This document shows positions 1 to 64,000 of a stretch of DNA of 64,000 nucleotides, in pieces (positions within the stretch are counted from its first letter, which is position 1; every line of letters begins with the position of its first letter). Source of the DNA: Promethearchaeota archaeon (GTDB lineage Archaea > Asgardarchaeota > Lokiarchaeia > Sigyniarchaeales > SOKP01); contig JBHLPW010000002.1 of assembly GCA_048939015.1 (NCBI GenBank), forward strand, positions 64,001 to 128,000. The letters run 5' to 3'. Made by a program: the position numbers and the translations under genes. Under the pieces are notes generated by a model. It worked only from the letters and a program-made list of their open reading frames with translations, was not told the origin of the DNA and did no database searches.

Positions 1-1586
1 ATAAGATTTATATTAGAAATATTTTTAAATGAATTTAACATTGAAGTGTCTAATGGATCCCAACTAGAAATTATACCTACCCTGTCTAAAAAATCTATAA
101 CTCCTAATGACATGAATTTTTGTCTGTCTGCCATTGATTGAATCCTTATAATATTTACATATTTAATATCAGGAGCTTCTACCCAATAATCTTTAAAAGC
201 TATAAGTCTTACTCTATCATCTTGAATATATTCAAGATACTCAAAAGGACCAGTCCCAATCAAATCATCTGTATTAAAATCAAGATATCTATAAAAGGGA
301 GTTGAAGATGGAGATAATATTACTGATCCCTCAAAGCACAATAATCCTTCAAAAGCAGCAAAGGGTTTATTTAATACAAAGCGAATCATATAATCGTCAA
401 TTACAGCAGTTCTATTAATTATAGGGGTGTTGTCGTTCCAAAAGTATACAGAAGTAAATTGGTTAAGTGTTGTATTTGAGGGTAAAGTTCCACTTGTATT
501 CATAAAATAGTGTAACCTATCAATACTCCACTTTACTGTACTAGCATTAAACGGAGTTCCATCATGAAACTTTATATTTTGTCTCAGTTCAACAGTATAA
601 TTTAATTTATCTGCAGACCATGTTCCCATTGATAAAGCTAATTTTGGAATTATTCTATTTTGTCGAGAACTTAAATTATATGTAAAAAGTGTCTCAAAGA
701 TTTGAGAGGTTACTTTTAAGATATAATTATCTGATCGATAATGAGGATCAAAGTTATTCACAAGAAAATACTCAGGTAAATGAAATGTTCCATAATTTAA
801 AACTTCTGGATCATTATTTACATCAATTCCATCATCCCAAATAGGATAATTATCTATGCTTGCAGCTACACCCTGGATATTTTCATATGACCTGTCTCCT
901 ATCCCATCATCATCTAAATCTCTGTAATCATAATCAGACCAATAATTACCGATTGATCCATTATCCCAAAAATTAGTTCCATCATCATAAGCTAAGGGAG
1001 GATTTCCAATAATAAAATTACTAAACATTAGGTTATTATAACTGGAAGCATCTAAAAAAATATTATATCTACCATTATTTTCGAATATATTTCCTGTAAG
1101 ATTAATATCATGGGAATTATCTAAGCTAATTCCGTAACCATTATTGATTGAGATGTTATTTTCTTCTAAAGCGCCATTTCCTGCGTTTTGAATTTTAATT
1201 CCTGCCCCAAAAGCCGTATACATCGAATTGTATAAGATACAGTTTTTTATTTTGAAATATACGTTAGAATTTCGTATATCAATACAACTACTTGAATTTT
1301 GTCCATCAATGGTAACATTCTCAATAGTATAAGGATCAGTAATGGTTCCTGAACCACTACACCATGGCTGAGAAGAAGCTGTTGTTGCCCATTCAGAATC
1401 TCCATCTATTGAAATTGGAGTTCCTGTAAGATCCCAATATGCTGCAAATTTAATTTTCCCATTTTCATTTGATTTTAATCTATTTTCTACGATTAATTCA
1501 GTATAAAATATATTATTTACAAAAATTGAAGAGAAGAAAAAAATCAACAATATTGAGAGAATTATCATTTTACTTTTTTTTTTCAT
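1..1586 (-). CDS. Secreted protein: NosD/CASH beta-helix domain fused to an ABC-transporter family 5 substrate-binding domain (partial, runs off window start)
   Basis: Not in ORF track. Manual translation from ATG at 1586 gives MKKKSKMIILSILLIFFF (signal-like), WCSGSGTITDPYTIENVTIDG, NosD-like GNYWSDY..D.DDDGIGD, then SBP_bac_5 motifs QIFETLF, LRQNIKFHDGTPFNASTVKWSIDR and IGTGPF. Confidence 0.85.
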   Translation of the reverse strand, partial: MKKKSKMIILSILLIFFFSSIFVNNIFYTELIVENRLKSNENGKIKFAAYWDLTGTPISIDGDSEWATTASSQPWCSGSGTITDPYTIENVTIDGQNSSSCIDIRNSNVYFKIKNCILYNSMYTAFGAGIKIQNAGNGALEENNISINNGYGISLDNSHDINLTGNIFENNGRYNIFLDASSYNNLMFSNFIIGNPPLAYDDGTNFWDNGSIGNYWSDYDYRDLDDDGIGDRSYENIQGVAASIDNYPIWDDGIDVNNDPEVLNYGTFHLPEYFLVNNFDPHYRSDNYILKVTSQIFETLFTYNLSSRQNRIIPKLALSMGTWSADKLNYTVELRQNIKFHDGTPFNASTVKWSIDRLHYFMNTSGTLPSNTTLNQFTSVYFWNDNTPIINRTAVIDDYMIRFVLNKPFAAFEGLLCFEGSVILSPSSTPFYRYLDFNTDDLIGTGPFEYLEYIQDDRVRLIAFKDYWVEAPDIKYVNIIRIQSMADRQKFMSLGVIDFLDRVGIISSWDPLDTSMLNSFKNISNINL

Positions 1587-1752
1587 GAGATTCAGACTCT
1601 GAATGGTTTATTGGATTGACAAAATATTAACTGATATGTATAATAATATTTCGTCAGTTTATTTTAAACTTTATTTCACTTTCAAAGTTTTATATATCTT
1701 AAAAAAGAATAAATATCAACATATTGAAATCTAAGAATTTATAGAAAAAATT

Positions 1753-2715
1753 GTGAATAATATGGAAAAAGAAGATAAATTAACTTTAATTCTAATTACT
1801 AGTTTAATAATAAGTATAATATTAATAATAGTTGTACTCTTAATCCCTTTTCTATTTAACTTCAGTATGAACCAAGCCTTGAGAGATTTACTTCCTGGTT
1901 CGTCATATTTCTTCCGATTTATAACCGAATTTGGAGGTACATTCATTTATTTAGTAATAATTTTTACAATTTTTTGGGGAATTGATAAAAAAATTGCCAA
2001 TTCATTATTAATGGTTTATGTTTCATCAAATTTTGTAAATTATTATGCTAAAGCGATAATTGCGAATGAAAGGCCACCAGAAGCTCAATGGCTTTTGATT
2101 GGAGCCTCTCATCTTAGTACTCCAAGCGGCCATGCGATGAGTTCAACGGTATTTTATGGATATTTATCAATGAAAACAAAAAGAATTGCTATGTGGATAA
2201 TTTCTATAGTTGTAATAATGCTTGTCGGGCTCTCCAGAATTTATTTAGGAGTTCATTGGGTTGGCGATGTTTTGACTGGTTGGTTCTTTGGAATTGTAAT
2301 TTTACTTTTGGCTTATATTTTCGAAGATAAAATTCAAGATTTTACTAATAAGTATAATATCGTTTACTTATATATCGGACTAGCTGTTTTAGGATTGTTA
2401 GTTATGATAATAACCGACATCATTTATCAATCATCATATAACTTCGGAGAACCAGGAGGTCAAATGATAGGATTAGGAATAGGCTTAGCATTAGAACATA
2501 AATATGTTAACTTTGAAATCTCTTATCAACCTGGAGAAAAATGGAAAATAATTCTTAGAATCTTACTAGGAATACTCTTAATTGCTATAATCTTTTTGGG
2601 TTTGTATTTAGTTATTGATTCTGATATTTTATGGTTAAGTGCTTTACATTATATAGTAACTCTTATATTAGGGATATTTATATGGCCATTAATTTTCACA
2701 AAGATTGGACTTTAG
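1753..2715 (+). CDS. PAP2-family membrane phosphatase
   Basis: Motifs K..IANERP, PSGH, SRIYLGVHW.GDV; many TM helices; true start probably ATG 1762. Confidence 0.9.
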   Translation: MNNMEKEDKLTLILITSLIISIILIIVVLLIPFLFNFSMNQALRDLLPGSSYFFRFITEFGGTFIYLVIIFTIFWGIDKKIANSLLMVYVSSNFVNYYAKAIIANERPPEAQWLLIGASHLSTPSGHAMSSTVFYGYLSMKTKRIAMWIISIVVIMLVGLSRIYLGVHWVGDVLTGWFFGIVILLLAYIFEDKIQDFTNKYNIVYLYIGLAVLGLLVMIITDIIYQSSYNFGEPGGQMIGLGIGLALEHKYVNFEISYQPGEKWKIILRILLGILLIAIIFLGLYLVIDSDILWLSALHYIVTLILGIFIWPLIFTKIGL

Positions 2716-2766
2716 GTTTAAGTCTTTAAATAGTTTAATTTTAATGATAAAGGAGTAGAATGAAAA

Positions 2767-2970
2767 ATGGAAAATAATGAAAAGATGAGTAATGAAAATT
2801 TAATAATACTATGGGGTTTCATTTTAACTATCATAGGAGGTTTGGGAATGGTTCAAATTGGATTATTAGAGGGATTAGATGATTTTCTAATAATTGGATC
2901 AATTCCATTCATAATTGGAATTATTATATTAGTTTGTATAGCAATCATCGACAAAAAGAAAAATAAATAA
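2767..2970 (+). CDS. Small two-TM membrane protein
   Basis: Two hydrophobic segments, AAGGAG upstream, basic C-terminus. Confidence 0.65.
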   Translation: MENNEKMSNENLIILWGFILTIIGGLGMVQIGLLEGLDDFLIIGSIPFIIGIIILVCIAIIDKKKNK

Positions 2971-2996
2971 GAATATATTAAATAAAAAATAGATTT

Positions 2997-3815
2997 TTGA
3001 GTATGATTGAGAAATTCCTAGAAGGCAAGGGTGTTTTAATAACGGGGGGTGCAACTGGTTTTGGTAAAGGGGTTGCTTTTGAATATGCGAAAAGAGGTGC
3101 GGATTTAGTATTAGTAGACATAAAAGAAGAACAACTTGAAGATACTGCTAAGGAACTTAGAACCAGATACAAACAAAAGATCATTCCTATAATTTGTGAT
3201 GTATCAAAATCAGATCAAGTACAAGAAATGGTAAAACAGACTTTAGAAGAATTAGATAATGTATATATTCTATTTAATAATGCGGGAATATCACCTCATT
3301 ATAGCTTAAACGTATTTAGAACAAACGAAGATGAGTATGATCTAATAATGAATACAAATCTTAAAGGACAATGGTTAGTAGCCAGAGTGTTGGCAAAGAA
3401 GATGAGCCGTCAAAAATTTAGCCCATTAGCAGGAAAAATAATTTGTAATGCATCTATTGCTGGTGTAAAGCCAAATTCTGCTCTTCCAATATATAGCATC
3501 TCGAAAAGCGGTGTCATTTCTTTAATGAAAATACTTGCTCATGATTTAGCCCCTAAAGTAACTGTTAATTCGATTTCTCCTGGATATCATGTAACTCCAA
3601 TTTATAATAGTGATCCAGACTTAATTAAACAAATGTTAAGAGAAGGATATGTTAAGACTCCTTTAAATAGGCTAGGTACTGTAGAAGATGTAGTCAATTT
3701 AATGTTATTTTTAGCATCTCCTGAATCTGATTTCATTACTGGTCATAATTTTATGATTGATGGTGGGTTAGGTGATGCAGGAATAACAGCAACATTCTTA
3801 AAATCAGAAATTTAA
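2997..3815 (+). CDS. Short-chain dehydrogenase/reductase (FabG-like)
   Basis: TGGATGFG, NNAG, YSISK motifs; probable start ATG 3003. Confidence 0.92.
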   Translation: MSMIEKFLEGKGVLITGGATGFGKGVAFEYAKRGADLVLVDIKEEQLEDTAKELRTRYKQKIIPIICDVSKSDQVQEMVKQTLEELDNVYILFNNAGISPHYSLNVFRTNEDEYDLIMNTNLKGQWLVARVLAKKMSRQKFSPLAGKIICNASIAGVKPNSALPIYSISKSGVISLMKILAHDLAPKVTVNSISPGYHVTPIYNSDPDLIKQMLREGYVKTPLNRLGTVEDVVNLMLFLASPESDFITGHNFMIDGGLGDAGITATFLKSEI

Positions 3816-3845
3816 TTTCAAGTATAAGATATTTAGTGGAAAAAA

Positions 3846-4658
3846 ATGAGTGAGAATTTTTTAGAAGGAAAAGGTGCTCTTATTACTGGTGGAGCATCTG
3901 GTTTTGGGAAGGGGACCGCTCTTGAATATGCAAAAAGAGGTGCTGATATTGTATTAGTGGATATTAATGAAGATTCTTTAGAAGAAACATCAAAATACAT
4001 TGAAGGAGAAACTAATAGAAGGATTATTCCTATTGTTTGTGATGTCTCTCAAATTACTCAAGTTAAAAAGATGGCAAAACAAGCATTTGAGGAGTTAGAC
4101 AATATTTATGTATTATTTAACAACGCAGGAATAGCTCCAGGATACGGAAAAGATATCTTAAAAGTAAATGAAGATATCTGGGATTCTACACTAAACATAA
4201 ATCTTAAAGGTCAATGGTTAGTTTCTAAATTTATTTGTCGTAACATGAAAAGACAGAAATTTGAACCCTTAGCGGGCAAAGTAATTCATATGGCATCCGA
4301 TTTTGGAGTAACCGTTGATATAACTGTTCCTGTTTATAGTATCAGTAAAGCAGCAATAATTACCTTAATGCAAACTTTCGCAATAACATTAGCGCCTAGA
4401 ATAGCAGTAAATTCTATCTCGCCTGGATATCATCTTACTGGTATTTATGGAAATTCTAAGGAAGTAATGATTGAGACGATGAAGATTGGTAATGTGAAGA
4501 CCCCTTTGAACCGAGTAGGAACGGTAGAGGATGTTGTGAATGTGGCACTTTTTTTAGCCTCACCATTATCCAATTTTATTACAGGTCATAACTTCTTAGT
4601 TGATGGTGGTATATCGGAAGTAGGAGTACCACCAAATTATTTCAAAACAGATATATAA
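3846..4658 (+). CDS. Short-chain dehydrogenase/reductase, tandem paralog of the preceding gene
   Basis: TGGASGFG, NNAG, YSISK; shares RQKF.PLAGK and NSISPGYH.T.IY with 2997-3815. Confidence 0.92.
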   Translation: MSENFLEGKGALITGGASGFGKGTALEYAKRGADIVLVDINEDSLEETSKYIEGETNRRIIPIVCDVSQITQVKKMAKQAFEELDNIYVLFNNAGIAPGYGKDILKVNEDIWDSTLNINLKGQWLVSKFICRNMKRQKFEPLAGKVIHMASDFGVTVDITVPVYSISKAAIITLMQTFAITLAPRIAVNSISPGYHLTGIYGNSKEVMIETMKIGNVKTPLNRVGTVEDVVNVALFLASPLSNFITGHNFLVDGGISEVGVPPNYFKTDI

Positions 4659-4672
4659 AATTCTAAATTGAG

Positions 4673-5092
4673 GTGAAAAATATGTTAAATATTATGATGG
4701 CAATATTTCAAACAATATGGGTTTTTCTTTTCGTAGGGTATTGGCTAGTATTTTATATTACTGAGTATAAGAAAGGTAAAATGCCAGAAGTGGAATACAA
4801 ACATGAAATTTCATTTCCATTTCCAGATTTGGGATGGATTATGCCAAATCTTATCGTGGCTGCGATTGGATTATTTTTAAACCAAAATTTTGGTTACTTT
4901 TTCTCCGCTTTAGCTGGTAGTGGGATGATGTTTTTAGGAATTATTGATCTCGCCTTTGATATTCAAAATGAGAAGTTTAATAGAGAAAAATATGGATTTG
5001 ATGCAGTTGTCAGCATGGGAGTTGTTATCTTAACATTAATTTTCGGTCCAATTTTTATTATTTACGGAGCTTTTGGCTTAGGACTTTTTTAG
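4673..5092 (+). CDS. Four-TM membrane protein of unknown function
   Basis: Hydrophobic segments; GAGGTGA RBS suggests true start ATG 4682. Confidence 0.75.
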   Translation: MKNMLNIMMAIFQTIWVFLFVGYWLVFYITEYKKGKMPEVEYKHEISFPFPDLGWIMPNLIVAAIGLFLNQNFGYFFSALAGSGMMFLGIIDLAFDIQNEKFNREKYGFDAVVSMGVVILTLIFGPIFIIYGAFGLGLF

Positions 5093-5112
5093 TCTGATTT
5101 GGTGATGTAAAA

Positions 5113-5994
5113 ATGGCAAAAGAAAAATTAATTAAAAAACAGCCTTTTAAAGGAAAATTAGCTTTTTTAATTGGTGCTTCAACTGGAATGGGTCGAGCAG
5201 CAGCAAAGGAATTTGTACAATTAGGAGGGAGTGTTTTAATAGTCGCTCGTCGTCAGAATGTTTTAGAAGAAGCTGGTGAAGAAATTAAGAAAAATATTTT
5301 TGATGATTCTCAATTTGTTGAAATTATTTCCTGTGATGCAACCAATATGGAGAAGTTGAAACCTCTAATCGAAGGTTTTATTAAGAATCATGGAGTTCCA
5401 GACTATTTATTTAATCTAGTAGGATTTGCAATACCAGGTTATATAGAAAACTACACTCTTGATGATTTTAAGAATAATATGAATGTGAATTACTATGGGC
5501 AATTGGTACCAACTCTTATTCTACTACCATATTTTATAAAAGAAAAGAGAGGGCATATAATCTTCTTTTCATCCTTGTTAGGATTTATGGGAATGATGGG
5601 ATATGGTGCATATATTCCAACCAAGTTTGCTATTGTTGGGTTAGCAGAATCCTTACGTAATGAATTGAAACCTCATAATATAAAAATTTCAGTAGTTTAT
5701 CCCCCTGATACCAATACTCCTGGGCTCTCAACAGAAAATGAAGGGAAACCACCAGAATGTGTAATAATGTCAGAAACAGGAGGACTCTTAGAACCTGAAG
5801 AAGTCGCAGAATATGTTATTAAAAAGGTTATGAAAAATAAACTTCATATATCTCCAGGTAATGCAAAACCGATTCGTTACATTCATAGGATCTTTCCTAA
5901 ACTTGTTAGATGGTTCATGGATAGAGATTATAAAAAAGCACGTAAAAAATTAAGGAAAAAACAACTCAAAAGTAAAGAAGATCCACCCAAATAG
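5113..5994 (+). CDS. SDR of the 3-ketodihydrosphingosine reductase (KDSR)-like subfamily
   Basis: GASTGMG, Y..TKFA..GLAESLR.EL and the KDSR-type YPPDTNTPG motif. Confidence 0.75.
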   Translation: MAKEKLIKKQPFKGKLAFLIGASTGMGRAAAKEFVQLGGSVLIVARRQNVLEEAGEEIKKNIFDDSQFVEIISCDATNMEKLKPLIEGFIKNHGVPDYLFNLVGFAIPGYIENYTLDDFKNNMNVNYYGQLVPTLILLPYFIKEKRGHIIFFSSLLGFMGMMGYGAYIPTKFAIVGLAESLRNELKPHNIKISVVYPPDTNTPGLSTENEGKPPECVIMSETGGLLEPEEVAEYVIKKVMKNKLHISPGNAKPIRYIHRIFPKLVRWFMDRDYKKARKKLRKKQLKSKEDPPK

Positions 5995-6029
5995 TAATAT
6001 TTGTTAACATGTGCTAACTTTGACAAGAA

Positions 6030-6677
6030 TTATTTAGACTTTGAATTTTTCTCTTTTTTTTTTGCAAATATATATCTTAATTTATGAGTATGAGGTCCAA
6101 GATCACCATGATTCTCATTCTCCTCAATAATATCCGTTTCAATTACAGTAAAGCTTTTGAAATGCTCTATTAAATCTTGTTCTGAAAAATAATGAGTTGG
6201 TCTGTAAGGTTTGCTTTCAAAAGTGTTTTCCTCTATTAAATTGCCTTTACCATAACTATTCTCTTTGTCTGAAAATACTGAAAAAAATGCAAATCCATTA
6301 TTTTTCAATTGTCTATAACATTTATCTATGAATAATACTCGTTCATTTCTAAGTAATAAATGCAAAAGGTTATAACAAAATATAGCATCATATATTTCAC
6401 TACTAAATGGCATATCTAACACCGAACCTAAGATGAAATTAGATTTTGTATCAAATTCTCTAGCGATATTTAGACCTTCTTCAGAAATTTCAATTCCAGT
6501 TACTTGGTAGTTATTTTTTGAAAAAAGTTTAGTATGACGTCCATAACCTGCACCAGGAATTAGAATTGTAGTTATTTCATGTTTTTTAAACAATTTTAGA
6601 GCATAAAAAGCCGTTTTACTTGGTTCAATTCCCCAAATCTTTCCTTTTTCTGAGAACCTATTATTCCAATATTCCAT
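6030..6677 (-). CDS. Class I SAM-dependent methyltransferase
   Basis: ILIPGAGYGRH motif I; YDAIFC. Confidence 0.85.
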   Translation of the reverse strand: MEYWNNRFSEKGKIWGIEPSKTAFYALKLFKKHEITTILIPGAGYGRHTKLFSKNNYQVTGIEISEEGLNIAREFDTKSNFILGSVLDMPFSSEIYDAIFCYNLLHLLLRNERVLFIDKCYRQLKNNGFAFFSVFSDKENSYGKGNLIEENTFESKPYRPTHYFSEQDLIEHFKSFTVIETDIIEENENHGDLGPHTHKLRYIFAKKKEKNSKSK

Positions 6678-6817
6678 AGATGCTTATTGATAATTGAATT
6701 AGAAGGTTTAATTATTCAAATTTAGAATATTTTAATAAATAATAAAATTTCTATTTAATTGGTTTTAAAGTTAGAATATACTGAATAAAACCAAAAATCG
6801 AAGATTTATTTAACAAA

Positions 6818-7921
6818 ATGAAAAAAATTGGCTTAATTATAAATCCAATTGCTGGAATGGGCGGAACTGTAGGTCTTAAAGGAACTGATGGTGATATATA
6901 TAAAGAAGCAATAAAGATGGGTGCTACACCAGTAACTCCAATCCGAGCAAATGAGTTGTTATCGAATGTAAAAAATAAAAACAAGATTACGCTTTTGGTG
7001 GCACCAGGTAAGATGGGAGCCGATGTTTTGCAAGATCTTGATATGGATTATACGATCATAGGAGAAATTAGTAAAGATACGACAAAAGAAGACACAAAAA
7101 GAATTGCAAGACAACTGGTTAGTGAAAGTATTGATCTATTAATCTTTTGTGGAGGAGATGGAACCGCACGAGATATATTTGACTCAGTTGGGTTAGAAAA
7201 GCCAGTGCTTGCATTACCGGCAGGAGTAAAAATGTTTAGTTCTGTTTTTGCTATTAATCCAAGAGCAGCAGCACAAATTCTAGATAGATTTATCGAGGAA
7301 ACCATTGAAACACATGAAAAAGAAGTTCTTGATATTGATGAGGAACTTTTTCGTAAAAATATATTACAAGCAAAATTATATGGATATTTGAAGGTTCCTA
7401 AAATTTTAAGCTTAATACAATCTGGAAAAACAGGTTCTGGATCTGGAAGAACTATTGAAGAAAATAAACAGGAAATCGCTCAATTTATTATTGAAAATAT
7501 GCAAGATGATGTTTTATATTTTTTAGGACCCGGTACTACAATAAAAGCTATAACCGACAATTTAAGCTTACCTAAAACGCTTTTGGGGATAGATGCTGTT
7601 TATAATAAAAAGGTTATTGGAAAAGATTTGAATGAAAAAGGTTTAATTGAATTACTAAACAAATATAATAATGCAAAAATAATTATTTCTCCTATTGGAG
7701 GGCAAGGATTTATTTTTGGACGGGGAAATAAACAAATTACACCTAAAATTCTAAGAATGATTGGAAAAGAAAATATAAAGATAATATCGACTGTAGTAAA
7801 AATGAGAGAACTAGATTGTTTAAGAGTGGATACCGGAGACGCTGAGATTGATAAACTATTGAGTGGATTCGGGAAGGTTATTACAGGATACAAGGAAGAA
7901 CTTGTTGTTAAAATAGAATAA
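6818..7921 (+). CDS. ATP-NAD kinase / AcoX-like family protein
   Basis: NPIAGMGG.VGLKGTDG, GGDGTARD, GGQGFIFGRGNKQI motifs. Confidence 0.88.
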   Translation: MKKIGLIINPIAGMGGTVGLKGTDGDIYKEAIKMGATPVTPIRANELLSNVKNKNKITLLVAPGKMGADVLQDLDMDYTIIGEISKDTTKEDTKRIARQLVSESIDLLIFCGGDGTARDIFDSVGLEKPVLALPAGVKMFSSVFAINPRAAAQILDRFIEETIETHEKEVLDIDEELFRKNILQAKLYGYLKVPKILSLIQSGKTGSGSGRTIEENKQEIAQFIIENMQDDVLYFLGPGTTIKAITDNLSLPKTLLGIDAVYNKKVIGKDLNEKGLIELLNKYNNAKIIISPIGGQGFIFGRGNKQITPKILRMIGKENIKIISTVVKMRELDCLRVDTGDAEIDKLLSGFGKVITGYKEELVVKIE

Positions 7922-7943
7922 TCTATTCGAAATGGTTTTCACC

Positions 7944-8900
7944 TTATAATGGATCAAATGCGTTAATTTCTTCAAGGAGATCTAATACTTTTATACAATA
8001 CTTGTCTCTTTTTTTAAGGATTTCTTCCTCACTACGACCCTGATAATCATAAAAACCTTTACCTGTTTTAATTCCAAGATATCCTTGTTTTACTAAGTTT
8101 TCAACTTGTGGGTATCTTTTATTAGTTCTAAATTCTTTCTGTTTATCAAGAATTAATTCAAGACCAGTGAAATCCTGAGACTGAACAACTCCTTGCACAG
8201 GAAGTCTTACACCAAGAATTGTTTTCACTGCAAAGTCAATTTGCTCGGGTGTAGCCCACCCTTTTTGTAACATCTCATAAATTTGTACAAAAATTACTCT
8301 TTGAATACGGTTGAGGATAAAACTGTCCACATACTCCTTCATGACAAGTGGTTTTTTTCCTAGTTGTTCCATTAATTTTACTGAAAAATCAATAGTTTCT
8401 TGTGAAGTTTTTGATCCAGGAACGATTTCAACCAATGGCAATATATAAGCAGGACAAAACCAATGGTGAATAATTAATCGTTCTGGTTTTTTCACATCTG
8501 CTATATCATATATGTTTAATCCAGAGGTATTACTTGCTAAAATGGCATTTTCTGAACAATAATTGTTTAAATTCATTAAAAGATCTTTCTTTATATTTGC
8601 AATTTCATTTACAGCTTCAACCACTAGATCTGCCCTTTGAGCACAAGGTTTAAGTTCAGTTGTTAAATTAATTCTATTTAAAATAGCTGAAATCTCATTA
8701 GATGATATCTTTTCTAACTCTTCTAATAAAGATAGGTTTGATTTTATTAATTTACTAGCACGTTTTAAAGTAATTGGATTTTTATCAACTAAATCAACCA
8801 TAAATCCATGTTGTGCATAAACTTGTGCTATTGCATGTCCCATTGTACCTGCACCAACAACTACAACATGTTCAATTTCATTTAATTTCATAAACACCAA
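7944..8900 (-). CDS. 3-hydroxyacyl-CoA dehydrogenase family protein
   Basis: VVGAGTMG, EAVNE, LASNTS, G.LG.KTGKGFYDY. Confidence 0.92.
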   Translation of the reverse strand: MVFMKLNEIEHVVVVGAGTMGHAIAQVYAQHGFMVDLVDKNPITLKRASKLIKSNLSLLEELEKISSNEISAILNRINLTTELKPCAQRADLVVEAVNEIANIKKDLLMNLNNYCSENAILASNTSGLNIYDIADVKKPERLIIHHWFCPAYILPLVEIVPGSKTSQETIDFSVKLMEQLGKKPLVMKEYVDSFILNRIQRVIFVQIYEMLQKGWATPEQIDFAVKTILGVRLPVQGVVQSQDFTGLELILDKQKEFRTNKRYPQVENLVKQGYLGIKTGKGFYDYQGRSEEEILKKRDKYCIKVLDLLEEINAFDPL

Positions 8901-8990
8901 ATTTGAATCTATTATTGTAAATATATTTTTCTAAGTAAATATAAAAAAGTACATTCAAATATTAAGCTTTAAGAAGTAGGAGATTATTAA

Positions 8991-10874
8991 CTATTTTATT
9001 ATATTCATTTCTTTTAATTTTTCTTCAGATGGCTTACCTGTCGCCCAATCCCAACCTCTTTTATCATAATAAACTTTCAAGCTATCTTCTAAATTTAATT
9101 TTACATGAACAGTTTTACCAGATTCTAATTCTTCAGTTAATATACCCGGAAGTTTATCATCTTCTCTAGTAATTCCTAAATTACAATTAATTACTCTTTT
9201 TAAATTATTAATGTGTTCTCCAACTTTCAACAAAGACTTTTTATTATAATTAAATCCAGTAGAGGCATTAATATGTCCGACAATATGTTCCAAACTAAGA
9301 TTTACAAACGCACAGTTTACAGCAGAATCATCTATAGCCCTGATATCCTGTAAGGCGATAACTCCTTTTTCTCTCCCCTTAATTAATGATCTGCTTTTCC
9401 CAATTTTCACACGTAGTTCTGGATAAGAGGCAGTAGTTATTTCAACACTATACCAATCACATTTTTGATGGCTTCCTCCTATACAAGCAGTAATATAACT
9501 TAACGCTTGCCCAGCAAATGCCCTTGGATCATGCATTGGCATTTCTAACCCTTTTACATGAGCGGCCAATTCAGGATTAACATTAAGTTTTATCGCCATT
9601 TTTCTTACTCCTTCAGCAAGTAAATTACCTATTCCATCCCTCTTTGCAATTTTCTCAATTAGTTTTAATAGAATAGCTCCATTATTCCATTTTAATTCTT
9701 CCAGAGTTATTTCATTTAACAATTGATTGATATTATCACTCTGTAAATCATTTTCAACTAAATATATCAAAAAAGCAATACTCACACCACATGAGATTGT
9801 ATCAATCCCAAATAAATTACATAAATGGTTAGCTAAAATGACATCTTTAGATTCATAAATACCTAATAAAGGGCCGAATGCAGCAACAGTTTCATACTCA
9901 GGACCATCGACTTTTATTTCCTTGCCATTATCTTGAATAATCGTTTGTTTACCACATCTTACAGTACAACCAGCACATCCATAGTCTAGGACGGGATATT
10001 TTTCTCTTAATGTTTTCCCTGTTAACTTTTCTGCGGGAAATTCAGTCTCTGTAAAATAATATGCAGGTGTATCACCAAGAGCCATCCCAATATCGAGGTA
10101 ACAATTTGTTCCATATAAACTGTATAAAAGTGGTGTAGTCGTTTTAAGGAGATTTCCTTTTTTTGCTTCTTCGTCTTCCTTTATTAATTTTCTACCTATA
10201 GTAGGATCTGCGATTGTAATTTTTTCAGTGCCATGAATAGCAATAGCTTTTAATTTCTTTGAACCCATTAGAGCCCCTAAACCACATCTCCCAATAGCTC
10301 TCCCTTCATCATTAATAATCCCTGCATATTTTACAAGATTTTCTCCACCACTCCCTATAGTAGCAACTCTAATTCTTTCGTTATTTAGCTCATTCTTAAT
10401 TAATGTCTGTGTTTCATATGTATTTTTGCCCCATAGTTTACTAGCATCTTTAAATTCTATAATTTTCTCATGAATGTATAGATATATGGGATCTTTTGAT
10501 TTTCCATTAATAACTATAGCGTCAAACCCGCAATTTCTAAGAGAAATACAAAAAAATCCTCCTGAGGTTCCTTCTCCCCAAATCCCTGTCAGTGGTGAAA
10601 TCCCTGTTACAGCATACCTGCCAGAAGATGGTCTTATAGTTCCTGTTAAAGGTCCAGTAGAAAAAATTAAAGGATTTCTTTCTGAAAGGGGGTCATTTTT
10701 TAAAACGTCATAATCGTCATCCGATAACAAATCATATGTTAATTTAGCGCTTAATCCAGTCCCACCAAGAAATTGTTTTGCAATTTGAGTTTCAAGATCT
10801 TTTATATCAATTTTTTGATTTGTCAAATCAACATATGCAATTTTTCCATTATATCCATATTCTACTTTTTCCAT
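8991..10874 (-). CDS. aor: Aldehyde:ferredoxin oxidoreductase (W/Mo-pterin AOR family)
   Basis: SPLTG, GR.GLGALMGSKKLKAI, C..C...C, EYET, GIDTIS, KGLEMPMHDPR, YY..RGWD. Confidence 0.93.
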   Translation of the reverse strand: MEKVEYGYNGKIAYVDLTNQKIDIKDLETQIAKQFLGGTGLSAKLTYDLLSDDDYDVLKNDPLSERNPLIFSTGPLTGTIRPSSGRYAVTGISPLTGIWGEGTSGGFFCISLRNCGFDAIVINGKSKDPIYLYIHEKIIEFKDASKLWGKNTYETQTLIKNELNNERIRVATIGSGGENLVKYAGIINDEGRAIGRCGLGALMGSKKLKAIAIHGTEKITIADPTIGRKLIKEDEEAKKGNLLKTTTPLLYSLYGTNCYLDIGMALGDTPAYYFTETEFPAEKLTGKTLREKYPVLDYGCAGCTVRCGKQTIIQDNGKEIKVDGPEYETVAAFGPLLGIYESKDVILANHLCNLFGIDTISCGVSIAFLIYLVENDLQSDNINQLLNEITLEELKWNNGAILLKLIEKIAKRDGIGNLLAEGVRKMAIKLNVNPELAAHVKGLEMPMHDPRAFAGQALSYITACIGGSHQKCDWYSVEITTASYPELRVKIGKSRSLIKGREKGVIALQDIRAIDDSAVNCAFVNLSLEHIVGHINASTGFNYNKKSLLKVGEHINNLKRVINCNLGITREDDKLPGILTEELESGKTVHVKLNLEDSLKVYYDKRGWDWATGKPSEEKLKEMNIIK

Positions 10875-10896
10875 ATTATTAACCTTCGACTTTTGA

Positions 10897-12183
10897 TTAA
10901 AAGTTTATAAACCTTCCATCCCAAGCATATTCAAAAATTTTTCTATACATTTCTTCATTAATAGGACGATACGTAGTTAAGGTTACAGCATCATTTAGAG
11001 CATAATCTACTAATTTATCTAATTTTTTGATGTATTCATCTTCAGTTATTTTTGGTTTTTTTATATCTCTAACACATGTAGGACCATCAACTGAACTGAT
11101 GAAATTTTTGAGTGATTGAATAAATTCTTTTAACAAATTGTCCTTATTCTTATTTTCTGTGGATATGCCGAAAATAGGGCATAACGGTATCCATCTATCA
11201 GTAACTTTCGCTTTAAAAGCAATACCATATGACAAGAATAAACTTACAGCAATCCCATGATGGACACTGAATATTTTTCCAAAACTATGGCCTAAGGCAT
11301 GATTTATTCCAGGAGCCATATTACCATATGATCCAAATGCGGCTAAAGTTGAAGCCATTTGCATATGACTTCGAGCTTCAATATCTTTCCCACCATATTT
11401 ATAGGATCGTGGAAGATATTTCACAATTTCTTCAATGGTGGTTTTATTGGTTGCATCAAAATAAGGATTACCCCAGTTTGTGGTAAATGATCCCATTGCA
11501 TGAGCTAATGCATCTAAGCCTGTAGCCATGGTTAAAAAAGGTGGCAAATCTTTAACAAAATCTGGATCTAATATGGTCATATCTGCTAGTAATTCTTCAT
11601 GTACAACCTCAATCTTTTTTGGGGGATCTCTTGAAGTATCAGTAATTAAAGCTGCTGTAGCAATTTCAGAGCCTGTTCCTGCAGTAGTCGGTATAGCAAT
11701 TAAGTATTTAATCTTTTGGCGTAATCCCAATGCTGCTCCTATACTAGGTAATATCATGAAAAGATTTTGCTTAGGTTTTTCATATTTCACCATAACCATC
11801 TTGGCTGTGTCCATTACACTTCCACCTCCAATAGCAATTATTATTTTTGGAGTGTATTCTTCACAAATTTTTGCTCCTTCATCAATAGTTTGAAGTGGTA
11901 CTTCTGGTAAAACCCCTGACCAAACCTTGTAGTCCATACCTATTAGGTCTAAAAATTCTTCTAAATTGTTAACAAATTTTTTTGTAAAATCATCAGTGAT
12001 AATTAAAGCCTTTCTTTCCTCCTTATTAATAGTTGCTTCTAAATATCTAAAAACCTTTAGTACAGCTGATTTCCCAGTATATATTCTTGATAAGAAAAAA
12101 TTAGTTTCTAAACCTCTTACAGCTCTAGCTCCCAAAATGGGCATCAGATCTTTAATTATTTGTGACTCATACCAAGTAGGCAT
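10897..12183 (-). CDS. Iron-containing alcohol dehydrogenase
   Basis: AIGGGSVMDTAK, IPTTAGTGSE, GLDALAHA, NHALGH, HHG. Confidence 0.92.
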   Translation of the reverse strand: MPTWYESQIIKDLMPILGARAVRGLETNFFLSRIYTGKSAVLKVFRYLEATINKEERKALIITDDFTKKFVNNLEEFLDLIGMDYKVWSGVLPEVPLQTIDEGAKICEEYTPKIIIAIGGGSVMDTAKMVMVKYEKPKQNLFMILPSIGAALGLRQKIKYLIAIPTTAGTGSEIATAALITDTSRDPPKKIEVVHEELLADMTILDPDFVKDLPPFLTMATGLDALAHAMGSFTTNWGNPYFDATNKTTIEEIVKYLPRSYKYGGKDIEARSHMQMASTLAAFGSYGNMAPGINHALGHSFGKIFSVHHGIAVSLFLSYGIAFKAKVTDRWIPLCPIFGISTENKNKDNLLKEFIQSLKNFISSVDGPTCVRDIKKPKITEDEYIKKLDKLVDYALNDAVTLTTYRPINEEMYRKIFEYAWDGRFINF

Positions 12184-12355
12184 TACTAAATCCCTATATA
12201 ATCTTATTTATTTACCTTTTTGAATAATAAATAGTAAAAGTTGATTCAATAAAAAAACATTTTTAATATCATTTTTCGATACTATCATAAGTAAGAAATT
12301 GATTATTGGTTTTCATAGTAAATATTGAAATTTATAATTACTGGGTGTTAAAATT

Positions 12356-13339
12356 ATGAAAATAAGATTGAATATGAATGAAATGTACAAAACACCACCA
12401 AAAGATATAATTATTTCAGCAAAAGAAAGTATTGATCAGATTAACAGATATACTCCTCAAAAAGAAGTAGATCTTTTAGTAGAACACTTGTCACAATATA
12501 CAAAAGCACCTTGTGAATCCATATTTTTAAGCTCTGGTTCAGATCTCTTAATTAAAGAATTTATCTTTTTATTTTCAGATAATAGACAAATAATAATTCC
12601 AGATCCAACTTTTATCGTAATTAATAATGCTGCACAGAATACTGACTCCTCTCTACTAAAAATTAAATTAAATGAACCTACTTTTAAAATTTCCATAGAA
12701 GCTTTTATTGATGAATTGACGACTCCATCTTTGATTGTGTTCGATAATCCTAATAATCCCACTGGAAATTTGATTATAACTCAGAAAGATATTGAGACCA
12801 TATTAGAATACGAAAATGTTATTCTATTAATTGATGAAGCTTATTTCGAATTCTCTAAAGTCAGTTACATCAACTTAGTAAATAAGTATCCTAATTTAGC
12901 TATATTGAGAACATTGAGTAAATCATTTGGATTAGCAGGATCAGGAATTGGGTATTTAATTGCAGGAGACCTAATACGTAAAAGGTTCCATGGATTAGAT
13001 ATCATGCTTCCATATCCGAGCGTAGTTGCTGGGATAAAAGCTTTAGAACATCAGAAATATATGCAAGATTATATCGATGAAATTGCGATTGAAAAAAGAA
13101 GAGTTGCCAATATCGTTTCAGAACTAGGGATTTCTGTTTATTCAAGTTATACAAATTTTTTACTAATGAAGACTGAAGTAAAAAATATTTCAGAAAAGCT
13201 AGCAGAACATGGTGTAATAGTACATGATGCATCAAATCAATTAAGTTCAGAGTATTTTAGAGTTACCATAGGTTCTGAAAAAGAAAATAACTTTTTTTTA
13301 GATGTTCTAAAAAGTATTTTAATTAATGTTAAGGAATGA
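12356..13339 (+). CDS. hisC: Histidinol-phosphate aminotransferase family (class II PLP enzyme)
   Basis: LNMNE, NPNNPTG, IDEAY.EF, LRTLSKSFGLAG, RVTIG. Confidence 0.8.
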   Translation: MKIRLNMNEMYKTPPKDIIISAKESIDQINRYTPQKEVDLLVEHLSQYTKAPCESIFLSSGSDLLIKEFIFLFSDNRQIIIPDPTFIVINNAAQNTDSSLLKIKLNEPTFKISIEAFIDELTTPSLIVFDNPNNPTGNLIITQKDIETILEYENVILLIDEAYFEFSKVSYINLVNKYPNLAILRTLSKSFGLAGSGIGYLIAGDLIRKRFHGLDIMLPYPSVVAGIKALEHQKYMQDYIDEIAIEKRRVANIVSELGISVYSSYTNFLLMKTEVKNISEKLAEHGVIVHDASNQLSSEYFRVTIGSEKENNFFLDVLKSILINVKE

Positions 13340-13428
13340 GCAAAATTTTATTATAAATCATAGCTAAATGTATTCTATTAAAATTATTTTTATTATAAAA
13401 TGGTAAATTCTGAAATTTAGGTGATTAT

Positions 13429-14262
13429 TTGGGAAATCAAATTAATAATGTCTCTATAATTGGGGCAGGATATATGGGACGCCAAATTATTGAGAAATCT
13501 GCGTTATTTGGATATAATATATTTATTTTTGATGTTAGTTCTGAAGGTTTAGAGGACTTTATTAATGATGTAAAAAAGAAAATTGATGAGAAACAAATTA
13601 AAATTGAAATTAAGAGTTATAATAGTATTCCTGAAGCTGTAAAAAATGCAGATTTAATCATTGAAGCTGTTCCAGAAAAGCTTGAGCTGAAAAGAGAAAT
13701 TTTTCCTATAATTGATAAATCAGCTCCCCCTCATGCTATTATAGCAACTAATAGCTCGTCTATTCCAATTTCAAAATTGGAGGATGTTATTGAACGGAAA
13801 GATAAAGTAATGAACATTCATTTCTATAACCTTTTTACAATGCCTTTGGCGGATATCATGCGAGGAACTCAAACTAGTGATATTACATTCCAAAAAGGGA
13901 AATCTTGGGTAGAAAGTATTGATGTAATCCCTCTTGAGGTCAAAAAAGAATGTTATGGATTTGTACTTAACAGAATATGGAGAGCCATTAAAAAAGATTG
14001 TCTAAAGATTTGGGCTGGAGGATATGCTGATCTTGAAACTGTCGATAAGGCTTGGCCAATTTTTTGCCAATATTTCATCACTAATGACTATGGTCCTTTC
14101 AAATACATGGATAGGATTGGTTTGGATGTAATTTATGATATTGAAATGTCCTACTTCAAAAATAGCGGATTAGAAGATGATAGACCACCAGATTCTCTAA
14201 AAAATTTGGTTGAAAAAGGTGAAATGGGGGTTAAGACAGAAAAAGGATTTTACAAATATTAA
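13429..14262 (+). CDS. 3-hydroxyacyl-CoA dehydrogenase family protein
   Basis: IIGAGYMG, EAVPEKLELK, ATNSSS, GF..NR, GPF..MD.IGLD; TTG start after AGGTGA RBS. Confidence 0.9.
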   Translation: MGNQINNVSIIGAGYMGRQIIEKSALFGYNIFIFDVSSEGLEDFINDVKKKIDEKQIKIEIKSYNSIPEAVKNADLIIEAVPEKLELKREIFPIIDKSAPPHAIIATNSSSIPISKLEDVIERKDKVMNIHFYNLFTMPLADIMRGTQTSDITFQKGKSWVESIDVIPLEVKKECYGFVLNRIWRAIKKDCLKIWAGGYADLETVDKAWPIFCQYFITNDYGPFKYMDRIGLDVIYDIEMSYFKNSGLEDDRPPDSLKNLVEKGEMGVKTEKGFYKY

Positions 14263-14271
14263 ACCATATAA

Positions 14272-14281
14272 TTTTTTTTTT
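14272..14281 (+). terminator. Oligo-T archaeal terminator candidate
   Basis: T10 run about 10 nt after the stop at 14262. Confidence 0.4.
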
Positions 14282-14335
14282 AGTTTTAATTTAAAGAAGT
14301 AATCCTTATAGTCAAAATTATATTTAGTCATACTG

Positions 14336-15052
14336 ATGCCAGAAAAAGGAAAACAGGAAATTCAAAGGATTAAAGAACTAGAAAGTATTAATTTAGCAAG
14401 AGAGGATGTTAGAGATCTCGTTATAGAAACAAAAAAAGCAGTTGAAAAAGATAATGATTCTTTAGCAGAACAGCTAAATGATATGCTTAATAATATAGGT
14501 ATCAAATCTATTGATATTGTTGGAGCTATAGGAGCAGGGAAGACTGCACTTCTAGAAAAAATAGCTAAAAAATTATCAAAAAAATACCGGATCTTAGTGA
14601 TATGTGGTGATATTACTACAAGAGTAGACGCCGATAGAATTGAGAAACATAATGTGAAAACGATCCAAATAAATACAGGCCGAGAATGCGCTCTGAATGC
14701 TTATCATATTTATCAAGTTATTAAAAATCAAGATCTAAATGATTTTGACTTAATTTTTGTAGAAAATGTTGGTAATCTAATTTGTCCCTCTGATTTCAAA
14801 TTAGGAACCGATAAAAGAATTACTGTTGTTTCTATTACAGAAGGTGAATGGGTGATTGAGAAACACCCAATGCTATTTAAAATGTCTGATGTTGCAGTTA
14901 TTAATAAAATTGATCTTTTAGAAAGATTAGGAACTAATATCGACAAAATGAAAAACGACGCTAAGAAATTTAACCCTGATATAAAAGTAATAACTACAAG
15001 TGCTAAATTGGATACTAATATTGACCAATTAATTGAAACCTTGGGATTATAG
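14336..15052 (+). CDS. hypB: Hydrogenase nickel-incorporation GTPase HypB
   Basis: GAIGAGKT, DADRI, ENVGNLICP..F.LG, SITEG, KHP..F, INKIDL. Confidence 0.9.
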   Translation: MPEKGKQEIQRIKELESINLAREDVRDLVIETKKAVEKDNDSLAEQLNDMLNNIGIKSIDIVGAIGAGKTALLEKIAKKLSKKYRILVICGDITTRVDADRIEKHNVKTIQINTGRECALNAYHIYQVIKNQDLNDFDLIFVENVGNLICPSDFKLGTDKRITVVSITEGEWVIEKHPMLFKMSDVAVINKIDLLERLGTNIDKMKNDAKKFNPDIKVITTSAKLDTNIDQLIETLGL

Positions 15053-15063
15053 AAATTAATAAA

Positions 15064-15510
15064 GTGAACCTAAGAATGGAAAAAGACTTAAAAAAAATTG
15101 AAAAAATAATAAGTAACTTAGAGCTAAATTCTAAATCACATATCAAGGAATTATTAAATAATTTCTTGCAAACTCATCTTAAGCGGAGTAAAGTGGATAA
15201 TTTCATAGGAGATTATCCTACATTTATAGAACCCGTCCATTTAGAAGATAATGTTAAAATAGGTGACGATGTACTCTTAGGACCAAATGTATATATTGGA
15301 AAAAATACAGAAATAAAGGATTATGTAGAAATTTCAAACTCAATTATCTTCGATAATGCTATAATAGCCGAAAACATTAAGATGGATAAATGTATTATTG
15401 GTAAAGATGTTTCTTTAACAAGTCAAAATATTAGTATAGATAATTGTGTGGTAATTGGAAATGTGTCAACAAAAGAAGAACTTTATAAGATTATGTATAA
15501 GTTTAAGTAA
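15064..15510 (+). CDS. Left-handed beta-helix (hexapeptide repeat) protein resembling the C-terminus of NDP-sugar synthases
   Basis: PVHLEDNVKIGDDVLLGPNVYIG..T.I...V.I.NSII hexapeptide pattern. Confidence 0.75.
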   Translation: MNLRMEKDLKKIEKIISNLELNSKSHIKELLNNFLQTHLKRSKVDNFIGDYPTFIEPVHLEDNVKIGDDVLLGPNVYIGKNTEIKDYVEISNSIIFDNAIIAENIKMDKCIIGKDVSLTSQNISIDNCVVIGNVSTKEELYKIMYKFK

Positions 15511-15552
15511 GTCTTTGCAAACTGATAGATTTCTTATCCTAGATTAAATATA

Positions 15553-16377
15553 GTGATTCTTATGAATGAAGAAAAATATTTTAAGACAAATCTAAAAAGA
15601 TGGAATGAACTTGTAGATATTAACGCTAAATCTAAATCTTATGATTTACCTGGTTTTTTAGAGGGAAATTCATCTTTATTTCCTATAGAGGTTGAGGAAA
15701 TAGGAGATGTTAAGGGAAAATCATTATTACATCTACAATGCCATTTCGGAATGGACACACTTTCATGGGCAAGATTAGGAGCAAAAGTTACTGGTGTAGA
15801 CTTTGCAGACAAAGCGATAGAGTTAGCAAAAGATTTGAGTAATAAATTAAATATCCCTGCAAAGTTCATACTTTCAAATGTTTATAATGTACTTCAAATT
15901 TTAAATGAAAAATTCGACATTGTTTTTACATCGTATGGAACAATTTGTTGGTTACCTGACCTAGTTCAATGGGCTCAAATAATCAGCGAATGCTTAAATC
16001 CAGGTGGTTTTTTTTATATAATCGATGGGCATCCTTTTGGCTTTATAATTGATGAAAAGCAAGAACCTTTTAAAGTAGGTTTCAATTATTTTTCTGAGGG
16101 AAAACCGATATTCTTCGATGAAGGGACCGCCTATGCAGATCCTTTAGCAGATCTAAAGAATCAAGCAGCATATGAATGGGACCATCCTATGAGTGAAATT
16201 ATAAATTCCTTAATTAATGCAAATTTAGAAATAGATTTTCTTCATGAATTCCCATTCACATTCTTTAGCATACATCCAGATATGAAAAAAAGGGAGGACA
16301 GATATTGGGAATTTAAAAACTATGAATTTACCATTCCTATGATGTTTTCAATTAAAGCTCATAAGAAAATAATTTAA
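15553..16377 (+). CDS. Class I SAM-dependent methyltransferase
   Basis: LHLQCHFGMDTLSWARLGA.VTGVDF; FDIVFTSYG. Confidence 0.9.
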   Translation: MILMNEEKYFKTNLKRWNELVDINAKSKSYDLPGFLEGNSSLFPIEVEEIGDVKGKSLLHLQCHFGMDTLSWARLGAKVTGVDFADKAIELAKDLSNKLNIPAKFILSNVYNVLQILNEKFDIVFTSYGTICWLPDLVQWAQIISECLNPGGFFYIIDGHPFGFIIDEKQEPFKVGFNYFSEGKPIFFDEGTAYADPLADLKNQAAYEWDHPMSEIINSLINANLEIDFLHEFPFTFFSIHPDMKKREDRYWEFKNYEFTIPMMFSIKAHKKII

Positions 16378-16384
16378 AAAATAA

Positions 16385-17200
16385 TTACATATTTTTTGGT
16401 TTCTTTCCTATAAACAAACCATTTATCCCTGTAATCTCGAATTTAGAGTTTTTTTCAAGTATGTTTGAAATACCTTCCTCAACTTGAGGTTTTATTTTTT
16501 GAAAAGAAGGATATTTTTCTTTAGGATACATACTCTCAATGTATTTTATCAATGGAGCTAAAGAAGTAATAGATACTTGATTAATATACTCTTCAAAAAA
16601 AATATCTGAAAAATAAGGTTTTAGGACATTTCTCCCCGTTTCATTTCTGAATTCACTAAATAATTTTAATTTCTCGTCTGTATATAATCCAAATTTAGAA
16701 AGAAAGTCTTTTAATTCTTTAATATGATTTCTACTAATAGTTGTAGAGATAAATCTGCCACTTGGTTTCAACACACGACTTATTTCTACAAGAGCTTTAT
16801 CAATATTTGGAATGTGATATAACATATGACACCCTAATACAACGTCAAAATTATGATTTCTGTAAGGAATTTTCTGTGCATCTATAACTTTGAAATTTAT
16901 TGGCAGATTGATTGATTCTAAATTCTCCTTAGCTTTATTCAACATTTTTTGAGAAAAATCAGATAACACAATTGAACAGGTCGAAGGAATTTTTTTATAA
17001 TTTTCGAGCCAAATTTGACCTGTTCCACATCCTAATTCTAATACTCTTTCGTTTTCTTTAAGTTGAATTCTTGAAAAAATCCACTTCGGTAAGGTTTCGG
17101 GATTTGATCCATATGACCAAAGGTTCATTCGGTTAGTTAAGTTTTCATGAGAGTTATATTGTAATTTTGCATATTCCTTAACAGATTTATTATTTTTCAT
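16385..17200 (-). CDS. Class I SAM-dependent methyltransferase
   Basis: VLELGCGTG, FDVV...HMLYH, RVLKP.G. Confidence 0.9.
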   Translation of the reverse strand: MKNNKSVKEYAKLQYNSHENLTNRMNLWSYGSNPETLPKWIFSRIQLKENERVLELGCGTGQIWLENYKKIPSTCSIVLSDFSQKMLNKAKENLESINLPINFKVIDAQKIPYRNHNFDVVLGCHMLYHIPNIDKALVEISRVLKPSGRFISTTISRNHIKELKDFLSKFGLYTDEKLKLFSEFRNETGRNVLKPYFSDIFFEEYINQVSITSLAPLIKYIESMYPKEKYPSFQKIKPQVEEGISNILEKNSKFEITGINGLFIGKKPKNM

Positions 17201-17245
17201 ATGAGATTAAAGAATGTGTTTATCTATTATAAATTAAGTATAAAA

Positions 17246-17276
17246 ATTAATCCTGTTGCTTGCCTCAAGGATTAAT
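17246..17276. terminator. 9-bp inverted repeat, possible terminator or operator
   Basis: ATTAATCCT (17246-17254) and AGGATTAAT (17268-17276) with a 13-nt loop, between two minus-strand genes. Confidence 0.4.
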
Positions 17277-17302
17277 GATAAATAAAAGAAAAAAAAATAT
17301 GT

Positions 17303-18268
17303 TTAAGGATGTGCCCATGGGACTGGCAGTGACACGTTTACACTAATAAAGTTTAATGCATAATATGTTGAAAATGAAATCTTTAACAGTAAATTACCAT
17401 TAGTCGTTATTAATCCTTTAATATAGGTCGTATCAATACTTAACGTTATGTCTTGATCTAAAGTTTCTGTAAATGAGTGGAATGTGTTTTGGTATGCACT
17501 AGGTGCACTACCAATTTTAGTATCCCATGGAAGAGCAGAAGCATTATCAGTTGTTAATGTGTGAATTTCAGCATTTAAGACCACATCATTTATGGCATAT
17601 AATCCCATATTTCTTACATCAAAAGTTAATGTGATATCTAAAGAATCATCAGAAAAATCTAGTGGAAGTACTCCAGGATCATAATCATAATCAATAGAAT
17701 CATGAAGATTAACCCTAAGATTTATTCCACTAAATATAACAGTTCCAAAGTAACCAGCAATTCCGATACTTGCCAAAATTCCTAAAATTTTAAAAAAAGT
17801 GCTCAATTTAAATTCCTTTTTAACTTTAACTCGATATTCCCTCTTTTTACTTAATTCTATTGCTTCTACTAAGTACTGTAGCCCTTTGATTATAAGAGCA
17901 CCTAAAAAGAGCCACGCAATTAGTTTCAAACCTAAAAGAGCTTGAATCGTAGGCGTGTTAATATAGTATGTTCCTAAACTCCTTCCTGGCTCAAACCCGC
18001 CAAATATATAGAAGAGGAAAATTCCTGAATAAACAGTTACTCCAAACCTAACAAGGCGATTTGCCGATGTATCTTCCGGAAAAGCATATCTTAAAATAGA
18101 AATAATAATACCAATAATCCCAAAAATAATAATTGATGTTCGAAAACTTGCAGAGAATGTCATTATATTAAAGTATTCGAGAAAATAGAATAAAACTAAG
18201 GGAACAACTATGTAAGATATCGTAGCAAGAATCCCATGTAATATCATTTTACCATATTGAATTTCCAT
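17303..18268 (-). CDS. Multi-TM membrane protein with a C-terminal extracytoplasmic beta-rich domain
   Basis: About five TM helices, then a beta-rich tail (LTFDVRNMGLYAI..V). Confidence 0.75.
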   Translation of the reverse strand: MEIQYGKMILHGILATISYIVVPLVLFYFLEYFNIMTFSASFRTSIIIFGIIGIIISILRYAFPEDTSANRLVRFGVTVYSGIFLFYIFGGFEPGRSLGTYYINTPTIQALLGLKLIAWLFLGALIIKGLQYLVEAIELSKKREYRVKVKKEFKLSTFFKILGILASIGIAGYFGTVIFSGINLRVNLHDSIDYDYDPGVLPLDFSDDSLDITLTFDVRNMGLYAINDVVLNAEIHTLTTDNASALPWDTKIGSAPSAYQNTFHSFTETLDQDITLSIDTTYIKGLITTNGNLLLKISFSTYYALNFISVNVSLPVPWAHP

Positions 18269-18389
18269 AACTTTTTAACCTGTTTTGAATTCTTATTTTA
18301 AGTTAAATGAGATATTAACCTTAATATCCTTGAATCTAATATAAATTTTCATGGTATATAGTTATTTATTAATTTTTTTCAGTTTTTTA

Positions 18390-18938
18390 TCAAAAATGTG
18401 AAAGAATAAATTTAATATTCTCCCACCCATATGCAACTTCAGTATATTTTCTCCCTCCAATTTCAATGGACTGTTCTCCTAATATAGTTCCTCCTAATTT
18501 TTCATAGAATCGACGAGAAGAATTTTTCTTTAAAACCCAAGTAAGCATACTGTAAATAGTATTTTCTTTAAAATATTTTACAACTGATTTAACCAATTCA
18601 GTTCCAATATTTCTATTTTGAAAATCATTCAAAACGTAAATAGCACATAATTCACCAATAAATCTCTCTGCTTGGAGTAAAGCAATAACTGGGTTATATT
18701 TTTCTAAGGTAGCTAACGCAAATCCAATTATATCATTATTATTAGTCTCAGCTACGTAAATCATTGCTCCATGAGTAGGGTTTTCTAATCTATGTTTCCA
18801 ATTTTGTTCTTTATCTTTATAAGATAAACTTTGAAGATATTCTTCTGCGATTATCCCTTGATACGCTGTTTTCCACGTATCAACTTGTACTTTTGTAATT
18901 CCAAATGCATCTGATTTAATGGCTTCTCTATATTTCAT
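18390..18938 (-). CDS. GNAT family N-acetyltransferase
   Basis: AIYVL..FQ.RNIGT.L; WVL..N.SRRFYEKLGG. Confidence 0.9.
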   Translation of the reverse strand: MKYREAIKSDAFGITKVQVDTWKTAYQGIIAEEYLQSLSYKDKEQNWKHRLENPTHGAMIYVAETNNNDIIGFALATLEKYNPVIALLQAERFIGELCAIYVLNDFQNRNIGTELVKSVVKYFKENTIYSMLTWVLKKNSSRRFYEKLGGTILGEQSIEIGGRKYTEVAYGWENIKFILSHF

Positions 18939-18955
18939 TGAATTAAATTATTTGA

Positions 18956-20590
18956 TCATAAATTCTTAATTTTTTCTTCAAAATATTCTTTTAACAGAAA
19001 GTAAGGCAAATCTCCACTTCTAAGGATAGTATCATGAAAGAATTTTAAACTGAACTTGTTTCCCATTTTTTCTTCTACTTCCTTACGTAAGTCCTCAATT
19101 AAGAGCTTTCCAGGGAGGTATGATAATGGATAGCTTGGGGTAAGTGTAAATTCTAAAGCTATTCCTTTGGCAGTAGACTCTTCATATGACAATATATTCA
19201 TCATTGTTTTACTTGCATCCTCTAATGTTCTTTGTTTACAGTGTAATTGAATATCCAATAATATATTCATCGCATATTGCATGTGCATTCCTGAAATCAA
19301 CTGTTGAGTTTTTTTTGCATCTTTATAAAAACCTTGTTGTAACATCATTTCCTCACAGTAAAGAGCCCATCCTTCAGAGGTTTCTGTCGATGAGAAGTAA
19401 CTCAATCCTAACATTCGAACAAGAGGTGCATAAATATTATTGCAAATAAAATCCAGATGATGTCCGGGAAAAGCTTCATGAACCAACGCCCAAGATATAT
19501 ATGTATAAGATTGAAATTCTTTTAGGGTGGGACTAATCATGAAAATTCCTGGTCGATCTTTATTAAAATAAGGAGCTTGCTCATAACCAGCACCAGCGAG
19601 GATTGGAACGAGATGGGGAGGTGTTTCGATTATTAATAACTTCTCTTGAGGAAGTGTAACAAGATCATGGTTTATTATGAACTCTTTTGCTCGTTCTGCT
19701 TCGTTCTGAGTGTATTTAAGTACTTCTTGAAACGTAGGGATTAGATCTTCTTTGAAAAATTCTTTAATTCCCTCAACCAGAGTTTTATCGGGATACAATT
19801 CTTTTAGAATTCGTTTTATATTTTTCAATCCTGAGCTGAATAACTTATTCCCTTTTGAGATCAGTGTCTTTCGATCCCAAGGAAATTTCCGTAGACTCAG
19901 TAGCTTATCGAATTTCTCAGGTCCTAAAGCCCAAGCAAATTCGTTAGTATCCACGGGTAAACTTTTTATCCATTTTACATGCCTTTGAATAGTTGATTCA
20001 ACATCTTTAAAAGCTTCTAGAAGTTTGTTTTTAATTGAATCGTTTACATCTGATGTTCCAGTGTACGCATCAGCAACACTTTTTAATATTTTAGGAGTAG
20101 TTTGAATTGTTTCTAACGCTATGTCTCTCCATATAATTGGAATTGGAGTTTCATCAAAACGTGATTGAAATTCCTCTATATATTTTGGTAAATTCTTTAT
20201 ATGTATGAGGAGAGTATCTGCTAAATCAACAGTTGGTCCTTTTCGCTGTAATAAAAGGTAGACAATCTCATGAAAATAGGCTAACCCGTCAGGATATTTT
20301 TTCCATAGTGGAAATTCCTCATGTATAAACAGATTAATATTATGATAGTATTCCATATCTTTTAGTGAAATTTTATTTTCAAAATTTAATTTTTCAACAT
20401 CTAATTGCTTAAGCTCTTCAATCCATTGACCGAACCATTTAAAATTTTCCTCTATATGTTCTTTCGTACCTGACTCTACTACTTTTTCGTATTCTTCTTT
20501 ACCAAACATGACAGCACTCCTGGGATTCCGCTTAAAGTACTCTTCTATCCCTCTATTCACAATTTCTTCGAACTTTCTATTCTCATTCAT
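18956..20590 (-). CDS. DUF885 family protein (putative metallopeptidase)
   Basis: HEAFPGHHL, EGWALYCE, FSLK.FHD.IL..G.LP. Confidence 0.88.
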   Translation of the reverse strand: MNENRKFEEIVNRGIEEYFKRNPRSAVMFGKEEYEKVVESGTKEHIEENFKWFGQWIEELKQLDVEKLNFENKISLKDMEYYHNINLFIHEEFPLWKKYPDGLAYFHEIVYLLLQRKGPTVDLADTLLIHIKNLPKYIEEFQSRFDETPIPIIWRDIALETIQTTPKILKSVADAYTGTSDVNDSIKNKLLEAFKDVESTIQRHVKWIKSLPVDTNEFAWALGPEKFDKLLSLRKFPWDRKTLISKGNKLFSSGLKNIKRILKELYPDKTLVEGIKEFFKEDLIPTFQEVLKYTQNEAERAKEFIINHDLVTLPQEKLLIIETPPHLVPILAGAGYEQAPYFNKDRPGIFMISPTLKEFQSYTYISWALVHEAFPGHHLDFICNNIYAPLVRMLGLSYFSSTETSEGWALYCEEMMLQQGFYKDAKKTQQLISGMHMQYAMNILLDIQLHCKQRTLEDASKTMMNILSYEESTAKGIALEFTLTPSYPLSYLPGKLLIEDLRKEVEEKMGNKFSLKFFHDTILRSGDLPYFLLKEYFEEKIKNL

Positions 20591-20794
20591 AAACTATTCA
20601 CCATAATTATAGCTTTGAGTTGTATTCAAAATTAAGCTAAGTGGATTCCTTTAAAATAATATTAAAATAGATTTTTATTTAAATCTTGTAGATAAATAGA
20701 GAAAAATTTTCGGAAAACCGCGTTCATCTTAATTAAAACTTTAAAATAATTATATAATGTATTAAAATTTAAAATTGAAAAGGAGTGAAGAAAC

Positions 20795-21130
20795 ATGATG
20801 AATAATGAATTTGATAAAGAAAGAAGATATTTGTTGGCTTTAATGATAAATTCGGATAACTTTTTCAAGGATTTTGGAAAAATTGATGATGATGCATTTT
20901 CAGAGGGGAATATCCCAAAGAAATATAAGGAATTGACAATGCTAACTGTTTCAATTGTTTCTAAATGTAAAGAATGTATTGAATATCATATTAAAGAGTG
21001 TCTAAATGCTAAAACAAATAAAAATGAGATGATTGATGCAATTAAAATGGGAATGATGGCTAGTGGCTCAGTGAGTTATCCATATGTAAGATATTCATTC
21101 AAAATTCTAAAAGAACTAAAAATTCTCTAA
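20795..21130 (+). CDS. Carboxymuconolactone decarboxylase / AhpD-like protein
   Basis: KYKEL.ML.VS...CKECIEYH (CxxC + His). Confidence 0.85.
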   Translation: MMNNEFDKERRYLLALMINSDNFFKDFGKIDDDAFSEGNIPKKYKELTMLTVSIVSKCKECIEYHIKECLNAKTNKNEMIDAIKMGMMASGSVSYPYVRYSFKILKELKIL

Positions 21131-21140
21131 AAACATATCT

Positions 21141-21162
21141 TCGTGAAACCCGTCTTTCACGA
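21141..21162. terminator. 8-bp inverted repeat (terminator hairpin or operator)
   Basis: TCGTGAAA-cccgtc-TTTCACGA, 10 nt after the stop at 21130. Confidence 0.45.
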
Positions 21163-21456
21163 CTGTTTATATTTACTTTAATAATATTACAATATCATTC
21201 TAGTATTATAAGAATATCATATCTCCTTGATGTAAAAGATATGTTAGATTCAGTCTTTTATACCCATACTTTAGAATTAAAATAATTTATGTTTTTTTGC
21301 CAAACTTCAGGATACTATGTGATGTTAGAAAATTCTCTACTACAGAAATTCAGCAATCTGTAATATTTTAAAAAATATATTTTTAATATAAACGCATACG
21401 AATATATACTATTCAATTTCTACTTTAATCCTTATTGAATTTGAGAGGAAAATAAA

Positions 21457-21921
21457 ATGTCAATTAATAAAAAAGATGTTTCAAGGAATATATTAGAAGT
21501 AGGAATCAATGAAGATAAAACCAAACGATGTTCTAAGTGTAAACAAGTTTTCCTTGCTACTACAGAATTTTTTTATAAAAATAGAAATTTAAAGCATGGT
21601 ATTGATTCATGGTGTAAAGCTTGTAAGAAAAAGTATGATAAGATATATCACAAATTAAAAAATTTTAATTTATCTATAAAGGAATTTGAAAAATTATTAG
21701 AACAACAGAACTATAAATGTGCAATTTGTGGTAGGAATTTCAATGATCTCTTCGAGATATATAATAATAAGACAACCGTTCGTACACCTAGAATTGATCA
21801 TGATCATAAATCTGGGAAAATTAGAGGAATTTTGTGTAATAGATGTAATATGTTATTAGGTCGGTGTGTTGATAACCCATTTATCTTAATTAAAGCAGTA
21901 AACTACTTAAAAGGAAATTAG
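21457..21921 (+). CDS. Endonuclease VII-family (HNH-type) nuclease with an N-terminal zinc finger
   Basis: CSKC..CKAC zinc finger; QNYKCAICG ... IDHDHKSGKIRGILCNRCN.LLG. Confidence 0.88.
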   Translation: MSINKKDVSRNILEVGINEDKTKRCSKCKQVFLATTEFFYKNRNLKHGIDSWCKACKKKYDKIYHKLKNFNLSIKEFEKLLEQQNYKCAICGRNFNDLFEIYNNKTTVRTPRIDHDHKSGKIRGILCNRCNMLLGRCVDNPFILIKAVNYLKGN

Positions 21922-21984
21922 AATAGCTTTAAGAATAAAATTAAAAAATATTAAATAAATTTGTTATTATTGAGAAAAACTAAG

Positions 21985-22815
21985 TTATTTTCTTTTTAAT
22001 TCTCGATTTATTGGTTTTAATAACATCAGATTTAATACGACTAATATCCAAGACGAGAGTGAAAACATAAGAAGCCATTCCCAAAAAGGAGCCCATTGCC
22101 AAAGTGGTAAAGAGGTCCAAAATGCATCAGTATACCATAAATATGGTACTGTATAAAAGAAGCCAAAGAAAATTGGAGTTAAAATCCATGTGTTAATCGC
22201 TAATAAAACCCTAGCTGTCTTTATATTTTTTAATCCAATTTGTGCTTCTAATATATCTGGAAAAATTATAAATTGCGAAGCAACAAGGATCCCACTAATC
22301 ATGAAAAAAGTAAAAGCGAAATCCGCGACAATATCATGCCAGAAATAATTAGGTATAGGTGGTCCAATAATACTGTCTAATTTTGCTCCAACATCCTCAG
22401 AAATTACACCTGTTAAAAATAAACCACACATTGCAATGACCATAGATATTAACGTTAAATTACCTAATACTTTTCTTAACTTTTTCGACCCATCTCCTAT
22501 TAAAATAAATCGTAGGTAGAAGGTAGCGGGTATCATTAATATAGATGTTTGCATCATTCCAAAATCGATGATTATAGGCATTGGAGTTAAGTCAAGATTG
22601 CCTAGATCACTAATATAATTGATTAATATATTAAATCCAGCAGGATCATAAGAAGGACCAGCAGGATCTAATTGAGCAATTAGAATTGCTAATATTACGC
22701 TTGAAATCCAAAAAAAGGTTGCCCCTATACATGAAAGTTTCACGACCTTGGGATGAATTAACATCTTATAAAAATTTTTTACTTTATCTTTAAATCCCAT
22801 ATATTTCATAACCAT
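21985..22815 (-). CDS. DUF998-like membrane protein
   Basis: NYISDLG motif, H in TM region, P.WEW motif, several TM helices. Confidence 0.7.
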   Translation of the reverse strand: MVMKYMGFKDKVKNFYKMLIHPKVVKLSCIGATFFWISSVILAILIAQLDPAGPSYDPAGFNILINYISDLGNLDLTPMPIIIDFGMMQTSILMIPATFYLRFILIGDGSKKLRKVLGNLTLISMVIAMCGLFLTGVISEDVGAKLDSIIGPPIPNYFWHDIVADFAFTFFMISGILVASQFIIFPDILEAQIGLKNIKTARVLLAINTWILTPIFFGFFYTVPYLWYTDAFWTSLPLWQWAPFWEWLLMFSLSSWILVVLNLMLLKPINRELKRK

Positions 22816-22934
22816 TTCTTTTAGTTTTCGATTTTAGTAAACATAGTTAGGTTTATGTGGTATATATAGATTGTGAAATTAATTAGTACCTTAAAGTAGA
22901 AGGTAGAGATTAATTATTTAATACCTCTTAGGCG

Positions 22935-23654
22935 TTATGTAGAAATCATAGCTAAATAATTTTCATTTTCATCCTTACCAAGGATCTTACATGGAAATCC
23001 CATTTCTAAAGTAATTTGTTTAAGTGTATCAGGATCTATTTGTAAATTTTGGATTTTATCTCCCATGATATTTTTGTATTTCATCTGAAATATTGTCACA
23101 CCACTATACTTTCCTAACTTGCGGTTTCTTTCTTGATATTCAAGAAGAATTTGTTCTTTAATTGAAGGAAAATCTATTGAATCAAGAATTATAATTCCCT
23201 CTGGATTCAGGAGAGTTTTACAGTAAGATAAGAATTTTTTCATTCCATTTAAATTCTCCACAAACCCGATTGAACGTCCTAATAAAAGAATAGTATCAAA
23301 TGAGCCCATTTTTAAATTATAACAATCTGTACATTGAACATTTTTTATACCTCTTTTTTTCATTATTCGACAAGCATGAGAGGATATGTCAATTGCATAA
23401 ACCTCAAGACCTAATTTTTGAAGTTCCAAGGTATGTGGTCCAGCTCCTGCTCCAATATCTAAAACTCTACCTTTACATAATTGTAGTGCTTGTTTTTCTA
23501 TATTTGAAAAATTTTCAGGGCCTCTAAAGAAATATTCAATAGGGACTTTCCATTCTATTCCATCATCTCGACATAAAGTAACCTCAACTCCTTTTTTACC
23601 ATTATAAAAATCCTCAAGAGCTATACCAAAAGGTTCAAATGCTTCTTTTGTCAT
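22935..23654 (-). CDS. Class I SAM-dependent methyltransferase
   Basis: GRVLDIGAGAG.H; FDTILLLG. Confidence 0.9.
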   Translation of the reverse strand: MTKEAFEPFGIALEDFYNGKKGVEVTLCRDDGIEWKVPIEYFFRGPENFSNIEKQALQLCKGRVLDIGAGAGPHTLELQKLGLEVYAIDISSHACRIMKKRGIKNVQCTDCYNLKMGSFDTILLLGRSIGFVENLNGMKKFLSYCKTLLNPEGIIILDSIDFPSIKEQILLEYQERNRKLGKYSGVTIFQMKYKNIMGDKIQNLQIDPDTLKQITLEMGFPCKILGKDENENYLAMIST

Positions 23655-23689
23655 AATAGTATTCTATGAAGATGAAAATTTTAATCTTT

Positions 23690-24547
23690 TTACATTTTTG
23701 TTTTCTTTTTTTCTATTTTTATTAACAGTTTTCCCACCGCTTTATGACTTATAAGTTGTAACCAAGCTAATAACCACCACCATCTAGGTACAAAAACTTC
23801 CCTCTTATATTTGCGTGAAGCTTTCATTACTACTTTTCCAACATCTTTTACCTCCACATATTTATATAAATGACCCCGTTTTTGATATTTTTTTACCCAA
23901 TCTTTCATTTCAGGAGTAGATTCCCAAAATTTAGTCTTAACAGGCGCAGGACAAATTGTTATGACTTGAATATTATGATTTTGCATTTTATATTCTAATC
24001 TAAGAGAATTAGCCAAACCGACTATAGCGAATTTACTCATTGAATAAGCCGCCATATTAGGAATACCTGTTTTTCCTGCTGAACTTGAGCTAAATATCAG
24101 TTGCCCTTCTTTTCGATTTGGGTATTTATTAGTAGGAGTGGGGCGTCCAATATAATGTAATGCTTCTTGGAGTACTAACCACATCCCATCGACATTTATT
24201 GACATAATCTTTCGATATTCTTCAAATGTTCCGCCGTTAGTTATTGAACAAGTAGTTCCTATACCCGCATTGTTATATAAAATATCTATATATTTTTCTT
24301 TTTCCCCAATCTTCTTAATAACTTCTTTAATTTGATTTCGATCAGTAACATCAAATTCAAAACTTTCTACATATTCTGCGCCTAAATCTTTGAGTTCCTC
24401 CTTTAAATTATCTAGTGGTGTATTAGGGAGATCCAACAGATATATTCTCATCCCTAAGGAAGCAAATCTACGGCACACTTCACTTCCAATAGCTCCACCG
24501 GCTCCTGTTATTACAAATACCTTCCCTTTGTACCATTTCTTTTTCAT
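23690..24547 (-). CDS. Short-chain dehydrogenase/reductase
   Basis: TGAGGAIG, NNAG, YSMSK. Confidence 0.92.
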   Translation of the reverse strand: MKKKWYKGKVFVITGAGGAIGSEVCRRFASLGMRIYLLDLPNTPLDNLKEELKDLGAEYVESFEFDVTDRNQIKEVIKKIGEKEKYIDILYNNAGIGTTCSITNGGTFEEYRKIMSINVDGMWLVLQEALHYIGRPTPTNKYPNRKEGQLIFSSSSAGKTGIPNMAAYSMSKFAIVGLANSLRLEYKMQNHNIQVITICPAPVKTKFWESTPEMKDWVKKYQKRGHLYKYVEVKDVGKVVMKASRKYKREVFVPRWWWLLAWLQLISHKAVGKLLIKIEKKKTKM

Positions 24548-24607
24548 TTAATCATTCACTCATGTACTTAACAAATTATCATATACTAAAAAAAAAGATT
24601 AAATGGG

Positions 24608-24991
24608 TTATTCTCCCCTTTTTACATTTCCTTGAAATGAAGAAAATTGATTAAAAAGTGCTTTAGTATCACCCTCAATTTTGGCAAAGATATTAACAGG
24701 ACTCGCAGCAATAGGCTTATCACCAGAACTTGCGGGAGTGGGTCCCCAAAAAATACAAAAACCTTGACCACTAATCCAATATCCTACATCCCCGATATCA
24801 CATTCCGTTTGTGAATTCTCTGTAGGAATTTTAACAGGACAATCTCCATAAAGCTCCTCTCCCCATCTTGATAATTCAACTTCAAATGGAAGAGCATCCC
24901 AAATTGCTTGACATGTTTTTGGGTTTTTTTCAGGTAATAACTTTGCTTTTACTTCTCCGATTTTTTCATTTTCGATTATAATATAATTCAT
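24608..24991 (-). CDS. Cyclophilin-like fold protein (DUF369/DUF3830 type)
   Basis: P.T..AIWDALP, WGEELY, GDVGYW..G..FCIF.G.TP. Confidence 0.82.
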   Translation of the reverse strand: MNYIIIENEKIGEVKAKLLPEKNPKTCQAIWDALPFEVELSRWGEELYGDCPVKIPTENSQTECDIGDVGYWISGQGFCIFWGPTPASSGDKPIAASPVNIFAKIEGDTKALFNQFSSFQGNVKRGE

Positions 24992-25090
24992 TGTATACCC
25001 TCAAAATTATAATTTTAACAATATATAAGAATCACTAGTATTTAAACAAAATAAATATAATTTACAAATAAAGCATTAGAGTTTTATAAA

Positions 25091-25534
25091 ATGATAAAAA
25101 CTAATAGGGATGACCTACCTGCAAATCCCATAGAAGCTCAAGGATTGTTATTAAAAGCTGTTTACAAAAAGTTTGGTAAAGAAGTTTTACCTATAATAAG
25201 AACTGTTTGCCAAAAACAAGGAAAAGCATTAGGGCTAAAAATTAAAAACAAACTTACAAAGAACAATTTAATTACTGTTGCTAATGCATTTTCAAAAAGT
25301 TTTGACCAAAAATATATTGAAATAATCTCTATATCAGATGAAAAGTTTCATATTCGTGGTACTAAGTGCCCATTTGGTCTTGAGAATACCTCTAGAGAAT
25401 TATGTGAAGCAGTTATGACAATTGATCATGAATATTTTCGTGAAGCAGTTAATGATAAGATTGAACTCAAGATTCTTAAAACTGTAGCTACTGGAGACCC
25501 TTATTGTGATACAATTTATGAGATAAAAGATTAA
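25091..25534 (+). CDS. ATC-hydrolase / V4R-like small protein
   Basis: CP...LC....D...L..TVATGDPYC pattern. Confidence 0.7.
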   Translation: MIKTNRDDLPANPIEAQGLLLKAVYKKFGKEVLPIIRTVCQKQGKALGLKIKNKLTKNNLITVANAFSKSFDQKYIEIISISDEKFHIRGTKCPFGLENTSRELCEAVMTIDHEYFREAVNDKIELKILKTVATGDPYCDTIYEIKD

Positions 25535-25560
25535 TTTTTATTTTAAGAATGTTTTAAACC

Positions 25561-26376
25561 ATGATTTTAGAAAAAACTGTTGATTTAATTAAACAGATTT
25601 ATAAAATTCACAAGATTGTACCTCCCAAAATAACAAAGGTTGTAATTGGATTAGGATATACTGGGGTAGAGGTTACTGCTTATGCTTATGAACCTTTTTT
25701 AGGTTTAGCATCAACCCTACAAAGCGTATTAAAGAAAACTAATTGTAGTAAAATTAATTTTGCTGGAGAGCTGACAAGGTATCCTATTACAGAACTTTTA
25801 AATTGGTCATTCAAATCTCCTAGCCTTGAAAAAATCATCGGTATCGCTACTCTAAATGGAGTATCTCAACATATTTTAAAAATTATAAAACCTTATAGGA
25901 AAGTTAAAGAAGAAAGTTTGACAAATATTATAGAAATTAATTCAGATACTAGAGTTACTTTTATAGGATTAATTAAACCATTGATAAAAGAGATTCATAA
26001 AATTACTTCCTCAGTCATAGTTATAGAGGATTCACTTTTAATCTCCTCTGAATTCAAGAATATTATTTTCAGACATAATATCGAAGAACTAAAAGATGAT
26101 GAACTTTATACTGATGTATTAGTTTGCACTGGAACAGCTTTAATTAATAACACTATTGAGTCAATATTAGAAAAATTCAAAAATAAGGCTCGAAAAATTA
26201 TCTTAATTGGTCCTACTGCAAGTATGATACCTGATATTTTGTTTGATTATGGAGTAGATATAGTTGGTGGAATGAAAATCTTGAATTCAGATGCTACAAT
26301 AAGAGTTTTACAGGAAGGAGGGGGTACTAGATTATTTAGTATGTATGGAAAAAAATATAACTTAATTAAGGAGTAA
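25561..26376 (+). CDS. DUF364 (Rossmann-like, putative metal-binding) protein
   Basis: IGIATLN, TGTALINNT, IGPTAS..P..LF..GVD..GG. Confidence 0.85.
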   Translation: MILEKTVDLIKQIYKIHKIVPPKITKVVIGLGYTGVEVTAYAYEPFLGLASTLQSVLKKTNCSKINFAGELTRYPITELLNWSFKSPSLEKIIGIATLNGVSQHILKIIKPYRKVKEESLTNIIEINSDTRVTFIGLIKPLIKEIHKITSSVIVIEDSLLISSEFKNIIFRHNIEELKDDELYTDVLVCTGTALINNTIESILEKFKNKARKIILIGPTASMIPDILFDYGVDIVGGMKILNSDATIRVLQEGGGTRLFSMYGKKYNLIKE

Positions 26377-26431
26377 GTTGTTTTAATACTAGAACCTTAG
26401 TAATCATCTGTATTTTTGTTATCTGGATATT

Positions 26432-26445
26432 CAAAAAGTTTATAA
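26432..26445 (+). promoter_or_regulatory. BRE-TATA promoter candidate for the first Rab-like GTPase
   Basis: CAAAAAG-TTTATAA about 45 nt upstream of ATG 26486. Confidence 0.45.
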
Positions 26446-26485
26446 TTTTGTAGAAACCAATAATATAATAGGAAGTGTATTAAAA

Positions 26486-27016
26486 ATGTCTGAACAGGTA
26501 TTTTCTTTCAAGCTAATTGTAATCGGTCCTGCTGCTGTAGGCAAATCCAGCCTCATCCGAAGATTTGTCGAAAATAAATTCACTCTTCATTATAAATTTA
26601 CGATTGGAGTAGATTTTATGACTAAAACTGTAGATTACGAAACAGGTAAATCTGCTAAACTAACATTATGGGATATTGGAGGTCAGGAACGGTTTAAAGT
26701 ATTACGTAGAAGTTTTTATGAAGGAACCAATGGTGCATTAGTTGTTTTTGATCTTTCAAGAGCAAATACATTTACTAAAATGAAAGAGTGGCTTTCAGAT
26801 GCACGACAATCTATTTCAAATGCATTTCCAGCAATAATTATTGGAAATAAATCTGATTTAATTCCAGAAATTGGAGAAATAATCGATCGAAATGAGCCTC
26901 TTCAATATGCAAAATCTGAAAATAGCATTTATATTGAAACTTCTGCTAAAACGGGAGAGAATGTTGATAAAGCATTTCTGGATCTTACTCGACAGATGGT
27001 ACAAAAATTCTCGTAA
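26486..27016 (+). CDS. Rab-like small GTPase (1 of 3)
   Basis: GPAAVGKS, TIGVDF, WDIGGQERF, GNKSD, ETSAKTGENV. Confidence 0.95.
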   Translation: MSEQVFSFKLIVIGPAAVGKSSLIRRFVENKFTLHYKFTIGVDFMTKTVDYETGKSAKLTLWDIGGQERFKVLRRSFYEGTNGALVVFDLSRANTFTKMKEWLSDARQSISNAFPAIIIGNKSDLIPEIGEIIDRNEPLQYAKSENSIYIETSAKTGENVDKAFLDLTRQMVQKFS

Positions 27017-27169
27017 TTTAAATCTTTAGAAAACTATTCCTTCTGTTATTAATTATTAAAATTTTTTTTTGAATAATTCAACTTTTTAAAATTTTCGAAA
27101 AGTGTACTATATAAATTATAAATCTTTTATAGAGAAGATATAAAAGCATATTTTTTAGATCTCATCAAA

Positions 27170-27700
27170 ATGCAAGATTATTCATTCAAGGTTATTGTTA
27201 TTGGGCCCGCAGCAGTAGGAAAGTCATCTCTAATACGTCGATTTGTTGATGATAAGTTTTCACTCCAATATAAATTCACTATTGGAGTAGATTTTTTAAG
27301 TAAAAATATTGAATATAAGCAAGATAAAAAAGCTAGATTACTTATATGGGATATTGGAGGTCAAGAACGTTTTAAATCATTACGAAGAAATTTTTATGAT
27401 GGAACTAATGGTGCTTTAGTGGTTTTTGATCTTTCAAGAGCTGAAACTTTCCCAAAAATGAAAGAATGGCTCTCCGATTTGAAACAGTTCATTGGAGAAA
27501 GCATTCCGGTTGTAATAATAGGAAATAAAGCTGATTTAATTTCTGAGATAGGTGAAGTGGTTGATCGAAATGAATTAGATCAATATAATAATTGTAAAAA
27601 CTGTGAATATATTGAAACTTCAGCTAAAACTGGTGAAAATATAGAGGATGCATTCGTCCATCTTACTCAGAACATTATAGAATCACTTCATTCTACCTAA
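27170..27700 (+). CDS. Rab-like small GTPase (2 of 3)
   Basis: GPAAVGKS, TIGVDF, WDIGGQERF, GNKAD, ETSAKTGENI. Confidence 0.95.
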   Translation: MQDYSFKVIVIGPAAVGKSSLIRRFVDDKFSLQYKFTIGVDFLSKNIEYKQDKKARLLIWDIGGQERFKSLRRNFYDGTNGALVVFDLSRAETFPKMKEWLSDLKQFIGESIPVVIIGNKADLISEIGEVVDRNELDQYNNCKNCEYIETSAKTGENIEDAFVHLTQNIIESLHST

Positions 27701-27814
27701 ATTTTGATTAATTTACTCAAAAAAAATTATTATTTAAACTCGATCGTTTCGAAAATGTTTAAATATCTAATAGAGATTATTTATTAGAACTGCATTATTA
27801 ATTGGTAATCTCCT

Positions 27815-28351
27815 ATGCCACTCTATGTATTTAAGGTCATAATAATAGGACCTGGAGCTGTCGGTAAGACTTCACTTTTACACCGATTCGTTGAAAATAA
27901 ATTCTCATTTAGATATAAACTTACAATTGGAGCAGATTTTCTTTCAAAGATCATCACACATCCAAAAGATTCAAAGTCAACAGTAAAGTTGCAGATCTGG
28001 GACATTGGAGGCCAAGATAGATATAAATTTTTAAGATCAAGCTTTTTTGATGGTGCAAATGGTGCTTTAATTGTTTTCGATCTATCAAGATGGCATACAT
28101 TTGAAGAACTTGAAGAATGGTTAAAGGATTTGCGTGAATATGCTGGTGAACATGTACCTTTTATATTAATTGGTAATAAATTTGACTTGGTTGAAAAAAG
28201 TGATGAACTTTATGAAAGAGAGAATGCTCAGGTGTTTGCCAAAAAGGAAAAAACATATTATGTTGAAACTTCTGCTAAAACTGGTGAAAATGTAGAAGAA
28301 GCTTTTCTAAATTTAACAAAGAGCATGTTGAAAAATATAAATAATAAATAG
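27815..28351 (+). CDS. Rab-like small GTPase (3 of 3)
   Basis: GPGAVGKT, TIGADF, KLQIWDIGGQDRY, GNKFD, ETSAKTGENV. Confidence 0.95.
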   Translation: MPLYVFKVIIIGPGAVGKTSLLHRFVENKFSFRYKLTIGADFLSKIITHPKDSKSTVKLQIWDIGGQDRYKFLRSSFFDGANGALIVFDLSRWHTFEELEEWLKDLREYAGEHVPFILIGNKFDLVEKSDELYERENAQVFAKKEKTYYVETSAKTGENVEEAFLNLTKSMLKNINNK

Positions 28352-28360
28352 GTTTCGCTC

Positions 28361-31300
28361 TTATATCCGTATTATAGCAAAAGATAATAAATTCGTGTAA
28401 AATTTAGCTAAATTCCTTCTTTTCATCTCATTTCTTAAATCTTCATACTCAAAAGCTAAATCATCCAATTTTTTTTCGATTAATTGAATGTCTCTTAGAT
28501 TGAATTTAATTTCTTCTTCCAATTTTATAATATTTTCTAATTTTTCTTGCTTTTTTGCTGAATCTGTAATTCTTTCGATATTTTGACGCTGTCGTGGACT
28601 CGGAAGTCTGTTTTTATTTCTCTCTAAAGTTCCATTTAATGATTCGCGTTTAAGATTTAATATTCTTTTTTTATGTGAGAATATTTTGTCTTTTTTCTTT
28701 TTTTCTTGATTGAATATCTTTTCATTTAGGATACTAATCTCCTTTTTCCAAGTTGAAGTTTTTGATTTAATTATGGTTTTAGCACTCTGCTGAATATTTA
28801 AAACCAAATTATAATCTAGATTGATTATATTATCATCCTTATGAAACAAAAACATTTCATTGAAACCATTAATATCCAATACAATTTCTGCTAAATTATT
28901 AATTTCATTTCCTTTCATATCCACAATTGTAGAAAGAATTTGGTTTTCAATAATATATCCTTGAAATTTAATAGAGAAAATGAACAGATATAATTGATCG
29001 TCTCTAATTAATCCCATATCAAATTTCTTTTGTAATTCCCTCTTATTTAGATGTAGAATGCTAAAATTTCCTTTAAATTCATCAACTATAATAAAATCTA
29101 AAACGTTGTTAATTAAGGGATGTCCTAAGGCAAAAAAATCTATTTCTTCTCTTTTTCTAGCCAATTCTAAGTTAAAAGTTCCCATATATTCATTTTTAAA
29201 TTTATATTTAGTATTGCTTAATAGATTATCATTCAATTTAATTTTTGATTGAAAGCCAATATCCTGTGAAAATTCTTCTTTCGAATCTCGAATATCTTCA
29301 AGAAGTCCAAATTTTTTATTATTAAGATTGAAAAAGGATTTTATTAAAAGATACAATTCATTATGTGTAAGTTTTACTTCCACACATGATGCTAATGAAC
29401 TAATAAGCCCCTCCATTTGAAATGATCTTTTATCGATCATTAAATCATCCAATTGCATTTCGATTTCTCTTGCCTTTCTTATTTCATCATCAAGAGTTCG
29501 ATAAAACTCATTTAATCTTTTACGCTTTTTCCCATCTTCTTCAGCAAAAATTACACTTTTAAAGTCATTTTCAATTCTACCGATGATTGGTTCCAAGATC
29601 CCTATAGATTCCTCAAAAAGATTTATCCTTTTAATTAAAGCATGAATCACATCGGTTTCTACAGTCCCTTCCAAAAAGATATTATAGATATATATTTCTT
29701 GAGATTCTTGTCCAATTCTATCTAATCTTCCAATTCGTTGTTCAAGCTTCATAGGATTCCATGGAAGGTCATAATTAATAAGAATGCGGCAAAATTGGAA
29801 ATTCCGACCTTCACCACCTATTTCTGTAGAAATTAAAATAGAGGACTTCTTACTACTCCTAAATTTCTCAACAGCCTCATCTTTTTGTATACTATCCAAT
29901 CCACCATAAAACAAATTTACGCTATTTTGTGGGTTATTATTCTCGATTAGGGATTTTAAATGATTTAATGTATCAACAAATTGAGTAAAAATAATAATTT
30001 TTTCATTTGGATTCTGAGAGTAAATATTATTTAATATTTCCAATAGTTTATCTGATTTTGAATCATAAGGTAGCGCTTTTAATTTATTATAAAATTCTTT
30101 CAATATTTTTTCCTGATTGAGAAGGTCAATTTCTTCATCTTTTTTTTCCTTCTGTGCCTTGTTGTTAAAAATCTCATCGACATCTAGAAATTGTTCTTCT
30201 AATTCTGATTCATAATATTCTGGATTTTCTTCTCTTATGATGTTAGTATCAAGAAATATATTTTTGTATCTATCAATCTGGTCAAGTCTCCGTTCAAGAC
30301 TCCTCAGAAATGCATATTTTGAGCTAGTTAATAGTTTTTGGAGAGTTGTTATTACAAAACCAATCCCTACATTTTCTTTACTTATTGAAGAATTATATAT
30401 TTTCGCTAAATAAAGCCGAATTTCATTATACACTTCCAATTCTTCCCTAGTAGGATTTACCATAATTGTATTTACAATTCTTTTATTCAGTGCGTCATCA
30501 GTAAACACATTTTTCTTGCGGTTTCTAATTAGAAATTTCGATAAAGTATGGTCTTCTGCAATTTTACTCAATAAGTTCAATTTAAAGGAGTCACTTTGAA
30601 GTTTTGAAAGAAACTCATTAATATTTCTATTTTTATCTATATATCTAAGATCTTTCAGAAGTTTTATTGTGTTTTTTACTTCAAAATTGTTTAATTTCTC
30701 AATATTATTCAAGTTGGTAGTTAATAAATTAATAAACGGCATATTTTTTCTAAAATGCTCAAAATCACTAAAGTTTTGAAATATTTCAGGATGAATAAGC
30801 TCAATTAGAGAAAATAATTCAAAAGAATGAAGTTGTAGAGGAGTGGCTGTCAATAGTAGCATACTTTCTGATTTTAAACTTAAATTTCTCGCTAATTCAT
30901 AATTAAGAGTTTCTCTATAATTTCCTGTTGTTGCATTAATAAGATATCTTCTTAAATGGTGTGCTTCATCAAAAATAACTATATCCCAAGATATACTTGA
31001 TAGTAATTCGATATATTTTCTATTTCTCGCAAATTGAAGTGAGCAAATAATTAGATTATCATAATAGAAAGGGTTTTGAAGAATTTCTGGGTGTTTATAG
31101 CTCCCTTTTCCTTTTAATTCTTTAATTTTTTTTCCGTCATAAATTGTAAATTTTAAATTAAACTTATTTTGCATTTCAAATTGCCATTGCTTCACTAATG
31201 AGGCAGGGACAATGATTAAAATACGTTCTGCTAAATCCCTTGCCATCATTTCCTTTATATAAATACCTGCTTCAATAGTTTTTCCAAGGCCAACCTCATC

Positions 31301-31957
31301 AGCCAAAATTATTCTTGGAAAGTGTTCTTCAGATAATCTATGAGTGACATTTATCTGATGGGGCATTAATGACAAGCGCGAATTTGTAATGCATTTAATT
31401 TGATACGATTTGTAATAAGAGTAAAATAAATTTGCCCAATATTTAATTAAAAAGTTCTTAGGAGGATCAATTAATTGTTTTGAAATCAGATTTTCTAAAG
31501 GCGTTTTGTATTTAGAATAAATTTCATGCTCAAAAATCTGAGATACTTTACCATTTTCCATTAGAAATTCATAGGAAATTACTCCATCTTTAACAAGAAA
31601 GTCCTTAATATTGATGTACCCTATTCCTTGTTTAGTAACGACCTTATCATTAAATTCATAGACATAGTGAATAAGATCAATGGGATGGATAATTTTAACT
31701 ACATTATTTTTAAAAGACACCTTGAATTTAGTTATGAAGAAGGTATCATCCTCGTCTAAAGATTTTGAAGCTGGTATTTCTACCCTCTTTATTACACGCC
31801 CTATTCCTAAATCAGTATTTAACCTATATATGACTTGATTACCTACATTAAACTTTTGACCTTGACAGTAGATATTAAAACATTTAGAGTATTTCGTTTC
31901 TATTTCCTTTCCACAAAAGGGGCAGTTAAAATTCAGAGGATTTATCTTTGAAACCAT
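28361..31957 (-). CDS. SNF2-family helicase/ATPase (RapA/HepA-like)
   Basis: LADEVGLGKT, DEAHH, LLTATPLQ, GGEGRNFQ, YDLPWNPMKLEQRIGRLDRIGQ; Cys-containing N-terminus and coiled-coil C-terminus. Confidence 0.92.
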   Translation of the reverse strand: MVSKINPLNFNCPFCGKEIETKYSKCFNIYCQGQKFNVGNQVIYRLNTDLGIGRVIKRVEIPASKSLDEDDTFFITKFKVSFKNNVVKIIHPIDLIHYVYEFNDKVVTKQGIGYINIKDFLVKDGVISYEFLMENGKVSQIFEHEIYSKYKTPLENLISKQLIDPPKNFLIKYWANLFYSYYKSYQIKCITNSRLSLMPHQINVTHRLSEEHFPRIILADEVGLGKTIEAGIYIKEMMARDLAERILIIVPASLVKQWQFEMQNKFNLKFTIYDGKKIKELKGKGSYKHPEILQNPFYYDNLIICSLQFARNRKYIELLSSISWDIVIFDEAHHLRRYLINATTGNYRETLNYELARNLSLKSESMLLLTATPLQLHSFELFSLIELIHPEIFQNFSDFEHFRKNMPFINLLTTNLNNIEKLNNFEVKNTIKLLKDLRYIDKNRNINEFLSKLQSDSFKLNLLSKIAEDHTLSKFLIRNRKKNVFTDDALNKRIVNTIMVNPTREELEVYNEIRLYLAKIYNSSISKENVGIGFVITTLQKLLTSSKYAFLRSLERRLDQIDRYKNIFLDTNIIREENPEYYESELEEQFLDVDEIFNNKAQKEKKDEEIDLLNQEKILKEFYNKLKALPYDSKSDKLLEILNNIYSQNPNEKIIIFTQFVDTLNHLKSLIENNNPQNSVNLFYGGLDSIQKDEAVEKFRSSKKSSILISTEIGGEGRNFQFCRILINYDLPWNPMKLEQRIGRLDRIGQESQEIYIYNIFLEGTVETDVIHALIKRINLFEESIGILEPIIGRIENDFKSVIFAEEDGKKRKRLNEFYRTLDDEIRKAREIEMQLDDLMIDKRSFQMEGLISSLASCVEVKLTHNELYLLIKSFFNLNNKKFGLLEDIRDSKEEFSQDIGFQSKIKLNDNLLSNTKYKFKNEYMGTFNLELARKREEIDFFALGHPLINNVLDFIIVDEFKGNFSILHLNKRELQKKFDMGLIRDDQLYLFIFSIKFQGYIIENQILSTIVDMKGNEINNLAEIVLDINGFNEMFLFHKDDNIINLDYNLVLNIQQSAKTIIKSKTSTWKKEISILNEKIFNQEKKKKDKIFSHKKRILNLKRESLNGTLERNKNRLPSPRQRQNIERITDSAKKQEKLENIIKLEEEIKFNLRDIQLIEKKLDDLAFEYEDLRNEMKRRNLAKFYTNLLSFAIIRI

Positions 31958-32026
31958 TATCTTTATATTGTATTTAATATGAAGAAAAGTAAAAATTTTA
32001 GCATTTTGAACTAAAAGTGATAATAA

Positions 32027-32887
32027 ATGTCAGATGCAGGAATTGAACCGACATATATTGGTAAAAATGAAAATCTTATCTTTATTGTTCCTAAAGAACT
32101 CTTCAATATGAGTTTAGGACCAGCAGAAGTTTTAGATCGAGAAACTGCGAAATTATTCAGTAAGTATCTTAGAGGAACATTTAAAGGTTTCAACGAAGCT
32201 AGGAAGACTAAATATGGAAATGAGAATAATAAAAGAACCGAGACAATACCAGAGTTTTGGGAGGAATTTGAAAAAAAAGCTAAAGAACTTAACGTGGATC
32301 TCATAGGATACACACCTGTAAATGAAAATTACATTTTTAAAGGATTAAAAGTATATGGTAAAAATGCTATTATCCTCGGAATGGAAATGAAATGGGATAA
32401 AATCAAAAAAGCTCCAGGAGCTATCTGCGAAATAGAGGTTTTTCGAGTTTATAAAGTATTAGGAGATGTTACAATTGAATTAGCAGAATACATGAAAGAG
32501 CAAGGTTATAAAAGCGAAGCACACCATCCATTTGGAGGGAAATTGCTATATGGTCCTCATGCGACGGCAGCAAATTTGGGAATTATGGGTAGAAATGGAT
32601 TAATTCTTACACCTGAGTTTGGTCCTCGACAGAGATGGGGCATAATTACTACCGATGCTGAAATCCCTGAAACTAAAGAGAGAGATTTTAATGAATTAAA
32701 AGAGTTCTGTGAAAAATGTGGTGCTTGTGTGAGAGAATGTAAAGGTGGTTCTGTTCTAGAAACTCCAATTAAAAAAGAAAATGGTGTTATCACCCATATA
32801 GACCGCTCTAAATGCATTCAAAGCATCTTGGATAATAATTATTGTAGTTATTGCCTAAAGATATGCATGCCCTCAAGGCATGACTAA
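32027..32887 (+). CDS. Reductive dehalogenase / epoxyqueuosine reductase (QueG)-like B12, Fe-S protein
   Basis: A..ANLG.MGRNGLILTPEFGPRQRW...TD; FCEKCGACVREC and C...C..C..IC clusters. Confidence 0.78.
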   Translation: MSDAGIEPTYIGKNENLIFIVPKELFNMSLGPAEVLDRETAKLFSKYLRGTFKGFNEARKTKYGNENNKRTETIPEFWEEFEKKAKELNVDLIGYTPVNENYIFKGLKVYGKNAIILGMEMKWDKIKKAPGAICEIEVFRVYKVLGDVTIELAEYMKEQGYKSEAHHPFGGKLLYGPHATAANLGIMGRNGLILTPEFGPRQRWGIITTDAEIPETKERDFNELKEFCEKCGACVRECKGGSVLETPIKKENGVITHIDRSKCIQSILDNNYCSYCLKICMPSRHD

Positions 32888-32991
32888 AAACTATTTTATA
32901 TAAATTTTTTATAATGAAAATATAATAGTTATATTCATATTATAACAAGCTTTTTAATCAATTATAAGAAACTGAATTTTCTTGACTTAAA

Positions 32992-35757
32992 ATGACTGAA
33001 TCTGATAAAAAAACAGCAGAGGATAAAATCACAGGAGCTGCCTCAATAGAGTTACTTAAAAAAGTAAATACTGCTGCAAATTATTGTTATAATTGTAATC
33101 GTTGTAATAATGTATGCCCAACAGCTTTTCTTGGCATTTTTTACCCACGAAGCTTAATTACTGATTTGATTTTCGAAACTCCAGAAGTAGCTTTGAAAAA
33201 CAACGATATATGGAAATGCCTTACATGCGGGCTATGTTCAATTTACTGTCCAATGACAAAAGAAAAGACAGGAGTCAATTTTACTCAAATTATCAAGGAT
33301 CTACGCTCTCTTGCTTCAGAGTATGAACCATTACAAGAAGGATTATTAAGCTGTAATCATGAGAGAGTATATTCAAGTTTACCAAAACTAATGGCAGAGG
33401 ATAAAATAAAATTTACCAACCGATTAGGATTTCTCGATGGAACTAGATTAAAAGTAAAAGATAAAGGAGAAATTGGGTATTTTATGGGATGTGTTCCCTT
33501 CTTGACAGGAACAGCACCATGTGTTGTTGGATGCCCTGCAGGGGTTGATGTTCAAGGATATGTATCACTTATAGCAGAAGGAAAATATCAAGAAGCTCTC
33601 GATTTGATAAGAGAAACAAATCCATTACCATATTTATGTGGAAGAATTTGTACTGCTCAATGTGCCTTAAATTGCAATCGTCAGAATTTTGATGATCCTG
33701 TAGCGATACGTGAACTCAAACGGTTTGTATGTGATTGGGAAGCAGAACATCCTAATCAAAGTAAGATTAAACCAGTACCTCAAAATAAGGAAACGGTTGC
33801 AATTATCGGTGCTGGACCTGGTGGATTATCAGCCGCATATTTTCTCGCAAGAATGGGATATAAACCGACAATTTTTGAGAAAGGTGATAAAGCTGGAGGT
33901 GTAGTACGATATGGTGTTCCACAATACAGGCTTTCTGATGAAGCTCTTGATCATGATATTGACTTTATCAAGAATATGGGTGTAGAAATCGTTTTGAATA
34001 AAGAGTTCGGTCCAAATTTCACCTTAAAAGATATAAGGGATCAAGGTTTTAAAGCGGTTTTCATTGCTATAGGTTTATATGTACCCAAGACTCTGAGACT
34101 CGAAGGAGAAGATTTACCTAATGTGGATGTTGCACTTGATTTTCTTTTAGAACGAAAATATGGTTGTTCTGAAAATCCAGAAGAATTTAAAGGCAAAACT
34201 TTTGGTATCATTGGAGGGGGTGCTGTAGCTGTGGACGTCGGAGAAACAGTACTTCGATTGGGGGCTACTAAAGTTGATCTTGTTGATATTTTAACTGAAG
34301 AGGCTTTGAAAACTGTTCTTGATGACTTACATGAAGCTGAAAGAGAAGTCATGGAATATCATTTTAAAACTTCAACAGCTAAGATTACCCAAGAACCTGA
34401 TGGTAAATTAGCATTAAATTGTTATAAAATTGAATGGGGTGACCCAGATCCAGAAACAGGAAGAAGACCCTTAAATAAAATTGAAGATTCAGATTTTAAG
34501 ATTGTTGTTGACAACATTGTTATTGCTATTGGTCAAGGACTTGATCCAGAACCATTAAATGCCGCTACTAATAATCAATTAAAAATTGAAAGAGGTAAAA
34601 TTGTAGTAGATGACCTTACTTATGAAACTGGTATTCCAGGTGTTTTTGTTGGTGGTGATTTAATTTTTAATTCTTTAATGTGTGCCGTTGATGCTATAGG
34701 AAATGGAAGAGAAGCAGCATTCACAATAGATCGTTATCTCCGAGGTATTGATTTAAAAGAAGGAAGGATAAGAAAGAATGATTTAAAGCGATCGACAATA
34801 CCCAAGAAATATATTCAAACACAATCATGTCAAGATATGAATTTTATGCCAGGTAATGAAAGACTTGTATGCTTTGATGAAATGGAATTGGGTTTTACTG
34901 AAGAACAAGCAAAAAGAGAAGCAAATCGATGTTTAAACTGTAATCTATGCTGTAATTCTGACCAAAAACCAGAAGATTTTGAAAAAGCACTAAATGATTC
35001 GGGAGTTATGATATGTGATTATGGAAGTCAAGATAACTGGAGTTCTATAAATGCTCCTAATTATTTAGAAATCCCAAAAAGCATAATTGGAATCTTAAAC
35101 CAGAATGATATCACTCCAGTTGTATTGTCTGAAGAAAAATGTTGCGGTCACGACAGCATTTGGCGTGGTGATATTGAGAGCTTCAAAAAACTTGCTGAAT
35201 ATAACGTAAAACTATTTAAAGATGCAGGAGTTAAGACCCTAATCTTTGGTTGTGCTGAAGGATATTATACTTGGAAATATGAATATAACAATTTATTTAA
35301 GGGAAAGGATGAATTCGATTTTGAGATTTATCACATTACTGAGTATATTTTAAAAGAAAACCTATTAGAAACTTTAACATTTCCCAAACTAATTGATAAA
35401 ATTAAAGTGACTTACCATGACCCTTGTAGACTTGGACGAATGAGTAAAGTATTTGATGCTCCTCGTGAAGTGTTGAATCAAATACCATCCCTTGAGTTAG
35501 TTGAAATGGAAGATTCTAAAGAAGACGCAGAGTGTTGTGGAGTTAATGCATATATTTCATGCAACCAAGATTCAAAAAAATTACAGGAGAAAAAAATATT
35601 ACAGGCAATCGAAACTGGGGCGGAATATCTTATTACTGCTTGCCCTAAATGTATAGCTCATTTGAATTGTTACCTAAACGAAAATAGAGAATTAAAAGAT
35701 AAAATAAAGGTTATGGATTTCGTAAGTTTTCTCGGTAAATTACTCTTTTTACTGTAA
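32992..35757 (+). CDS. Multidomain oxidoreductase: HdrC-like 2x[4Fe-4S] + inserted GltD-like FAD/NAD(P)H module + HdrD/HdrB-type CCG domains
   Basis: CYNCNRCNNVCP and WKCLTCGLCSIYCP; YFMGC; APC..GCP, CGRIC...C...C.R, IIGAGPGGL, EANRCLNC; EKCCGH, TYHDPCRLGR, CCG, TACPKC. Confidence 0.9.
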   Translation: MTESDKKTAEDKITGAASIELLKKVNTAANYCYNCNRCNNVCPTAFLGIFYPRSLITDLIFETPEVALKNNDIWKCLTCGLCSIYCPMTKEKTGVNFTQIIKDLRSLASEYEPLQEGLLSCNHERVYSSLPKLMAEDKIKFTNRLGFLDGTRLKVKDKGEIGYFMGCVPFLTGTAPCVVGCPAGVDVQGYVSLIAEGKYQEALDLIRETNPLPYLCGRICTAQCALNCNRQNFDDPVAIRELKRFVCDWEAEHPNQSKIKPVPQNKETVAIIGAGPGGLSAAYFLARMGYKPTIFEKGDKAGGVVRYGVPQYRLSDEALDHDIDFIKNMGVEIVLNKEFGPNFTLKDIRDQGFKAVFIAIGLYVPKTLRLEGEDLPNVDVALDFLLERKYGCSENPEEFKGKTFGIIGGGAVAVDVGETVLRLGATKVDLVDILTEEALKTVLDDLHEAEREVMEYHFKTSTAKITQEPDGKLALNCYKIEWGDPDPETGRRPLNKIEDSDFKIVVDNIVIAIGQGLDPEPLNAATNNQLKIERGKIVVDDLTYETGIPGVFVGGDLIFNSLMCAVDAIGNGREAAFTIDRYLRGIDLKEGRIRKNDLKRSTIPKKYIQTQSCQDMNFMPGNERLVCFDEMELGFTEEQAKREANRCLNCNLCCNSDQKPEDFEKALNDSGVMICDYGSQDNWSSINAPNYLEIPKSIIGILNQNDITPVVLSEEKCCGHDSIWRGDIESFKKLAEYNVKLFKDAGVKTLIFGCAEGYYTWKYEYNNLFKGKDEFDFEIYHITEYILKENLLETLTFPKLIDKIKVTYHDPCRLGRMSKVFDAPREVLNQIPSLELVEMEDSKEDAECCGVNAYISCNQDSKKLQEKKILQAIETGAEYLITACPKCIAHLNCYLNENRELKDKIKVMDFVSFLGKLLFLL

Positions 35758-35877
35758 TTATTATATTCTTTCTCTATTTTAACTAAAATCCTTTATTCTC
35801 TAAGTTTTATATATAAACTTAAAAAGAATAATCTCTTACTAAAAAGTTAATGGGCAGTTTTCAATAAAATATGAATT

Positions 35878-37683
35878 TTGATAATTATGAGTGAAAAAGA
35901 AATTGCCTGGGATTTAAGTGAGATTTTTGCTGGTTGTGATGATCCAAAAATTTCAGAATCAATGGATGCTCTTTTGAAAGATACGGATGAGATTGTCAAG
36001 GGTTATAGGGGCAAAATTAACACAAACAGTTTTTCTGCTCAAAATTTATTTAACCTTTTAAAAAAACAAGAAAAAATTCTTGCAGATATGGAAGAATTAA
36101 AGGTTTTTTCAGTCAATTTATTCAATGCAAATATGACAGTTCCAGAAACCGAAAATCTTTATAACAAATTTAAGGATTTTCATAGTACTATTTTGAAAAA
36201 ATTAGCATTTCTAGAAATTGAAATTGGAAAACTTATCAATGAAAACCCACAGTTGATAGATGATGAGTCTCTTATTAATTACAAAAATTATCTTTTTAAA
36301 GTTAAAAGAAGATTTCCGTTCAAACTGTCAGTAAAAGAAGAAAAGTTAATTTTGGAAAAAGATCAGTACGGAGTTATCGCATGGGAGCAGTTAAGAGATT
36401 CTTGGATAAGTAGTAGAAAATTTAAAGTCATCGTAGAAGGGGAAGAAAAAATAATATCGTTTAGTGATTTCATGCCATTGGCGATGCATCCTGATAGGGA
36501 AACAAGATTGTCCGTATTTAAATCAGTCTCTGATTTGCTAGGAAAAGATGAAAGCATAATATCCTCTGCATTACGAAATATATGCAGTGATTGGGTGAAA
36601 ATGGTGAATCTTAGAAATTATAACAGCCATATGCATCAAAGTCTTATAGATTTTAATACAAAACAGAATATAATCGACAATTTGATGAAGACAATAGAAG
36701 AAAATATACATATATATCATCGATTCCTAAAAATTAAAGCTAAACTCTTAAATCTTCCAAAATTGCATGGTGCTGACATCTGGGGAAGACTTCCATTTAA
36801 AAAAAAATATACTTGGGAAGAAACAAAAGAACTTACTATTCGATTATTCAGTAATTTCGATAAAGAATTTGGAGAAATTGTCTCAGATATCTTTGAAAGA
36901 CACCATATTGACGCTAGTACAAGAGAAGGTAAATCCGGAGGAGCCTACTGTTCACCATGGTTTAATGGAAGAACAGTATTTATTCTTACGTCATTCAAAG
37001 GCTTAATAAATGACGTTCTTCCTCTCGCTCATGAATTAGGGCACGGAATTCATTGCTATTTATCTTCTCGTGAGCAAACATTTATAAATTATATTGCTGA
37101 AAAATTATTAGCAGAATCAGCTTCAAATTTTGGAGAGTTATTATTAGCAGAACATTTACTCAAATTTGCAGAATCATCTAAAGATAAAATAACAATTTTA
37201 ACTAATGAATTAACAGGAACTGGAAGTGTATTATTCTATGTGAGTGCAAGAATGTGGTTTGAGCAGAGTCTTTATGATGCTATTCAGAAAGGTGAATTCT
37301 TAGATGGGAATACTATCTCAGAATATTGGTGTTCTGCAAGAGATAAAATATTTGGAGATTCTGTTGATTGGTTTGATGAGATGAAATGGCTGTGGATGAC
37401 GACACCTCATTATTTTTTTTCCGATACTCGTTTTTATAACTACCCTTACGTATATGGTAAGCTTTTTGTTTATGCATTATACAAGAGTTATAAAAATGAA
37501 GGTGAATCATTCATTCCTAAATTTAAAAAGCTATTAAGTTTAGGAGACAGTTTATCTCCTGAAGAGCTAGGAAAAATTGTAGGTATGGATGTAACAAAAC
37601 CTGACTTTTGGCAACTTGGGATAAAACAATTTGAGGAATTTGTAGAGGAGCTAGAAAAACTCATAGAATTACCAGGCGAATGA
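35878..37683 (+). CDS. pepF: Oligoendopeptidase F (M3B peptidase)
   Basis: WDLS.IF, GK.GGAYC, LAHELGHG.H, AESAS.F.E, FYNYPY; probable start ATG 35887. Confidence 0.9.
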   Translation: MIIMSEKEIAWDLSEIFAGCDDPKISESMDALLKDTDEIVKGYRGKINTNSFSAQNLFNLLKKQEKILADMEELKVFSVNLFNANMTVPETENLYNKFKDFHSTILKKLAFLEIEIGKLINENPQLIDDESLINYKNYLFKVKRRFPFKLSVKEEKLILEKDQYGVIAWEQLRDSWISSRKFKVIVEGEEKIISFSDFMPLAMHPDRETRLSVFKSVSDLLGKDESIISSALRNICSDWVKMVNLRNYNSHMHQSLIDFNTKQNIIDNLMKTIEENIHIYHRFLKIKAKLLNLPKLHGADIWGRLPFKKKYTWEETKELTIRLFSNFDKEFGEIVSDIFERHHIDASTREGKSGGAYCSPWFNGRTVFILTSFKGLINDVLPLAHELGHGIHCYLSSREQTFINYIAEKLLAESASNFGELLLAEHLLKFAESSKDKITILTNELTGTGSVLFYVSARMWFEQSLYDAIQKGEFLDGNTISEYWCSARDKIFGDSVDWFDEMKWLWMTTPHYFFSDTRFYNYPYVYGKLFVYALYKSYKNEGESFIPKFKKLLSLGDSLSPEELGKIVGMDVTKPDFWQLGIKQFEEFVEELEKLIELPGE

Positions 37684-37851
37684 AGCTAACTAAAATAAGG
37701 TTTAAATATTCAATTAGTGGTAAATTGAAGTTTTTGGTGGTAGTTTTAAATTTTAAAGAGTAAAAACAACCAATACTCTTTTTAAATGTTTTTATTCTAA
37801 TTGATATAATAGATTATATAAATCTCAATTCACTTCTGGTGAAAAGATAAA

Positions 37852-40449
37852 TTGAAAATAAATACCAAAATTAAAATTCTAATTGTATGTTTAGTAGAAT
37901 TTCTGTTTATATTGCCTGTTTTTTTCAGCTCAACTTATTTATCTACAAAACCAAATGAAAAATTTGTCATAAATAATGGATTAAACACTTCAGGCTCTAT
38001 GGGTTTGATATTGCAAAATAATTATATTTATGATTACCCTAACACTCAATCAGAATGGTGGGGCAATGCTGAGGCAGTAATGAATCCTTCAAATCAAATT
38101 GTAGATGGGTTTTTTGTCAGCCGTTCTGCCGGAGATTATTATTCAAACCAAAAAAGAGGTTTACTAATTAGATTCGATGTCAATGGAACTGTAGAATGGC
38201 TAAGAACAACTAAAAACTCAACATACATAGCAGCTATGGTTGCCGCTTTGCCTAATGAAACAAGCGTTTTGGGAGCCTATCATTATAATTATGAGAATAT
38301 TGATTATTTCAGCTTCGATAAAGATGGGAATTCAATCTACAACTGGACATATGATCCATTGGAAAATATAACATTAGTATCTATGAAATGGTCTAATGGA
38401 TTGTGGGCAGTAGGTGATATTGAAACACCCACTAAAGGGATTTTCATAAGAAAAATGGAGTATACTAATGGATCCACATTAGCTTCAAATATTTGGAATT
38501 TAGGGGTGGATACACATGTCGTGGGTATCTGTTCTGATAACAGTGGCGGTTTATTTATTACTGGTTGGATTTTAAATAATTCTAAACATCAATTATTCAT
38601 TGCACACTCAAATTCATCAGGTAATATAGTGAGTTCAAATATAATTTATGATGATCTTCTTAATGTTAGAGGAGTAGCATGTACCTATAATGGAACTCAA
38701 GTTTACGTTGTTGGAATGTATCAAAATGGAATATCTGAAGACAAATATAATACTTATTTATGGTCTTTCAATAGCACTTGTAGCCTAATAGGGTCAGTTT
38801 TGCTTACCTCTGAAGCAAAATATGGGATAGGATATTATTCTAAAGGTGAAGATACAAGTTGGATTTATTTTAACTATGATATTAAAATTTTGAATTCAAG
38901 TACCAATTATTTAATAATATCTGATGTGATAGAGAAAGACTATGCCAATACAATGATCCATCTTTTAGATTCTTCCCTAAATGAAATTGATTATTTTGAA
39001 TACAAATCTGATACAGAATCCGTGAGCTATCATGATTCTTGCGGAAAAATAGTCATTACTGAGTATTGGAGCTTATTTTCTATAATGTTTAGTTCTGTAA
39101 CCTATTCTGATCATCCCTATATTCGGATGGTAGAATATTCACTTGACATTGTTGATAAACCGATTAATATAATTGGAGATGCTGCTGGTATCGATGCTCA
39201 TAATTGGACATGGGCAGTTTCCCAAGATTGGTGCAATGGGTCAGGTACTTCTTCTGATCCTTATATAATAGAAGACTTACTGATAGATGGCAGAGGAATG
39301 GGGAGTTGTATTCTAATTGTCAATTCGAGTGTGCACTTTAAGATTGAAAATTGTACTCTTTATAATACAGGGGGAAGTTGGGATGATGTGGGAATTTATC
39401 TCGAAAATGTTCAAAATGGACAAGTAGTTGAAAATATTATTTATGACGCTTCTAATGGTATACTCTTGGAACATAGTAATTATAACAATATTATTGGAAA
39501 TTCCATTAGTCAGAATCGACTCGATGGCATAAGAATAGACAATAGTGATCATAACTATATTTTTGGAAATACAGTGTCCAACAATGGTGAACAGGGAATT
39601 CATCTATACTTTAGTGATTATAATACTATTTCTGAAAACACTGCAAATTCCAATTCTCATGGGATCCATTTATACTATAGTAACTATAATGATATCACAG
39701 AAAACAACCTAAGGTATAATTCTATTGGTATTTATCGATATTATGGTAATGGTAACAATATTTCAAATAATAATTTTATCGGTAATGGAGAGAATATTAG
39801 CGAAATTCCAAATTATGATTGGGATTGGGATTGGGATGACTGGGATCCCTGGCCTGATGATGATCCATATAACCCATTAGCTGCTATTGCTGGTTTTGCT
39901 TTTTTTGTTATAATCATAATAGTTGCTATTGCAGTGAAAGCAAGTGGAAGGACTTCTCAAAGAAATGTAGAAAATCTATCATATTTGAAAAAATATAAAA
40001 CTTCAAGGACCATACCCCAAGTTAAAGTAAAAGAAGTTAGTTCACAACCTTCCTTAATTAAAAAAGAAGTAGAATTAATTAAAAATTGTCCTTATTGTGA
40101 TCAGGAACTTTATTTAGACGCAAAATTCTGTAGGAAATGTGGTAAAAGACTCGAAAAAGAACCAATAGGTTCTCAAAAAACACCTTTAGAAGTTCCATTA
40201 GCCCCCCGAATTCCAGAAAAAGAAGATGCTAAAATAATTCCATTAATTCCTCCAATAGAATATGAAAAACTACACAGCAAAAAAATAGAGTCTTCACCAA
40301 AAATTGAAAAACAACCTGCTCAGTCTGCTTTTGATACAGAGCAAGAGAAAATTATAGTAAAACCTCATTTTTGTGAGTTCTGTGGAATGGAATTAAATAA
40401 GGATGCAGTATTTTGTCCCCAGTGTGGTACTAAGATAAAAAAAAAGTAA
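37852..40449 (+). CDS. Single-pass surface protein: beta-propeller-like region + NosD/CASH beta-helix + TM + two cytoplasmic double zinc ribbons
   Basis: Signal-like N-terminus; GI.L..S.YN.I..N repeats; TM LAAIAGFAFFVIIIIVAIAV; CPYC..CRKC and CEFC..CPQC. Confidence 0.85.
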   Translation: MKINTKIKILIVCLVEFLFILPVFFSSTYLSTKPNEKFVINNGLNTSGSMGLILQNNYIYDYPNTQSEWWGNAEAVMNPSNQIVDGFFVSRSAGDYYSNQKRGLLIRFDVNGTVEWLRTTKNSTYIAAMVAALPNETSVLGAYHYNYENIDYFSFDKDGNSIYNWTYDPLENITLVSMKWSNGLWAVGDIETPTKGIFIRKMEYTNGSTLASNIWNLGVDTHVVGICSDNSGGLFITGWILNNSKHQLFIAHSNSSGNIVSSNIIYDDLLNVRGVACTYNGTQVYVVGMYQNGISEDKYNTYLWSFNSTCSLIGSVLLTSEAKYGIGYYSKGEDTSWIYFNYDIKILNSSTNYLIISDVIEKDYANTMIHLLDSSLNEIDYFEYKSDTESVSYHDSCGKIVITEYWSLFSIMFSSVTYSDHPYIRMVEYSLDIVDKPINIIGDAAGIDAHNWTWAVSQDWCNGSGTSSDPYIIEDLLIDGRGMGSCILIVNSSVHFKIENCTLYNTGGSWDDVGIYLENVQNGQVVENIIYDASNGILLEHSNYNNIIGNSISQNRLDGIRIDNSDHNYIFGNTVSNNGEQGIHLYFSDYNTISENTANSNSHGIHLYYSNYNDITENNLRYNSIGIYRYYGNGNNISNNNFIGNGENISEIPNYDWDWDWDDWDPWPDDDPYNPLAAIAGFAFFVIIIIVAIAVKASGRTSQRNVENLSYLKKYKTSRTIPQVKVKEVSSQPSLIKKEVELIKNCPYCDQELYLDAKFCRKCGKRLEKEPIGSQKTPLEVPLAPRIPEKEDAKIIPLIPPIEYEKLHSKKIESSPKIEKQPAQSAFDTEQEKIIVKPHFCEFCGMELNKDAVFCPQCGTKIKKK
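39817..39846 (+). repeat. (GATTGG)3 plus degenerate copies encoding a DWDWDWDDWD linker
   Basis: gattgggattgggattgggatgactgggat read directly. Confidence 0.85.
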
Positions 40450-40591
40450 TCCGCAAAAACTCACAATAATTTTATTATTTAATCCTGCGAACTTTTAAAT
40501 AATTTTAAGTTAGAGAGTTTTAGTCTTTTATTAATTGTTAATTCATAAAGTTTTAGTTCTTATAATTTTTAATCCAAATTAAGTGATTTAA

Positions 40592-41122
40592 ATGAAAATA
40601 TTGGTTGCTTATTTCTCAAACACAGGAAATACTGAAAAAGTAGCAAAAGCCATAAAAGAAGGAATAACTGAACATGAAGTGGATCTCTTAAATATAAAAA
40701 AAGCTGATCCAAATTCAATGGGCCCATACGATCTTGCTTTCATAGGTTCAGGTCTCTATGCATTTAATGTTAATCGGAAAGTTCCAACTTTTCTTAAAAA
40801 AATTCCTTCACCTCCCCCTAAGTTCGCATATTTCTATACACATGAAAATCCTCAACAAGGAGCATATCCAGACTGTTTTAAATCGGTGAATACAATTATA
40901 GAGAAAAGTGATTGTGAAGTATTGGGTACTTTCGATTGTTGTGGAGAAAATTTAGTCGAAAAGGCAAAAGAACAAAGAGAAGCTATGATGAGTAGATTAT
41001 CACCAGAAGAAAGAAAGAAATCTGAGGAGGATTGGTTAAATTTGGTTAAGGGACATCCTGACGTGCAAGATCTTGAGAATGCTAAGATTTTTGCCGCCTC
41101 TATAGTAAATAAACTTACCTAA
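40592..41122 (+). CDS. Flavodoxin family protein
   Basis: ILVAYFSNTGNTEKVA; GHPD..DLENAK.FA. Confidence 0.88.
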   Translation: MKILVAYFSNTGNTEKVAKAIKEGITEHEVDLLNIKKADPNSMGPYDLAFIGSGLYAFNVNRKVPTFLKKIPSPPPKFAYFYTHENPQQGAYPDCFKSVNTIIEKSDCEVLGTFDCCGENLVEKAKEQREAMMSRLSPEERKKSEEDWLNLVKGHPDVQDLENAKIFAASIVNKLT

Positions 41123-41348
41123 TATTCTTTTTTTTTATCATTTTAATAGGCTTAGAAAGTCTCGGATCTTTTTTTAAAAGCCTTTTTACAGATTTGTTAA
41201 ATTTATTACTTTCTTTTTTCAAAAAATCATTTCTGAGATCACTCATTTTATAGAGAGAGATTTTTAAGATTAACAAATAACCTTTAAAATTTTGATAATT
41301 TATTTTTAATATCTACAATCTATTCAAAATATAAATAAACAACTAGTT

Positions 41349-43283
41349 GTGAAAAACATGAGTAAAATTAAGGAAATACCTGTTCCTGATAAAGTTAAAG
41401 GTTTTACACAAGTTCGGCTCGATGTTGATTTAACAGATGGAAAGATCAGCAAATCTACGCTATCCAATGAATTTTGTCGAGATTGGGTAGGAGGTTATGG
41501 TTTCGGTGCTAAAGTTCTTTGGGATGAATGTCCTACAGGAGTCGATCCTTTAAGTCCTGAAAACGTATTTGTATATGCTCACGGTCCATTTCCAGGAACA
41601 ATACTTCCTACAAGTTCCAAATATGGTGTATTTGCGAAGTCTCCATTGACAGGAATGTTTGGTATGGCAATATCTTCTGGGTCAGTTGGAGCTCAAGCTC
41701 GACGTGCCGGAATAAATATGATCGTAGTCAAGGGTAAAGCTCCAGAGCCCGTTTATATGGTAGTTGATGATGATGATTATTATTTAGTACCATGTAAAGA
41801 TACAATATGGGGTAAAGGTTGCTGGGAAACAGAGGAACTTTTAAGGGAAGAATTTCAAGATCAACGACTTGGGATAATGAGCATTGGTCCTGGAGGTGAA
41901 CGTGGTAGTCATATGGGATGTATCACCAATGATCGCAATAGACAAGCTGGGAGAACTGGAATGGGTGCTGTTATGGGTTCAAAAAATCTTAAGGCAATAT
42001 GTTTTAGAGGAACCAAAGGGATAAGTGTAGCTCACCCTGTTGAGTTCTTTAAATTAGCTAAAAAGCTAATTAAAGTCGCAAATGGACCTGCTACCGCTAA
42101 ATATCGTGATTTAGGTACCCCTGCTGGAATAACAAGTTATAATAAGCTTGGAATGATGCCTACTTTCAATCATCGTGAAGGTACTTGGGATAAAGTTGAT
42201 GATGGAACCTTTACAGGGGATACACTCAATCAAGATTGGGTTGTAAAGAAGGTAGCATGTTCTCAATGCTCAATTGGATGTGATCATATTACTAAAGTAC
42301 CAAAAGATCATCCTCATTGGCCAAATCTTTATTCAAGTATAGACCAAGAATTATGTTATAGTTTTGGAAGCGCATGTGGAAATTATGATTGGCCATCAGT
42401 GTTCAAATGCGTATCATTAACAGATGATTTGGGCATAGATGCGATAAGTGGCGGAGTTACTGCAGCTATGGCATGCGAATTATTCGAGGAGGGTATAATT
42501 ACTAAAGAAGATTTAGGATATGAGCTTCCTTTTGGGTCAACAGTAAATCTTGTTAGATTTACTGAAGAGATGATTCTTGGTAAAGGTTTTGCAGGGAAAA
42601 TTTTTGGAGATGGGACACGAGAGGCTGGAAAACGATTAGAGGAAATGGGTAGAAAAAATGCAAGTTATTATGGTATGCATATTAAAGGATTAGAAATACC
42701 CGCTTTTGATGTTCATGGCATGAATTCATTCGCAGTTGGAATGAGTGTATCAATTCGCGGTGCGTGTCATTTAAGAAATGGTTCTTATGGTCTTGATGCT
42801 AAAGGGAATTTTGATAGATTCGCTTATGACAAACCTCTTGAAAGAGGTAAAGCAATCAAAAATTTAGAGGATATCTATGCTATAATTGATTCATATATTG
42901 TATGTAAATTTACTCGCGGTATATATGAAAATGATGCAGAAATGGCTAAAGTATTTGAATTAGTTACAGGAATCCCCGTAACTGATGAATTCATACAACA
43001 TAGAGGAGATGCAATTCTTAACCTCTCAAAATGCTTTAACATAAGAGAAGGATGGACAAGAGATGATGACAGACCCCCTGAAAGATTTTTCAAACAAGCT
43101 CATACAAAGGGACCAGCAAAAGGAGTTACCTTAAAAGAAGACGGTTATCAAAAGCTTTTGAGTGGTTATTATGAAGCACGAGGTTGGGATACTAAAACTG
43201 GAATTCCAACTGATGAAACATTAAAGTCGCTTGGATTAGATTTTGTAATCGGTAAATTAAAGCCTGCTGGAGGTAAAAAATAG
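41349..43283 (+). CDS. aor: Aldehyde:ferredoxin oxidoreductase family, catalytic subunit
   Basis: KSPLTG, AGRTGMGAVMGSKNLKAI, CSQC.IGC, GIDAIS, KGLE.PAFD, RGACH, YY.ARGWD; probable start ATG 41358. Confidence 0.93.
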   Translation: MKNMSKIKEIPVPDKVKGFTQVRLDVDLTDGKISKSTLSNEFCRDWVGGYGFGAKVLWDECPTGVDPLSPENVFVYAHGPFPGTILPTSSKYGVFAKSPLTGMFGMAISSGSVGAQARRAGINMIVVKGKAPEPVYMVVDDDDYYLVPCKDTIWGKGCWETEELLREEFQDQRLGIMSIGPGGERGSHMGCITNDRNRQAGRTGMGAVMGSKNLKAICFRGTKGISVAHPVEFFKLAKKLIKVANGPATAKYRDLGTPAGITSYNKLGMMPTFNHREGTWDKVDDGTFTGDTLNQDWVVKKVACSQCSIGCDHITKVPKDHPHWPNLYSSIDQELCYSFGSACGNYDWPSVFKCVSLTDDLGIDAISGGVTAAMACELFEEGIITKEDLGYELPFGSTVNLVRFTEEMILGKGFAGKIFGDGTREAGKRLEEMGRKNASYYGMHIKGLEIPAFDVHGMNSFAVGMSVSIRGACHLRNGSYGLDAKGNFDRFAYDKPLERGKAIKNLEDIYAIIDSYIVCKFTRGIYENDAEMAKVFELVTGIPVTDEFIQHRGDAILNLSKCFNIREGWTRDDDRPPERFFKQAHTKGPAKGVTLKEDGYQKLLSGYYEARGWDTKTGIPTDETLKSLGLDFVIGKLKPAGGKK

Positions 43284-43838
43284 ATGTCAAAAGCTACTAA
43301 GAAGAGAGGTGGAGTAGTTCACCAATTCATAATTGTCGATCCGAATTTATGTACTGGATGTGAAACCTGCGAATCAGTCTGCTCATTTGTCCATGATGGT
43401 GAATTTAATCCAATTAACACGAGAATTCACAGAGTAAGGATTGAACCTATATTAAATGTTGCACTAGCATGTCAAAAGTGTGATGATGCTCCATGTGTTC
43501 GAAGTTGTCCTGAAAAGGCTTTGGAACAAAATAAAGAAACGGGTTCCATTATCGTTGATGATGATAAATGTAATGGATGCGCTTTTTGTATCCGCGCATG
43601 TGATTTCGGTGTATTAAGTTTACATATACAATCTCAGAAGGCTCTAATTTGTGATCTTTGCGAGACCATGAAAGATGATTATATTGATTCCGAACGAGGA
43701 GAAAAATACCCCGCTTGTATTGATGTTTGTCCAAAGGAAGCTATCTCACTAAAAGATGTAGAACAAATCGGTGAAGAGAAGCGAATTGATGCTGTAAAAC
43801 GACTCTTCGGTGAGATTTTAGAGGAAACTAAAGCTTAA
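43284..43838 (+). CDS. 4x[4Fe-4S] (DmsB/HycB-like) electron-transfer subunit of the AOR
   Basis: CTGCETCESVC, CQKCDDAPCVRSCP, CNGCAFCIRAC, CDLC..PACIDVCP; abuts the aor stop. Confidence 0.92.
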   Translation: MSKATKKRGGVVHQFIIVDPNLCTGCETCESVCSFVHDGEFNPINTRIHRVRIEPILNVALACQKCDDAPCVRSCPEKALEQNKETGSIIVDDDKCNGCAFCIRACDFGVLSLHIQSQKALICDLCETMKDDYIDSERGEKYPACIDVCPKEAISLKDVEQIGEEKRIDAVKRLFGEILEETKA

Positions 43839-43961
43839 AACAATTTTTTTAAATTTCTTTTATTTTTATAAGTACTTTTTTATAAGTTCTTGAAGCGAGT
43901 AAATAAAATATTAAGAATATTCCTTTATTTATAGTGAAGGATTAAATATTCCTTCAATTAA

Positions 43962-44438
43962 ATGATAATTATGTACTCATTAAGAAAAGCTAATCTGAAT
44001 GATATTGACAAATTAATAGAATTTCGAATTGAATTTTTGAAGGAAATTCAAGAATATCCGCCCTATAAGGAATTCGAGATATTTCAAAACTCTTTAAAAG
44101 AATATTTATTAACTAAAATGAAAAATAATAAGTTTGTTGCATGGTTTGCTGAGTACGAAAATGAAATAATTGCTACAAGCGGATTGTCGTTTCTCCAAAA
44201 ACCACCTCATTTCATCAACATAACAGGTAAATTTGCCTATATCATGAATATGTATACTAATCCTGAATGGCGTAGAAAAGGTATTGGTTCAGCATTACTA
44301 GAGAAATTGTTTGAAGAAATAAAACAAAAAGGGATACATTCAGTTGTTCTACATGCGACTCCATCTGGGAGGTTTTTATACGAGAAATATGGTTTTAGAG
44401 AAAATGAGGGAGATAAAGAAATGATCTTAAAATTATAA
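43962..44438 (+). CDS. GNAT family N-acetyltransferase
   Basis: NMYT.PEWRRKGIG; LHAT..GR.LYEKYGF. Confidence 0.9.
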   Translation: MIIMYSLRKANLNDIDKLIEFRIEFLKEIQEYPPYKEFEIFQNSLKEYLLTKMKNNKFVAWFAEYENEIIATSGLSFLQKPPHFINITGKFAYIMNMYTNPEWRRKGIGSALLEKLFEEIKQKGIHSVVLHATPSGRFLYEKYGFRENEGDKEMILKL

Positions 44439-44575
44439 ATATACATCTATAAAAAATTCTAGCCCTTGAGAAGACGGAAATCTTTATAAATGAATAAGTT
44501 GAAATTTGAATCGGAGATATTCAATTTTTAAAATTTTCATATCTTCATTAATAATGAAATTTACGTGATGGTCTA

Positions 44576-45223
44576 ATGAGTGATTCAAGTACGTTAGATA
44601 AATTAAAAAAAGCAGTTCTTGAAGGAGATGATGAAATCGCCCAAGGACTAGCTAAAAAAGCACTAAAGGAAAAAATAGAGCCGCTTAAAATAGTAAGTGA
44701 AGGTATTGTTCCAGGAATACAAGAAGCAGGTGAATTGTGGAAACAGAATGTGTATTTTCATACAGATATAATATTATGTGCTGAAGCTTTCCGATTGGCT
44801 ATGGAAATCATAGAACCAAAATTGTCAGCGGGAGCGCTTGCAAAATCAGGGAAAATTGTAATGGGAACAGTAGCAGGAGATATGCATAATCTTGGTAAGA
44901 TTATGGTTAACGCAACTTTACGAGGCGGAGGCTTTGAAGTTATTGATCTAGGGGAAGATGTATCTCAAGATACTTTTATACAAAAAGTAAAAGAATTGAA
45001 TCCTAACATTTTGGGATTAGGTTGTTATATGTCAACCACGATGTTAGAAATGAAAGAAATTATGAGCAGACTTAATAATGAAGGTTTAAGAGATAAAATT
45101 AAAGTAATGATAGGTGGTGTCCCCTGTACCCAAGAATATGCTAACGAAATAGGTGCTGATGCTTGGGGTAAAGATGCATTTGATGCTGTAGAAAAAGCAA
45201 AGAAATTGATGGGGGTGTCTTAA
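44576..45223 (+). CDS. Methyltransferase cognate corrinoid protein (MtaC/MtbC-like)
   Basis: GTVAGDMHNLGK (DxHxxG), GFEVIDLG.DV, KVMIGG.P, IGAD.W..DA. Confidence 0.93.
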   Translation: MSDSSTLDKLKKAVLEGDDEIAQGLAKKALKEKIEPLKIVSEGIVPGIQEAGELWKQNVYFHTDIILCAEAFRLAMEIIEPKLSAGALAKSGKIVMGTVAGDMHNLGKIMVNATLRGGGFEVIDLGEDVSQDTFIQKVKELNPNILGLGCYMSTTMLEMKEIMSRLNNEGLRDKIKVMIGGVPCTQEYANEIGADAWGKDAFDAVEKAKKLMGVS

Positions 45224-45224
45224 A

Positions 45225-46805
45225 GTGTCTCAGACAGGAGAAGTTAAAAAAGACATAGGTAGTTTAATTTCAAGAGGAGATACAGGTGCATTAACTATTG
45301 GAGCTCAATGTCATGATCATGTAATGTATCTTACAAAATCACCTGCTAAAAAATTCTATAGTGATTTTGCCTTTAATTATGAAATGGGTGAGATAGTAGG
45401 GCGTTATTATAATTTAGATAGTCCCGCAGGAGGTCATGATATATATGATCTTGAAGTAGAAGCATTAGGTGGAAAGTTAATTTATGGTGAAAATTCGATG
45501 CCTACTATTGATTTTCGTGAACCATTAATTAAGAGTCCAGAAGATCTTAAAAAACTGAAAATGAAAAAAGTTGATTTCCATACAGCTGGTCGATATCCGT
45601 CATTAATGAAGTCGGGTGGATTAGTACAAGCCGATATGGCAATGGTTTCTTTTTGTTCACCCTTTAGTTTAGCTGTAGGATTGATGGGGTTTCCAGCACT
45701 TATTAAAGCGATGAGGAAACACCCAGATTTCGCTCATGATGTATTTAAATTTATCGTTGATGATGTATTAACCCCTTCGATTAAAGCTCAAAATGAAACT
45801 ATGGATGCTCTCATGGGAGTGGGAGCTGATGCTTGGGCTTGTGTACCAAATTTATCTCCGAAAGAAATGCAAGAATGGGTAGTCCCTTATAATCAAAGAC
45901 TTGAGGAGAACGTAAAAAAAATCGGAGTCACCACTATGAATGTAAGTGGGGATTATTGTGAAGAAAGGATAGAAAAATTTGATCCTAAAATCCTTCATGA
46001 TAGTTTTGATGTAGAAATTGCTAGCATGGGAGGAACTCCTGCCATATTTTTAGGTATGGGACGTTGGCATGAGTATCCCCTTGAAGCAGTTCGAAATTAC
46101 ACAGAAAAATTTCGCAAAAAAGGAATTCCTGTGACTGTAACTGCAGGTATAAACGCCCGATTACTACGTGATGGTCCAATTGATAAAATTGTAGATACTG
46201 TTAAGAGATATATTGATGCTTTTGCTCGTGATCATAATTTAAGTATTTTCCTCATGAATGTACCATATGATACTCCATCAGCTCATATTCATGCTGCTGT
46301 AGCTGCTACTCATACATATGGAAAATTACCGATCGCAAATAACTTGGATGACATAAATTTTGTGCTGCCAAAGAGAGAGTCTTTTGATGAATGGGTAAAT
46401 ACTGAAGAGGCGAAGAAAAAACCTCCAAAAGAAAAAGAGAGAAGGGGTCTAGCAGGATTACTATGGGGACAAATGGGGAAAATTAATAATAACCCTAAAT
46501 TTAAGGAACTATATGCAGATGCAAAGATGAGCTTCTTATATAATCTCACTGACCAACGATATGGTGCTTTAATTAAGGTAGAAAATGGAAGATTGGAAGT
46601 AGAACATGTGAGGAATGATGAGGAGACATTAAAAAGTCTGAAGGTAGATGCTTTACTCGCATGTCCAGCAGGTTTATTTTTTGATTTTAGTGCTGGTAAA
46701 TTATCTAAAGTTGCTATGATAGGTAAAATGCTTACTGGCAAGCTAAAAGTGAAAGGAGCGAAAAAAATGAAAGAACTGGGAAATATAATGGCTCTAATGA
46801 GCTAA
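45225..46805 (+). CDS. UroD/MtaA-family (corrinoid methyltransferase-like) protein with a C-terminal SCP2-like domain
   Basis: EVEALGG.L, GR.P, SPFSLA..L.G, P.F.H TIM-barrel motifs; C-terminal ~110 aa ending ML.GKLKVKG typical of SCP2; GTG start 1 nt after the corrinoid gene. Confidence 0.78.
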   Translation: MSQTGEVKKDIGSLISRGDTGALTIGAQCHDHVMYLTKSPAKKFYSDFAFNYEMGEIVGRYYNLDSPAGGHDIYDLEVEALGGKLIYGENSMPTIDFREPLIKSPEDLKKLKMKKVDFHTAGRYPSLMKSGGLVQADMAMVSFCSPFSLAVGLMGFPALIKAMRKHPDFAHDVFKFIVDDVLTPSIKAQNETMDALMGVGADAWACVPNLSPKEMQEWVVPYNQRLEENVKKIGVTTMNVSGDYCEERIEKFDPKILHDSFDVEIASMGGTPAIFLGMGRWHEYPLEAVRNYTEKFRKKGIPVTVTAGINARLLRDGPIDKIVDTVKRYIDAFARDHNLSIFLMNVPYDTPSAHIHAAVAATHTYGKLPIANNLDDINFVLPKRESFDEWVNTEEAKKKPPKEKERRGLAGLLWGQMGKINNNPKFKELYADAKMSFLYNLTDQRYGALIKVENGRLEVEHVRNDEETLKSLKVDALLACPAGLFFDFSAGKLSKVAMIGKMLTGKLKVKGAKKMKELGNIMALMS

Positions 46806-46814
46806 TTTTTTTTT
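46806..46814 (+). terminator. Oligo-T terminator candidate
   Basis: T9 directly after the stop, between convergent genes. Confidence 0.45.
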
Positions 46815-46849
46815 ATTATTATTTTTTATATAAAAAGAAGATGGTATAT

Positions 46850-47353
46850 TTATTCGATTTTTTTTATATCTCTTTTAAGAATTTTACCTAAAACTGCTCC
46901 AAGAACGGAAATACCTACCCCAATAAATGGAAGATAAAGCCCTGCTTGAATTTCATATGTACTCCAAAAGTTCATATTGGTATGTGAATAAAAACCATTT
47001 TGTATTCCTAAAATATATCCGATCAAAGTACTTAACTCTAAGAGTGCCAATATAATCCACAGATGTTCATTTTTAATAAAGACTTTTCTTCCTCTGTAAT
47101 CCAAAATTGCACTAATAATAAATAAAGCAGAACTTAAAGCTATTAGAATTGTAGTGATAATACTAGGAATAAACATTTCATTCGGTAACCAATCTAGCAC
47201 ATCGCCTGCTGTTACATGACGAATCCTTCCATTAATCCAAATATACTCTATCCAAGGCGAAGGACTATACCATACTGGAAACATAAACACCAGTAGAGAG
47301 ATTATTCCTCCTACTATAGGTAAGAGACAATTTAATTTCTTTATTTTGCTCAA
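46850..47353 (-). CDS. Four-TM membrane protein of unknown function
   Basis: Four hydrophobic segments; TTG start after GAGG. Confidence 0.75.
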   Translation of the reverse strand: MSKIKKLNCLLPIVGGIISLLVFMFPVWYSPSPWIEYIWINGRIRHVTAGDVLDWLPNEMFIPSIITTILIALSSALFIISAILDYRGRKVFIKNEHLWIILALLELSTLIGYILGIQNGFYSHTNMNFWSTYEIQAGLYLPFIGVGISVLGAVLGKILKRDIKKIE

Positions 47354-47411
47354 GATTTTAATTCCTCATTTATTTGTGCGATTTTATTATTTTTGATTTT
47401 TTTACAATTGA

Positions 47412-47470
47412 ACATGAAAATTCATAATTTATATTTAAATTTTAATCAGAATCACATGAAAATTCATAAT
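47412..47470. promoter_or_regulatory. Pair of identical 17-bp boxes (ACATGAAAATTCATAAT), putative transcription-factor operators
   Basis: Exact direct repeat at 47412-47428 and 47454-47470 (42-bp period), each with the dyad ATGAA-N2-TTCAT, in the divergent intergenic region before hdrA. Confidence 0.6.
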
Positions 47471-47597
47471 AATTGAGTTTTAATAATATAGACTATTTAC
47501 TTTATCATTAGTATTTCTGGGATTATTATGAAAAACTAATCCAAGAAATAATCGATCTGTAAAAGTTAGGAGGTTAGACTAACTAAAGGTGAGAGAT

Positions 47598-49574
47598 ATG
47601 TCTGATAAACAGACCAATGAAAACAATAACGAAGATCAACCAAGAATAGGTGTGTTCGTATGTCATTGAGGTATCAATATCGCAGGAATCTTAGACATAC
47701 CAAAGATAGTCGAAGAAATAAATAAATTAGAAAATGTTTGGGCTTATCCATATTTATCATTATGTACTGAAGGTGGTTCCACCGTGATCAAAGAAAAACA
47801 TGAAGAAGTTAATTTTAATAGAGTTTTGGTCGCTGCTTGCACTCCAAAAACACATCAGCCTGTTTTCCATGCAATATTAACAGAGATGGGGTTACCTCCA
47901 AGATACTTAGAATTTGTAAACATTCGAGAACATTGTTCTTTTGTACATCAAGCTCCAGAAGTACGTGAAAAGGCTGCTCTAAAAGCAATTGAATTAATTA
48001 AAGCGGGGATTGCCAGAGCAAAATTATTAGAAGATGTCCCTACAAAAACAGTACCAGTAGAACCAGCAGCTTTAGTTGTAGGTGGAGGAATTGCTGGTTT
48101 GTCTACCGCTATAGATTTAGGTGATGCGGGATATAAAGTCTATTTAGTTGAAAAAAATACGACTATAGGAGGACGTATGTCCCAACTTGATAGAACTTTC
48201 CCTACAGATGATTGTTCTATATGAATATTGGGACCAAAAATGCTTGAAGCTAACCGCCATCCAAATATAGAAATCTTATCTTATAGCGAAGTAAATGAAA
48301 TTGATGGATATATTGGGAATTTTGAAGTTAAGGTAAGAAAGAAGGCTCGATTTGTTCTTGAAGATAAATGCACGGGTTGTGGTACATGTACAGATGTTTG
48401 CCCCGTTTACATAAGTAATTACTTTGATGAACATCTTTCAGCAAGAAAAGTCATCGATATTGCATTTGCACAAGCAGTTCCCGCAATATCACAGCTGGAT
48501 AGAACAGCATGCATCGAATGTTTTGCATGTGTAGATGCTTGCGAGCAATCTGCAATAGATTTTAGTCAGCAGGATGAGATAATAGAACTCAAAGTAGGTA
48601 CAATAATAGTTGCCACTGGTTGGGATCTCTATCAAGGAGATGATTATGGTTATGGTACTTATGATAACGTTATTAATCAAATAGAATTAGAGAGAATACT
48701 TGCTCCAAATGGTCCAACTTATGGTCATCTAAAGCGTCCATCTGATGGTAAACGTCCAACCAAGGTTTTATTCATCAACTGTGTTGGATCAAGGGATGTA
48801 AGTAAGAATGCTCACTGCAGTGTTATCTGTTGTAATCTTTCCCTGAAAAACTCAAAATTAATTAAATCTGAGTACCCTGATTCGCAAATAGTTTGTTGTT
48901 ACATAGATATGAGATGTGCAGGAAAAGATTATGAAGAATACTATAGAAGATCTCGAGATGCGGGAATAATCTTTGTTAAAGGATTAGTTGGAAAAATTGA
49001 AGAAGATCCTCTAACAAAAAACCTTACTGTTCAATTTGAACCTGTTGGAACGGACTCAGTAGTTACTATGGAATTCCATATGGTAGTATTATCACCTGCT
49101 TCACTCCCATCTCAAGGAACAGTTGAAATTGCAAAAGTATTAAACATGGAAAAAAGTCCCGATGGATTTTTAAAAGAATATCATGCTCGTTTGGATCCAA
49201 TTAGTACAAAAGTACCTGGAATTTATATTTGCGGTTCTGCTCAAGGTCAGAAAGAAATCGATAAAGCAGTAAGTCAAGCAAGAGGAGCTGCATCAGTAGC
49301 AGGGATTCCTATGGGTAAGGGAGAATATACTATGGAACTAATTCGAGCAACTCCTTCGGATGAAAGATGCGCTAAATGCTATAAATGTATTGAAGCCTGT
49401 CCTTATTCTGCGATTTCTGTAAATGAACAAGGCAATATAGTTGTTAACCTTATTAATTGTCGAGGTTGCGGTACTTGTGCTTCATTATGCCCTTCAAAAG
49501 CAATTGAATTAACATACTTTAGAGATGATCAATATATGGCATTAGTTGACGAATTATTACCAATGGAGGAATAA
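47598..49574 (+). CDS. hdrA: Heterodisulfide reductase subunit A, selenoprotein (658 aa; Sec24 and Sec209)
   Basis: One frame from ATG 47598 (AGGTGA RBS) to TAA 49572-49574 with in-frame TGA at 47667 (RIGVFVCH-U-GINIAG) and 48222 (TFPTDDCSI-U-ILGPKM), both at conserved HdrA Cys positions; joins ORF-track pieces 47784-48224 and 48228-49574. Confidence 0.95.
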
Positions 49575-49587
49575 AGAGGTAATTAAA

Positions 49588-50046
49588 ATGGCTGAAGATA
49601 ATGATATTAAAATAATAGTATTTGCTTGCTGGAAATGAGGTTATGGTTCAGCGGATATGGCAGGGACTATTCGAGCCCAATATCCGGATTCGATTAGAAA
49701 CGTATTAGTGCCTTGCTCAGGACGTGTAGGACCAGATCTAATTATGCGAGCATTTGGAAGAGGTGCAGATGGTGTCGTTATTAATGCTTGATATCCTGGT
49801 GAATGCGATTATGAGACAGGAAATTACCATGCATATAGACAGGTTGAATATATAAAAGAAATCTTAAAAGTAGTCGGTATAAGTCCTGATAGGTTAAAAA
49901 TAATCTATTGCACCGCTGCTGAAGGTCAGAAATTTCAAAATGAGGCTATTGAAATCGATAAAACAATCCGTAAATTAGGACCAAGTCCTTTACATACAAA
50001 AGGCACACCTAAAAAAGAAAAAGCTAAAGCGAAAGCTAAAGCTTAA
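49588..50046 (+). CDS. mvhD: MvhD/VhuD [2Fe-2S] subunit, selenoprotein (152 aa; Sec17 and Sec68)
   Basis: Absent from ORF track. MAEDNDIKIIVFACWK-U-GYGSADMAG...PCSGRV...GADGVVINA-U-YPGECDYETGN...CTAAEGQKF...LGPSPL; TGA at 49636 and 49789; GAGGT RBS. Confidence 0.95.
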
Positions 50047-50052
50047 AAAATA

Positions 50053-50126
50053 ATGTGTTGACTGATGAAGCTGAGTTAAAAAAAATGAGAACTCAGCTGA
50101 AGAAATGGGTGCACCATATAACACAT
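50053..50126 (+). ncRNA. SECIS element (eukaryote-like / Lokiarchaeia type), cis-acting mRNA structure
   Basis: Helix 1 ATGTGTTG (50053-60) / TAACACAT (50119-26); core ATGA (50065-68) ... GA (50099-100); perfect 9-bp helix 2 AGCTGAGTT / AACTCAGCT; A8-containing apical loop; starts 6 nt after the mvhD stop. Confidence 0.9.
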
Positions 50127-50225
50127 AAAAAAGTAATAATAAAATATAAAAAAAAATCAAAAATTTGATTCATAAATTTGGAAAATTTAAAAAATAGTTT
50201 AGTATATAGTTAGAGTTGGAATTTC

Positions 50226-51365
50226 ATGGAAGTCATAGCAGAATACTTAATAAAGATTGAAGATTTTCCTAAGATCTTAACAACTTTATTAAAGGAAAAA
50301 GCTGTAGATAAATTCATAGGTGCTGAACTTAGGGTGGATAAAAAATCTGGTGCTATAGACCGATTTACTGTTCAGCCTAAATTAGCAGAAAAAGAGGAAG
50401 ATGTTAAAGATTTTCCTTTAACTCCTCTAATTGCATTTGGATACGCAAGAACAGACTCGGCTTCAAAGTATCTGCATAAATCAGTTGCAGGTGCGATGAA
50501 TGAAAAAGTAGGATTGGTTGCTCGTCCGTGCGACACAAGAGCCCTAATAGAACTTGCAAAGATTCGACAAGTAAACCTAGACAATCTCTTTGTGATTGGT
50601 ATTGAAGATCGGGGAATGCTTCCAAAAGCAGGACGAGAAATGAAAGCGATTAAGGATGTTGATCCAACTAAAATTGTGAAAGAAAAAGTAGGCGATACTG
50701 GTCTTATCGTGAAAATGGAAGATGGAAGCACAAAAGAGCTTAATCTTACTGTAGCAGAAAATTGTTTAAGATGCTATCGTAAAATTCCTGTAGTCGCTGA
50801 TTTAACTGTGAGTGATCTTGGAATTCCAGTTGATTCGGATGAGATAATCCTAAAAGTTTATTCAGATAAAGGGAGTGAAATTTTAGATAAATCAGGAATT
50901 AGTAAAAAACCTCTCCCCGATAAAGAAAAAAAAGCTCATTCAGATAAATATAATGAAATAATCGAAAAAGCAAAAGAAAAACGAGCAAAAGATTTGGAAG
51001 AATGGGATACACTTTCACAAGATGAAAAAATTGCTGAACTTCTTAAATGTACAATGTGTAACACTTGTATTCGTGGTTGTCCTGTTTGTTATTGTGTGGA
51101 TTGCATATTAATGAAAAAGAGAAAGGATAAAGCTATTGATAAAGCAACATATCAATTAACGAGAGTAGCTCATGATGCTGATCGCTGTGTTGAGTGTGGG
51201 AACTGTGATAATAATTGCCCTCAAAATTTACCTCTTTCGCTCTATTTTCAATCTTTGAATGAAGCTTTTAAAGAAAAGTTTGGTTATGAGGCAGGGATGT
51301 CTCTCGAAGATATTCCATTTCGATCTGGAAAAGCAATTTCTCAGATGGAATTAGAGAAAACATAA
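50226..51365 (+). CDS. FdhB/FrhB-like Fe-S protein (F420 dehydrogenase beta-subunit family)
   Basis: VARPCD.RALIELAK.RQVNLDNL..IG; CLRC; CTMCNTCIRGCPVCYCVDC; H...RCVECGNCDNNCP. Confidence 0.82.
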   Translation: MEVIAEYLIKIEDFPKILTTLLKEKAVDKFIGAELRVDKKSGAIDRFTVQPKLAEKEEDVKDFPLTPLIAFGYARTDSASKYLHKSVAGAMNEKVGLVARPCDTRALIELAKIRQVNLDNLFVIGIEDRGMLPKAGREMKAIKDVDPTKIVKEKVGDTGLIVKMEDGSTKELNLTVAENCLRCYRKIPVVADLTVSDLGIPVDSDEIILKVYSDKGSEILDKSGISKKPLPDKEKKAHSDKYNEIIEKAKEKRAKDLEEWDTLSQDEKIAELLKCTMCNTCIRGCPVCYCVDCILMKKRKDKAIDKATYQLTRVAHDADRCVECGNCDNNCPQNLPLSLYFQSLNEAFKEKFGYEAGMSLEDIPFRSGKAISQMELEKT

Positions 51366-51548
51366 GACTAATTATTTTAAATTCTTTATTTTATAATTTT
51401 ATTGAAATAATAAAGGTCCTTTTTAGAGAATTTCTTTTTTTTAACTTTTTTTGTAAAAAAATAGGTATAAATAGTGCAATTTTTTTATCAAATTTAAGAA
51501 AATTTACATAAAGTAAATCAAAAAGCTAAATAAGTTTATGAGAAATTT

Positions 51549-52472
51549 ATGTTATTACAAATTCTAGATAGCGAAATGGTATTTAATCTTTCAACAGCGC
51601 CTGTACTCGCATGTAGTTTGCTTTTTATTGGTTATTTGATATTACGAAGAAACGGAAGAGGTATAAAATCCACAGAGTTTAGGGTTATTTTCATGTTCCT
51701 TACGTCAATAGCGGTAATGGTAACCATTACAATATTAGTAAATGTAGTGTTTGAATATGGTGGTCTCCCTCTAATTTTTGCTTTTATCATAGGAATCGGT
51801 TATATGTTATTTTGTTTATTTTACATCGGTAGGACAATTTATAGAGCGAATAACCAGATAGCTAATTTATTAGATAATGTGATCAAATCAAGTTCAGATG
51901 TAGCTGTGAATGTAGCGAATATAGCTACGGAGTTAGCAGCAAACGCAAGTGAAATAAATGCCGCCTCAGAAGAGATTGCATCATCTACTTTAGAAGCAAC
52001 CAATCTTACAGAAGGGATAATGAGAGCTTCAAGTGAAATAAACAATGTTAATTCTCTTATTACGAATATAGCAGATCAAACAAATTTATTAGCATTAAAT
52101 GCCAGTATTGAAGCTGGTAGAGCAGGTGAACAGGGGAGGGGATTTGCGGTGGTCGCGGATGAAGTAAGAAAGTTAGCAGAAGAGTCAAAAAGAGCAGTCA
52201 GTAATACTGGTAATAAAATTTCAGATATCATTAATAACATCCAACTTTCATTTAACAATATGGAAGGAATTAGTTCGGCATCGGAACAACAGAGTGCTTC
52301 TATGGAAGAAATTACTGCAACAGCTAATAAATTAGGGACAATGGCAGAGGTTCTAAAAGAATCCTTGGAAGTAAAAGAGGAATCGAATAAACAAAAGAAG
52401 AAAATGACCTTAAAAGTAAAAGGCAGACATAAAAATCAGTCAGACAAAAAATCTGCTAAGAAGTTTAAATAG
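51549..52472 (+). CDS. Methyl-accepting chemotaxis-like protein
   Basis: [38 protein letters not shown]; three N-terminal TM segments. Confidence 0.92.
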
Positions 52473-52512
52473 AGTATCCTATTTTTATTTATTTTTTTTT
52501 ATTTATTTTTAT

Positions 52513-52662
52513 TTATAGGAATGAACTAAGAAGACTAATTTTTTCAGGTAATAATATTTCAATTAAGGATTCTATTGATGATTTGACAATAGTATCCTTC
52601 ATGATGTAATTTATTTCATTAAATGATCTATCTTTTCACATTAATTTTAGAAAAAAGGTACC
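52513..52662 (-). pseudogene. 3' remnant of a paralog of the GNAT gene at 53479-54756
   Basis: Translates as GTFFLKLM*KDRSFNEINYIMKDTIVKSSIESLIEILLPEKISLLSSFL*, aligning to ATLFKLILGDRTFDEINYIVKDAIVNISSKLLIETLFPKKLSLLGSYV; internal stop at 52636-52638. Confidence 0.8.
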
Positions 52663-52766
52663 AAATTTCAAAAATTAGTCTTTTTATTTGATCAATTCTC
52701 AAAAAAAAATTAGAACTGTTTATTAACTTCAAAAGTTTTTAAATAAATAAGTTATCAGAGGGATTC

Positions 52767-53426
52767 ATTATTTCGGTACTGATAAAAAATATTAGGATTG
52801 GAGTAATTCTTGGTCTTTTTGGTGCATTATTTATCATAATATTTCTCCTGCTAACTGCGTTACTTACTCCTGGATTTACCCCCTTTGTCTATCCTATAAG
52901 TTCTTTAGGATATAGTGCTGCTAATTCGTTATTTGGAATTGGATTACTAGTGGGGGGTTCATTGCTAATTCCCTTTTTTATCTATTTAGAAAGAGCATTA
53001 TTGAATATAAGTATAGGTGTGAGAAGTCTGACCACGGCAATTACAGTATTTACTAATGTTTGTGTTGCTTTAGTTGGAATCCCTCCAAATCCAATTAATA
53101 TAAAAGCTTTTCAAATGTTTCATGCATTTGTGGCAGTAGGAGGTCTAATTGGGACTTCAATCCTAATTGTATTTTACAGTATTATGATACACCGAAGTTC
53201 TAAGCCTATTTTATTTAAAGGTCCAATCTTTAAAAAATACTTAGTGTATTTTGGCCTTTCCATTGGAGTTTTATTGGGGATATTTCTCATTACACGATAT
53301 GCGATATTAGAATGGATAGTGGGAGCTCTTATAGTATTCTGGGTTTTAATTACAGCAAAACAAGGAATTTCATTCAAGTTTTCTAAAGTGAAAGGAACAT
53401 ACTATAAAAAATCCAGAGTTACATAG
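52767..53426 (+). CDS. DUF998-like membrane protein, N-terminally extended relative to the ORF track (start uncertain, possibly ATT)
   Basis: Frame is open from 52743 and encodes a TM helix and PGF.P..YPISSLG upstream of the tracked GTG 52950; no in-frame ATG/GTG/TTG before 52950. Confidence 0.6.
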   Translation: MISVLIKNIRIGVILGLFGALFIIIFLLLTALLTPGFTPFVYPISSLGYSAANSLFGIGLLVGGSLLIPFFIYLERALLNISIGVRSLTTAITVFTNVCVALVGIPPNPINIKAFQMFHAFVAVGGLIGTSILIVFYSIMIHRSSKPILFKGPIFKKYLVYFGLSIGVLLGIFLITRYAILEWIVGALIVFWVLITAKQGISFKFSKVKGTYYKKSRVT

Positions 53427-53478
53427 CCTTACAGCTATTTTTCTATTCTATTTAGTGTTTCAGGAAATAATTCAATTT

Positions 53479-54756
53479 CTATACATATGAACCAAGTAGG
53501 CTTAATTTTTTTGGAAATAAAGTTTCAATAAGCAATTTGGATGATATATTCACTATAGCATCTTTCACAATATAATTTATTTCATCAAATGTTCTGTCTC
53601 CCAATATTAGTTTGAACAAAGTTGCTTCTGGAATCATGAGATCAGTTATTTTCGGATCTGGATGCTCTGTTAATGTTTCAATTTTCTTAATTTTACCATT
53701 GCTAAAATCTATTAGAATTGTTTCAGAATAATTACTAATTCTAACAGTTTTTGTAAGTCCCTTAAAATCAGAATTGCTGATTCTATTTTCCAAAATATTC
53801 TTTATCAAAGAAATAAAATTCTTCAAATTTGGAATTTTTACTTGCCATCCATATGTCGAAATAGGTTGTCCTCCTAAGTTTCTGATAAAATTGTACAATG
53901 ACGAATGCTCATTTATACTTAGAGTGATATTATCATCATTAGTATAATTTCCTATAGCTTTAATGAATTGAAGCAAGGTTATCATTTCATTTTTATTTAA
54001 ATCTGGACAGCTAATTTCAAAATTCTGATTGTCATAACTCATTCCAAAGGAGAAATAATTCATAGATATGCCAGAATCCTGTAAAATATACGTTGAACGT
54101 AGTTCTGTGTTATATTGATCATTTAAATATTTAAACTTAAAGCATTCAATATCAAATTTGTTAAAGATAAAATAATTTTTGTGGAATTCAGAATATTTTT
54201 CTTCAATAAAGGGAAGATCGTCAAGATTAGCTAATTTAATGATTACATTTTTCAATCTTTCATTAGGTATTTTCGATGCGGGAATCATTATTCTGTCATC
54301 GAGAGATGAGATATATTCGTATCCTAAAATACGATAAAAATATGGTATTCCTGTAATAGCTGAAAGAATAAAACCATTTTGGTCCATGATTTTTTCATAG
54401 AGTTCATTTAAAATTTTAATAAAGCCTTTTCCCCTATATTCTTCGAGAGTCCCTACAAATTCCATTTCACAAACGGGTAAGATAGTATCTTCTATTTGCC
54501 ATTCTAAAGGAATTAAACAGATAAGAGAAACAATTTCTTTTTTCTTATCATCTCTGATATATAACCATAAGATCTCATTTTTTTGCGGATATTCTAAAAA
54601 TATTTGATGAATAAGAGATTTTAACACCTCATCTTGATGAACTTCCATACATAAATTGGTGATGGCAACTTTTTCCTCTTCACTTTCTTCAGCAATATGA
54701 ATACTGAAGCGTTCATCAACTTTAACGCCATATCCTTTTCTAAATTCCATAATCAT
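53479..54756 (-). CDS. GNAT (Eis-like) acetyltransferase with extended C-terminus
   Basis: EFVGT.EEYRGKG; I.GIPYFYR.LGYEY. Confidence 0.85.
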   Translation of the reverse strand: MIMEFRKGYGVKVDERFSIHIAEESEEEKVAITNLCMEVHQDEVLKSLIHQIFLEYPQKNEILWLYIRDDKKKEIVSLICLIPLEWQIEDTILPVCEMEFVGTLEEYRGKGFIKILNELYEKIMDQNGFILSAITGIPYFYRILGYEYISSLDDRIMIPASKIPNERLKNVIIKLANLDDLPFIEEKYSEFHKNYFIFNKFDIECFKFKYLNDQYNTELRSTYILQDSGISMNYFSFGMSYDNQNFEISCPDLNKNEMITLLQFIKAIGNYTNDDNITLSINEHSSLYNFIRNLGGQPISTYGWQVKIPNLKNFISLIKNILENRISNSDFKGLTKTVRISNYSETILIDFSNGKIKKIETLTEHPDPKITDLMIPEATLFKLILGDRTFDEINYIVKDAIVNISSKLLIETLFPKKLSLLGSYV

Positions 54757-54896
54757 AAAAAGAAAAAGTCTAATTTCAATTTTTTTATATTCTTTATTTT
54801 TTAAATTACATCATTTGATTTTTATAAATTTAAAAAAATTACTTAGGTTAATTTTTGGCGGACATTTAGTATTGAAAAATAGAAAAGAAATATATA

Positions 54897-55826
54897 TTAA
54901 TCCGGTTTGTAATAAAATGAATTTTTATCTGCATTTAATATACATTGTTCTAACAATTTCAGAATTTCATCTCGATCGTGAAGTGAAGGATCATAATAAG
55001 AGTGTACATATGAACCTTTCTGAGAAATTCCAAATTTGATCATCAAATAAAAATCTTTGAAAAATCGCTCTACATGGAAAAAACTATTCAATTTCTCAGG
55101 TTCATCTACAAACTGCCAGAATTTTTTTTCTTCAAAAGGATCGAATAATGAAAATAACCATTCTTTAATCTCATGAATATCAAGTTTATTTCGTAATAAT
55201 GCGGTATAAACTGCTGAAGCTATTCTTAATTCTTCCTTGCCATTGAAGATTATGGGGGAAGGTGAAGATAACTTTTGTTTGAAAATTTGGAAGATTTGAA
55301 GAATTTCTCTTTTTTCAATAAAACGATGTTTCGCGAAATTCTTGAACAAATCAGCACCATGGGCAATAGAATGTGCCCACCCCTTCCCAATTACATATGC
55401 TCTATAATCTTTTTCTTGCTGATAATATTCCAGCGCTTTTTTAAACCATTTCTTGACTATTTCGGGTGTTAGAAAAGCTTTTCTCTCCTCAATTTCTCCT
55501 TTTACACAACTTTCATCAAAAGACAAGATTCCAACTACTTCTAATGCAGCAAATGCCCTTAAAAATACAGAGTCGGATGTTTCTTGTCCTAATCCCCTAT
55601 GTGTTAATGAAATAAGTTGATCACCTAACGATATAAGTGTTGTATTATCATATTCTCCGTTCATTATCCATGTATACAAAATATCCAAGCAACCTTCCCG
55701 AATATCAGAATCTATATTACCCAAATTATCTATTACCCAAGGAGTTATCTCCATGAGAGAAATTTCCGAAGGAAGTTGAAAATTATTTTCCGCAATAGAT
55801 TTAATTTGTTCTATTGTTAATTCCAT
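54897..55826 (-). CDS. DUF2785 family protein
   Basis: D..IRE, VF.RAF.AL, E.DYR.YV..KGWAHSIAHGAD, EE.R. Confidence 0.82.
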   Translation of the reverse strand: MELTIEQIKSIAENNFQLPSEISLMEITPWVIDNLGNIDSDIREGCLDILYTWIMNGEYDNTTLISLGDQLISLTHRGLGQETSDSVFLRAFAALEVVGILSFDESCVKGEIEERKAFLTPEIVKKWFKKALEYYQQEKDYRAYVIGKGWAHSIAHGADLFKNFAKHRFIEKREILQIFQIFKQKLSSPSPIIFNGKEELRIASAVYTALLRNKLDIHEIKEWLFSLFDPFEEKKFWQFVDEPEKLNSFFHVERFFKDFYLMIKFGISQKGSYVHSYYDPSLHDRDEILKLLEQCILNADKNSFYYKPD

Positions 55827-55858
55827 TTTGTCTTACCCTATTTTATTTAAAGTCTAAT

Positions 55859-56845
55859 CTATTTTTGAAATTCTTTTGGGATATGAACAGCAAATTTACA
55901 GAGTAAACCTCCAGTAAGCGGTGATTCAATAGGTTCAACTTTAATTGGTTGGTCAAAAATGACATCCCAGTATTTTTTTGTGTATCCTGCGCTACAATAG
56001 CAAAAGTGGGAGAATATTTCTTTTTCAGTACCATTTTTAATTGCACCTCGTATCCAAGGGCAATAACAACTATAGAAACCTTTCATTTTATTATCTTTTG
56101 CTTGTATATATTTTTTTGTTTGGTAAGGGAGCTTAGCTTCGATAATTATTTCACCTTTTCTTATTCCAGGATTAATTTCAGGCGTATTTTTTACAAATTC
56201 TATTACCTCATCATCGATATATTGCGCAAATTCTAAAGTTCCCTCCTGCTGATGTTTTTCCAATCGTTCAATTAATTCTTGCTTTTTTATCCTTAAAAAT
56301 TCATCAATATCAGCTATTCTTAAGAAATCTTCTCTTTCTTTTTTAAGATCTCCAGGATGACCATGTAAGCATGGCTTCAATAGCTCTATAGTCTTTTCTT
56401 CTCCAATTTTCTTTTTTAATCTTTCTAAGACTATTTTAGTAAACTCTGGTTTTTTTTCGGGATGAGTTCCTAATGGAGGAATTTTAAGATCTTTAAAAAT
56501 TTCTTCTTGTATTGATTTACTGTGCTCTTCAGCAACTCTTTGGTAAAGATTATCCATTGCATTATAAGATTCTGAGATATCAATAATTTCTACGATATAA
56601 TCATATTTCTTTATGAAATTAGCATAATTTATTAATGCTCTTAGAAAATCTAATACCTCTTCACTTCGCTTTTCCACTAAATAATCCGAATACTTAATTA
56701 TTTCTCCATTGGGAATTGTGTCAATATCAGTATTTTGTTTTTTAAGAAAAGTGCGAAATTTGTCTAATTTAGAGATATATATCTCAGCTTGTTCTTGAGA
56801 TAAGTTATTATCTATGAGATACTTCAAGAAAGCGTCCTTGTTCAA
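55859..56845 (-). CDS. Uncharacterised protein with a C-terminal Cys-rich V4R-like (DUF6144-like) domain
   Basis: CYCPW, FCYCSAGY.K..W...F..P.KVE..ES.L.G...CKF. Confidence 0.7.
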   Translation of the reverse strand: MNKDAFLKYLIDNNLSQEQAEIYISKLDKFRTFLKKQNTDIDTIPNGEIIKYSDYLVEKRSEEVLDFLRALINYANFIKKYDYIVEIIDISESYNAMDNLYQRVAEEHSKSIQEEIFKDLKIPPLGTHPEKKPEFTKIVLERLKKKIGEEKTIELLKPCLHGHPGDLKKEREDFLRIADIDEFLRIKKQELIERLEKHQQEGTLEFAQYIDDEVIEFVKNTPEINPGIRKGEIIIEAKLPYQTKKYIQAKDNKMKGFYSCYCPWIRGAIKNGTEKEIFSHFCYCSAGYTKKYWDVIFDQPIKVEPIESPLTGGLLCKFAVHIPKEFQK

Positions 56846-56994
56846 TTTGCATTACCTAAAAATGAAATTATAATTAAATACAATGACTAGACTAAAAGTA
56901 TATTTCTTTTTAAGGAGATCTATTTATGTAAATAGTTAGATTGATTAAGTCGATTATTCAAAATATCATGAATTTTTATTTGAATATTGTATTT

Positions 56995-59900
56995 TTATTT
57001 CTTAAACAATCGTATTGTAAAGGTAGAACCTTTGTTTCTTCCTTCAGATTCTAACATAATTTGACCACCATGTAATTCAACGATCTCTTTTGAAATGAAT
57101 AATCCAAGTCCTGAACCCTCAATATCAACATCTAAATCCATTCCATAGCGTTCTATTTTTCCAAACTTTTGAAAAATTTTCTCTTTTTCTTCTTGTGTAA
57201 AGCCAACTCCAGTATCTTTTATTTTTATATCAATGAAATTTGCGTTATCAACTAGATCGATTAGAATTTTACCTTCTTTTGGGGTATTTTTAATTGCATT
57301 AGAGATAAGATTTGTGAGAACTTGTCTAAATCTGAGTTTGTCAATATTCATATAAGCTTCATGTGGTAGTTTTAAATCCATTATTAGTTGGCGATTCGAT
57401 GATAAATATTTCATATCGTTAGCGCAATCAATTATTATTTCTACAAGATTTTGTTTTTGAAAATCAAGTTGGAACTTTTTTGCCTCTAATCTTGAGACGT
57501 CTAATAGATTATCTACTAATTCTTTTAATCTTAAACATCCACGATGGCCAATTTCAACATATCTCAGAATTTCATCATTCAATTCTTTAATATGGATTTT
57601 TAGAATCATTTGGACAGCACCATAAATGGCTGTTATTGGAGTTTTTAATTCATGTGAGACTCGAGTAATAAGATCCTTCCGTAATTCACTAAGTTCTAAT
57701 AATCTCTTATTCTCTTCTATTATAAGCGCTTCAGCTTCTTTTTTATCTGTTATATCTATTGACATTACTAAATCTGCTGGTCTTCCTCCATAATTAATTG
57801 TTTTTGAAAAATTCTCAACCCATCCAACGGACCCATCTTTTCTTATCGAACGATAAATATAGTTATTTATAACATTCTCTTCACCAGACTGCTTTTTTCT
57901 AGCTTGTTCTAATACAAAATCTTTATCGTCTGGATGAATCACCTTTGCAAATTCATATGAGCCCCAATTTTTTATTTCTTCAGCAGAATATCCTAATCTT
58001 TTCGGTAATCTTTCATTAAAGTATTTTAAAACTCCATCTTGTAGAACCATAATACTCATAAATGATTGTTCTGCTATTACTCTAAACTTTTCTTCGGATT
58101 CTTTTAACTCCATTTCTGCTTGGATTTTTTCTATTATAGTACCAATTTGATTTCCAATAGATCTAAATATTTCTTTCTCCTCATCTGAAAAATGATATCT
58201 TCTTTTCGATGTAATATTTAATGCTCCTATCACTTTATTTTTTGAAGTAAGAGGGATACTAGCAACAGCTAAAAAACCCCATTTTTTATATATCTCAGGA
58301 TCTATATCACGATAATCTTCAGTAAAAAGTGGTTTATTGTCCTTGAGAATACTTTTATATGGATTTTTATCAATTGGTACGTATTGGTTCATATCAACAA
58401 AATCTAACGGAAGTCCTTTATGATATATTAACTCTGCTTTATTAATATCCTCATTAATCAAATAAACGCCTCCACCATCAAAATCAAGCAATTCTAGTGA
58501 GTTTTTCAAAACATTGGTTAATAATGAGCTCAAATCTGAAGCTTTTGTTCCTCCAATTATAATTTCATTTAGAAGTTCTAATTTATGAGCATGTTCCTTT
58601 AATTTAAACTCGATTTCTTTACGATCAGAAATATCTCTTGTAACCATTAATAGTTTTCTGCTATTTTCTTTATCTTTGAACATCTTCCCCTTTATTTCTG
58701 CCCATATATAACTACCATTTTTATGTTTAATTCGAGCTATTACTAAACCATTTCCAGATTTAATTATTCTATTCATTGCTCGCAAGACATTTTCTTTATC
58801 ATCAGGATGAATAAGGATAATTCCATTCATACCAATAAGCTCATCTTTGTTATAACCTACTAAACTCTTGTGAATCTTTTCATTAACATATTCAAATTCA
58901 AATTTATTATTAATAACTGAAATTAAGTCATTAGCATTTTCTGAAATACGTCGATATTGTTCTTCAGATTCCATGAGTAACTTCTCTGATTCAAACTTTT
59001 GAATTATTAATCCCATTTGCTTACCTATCGCTACTAATATCTCTAATTCTTTTTGAGGAAGTGTTTGACAGATAGAAGAACCAATATTCATACTTCCAAC
59101 ATATTGATCTTTTGAACGGAGAGGAACAACTATGGCAGAATGTATACCCAATTCTTTTGAATCTTTCATAAATTCTGAGAAATCTTTAATATATAATGGT
59201 TTATTTTTATCAAATATTTTAGTAGCGACTCCTTTTGAAATATTTACATCCTTAACTGCGGCTATAAAGTCAGGATGGACATTTTTATGATGTACTAAAA
59301 TATTATGTTGAGGTTTAGCATTGTAAAGGAAGACTCCTCCTCTATCGAACCCAACAATTTCCAAGACTTCATCAAAAGATTTAGATAAAAACTCTTGAAG
59401 AGTAGTTGACTCGTTTCCCAAGGTGATTATTTTATTTAAACAGTTTTGCATTCTAGCATTTTGTTTTAATTTCTGTACAGATTTCTTTCTCTCAGTTATA
59501 TCTTGTATTATAACCTGTATAAATAATTTTCCATTGATCTCTACTTTTGATCCTTGCCAACGTAACCATATCTTTCTGCCTTTCATAGTAAGTACGTAAA
59601 ATTCAATTGGATCTATTGGTTTTCCTTTGGATAAACCCTTAAAGTTTTCAGTTAATAGTTGAATAATTTCATCTGAATTTGCAAAATGTGAGGCTATATT
59701 AATGAAACTTTGACCTTTAAAATCAAATTGAGTATAATCAACCAATTTCTCTATAATTGTTCCGTTAGTTTCAACTAGATTTCCATACGCATCAAATAAA
59801 GAAATATTATAAGGTGATTTATTAAACAAATGGTAATATTTTTCTTCAGATTCTTTTAATTTTTGATCCATCTCAATATATTTGGTAACATCATGTCCAA

Positions 59901-60261
59901 TACCAAGAATAGCATAAATCTTTCCATTAGTTTTAAGAGGAACAGTATTGGCTTCAACATAAATAAGATTTCCATCTTTCTTCTTTACTTTCTTCATTTT
60001 AGGTGAATTTATTAAACCAGTTTCCATTGTTTGCTTGATTTCAGCAGAAACTTGAGATGAAACTTCTTCAAGTAAGAAATCAGTTACTTTCATTTTTTGT
60101 ATTTCCTTCTTAGAATATCCAAGATTTTTAACAACTACATCATTTACATCAATAATATTACCGTTTTTATCGTGAAGGTAAATATAATCAATGGAAGTTT
60201 CAAGGATTTCCATGAAATGATTACCATATTCTTCTATTAAAGTTTGCATAGCTTGAACCAA
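56995..60261 (-). CDS. Cytoplasmic sensor histidine kinase (PAS-PAS-GAF-PAS-GAF-PAS-HisKA-HATPase)
   Basis: VSHELKTP, NLISNAIK, DTGVG, GSGLGL..SK.IVELHGG; repeated PAS (IHPDD, DITERK) and GAF segments; start uncertain. Confidence 0.93.
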   Translation of the reverse strand: MVQAMQTLIEEYGNHFMEILETSIDYIYLHDKNGNIIDVNDVVVKNLGYSKKEIQKMKVTDFLLEEVSSQVSAEIKQTMETGLINSPKMKKVKKKDGNLIYVEANTVPLKTNGKIYAILGIGHDVTKYIEMDQKLKESEEKYYHLFNKSPYNISLFDAYGNLVETNGTIIEKLVDYTQFDFKGQSFINIASHFANSDEIIQLLTENFKGLSKGKPIDPIEFYVLTMKGRKIWLRWQGSKVEINGKLFIQVIIQDITERKKSVQKLKQNARMQNCLNKIITLGNESTTLQEFLSKSFDEVLEIVGFDRGGVFLYNAKPQHNILVHHKNVHPDFIAAVKDVNISKGVATKIFDKNKPLYIKDFSEFMKDSKELGIHSAIVVPLRSKDQYVGSMNIGSSICQTLPQKELEILVAIGKQMGLIIQKFESEKLLMESEEQYRRISENANDLISVINNKFEFEYVNEKIHKSLVGYNKDELIGMNGIILIHPDDKENVLRAMNRIIKSGNGLVIARIKHKNGSYIWAEIKGKMFKDKENSRKLLMVTRDISDRKEIEFKLKEHAHKLELLNEIIIGGTKASDLSSLLTNVLKNSLELLDFDGGGVYLINEDINKAELIYHKGLPLDFVDMNQYVPIDKNPYKSILKDNKPLFTEDYRDIDPEIYKKWGFLAVASIPLTSKNKVIGALNITSKRRYHFSDEEKEIFRSIGNQIGTIIEKIQAEMELKESEEKFRVIAEQSFMSIMVLQDGVLKYFNERLPKRLGYSAEEIKNWGSYEFAKVIHPDDKDFVLEQARKKQSGEENVINNYIYRSIRKDGSVGWVENFSKTINYGGRPADLVMSIDITDKKEAEALIIEENKRLLELSELRKDLITRVSHELKTPITAIYGAVQMILKIHIKELNDEILRYVEIGHRGCLRLKELVDNLLDVSRLEAKKFQLDFQKQNLVEIIIDCANDMKYLSSNRQLIMDLKLPHEAYMNIDKLRFRQVLTNLISNAIKNTPKEGKILIDLVDNANFIDIKIKDTGVGFTQEEKEKIFQKFGKIERYGMDLDVDIEGSGLGLFISKEIVELHGGQIMLESEGRNKGSTFTIRLFKK

Positions 60262-60380
60262 CCCATAGTTGTAGATCTTAATAATATCATATCTATGATT
60301 ATTTTCTTACTATAAAAATTAGAAGAAAGCAATCAACATATTTAATAGAGTTATTATTATTATACCTTTTGCTATTATAA

Positions 60381-60494
60381 AATAAATTTAGCGGACTTGA
60401 ATTTACAGTTCCAAAAGGTTGTGATTGTGCTGATGAAAGTGCCTGCTCTGACATGGGTTTTACCTGCTGTGGAGAAACAATGAAGAAAGTTTAA
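60381..60494 (+). pseudogene. Start-less Cys-rich fragment resembling a desulforedoxin-like small metal-binding protein
   Basis: Open frame NKFSGLEFTVPKGCDCADESACSDMGFTCCGETMKKV*; locally GC-richer than its flanks; preceded by TAA at 60378 with no start codon before the Cys motifs. Confidence 0.55.
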
Positions 60495-60618
60495 TTCATT
60501 TTCATATTTTTTTTTAATTTTTGGGTTGTTCTTCTAATTTGGAACTTTATTGAAACTTTTATTATCTTATATGAATTATAAATAATTAATCTAAAATTCA
60601 TAATGAAGTAGAGAGAAA

Positions 60619-61392
60619 ATGAGTCTACCCTCAAAGAAAGCTATACAAGTTGATGAAAACACTGTAGATTATGAGTACAAGATGTTAAATCATGTTATGC
60701 AACTTCGATATCATGAAGATAAATGCATTGAATGTGGATTTTGTCACCGTGTATGTCCTGTTACAGTCTCAATTTACGATGAACCTTTAAAAAAGACAGC
60801 TATAGGAACACCAAAAGAAATGAGGATTGAATCCGATAAGAAGATCGTGGTTGACACAGAGAAATGCGTCTGGTGTGGTTGTTGTACATGGATCTGTCCT
60901 GGTTATACTCTAGAACTTTTCGTTAATGGTGAAAAGAAGTTAAATGTGGTTGAAAATGGTTCACTTCCAGAATTTGAAGAAGAAGTGAGAACATTAGAAA
61001 ATGGACAGAAAGTACGTAAAGTTGTAGAAGGTTCTATTACAATAACTTGTAATGAAAAGGATACAAAAGTAATTGATGCTTTTTGTGATGAGTGTGCTGT
61101 GAGTGCTATGGAAAGAAAAAACAAAGAAATAGAAGTTGATCGTGATAAATGTATTCTATGCTTTAAATGTACAGAAGCTGCTGAGAACTATGAGAAAATC
61201 AGCGTTGAAGTCCATCGTGATAGGTTTAAAGAAATAAAAGGAGACCCTTCTTCTGTCTGGAACGGCATCATGCTACGTGTACTTGGAAAGGAAGGAAAAG
61301 TAAAAGGTATATTGAGTCGAAGCCAAAATAAACTTGCTGATGCCGTCATGAGATTAATGGGAAAAGAATTTGAAGAAGAAGAGGAAGCTTAA
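60619..61392 (+). CDS. Polyferredoxin (FwdF-like 4Fe-4S protein)
   Basis: CIECGFCHRVCP, CVWCGCCTWICP, CILCFKC..A plus a degenerate cluster motif. Confidence 0.8.
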   Translation: MSLPSKKAIQVDENTVDYEYKMLNHVMQLRYHEDKCIECGFCHRVCPVTVSIYDEPLKKTAIGTPKEMRIESDKKIVVDTEKCVWCGCCTWICPGYTLELFVNGEKKLNVVENGSLPEFEEEVRTLENGQKVRKVVEGSITITCNEKDTKVIDAFCDECAVSAMERKNKEIEVDRDKCILCFKCTEAAENYEKISVEVHRDRFKEIKGDPSSVWNGIMLRVLGKEGKVKGILSRSQNKLADAVMRLMGKEFEEEEEA

Positions 61393-61608
61393 ATTAAATA
61401 TCAAGTTTCCATAAATTTTTATTATAAAATCTGTTTTTAAGCTGGTATTTTTACGCCTAATTTATTATTTAAAATTTCAAAATCCTCTCAAACTTTCATA
61501 TTACTTTTGAAATTATATCTATATATGAAGGTAAAGATACTTTTCTAATTGGTCATCCTTATGGTGATTTATCCAAAAAAAATTATAAAGAAGAGTTGAA
61601 CAAAAAAA

Positions 61609-62004
61609 ATGACCGAAATTAAAAAACTTACAAAAATTGTACTTATAGTGTTTACTATAATTTGGTTATTAATGGGGACTCTGGTTACATTTCTATATGA
61701 TATAGCAATGAATCCTGAGGGCTGGACAAATCCCTTTTACCCAAGATTTTTTGGGGGCGTTATTTACGTAAGTGCCATATTCGCGTTTTTAATGTTTCGC
61801 AAAAACGAGTGGGAAGAAATCAAAATGACATTTGAGTTCCTTTTAGTTTTTATTTTATCAACACTAACCATTCAAATTATTGTCTGGCCTATTTTTGCCC
61901 CCACTTTTGGAGCTTCAATTACTCAATTAGCTACATCTACTACAATTTTAATGTCTATATTATTATTGCTCGCAATTATCTGTTATATTAAACAGAGAAG
62001 CTAA
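61609..62004 (+). CDS. Four-TM membrane protein of unknown function
   Basis: Hydrophobic segments; W..P..PRFFGG. Confidence 0.75.
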   Translation: MTEIKKLTKIVLIVFTIIWLLMGTLVTFLYDIAMNPEGWTNPFYPRFFGGVIYVSAIFAFLMFRKNEWEEIKMTFEFLLVFILSTLTIQIIVWPIFAPTFGASITQLATSTTILMSILLLLAIICYIKQRS

Positions 62005-62157
62005 ACGCCATAATTTAAAAAATTTCTAATAACTTTTTTTTTTTACTCCTTATTTATAGATAACATTCTGTTTTTTTTCAATGGAATTAAACACTAGATT
62101 TAAAATACTATTTAGCTTAGTATTCTCATAAGGTTATAATCCAAATCTCACAAATTT

Positions 62158-64000
62158 ATGTCTCATCCTGAGCTAAACCAACTCACAAGAGCGGAAGAAC
62201 TTTTTGATGAAGGTGAGCTTGAAAAGGCTCTTGAACTATTAAATGATTGGAAACAGTTTGAAGGGCTTAATCCTCAACAAAAAAGCTATTATCAATTTAT
62301 TAAGGGTTTGATTCTAACATATCAACATAAATTCGAAGAAGTCATAGAGTGGGGTGAACAAATATTTGAAGAAGGTCAAAAACACAATAAACATCTCCAA
62401 TCGTTTGATGGGTTATTTTTTATTATTATTGGATTTATAGAAGCAGAAAAAATTGACGAAGCACACAAATTACTTGATAAAGCTGAAGATCTATTAAAAA
62501 GAATTTCTGATTTATCTAAAAAAGCTGATGTTGTTAGAGAAGTTCGTATAAACTTGTTAAAAGGATGGACTTATATGCTTCTAGGTAACATTGATTTAGC
62601 AGAAAAGAGTTTAGAAAGGATCTTTGATCTATATCAAAAACTCCCTAATTCTTTCGAAATTGTTTGGCCTTATTTATTAAAAGGTACAATTGAATTTTTT
62701 TTAAAAAAAAATACGGTAATATCATTGAAATATCTCAAGAAAGCATATTCAATCGCTAAGGAAATTAAATTCAACCATTACTGGATCGCTATATGTCACG
62801 GTTATTCTGCAGTTATATATACTTCTATTGGGGATTTAGATAATTCTTTAAAACAATATGCAAAAGCTTTAAAAAAAATGAAAGGATTTCAAAGCTTTTA
62901 TTTGAATACGGCTTACTTGAATAACGTCGGAAATATATATTGTGAAAAAGGTGAATATGACCTAGCTTTAAAAACTTTAGAGGAGTGTTTAATACTCAGT
63001 GAAAAAAAACAATCCGTAGGAATTGAAGCTCCACTTAGTAGTTTAATAGAAGTTGCTCTTATAAAGGGTGATGTTAAACTTGCGAAAAAACATTTTCATC
63101 GTTTGGAAAATTTATATAACCAAAAAAAAGATAGTCACATTGAATTAGTTTACTATTACTCTAAAGCTTTAATATTAGAAAGAAGCTCGCGAATCCGGGA
63201 TAAAGCAAAAGCTGAAGAATTATTTAAGCAAGTTATTGGAACTAAAACCATGGCTTTTGATCTACCTATCAACTCGTATATCCATCTATGTGATTTACTT
63301 TTTTCAGAATATCAAATTAGTAATAATGATGATGTCCTTGATGAAATCAATGACAATATTACTCAATTATTAGTTATTGCTGAAAAATCACATTCCTATC
63401 TAGTCTTCTGCGAAGTTTTCATATTACAAGCTAAATTGGCTTTATTAACTTTTAAAATAAAAGAAGCGCGACGACTTTTAACTCAAGCACAGAGGATTGC
63501 GGAATCTTATGGTATAACACGATTAGCGATGAAAATTTCACATGAACATGATGAGCTACTAACACAACTAAATATTTGGGAAAATTATAAAAAATCTGAA
63601 GCAACATTATCTGAACGCTTAAGACTAGCTGGTTTAAATGAACAAATGGAGGATATGATAAAAAAAAGGATGGCTGAAGTCCCAAAACTCTCAGATGAAG
63701 ATCCTGTACTTCTTTTAATTGTATCAGAGGGAGGAATACCCACATTCTCCAAATTATTTACAAAATCATTAGTTATAGAGGAAGATCTCATTAGTAGCTT
63801 TCTAGCTGCTTTTAATACCTTTAGTGCTGAACTTTTCTCTGAAGGATTGGATCGCGCTTCATTTGGGGATTTTACATTATTAATGAAGCCCATTTCAACA
63901 TTCTTAGTTTGCTATCTTTTCAAAGGTCAATCATTTTCTGCCCAGAAAAGAATACAAAGTTTTGTTGAAAACATGAGGAACAATGAAGAATTATTGGAAA
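62158..64000 (+). CDS. TPR-repeat protein with a C-terminal longin-like domain (partial, runs off window end)
   Basis: Not in ORF track. Open frame from ATG 62158; TPR motifs (LNNVGNIYCEKGEYDLALKTLEECL); C-terminal PVLLLIVSEGGIPTFS..F...EDLISSFLAAFNTFSAELFSEGLDRASFGDFTLLM. Confidence 0.85.
   Translation, partial: MSHPELNQLTRAEELFDEGELEKALELLNDWKQFEGLNPQQKSYYQFIKGLILTYQHKFEEVIEWGEQIFEEGQKHNKHLQSFDGLFFIIIGFIEAEKIDEAHKLLDKAEDLLKRISDLSKKADVVREVRINLLKGWTYMLLGNIDLAEKSLERIFDLYQKLPNSFEIVWPYLLKGTIEFFLKKNTVISLKYLKKAYSIAKEIKFNHYWIAICHGYSAVIYTSIGDLDNSLKQYAKALKKMKGFQSFYLNTAYLNNVGNIYCEKGEYDLALKTLEECLILSEKKQSVGIEAPLSSLIEVALIKGDVKLAKKHFHRLENLYNQKKDSHIELVYYYSKALILERSSRIRDKAKAEELFKQVIGTKTMAFDLPINSYIHLCDLLFSEYQISNNDDVLDEINDNITQLLVIAEKSHSYLVFCEVFILQAKLALLTFKIKEARRLLTQAQRIAESYGITRLAMKISHEHDELLTQLNIWENYKKSEATLSERLRLAGLNEQMEDMIKKRMAEVPKLSDEDPVLLLIVSEGGIPTFSKLFTKSLVIEEDLISSFLAAFNTFSAELFSEGLDRASFGDFTLLMKPISTFLVCYLFKGQSFSAQKRIQSFVENMRNNEELLE

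Follow-up and report, generated by a model that had tools for sequence, protein, structure and literature searches.

The closest described systems are the HdrA-VhuD pairs of Lokiarchaeota. According to Mariotti et al. 2016 (PMC4989117), HdrA in these archaea contains more than one selenocysteine (Sec) residue, always including the canonical site; hdrA and vhuD invariably occur in tandem with very short spacers; the HdrA stop codon is never UGA; and the one lokiSECIS, whose stem has 9 bp and whose apical loop has 11 nt, lies downstream of vhuD only. The same account, which predates the HdrA structure, held the Sec sites not to be cluster ligands. An Asgard-wide survey published in 2024 by Zhang's group found hdrA next to frhD/vhuD in every case, with an eSECIS-like element common to both (PMC11227280). 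Among enzymes of known structure, the HdrA of M. maripaludis (HdrAu, PDB 9SFI) has a five-domain architecture, Sec at DCxxU, and a two-Sec VhuD partner (PMC13518236), whereas the HdrABC-MvhAGD complex of M. thermolithotrophicus (PDB 5ODC) is an all-Cys enzyme.

The stretch of DNA analysed here (hereafter designated the window; 64,000 nucleotides) derives from a Lokiarchaeia-type Asgard MAG (4.86 Mb, 125 contigs, 94.9% complete) and shares with the Lokiarchaeota pairs the lineage, a multi-Sec HdrA, and a two-Sec vhuD located downstream on the same strand. Its SECIS element likewise shows the AUGA...GA arrangement, the 9-bp stem, the A-rich loop, and the position after vhuD only that have been described for the lokiSECIS (PMC4989117). 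No essential difference from the Lokiarchaeota pairs was found, and the locus represents an orthologue in another MAG. Because it fits the published description throughout, it adds one more case to a phenomenon already in the literature. Thus, although the initial annotation treated a two-Sec HdrA as new, multi-Sec HdrA in Lokiarchaeota has been on record since 2016, and the two-Sec hdrA is already known and ordinary for the lineage. Mariotti et al. speak of 'five positions' of Sec in HdrA, of which the CxU site of the window may be one. The M. maripaludis protein resembles the window HdrA in the features named above but differs in having Cys at the N-terminal CxC site, where the window has Sec, in using an archaeal-type rather than a eukaryote-like SECIS, and in belonging to an Mcr-containing methanogen with HdrBC, Vhu, and Fwd as partners. 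The M. thermolithotrophicus enzyme shares all the Fe-S Cys motifs, E356/K409, and DCxxC, whereas the window HdrA has Sec at its Cys13 and Cys197 positions.

The hdrA gene and its two in-frame UGA codons are located as follows.

47598-49574, + strand: hdrA coding sequence, 658 aa with two UGA codons read through, assigned by a full-length match to solved HdrA structures
47667-47669, + strand: UGA read as Sec24, context VCH-U-GINI, second Cys position of the N-terminal CxC motif
48222-48224, + strand: UGA read as Sec209, context DDCSI-U-ILGP, canonical HdrA Sec site DCxxU

Translated with TGA as U, the frame extends from the ATG at 47598 to the TAA at 49572-49574. In the ORF list made with the standard code, hdrA appears as two fragments only (47784-48224 and 48228-49574), and the gene is therefore hidden from ordinary gene callers. 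The read-through product matches the M. maripaludis HdrA 9sfi_A over residues 14-654 (E 5.7e-205) and the M. thermolithotrophicus HdrA 5odc_A over residues 13-648 (E 1.6e-195), with further strong matches to 8rvu_a and 7bkb_A; it is thus similar over its full length to the structurally characterised five-domain type I HdrA (HdrA1), with HdrA-like sequence continuing in frame on both sides of the UGA codons as the initial annotation had noticed. Pfam recognized an FAD/Rossmann domain and two ferredoxin domains, and the top NCBIfam models were HdrA2 and HdrA, with scores below the equivalog cut-offs, which were built for methanogen proteins of about 770 positions. The Cys motifs of HdrA1 are complete, with Sec at 24 and 209: the four Cys positions of the N-terminal domain, DCxxC, two CxxCxxCxxxC(P) motifs of the inserted ferredoxin, the HA4 motif C...CxxxCC, and the pair of motifs belonging to the C-terminal ferredoxin. 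Moreover, the counterparts of E356 and K409 in 5odc_A are E365 (in ELER) and K417 (after CSVICC), so that the retention of the Glu and Lys associated with the bifurcating FAD was borne out. The Lys409/Glu356 pair is located at N5 of FAD and has been proposed as a marker of bifurcating HdrA (PMC12054007); by homology, the hdrA product of this Lokiarchaeia-type archaeon is predicted to carry out electron bifurcation.

Both UGA codons are positioned opposite conserved Cys. In the alignments with the solved chains, U24 is opposite Cys13 of 5odc_A, and U209 is opposite Cys197 of 5odc_A and the X of 9sfi_A, which is Sec197 of M. maripaludis HdrA (PMC13518236); the DC..U site is indeed the Sec site of methanococcal HdrA. 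Conservation was examined in 80 orthologous loci (60-95% identity, one genome per species), nearly all from records titled Promethearchaeota or Promethearchaeia, that is, of Asgard/Lokiarchaeia type. In these loci and the window, all 78 sequences that cover site 24 have TGA there, all 81 have it at site 209, and the remaining Fe-S Cys columns hold Cys in 79-81 of the 81 sequences. The stop codon of hdrA itself is TAA in 46 and TAG in 33 of these sequences and TGA in none. Judged from this alignment, the conservation of TGA at both sites is far beyond chance. Together with the read-through match, these counts confirm that hdrA is a real, intact gene for a two-Sec iron-sulfur flavoprotein HdrA, split by the ORF caller as had been proposed. 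One locus of the set (L056, DATKTW010000168.1), whose hdrA-vhuD region is 81% identical to that of the window, is titled 'Candidatus Nanopelagicaceae bacterium' and is probably a mis-binned or mislabelled record.

The distribution of Sec among HdrA homologues was surveyed in 60 sampled genomes of the phylum, in which 47 of the 150 best HdrA homologues listed contain an in-frame TGA. A map of Sec sites was made for 47 homologues, namely 40 TGA-bearing ones and the seven full-length HdrA genes of the window's genome, three of which are all-Cys.

Sec sites {24, 209}: 27 homologues
Sec sites {209}: 6 homologues
Sec sites {24, 81, 209}: 6 homologues
Sec sites {24, 56, 209}: 2 homologues
Sec sites {24, 56, 81, 209}: 1 homologue
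Sec sites {24, 81, 209, 308}: 1 homologue
Sec sites {24, 209, 411}: 1 homologue
No Sec site: 3 homologues

In these 47 Asgard sequences the sites are strictly nested in the order 209 > 24 > 56/81: Sec24 never occurs without Sec209, and Sec at 56 or 81 never without both. Among the Sec-containing forms of HdrA in the sample, {24, 209}, the two-Sec form of the window, is the most frequent, although the sequences are related and the counts are therefore not independent events. This nested order is a small addition of the present analysis. Sec is also found, rarely, at classical [4Fe-4S] ligand positions, namely 308 (inserted ferredoxin), 411 (CC motif of HA4), and 258 (loci L113, L138, and one among L013-L092), which indicates that the HdrA family tolerates Sec as an Fe-S ligand. 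The window's genome further encodes a four-Sec HdrA {24, 56, 81, 209} (L094, G000:C32:105500-108700), a three-Sec HdrA, and another two-Sec HdrA (L093 and L095), each followed by a two-Sec vhuD. Two of its three all-Cys HdrA paralogues are fused to MvhD.

The region downstream of hdrA contains the following features.

49588-50046, + strand: vhuD/mvhD (FlpD family), 152 aa, PF02662 at 143 bits
49636-49638, + strand: UGA read as Sec17 of VhuD, aligned with MvhD Cys16
49789-49791, + strand: UGA read as Sec68 of VhuD, aligned with MvhD Cys67
50051-50137, + strand: eukaryote-like SECIS (lokiSECIS) with a kink-turn, directly after the vhuD stop
50053-50059 with 50120-50126, + strand: lower stem of the SECIS
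50065-50068, + strand: AUGA core of the SECIS
50069-50077 with 50090-50098, + strand: upper stem of the SECIS, 9 bp, with an A-rich 12-nt apical loop between
50099-50100, + strand: GA of the SECIS
50105-50108 with 50114-50117, + strand: side hairpin of the SECIS
50226-51365, + strand: FrhB/FdhB-like protein, matching PF04432 (48 bits) and Fer4 domains; its C-terminal domain is of the 2x[4Fe-4S] type

The vhuD gene begins 13 nt past the hdrA stop, and its pair of TGA codons, 51 codons apart, is present in every orthologous locus in which vhuD was found; the MvhD reference used for the alignment was that of M. marburgensis, whose His68 and Asp71 are opposite Tyr69 and Glu72 of VhuD. Like hdrA, this two-Sec vhuD (49588-50046) is a gene that callers miss, and it is unannotated. 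The SECIS present in the transcript after vhuD has lokiSECIS or type I eSECIS-like features. Its fold beats all of 200 shuffled sequences (z = -3.9). In an alignment of 43 distinct orthologous copies, compensatory changes are seen in 8 of the 9 pairs of the upper stem, 94% of cells pair (29-50% when the partners are slid), and the covariation score was reached by none of 500 shuffles. The side hairpin (AUGG...CCAU) is nearly invariant and the lower stem is conserved, forming a three-way junction in all 43 copies. A covariance model built from the 43 copies and run with filters off scored strongly in the window at 50051-50137 alone (101 bits); the next best, 40548-40632 at 20 bits, has no AUGA core and was rejected as AT-rich noise. 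Rfam at gathering thresholds gave no match in the 64-kb window.

The four UGA codons are located 276, 429, 1843, and 2398 nt upstream of the SECIS core. The same covariance model gave no further SECIS within hdrA or close to it, so all four codons are presumably served by this one element. The FrhB-like gene lies downstream of hdrA-vhuD-SECIS in 75 of the 80 orthologous loci, and because of this synteny the SECIS may be intercistronic rather than in a 3' UTR. Upstream of the operon, at 44576-46805, a corrinoid protein gene (MtgC/MtbC-like) is followed after 1 nt by a gene for a 526-aa URO-D/MtaA-family methyltransferase-like protein, and at 41349-43838 an aldehyde:ferredoxin oxidoreductase gene is directly followed by a polyferredoxin gene.

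Collectively, we assign a probability of about 0.9 to the reading that hdrA and vhuD are one operon, that its four UGAs are read as Sec by way of one SECIS, and that the selenols act at or near the N-terminal cluster HA3. In this Lokiarchaeia-type archaeon, hdrA and vhuD would be transcribed as one operon with two UGAs each, and the SECIS would presumably recruit the EFSec-like factor with Sec-tRNA(Sec) for all four. Both HdrA selenols would then act at or beside HA3, with Sec209 supplied by the partner subunit, and may tune or speed electron hand-over among FAD, HA3, and the [2Fe-2S] cluster of VhuD.

The location of the selenols relative to HA3 is taken from structures of HdrA of other organisms. 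In the crystal account (PMC9012536), the N-terminal [4Fe-4S] cluster HA3 is bound by Cys residues of the N-terminal domain and by Cys197 of the other HdrA subunit. A comparison of the seven full-length paralogues of the window's genome with three distant orthologues revealed exactly four invariant Cys/Sec columns in the N-terminal domain (22, 24, 56, and 81), and a fifth Cys (113) is variable, being Asp in M. maripaludis. Because Cys197 is the partner's HA3 ligand and U24 is among the four invariant Cys positions, both Sec residues map around one cluster. The initial annotation had placed selenium at two cluster sites; the two Sec residues stand, whereas the two sites would reduce to the single cluster HA3, and ligation by DCxxU has been doubted by cryo-EM. 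Indeed, in the 2026 cryo-EM study of M. marburgensis, the Cys202/Cys205 pair (DCxxC) holds an unknown ligand away from HA3; this pair and the 'additional' MvhD Cys16 are both situated between FAD and the [2Fe-2S] cluster of MvhD, and HA3 behaves as an isolated shuttle cluster (PMC13580544); in that of M. maripaludis, also of 2026, the density at Sec197 was read as a selenylsulfide bridge (PMC13518236). The crystal account and the two cryo-EM studies disagree on whether the Cys197 position ligates HA3 (PMC9012536, PMC13580544, PMC13518236).

It is possible, if held tentatively, that both UGAs encode Sec and that neither residue is an Fe-S ligand, the two serving instead in a redox-active selenol/thiol relay between the mobile-arm clusters and FAD, with Sec209 acting together with Cys206 and Sec24 being an 'additional' residue like MvhD Cys16. 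Such a relay agrees with the Cys-Sec197 selenylsulfide density between cluster A3 and FAD in M. maripaludis (PMC13518236), with the unknown ligand held by Cys202/Cys205 of M. marburgensis and the designation of MvhD Cys16 as an additional non-ligand (PMC13580544), and with the alignment of VhuD U17 with that Cys16. A weak profile-profile alignment also places HdrA U24 in register with VhuD U17 (E 3.6e-4, probability 37%), where BLASTP of the HdrA N-terminal domain against VhuD gave no match. The relay is opposed by the crystal structure, in which, by the published account, Cys197 ligates the partner's N-terminal cluster (PMC9012536), by the homologues with Sec at the undoubted cluster-ligand positions 258, 308, and 411, and by the N-terminal domain having only four invariant Cys, so that, once a four-Cys [4Fe-4S] cluster moves off the DCxxC pair, the Sec24 position is required as one of its ligands.

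In the light of the cryo-EM studies, three of the four Sec residues of the operon (HdrA U209, VhuD U17, and, by the weak profile alignment, HdrA U24) fall at a moving interface around FAD, where they may be Fe ligands, a selenol/thiol relay, or each in turn. A more specific version of the reading with selenols at HA3, which we regard as unlikely, is that Sec24 and the partner's Sec209 might be exchangeable ligands of a mobile HA3, with Sec209' bound in one conformation and Sec24 in the other. This arrangement would account for the strict nesting of Sec sites in the 47 homologues. If it were true, selenolates would have been selected there for fast ligand swap or for electron hand-over to or from FAD, and HA3 would be almost fully selenolate-ligated in the three- and four-Sec paralogues.

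Decoding of UGA as Sec was assessed from the machinery encoded in the genome, whose presence the initial annotation had named as a check. The genome contains a tRNA-Sec (61 bits, anticodon TCA), which ARAGORN calls SeC(tca), and some 80 nt downstream a SepSecS gene (477 bits). About 4 kb away lies the gene for an EFSec-like GTPase that scores highest with selB (236 bits, 100 bits ahead of any other family); the cut-off of this bacterial model is 242. A match at 227 bits to NF045535, the Asgard 'putative selenocysteine system protein', was also found, and these four genes form a Sec gene cluster (L099, G000:C77:8000-18500). Two selD genes (L007 on G000:C80 and L008 on G000:C81), each with one in-frame TGA, provide SPS/SelD. 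Of the components expected, only PSTK was not found, in a search of the 125-contig, 94.9% complete assembly that used three models and also took in the genes around the Sec cluster on C77: TIGR03574 and PF08433 match only an APS kinase, and TIGR03575 matches nothing. Because the assembly is fragmented, this gap is a weak one.

The two readings in which these UGAs do not encode Sec have next to no probability. Genome-wide reassignment of TGA to a standard amino acid (for example, Trp or Gly) has a precedent in some uncultured lineages that recode TGA, with nothing specific to this genome. Of the 50 stop-to-stop frames of at least 150 codons in the window, 6 terminate at TGA (among them the hdrA fragment that ends at 48222), and TGA is therefore still an ordinary stop codon. 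The in-frame TGAs of HdrA homologues fall on Cys columns only, no ordinary genes needing read-through of TGA at non-Cys positions were seen, and a TCA-anticodon tRNA of Sec-type architecture adjoins SepSecS. That hdrA is a pseudogene or the product of assembly errors, with the TGAs being real stops and fragments at most being made, has in its favour the splitting of hdrA by a standard ORF caller. Against it stand the 78-81 sequences, some as little as 60% identical, that retain both TGAs on invariant Cys columns within an unbroken frame and conserved flanking sequence, as well as the Sec machinery and the covarying SECIS. The conservation of the TGAs and the continued use of TGA as a stop thus exclude both readings for practical purposes.

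With regard to the role in the cell, no McrA match was found in the 94.9% complete genome and no hdrBC adjoining hdrA in the window; the combination of HdrBC and Mcr that defines the methanogenic CoB-CoM heterodisulfide reductase is thus not seen here. CCG domains were matched 39 times elsewhere in the genome, which also encodes one large subunit of a [NiFe]-hydrogenase. The protein is therefore HdrA by family and not a methanogenic heterodisulfide reductase by role. Since the genome is without Mcr, the enzyme would not reduce CoM-S-S-CoB. More likely, HdrA works with VhuD and the syntenic FrhB-like protein, which are probably its partners.

The window presents a textbook case of the Lokiarchaeota Sec system, in which one SECIS presumably serves four UGAs in two cistrons over up to 2.4 kb, and adds no new principle. 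Because gene callers split or drop hdrA and vhuD, the capacity of Asgard archaea for electron bifurcation is understated. The nesting of Sec sites about a single Fe-S cluster is relevant to a question raised by the 2026 cryo-EM studies, namely what role is played by the conserved Cys/Sec residues that lie between the bifurcating FAD and the clusters of the mobile arm.

Follow-up and report, generated by a model that had tools for sequence, protein, structure and literature searches.

A single eukaryote-type SECIS element as the probable recoding signal of four UGA codons in a tandem hdrA-mvhD pair of a Promethearchaeota archaeon

Four in-frame UGA codons in a tandem hdrA-mvhD gene pair of a Promethearchaeota archaeon almost certainly encode selenocysteine (Sec), and a single distal eukaryote-type SECIS element located past mvhD appears to be the only detectable recoding signal for these four codons in two cistrons. 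That one element would serve all four UGAs had been proposed in a sequence-only reading of the window (the whole 64,000-nucleotide stretch of DNA that was analysed), and the proposal is supported by the lack of a second detectable element, by conservation in more than 30 loci and by covariation in the SECIS stem. The same interpretation is already stated in the literature, as it was published in 2016 (PMC4989117) and generalised in 2024 (PMC11227280). Judged from its sequence, the locus is probably a typical example of the Lokiarchaeial HdrA-VhuD(MvhD) tandem already in the literature, with its SECIS acting on four UGAs. The features of the locus are collected in Table 1.

Table 1. Features of the hdrA-mvhD locus, in window coordinates; the last row refers to another contig of the same genome.
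Feature	Position	Strand	Detail
Promoter-like block upstream of hdrA	47465-47508	+	TATA-like TTTTAATAATATAG at 47478-47491
5' leader	47568-47592	+	Shine-Dalgarno-like AGGAGGT 47568-47574 and AAGGTGA 47586-47592; invariant columns in orthologue alignment
hdrA	47598-49574	+	658 codons + TAA; ATG 47598, TAA 49572-49574
Palindrome/hairpin TGTCTG-ATAAA-CAGACC	47599-47615	+	overlaps hdrA start codon; invariant
hdrA UGA24	47667-47669	+	predicted Sec codon
hdrA UGA209	48222-48224	+	predicted Sec codon; canonical HdrA Sec site
hdrA-mvhD spacer	49575-49587	+	13 nt, AGAGGTAATTAAA; carries mvhD Shine-Dalgarno AGAGGT 49575-49580
mvhD/vhuD	49588-50046	+	152 codons + TAA; ATG 49588, TAA 50044-50046
mvhD UGA17	49636-49638	+	predicted Sec codon
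mvhD UGA68	49789-49791	+	predicted Sec codon
lokiSECIS	50053-50126	+	three-armed fold; starts after mvhD
SECIS closing helix	50053-50060 with 50119-50126	+	
SECIS AUGA	50065-50068	+	21 nt past mvhD stop
SECIS main stem	50069-50077 with 50090-50098	+	9 bp, 9/9 Watson-Crick
SECIS apical loop	50078-50089	+	12 nt, A-rich
SECIS GA	50099-50100	+	directly 3' of main stem
SECIS side hairpin ATGG-GTGCA-CCAT	50105-50117	+	
FrhB/FdhB-like iron-sulfur gene	50226-51365	+	Pfam FrhB_FdhB_C; no UGA
Sec-machinery cluster	G000:C77:10444-16816 (L063, L069)		EFSec-like gene, then tRNA-Sec 15344-15436, SepSecS 15515-16816

Structure and conservation of the SECIS element

The predicted fold of the SECIS is stable, with an energy of -20.8 kcal/mol (z -5.2) that none of 200 shuffled sequences reached. 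The AUGA motif lies 2398 and 1843 nt from UGA24 and UGA209 of hdrA and 429 and 276 nt from UGA17 and UGA68 of mvhD, which agrees with the distance of about 2.4 kb from the first UGA given by the sequence-only reading for a sole SECIS past mvhD. In orthologues the element is positioned 18-24 nt past the mvhD stop. AUGA is invariant in 33/33 orthologous elements and GA is present in 32 of them, the other (L020) displaying AA. The apical loop, which here opens with eight adenines (AAAAAAAA), is 11-13 nt long in the orthologous elements.

The full-element alignment of the 33 orthologous sequences has 95.5% of its cells paired and compensatory change at four pairs, while an alignment of 18 diverse SECIS cores, which comprises both sequence classes and three elements of the same genome not located beside hdrA-mvhD, reveals compensatory change at 9/9 stem pairs. 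Paired cells make up 93.8% of this core alignment; shuffles give 58%, and sliding the partner columns gives 35-48%. A MAFFT alignment mixing loop lengths was discarded because it set the two classes out of structural register, and rows of equal length were used instead.

A three-way junction, formed by the closing helix, the SECIS stem and the side hairpin 3' of GA, is observed in both hdrA-mvhD SECIS classes (50053-50126; L047-L049, L032-L039). The side hairpin appears in the consensus fold of the second class and shows one compensatory change. Most closing helices read CCGAA/UUCGG, and that of the pair on contig C32 looks, by eye, like CCCCU/AGGGG.

Type I SECIS elements of eukaryotes reside in the 3'-UTR, display an AUGA/GA kink-turn and apical AA, and are bound by SBP2. 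The element described here is similar in its AUGA/GA core, its unpaired apical adenines and its placement after the coding region, and its proposed action at a distance on several UGAs is comparable to that in SelP. In contrast, it would be carried by a prokaryotic, bicistronic mRNA with Shine-Dalgarno sites, and the extra side hairpin generates the three-way junction; the element also has no Rfam SECIS match at E<=10.

Search for a second recoding signal

No other AUGA-stem-A-loop-GA or -AA candidate was identified by a descriptor scan of the + strand from 47354 to 50046. Three covariance models, representing the full orthologous element (R1), the core of the other class (R2) and a general lokiSECIS core (R3), were run with filters off over the whole 64-kb window, and none of them produced a + strand match at E<=10 between 46850 and 50046. 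The known element is the sole R3 hit in the window (37.1 bits, E 4e-7), the next best score being 15.8 bits and located elsewhere. A scan of 46800-51500 against Rfam at E<=10 returned no SECIS family and nothing credible. The sequence-only reading had named a second functional SECIS within or upstream of hdrA as one of the findings that would overturn it, and neither these searches nor the synonymous-rate scan described below revealed one. R2 misses the SECIS of the window because its stem is G+C-richer than those of the other three pairs of the genome, which reflects the sequence divergence of the classes and not the absence of an element. An R1 match on contig C82 (23.9 bits), in ordinary sequence with no selenoprotein context, was taken as chance. 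A strict pattern scan of the whole genome recovered the element of the window only, since it did not tolerate the A+U-rich stems found in the other pairs, and was replaced by the covariance models.

Synonymous rates were scanned in 29 orthologues by a model-free procedure normalised per amino acid. No synonymous constraint is associated with the UGAs, with observed/expected values of 0.87-1.15 in the windows starting at each of the four codons. The dips are limited to hdrA codons 1-20 (observed/expected 0.31, the one strong dip), the last ~18 codons of hdrA and both ends of mvhD, and those at the 3' end of hdrA and the start of mvhD coincide with the conserved stop-AGAGGT-ATG junction. Separately, a long-range pairing of AACACAU in the SECIS 3' arm with GUGUGUU just upstream of UGA24 was considered and dropped: it rests on one invariant Val codon within a conserved GVF peptide and, by eye, has no counterpart in the C76 pair, the sole other pair inspected.

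The dip at the start of hdrA, a threefold drop, is caused by the invariant motif TGTCTG-N5-CAGACC. This spaced pattern is matched in 30 loci and occurs twice in the 4.86-Mb genome, both times at the start of a Sec-type hdrA; the start codon beneath it varies, as ATG, GTG and TTG only. Its confinement to such starts, together with the drop that it causes, would fit a recoding signal of unrecognised kind belonging to hdrA itself, either the start-codon hairpin or another 5' element, in which case the SECIS would serve mvhD only. A 5' location has a parallel in Methanocaldococcus fdhA, whose SECIS is in the 5' UTR. Nevertheless, such a signal is quite unlikely here. As RNA the palindrome folds into a 5-bp hairpin of -5.0 kcal/mol in which neither kink-turn core, AUGA/GA or GAA/A, is present. 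It is missing from C70 and C32, half of the Sec-type hdrA genes of the genome, yet these contain 3-4 UGAs, and both the leader and the coding sequence of hdrA are unmatched by the three SECIS models. The palindrome is not regarded as a SECIS because of its missing core, its short stem and its absence from half of the Sec-type hdrA genes.

Probable selenocysteine positions in HdrA and MvhD

hdrA and mvhD occupy different reading frames of the same strand and are intact only if the four UGAs are read through, each of which replaces a conserved Cys. The arrangement outlined by the sequence-only reading, with UGAs in two frames on either side of a TAA stop, was confirmed at codons 24 and 209 of hdrA and 17 and 68 of mvhD. 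HdrA displays an FAD-binding and 4Fe-4S architecture in Pfam and aligns over its full length with solved HdrA structures (E 6e-205). U24 is aligned to a Cys column of the solved HdrA chains, while U209 is opposite an 'X' (unresolved residue) in the best-matching chain, which corresponds to the canonical Sec site. Similarly, MvhD belongs to the FlpD/MvhD family (Pfam, E 4e-42) and aligns over its full length with solved MvhD structures (E 2e-35), U17 and U68 both being aligned to Cys in the solved chains.

Both hdrA UGAs and the open frame are kept in 29 orthologues, and across 31 orthologous loci hdrA contains 2-4 UGAs and mvhD contains 2. The hdrA stop is TAA here and TAA or TAG, never TGA, in all related loci checked, as expected if any UGA on the hdrA-mvhD mRNA is read as Sec. 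Reassignment of UGA throughout the genome was rejected, as the same codon is the stop of other long genes in the window. Both hdrA and mvhD are broken up or overlooked by gene callers and should be listed as full-length selenoproteins.

Reading of the hdrA UGAs without any SECIS, through a near-cognate Cys or Trp tRNA or through context-dependent readthrough, would make the sharing of the element only apparent. The link between the SECIS and hdrA is drawn from sequence, and action over 1.8-2.4 kb across a stop codon is without an experimentally shown precedent, both of which leave some room for this explanation. It is nonetheless very unlikely: the UGAs are confined to redox Cys columns, one of them the canonical HdrA site, the 29 orthologues retain them as UGA, and UGA never serves as the hdrA stop in the loci checked. 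Regarding distance, Peiter and Rother (2022) described no strict UGA-SECIS limit in Methanococcus reporters (PMC9622424).

Transcript structure and upstream region

Action of the distal SECIS on hdrA supposes that both genes and the element share one mRNA. The 13-nt gap between the genes, claimed by the sequence-only reading to hold a ribosome-binding site only, proved exact in its coordinates, and is too short to hold a SECIS. AGAGGT lies directly 3' of the hdrA stop in 28 of the 29 alignment rows, with AGATGT in L006, and the spacers of orthologues measure 12-17 nt. The L015 spacer is listed as 28 nt with a match that begins six codons into mvhD, and the true spacer looks to be ~13 nt. Approximately 90-130 nt 5' of the hdrA start, the promoter-like block is nearly invariant in 28 orthologous loci, whose flanks are otherwise unalignable, which suggests that it is the promoter. 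No run of five or more T was found on the + strand between 49168 and 51400. The conserved promoter-like block, the conserved Shine-Dalgarno junction and the lack of an intergenic oligo-T lend indirect support to one mRNA spanning hdrA, mvhD and the SECIS. As no T5 run interrupts this region, the transcript may also continue into the FrhB/FdhB-like gene at 50226, and the SECIS would then be intercistronic and not strictly 3'-terminal. A bacterial promoter/terminator scan produced fewer sites than shuffles and is uninformative for an archaeon.

Separate transcription of the two genes, or decay of an hdrA cut short at UGA24, is extremely unlikely: a TATA-like CAATATATGG is located ~45 nt upstream of the mvhD start and the last 18 codons of hdrA change less at synonymous sites, but the conserved stop-plus-AGAGGT junction explains that constraint, no oligo-T terminator separates the genes, and the 658-codon frame is open in 29 orthologues save for its Cys-aligned UGAs, with normal synonymous turnover.

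Genomic context and selenocysteine machinery

The assembly comprises 4.86 Mb in 125 contigs with 30% G+C and is an estimated 95% complete. The loci closest to the pair belong to Promethearchaeota (Loki-type) metagenome-assembled genomes. Four Sec-type hdrA-mvhD pairs are present in the genome, with 2+2, 3+2, 4+2 and 2+2 UGAs, plus several all-Cys paralogues. One lokiSECIS is located just past mvhD in each of the four pairs, and in the C32 pair the AUGA of the SECIS also provides an in-frame UGA of mvhD. The layout of the pair in the window is therefore repeated in the three paralogous pairs of this genome and in 31 orthologous loci of other Loki-type genomes.

The genome encodes much of the machinery for Sec insertion. 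The gene for tRNA-Sec is directly upstream of SepSecS (477 bits), and an EFSec-like gene, whose 236 bits fall slightly short of the bacterial selB cut-off, is 4 kb away. Two selD genes score above the cut-off, and each contains one TGA. For PSTK there is one match of 30 bits, below the model cut-off, in a genome that is ~95% complete, and this counts against the preferred interpretation.

Three further lokiSECIS hits in this genome lie near other reading frames. An 82-aa frame (L054:1243-1491, + strand) contains one predicted N-terminal membrane helix, a GGGGUGC motif and one in-frame UGA, and a strong lokiSECIS match of 49.6 bits begins within 10 nt downstream of it (L054:1501-1540; G000:C121:12911-12950). 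The frame has no Pfam match and may represent a small selenoprotein outside the families named in the cited papers. On the - strand of L055, a lokiSECIS of 41.9 bits (L055:1501-1540; G000:C13:22382-22421) lies ~40 nt past a small zinc-ribbon-like CxxC...CxxC frame ending in TGA TAA, which could be a C-terminal Sec or a plain tandem stop. A third frame (L053:1514-1900, - strand; G000:C12) contains adjacent Sec residues (HADUUAD) and is followed by a lokiSECIS at 165126-165165, whose AUGA is inside the read-through frame. No Pfam family matched it at E<=0.1, and it resembles the two-Sec PrxL.1 of Mariotti et al. (PMC4989117).

Discussion

The pair conforms closely to the tandem described by Mariotti et al. 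(2016, Mol Biol Evol), in which HdrA-VhuD pairs share one lokiSECIS downstream of VhuD, up to six UGAs extend over ~2 kb of a presumed polycistronic mRNA, and HdrA is multi-Sec and never ends in UGA (PMC4989117). Here too the two genes share a strand, hdrA comes first, and the gap before vhuD is very short. HdrA again has more than one predicted Sec, among them that at the canonical site at ~200, two are predicted in VhuD, the stop of hdrA is UAA or UAG, and a single AUGA-9bp-A-rich-loop-GA element is positioned just past vhuD. The apical loop opens with a run of adenines, as specified in PMC4989117, and has 12 nt, against the 11 nt stated there; this departure and that in stem G+C are sequence-level variations and not a new kind of element. 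Huang, Xiao and Zhang (2024, ISME J) took the catalogue of such pairs to 227 Asgard genomes and found hdrA and frhD (mvhD) to be always neighbours and in almost all cases to share a single eSECIS-like structure of type I, the core variants being AUGA_GA and AUGA_AA (PMC11227280). Both variants are present in this genome, which differs in nothing of substance, and the locus would be one more entry for that catalogue. Compared with Methanococcales and Methanopyrus, the VhuD and HdrA proteins are orthologous, with the same VhuD Sec positions and the canonical HdrA site, and the SECIS is likewise outside the coding region. In contrast, according to the cited papers, HdrA of the methanogens contains a single Sec, and archaeal-type (GAA/A) 3'-UTR SECIS elements accompany hdrA as well as frhD/vhuD.

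The sequence of the locus suggests the following route to the two proteins. The upstream block at 47465-47508 would drive a single mRNA that extends from hdrA through mvhD and the SECIS, perhaps as far as the gene that follows. On this mRNA, ribosomes would finish hdrA at its UAA and start mvhD 13 nt further on at the AGAGGT Shine-Dalgarno site. The SECIS kink-turn, alone or through an adaptor, would recruit the elongation factor for Sec together with Sec-tRNASec; no SBP2 homologue is known in Asgard archaea (PMC4989117). The element would then act in cis on the four UGAs, which lie 0.3-2.4 kb away, in the manner of eukaryotic 3'-UTR SECIS elements. Production of full-length HdrA and MvhD would thus be selenium-dependent, with the Cys paralogues encoded elsewhere in the genome as possible back-ups. 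According to Peiter et al. (2025), lokiSECIS elements are known bioinformatically only, and a lokiarchaeal SECIS was not functional in Methanococcus maripaludis (PMC11881835), the latter result counting against this interpretation.

That a ribosome would meet UGA24 before the SECIS is transcribed, as raised by the sequence-only reading, is a fair question, but no special mechanism is needed to answer it, because the situation is common to every archaeal 3'-UTR SECIS and concerns only the first ribosomes on nascent mRNA. The start-codon palindrome offers one conceivable, though unlikely, solution: it might gate initiation as an RNA hairpin, or transcription as a selenium-responsive operator, so that ribosomes load only when the SECIS and a supply of Sec are at hand. 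If true, this would be a regulatory layer not described in the cited literature, and it would answer the timing puzzle of UGA24.

The locus introduces no new concept; it contributes one well-conserved example of the tandem, together with some negative search results that speak against a second, hidden signal. If an Asgard archaeon does recode the UGAs of two cistrons at long range from one shared eukaryote-like SECIS, as proposed here, this would bear on the origin of the eukaryotic Sec system.
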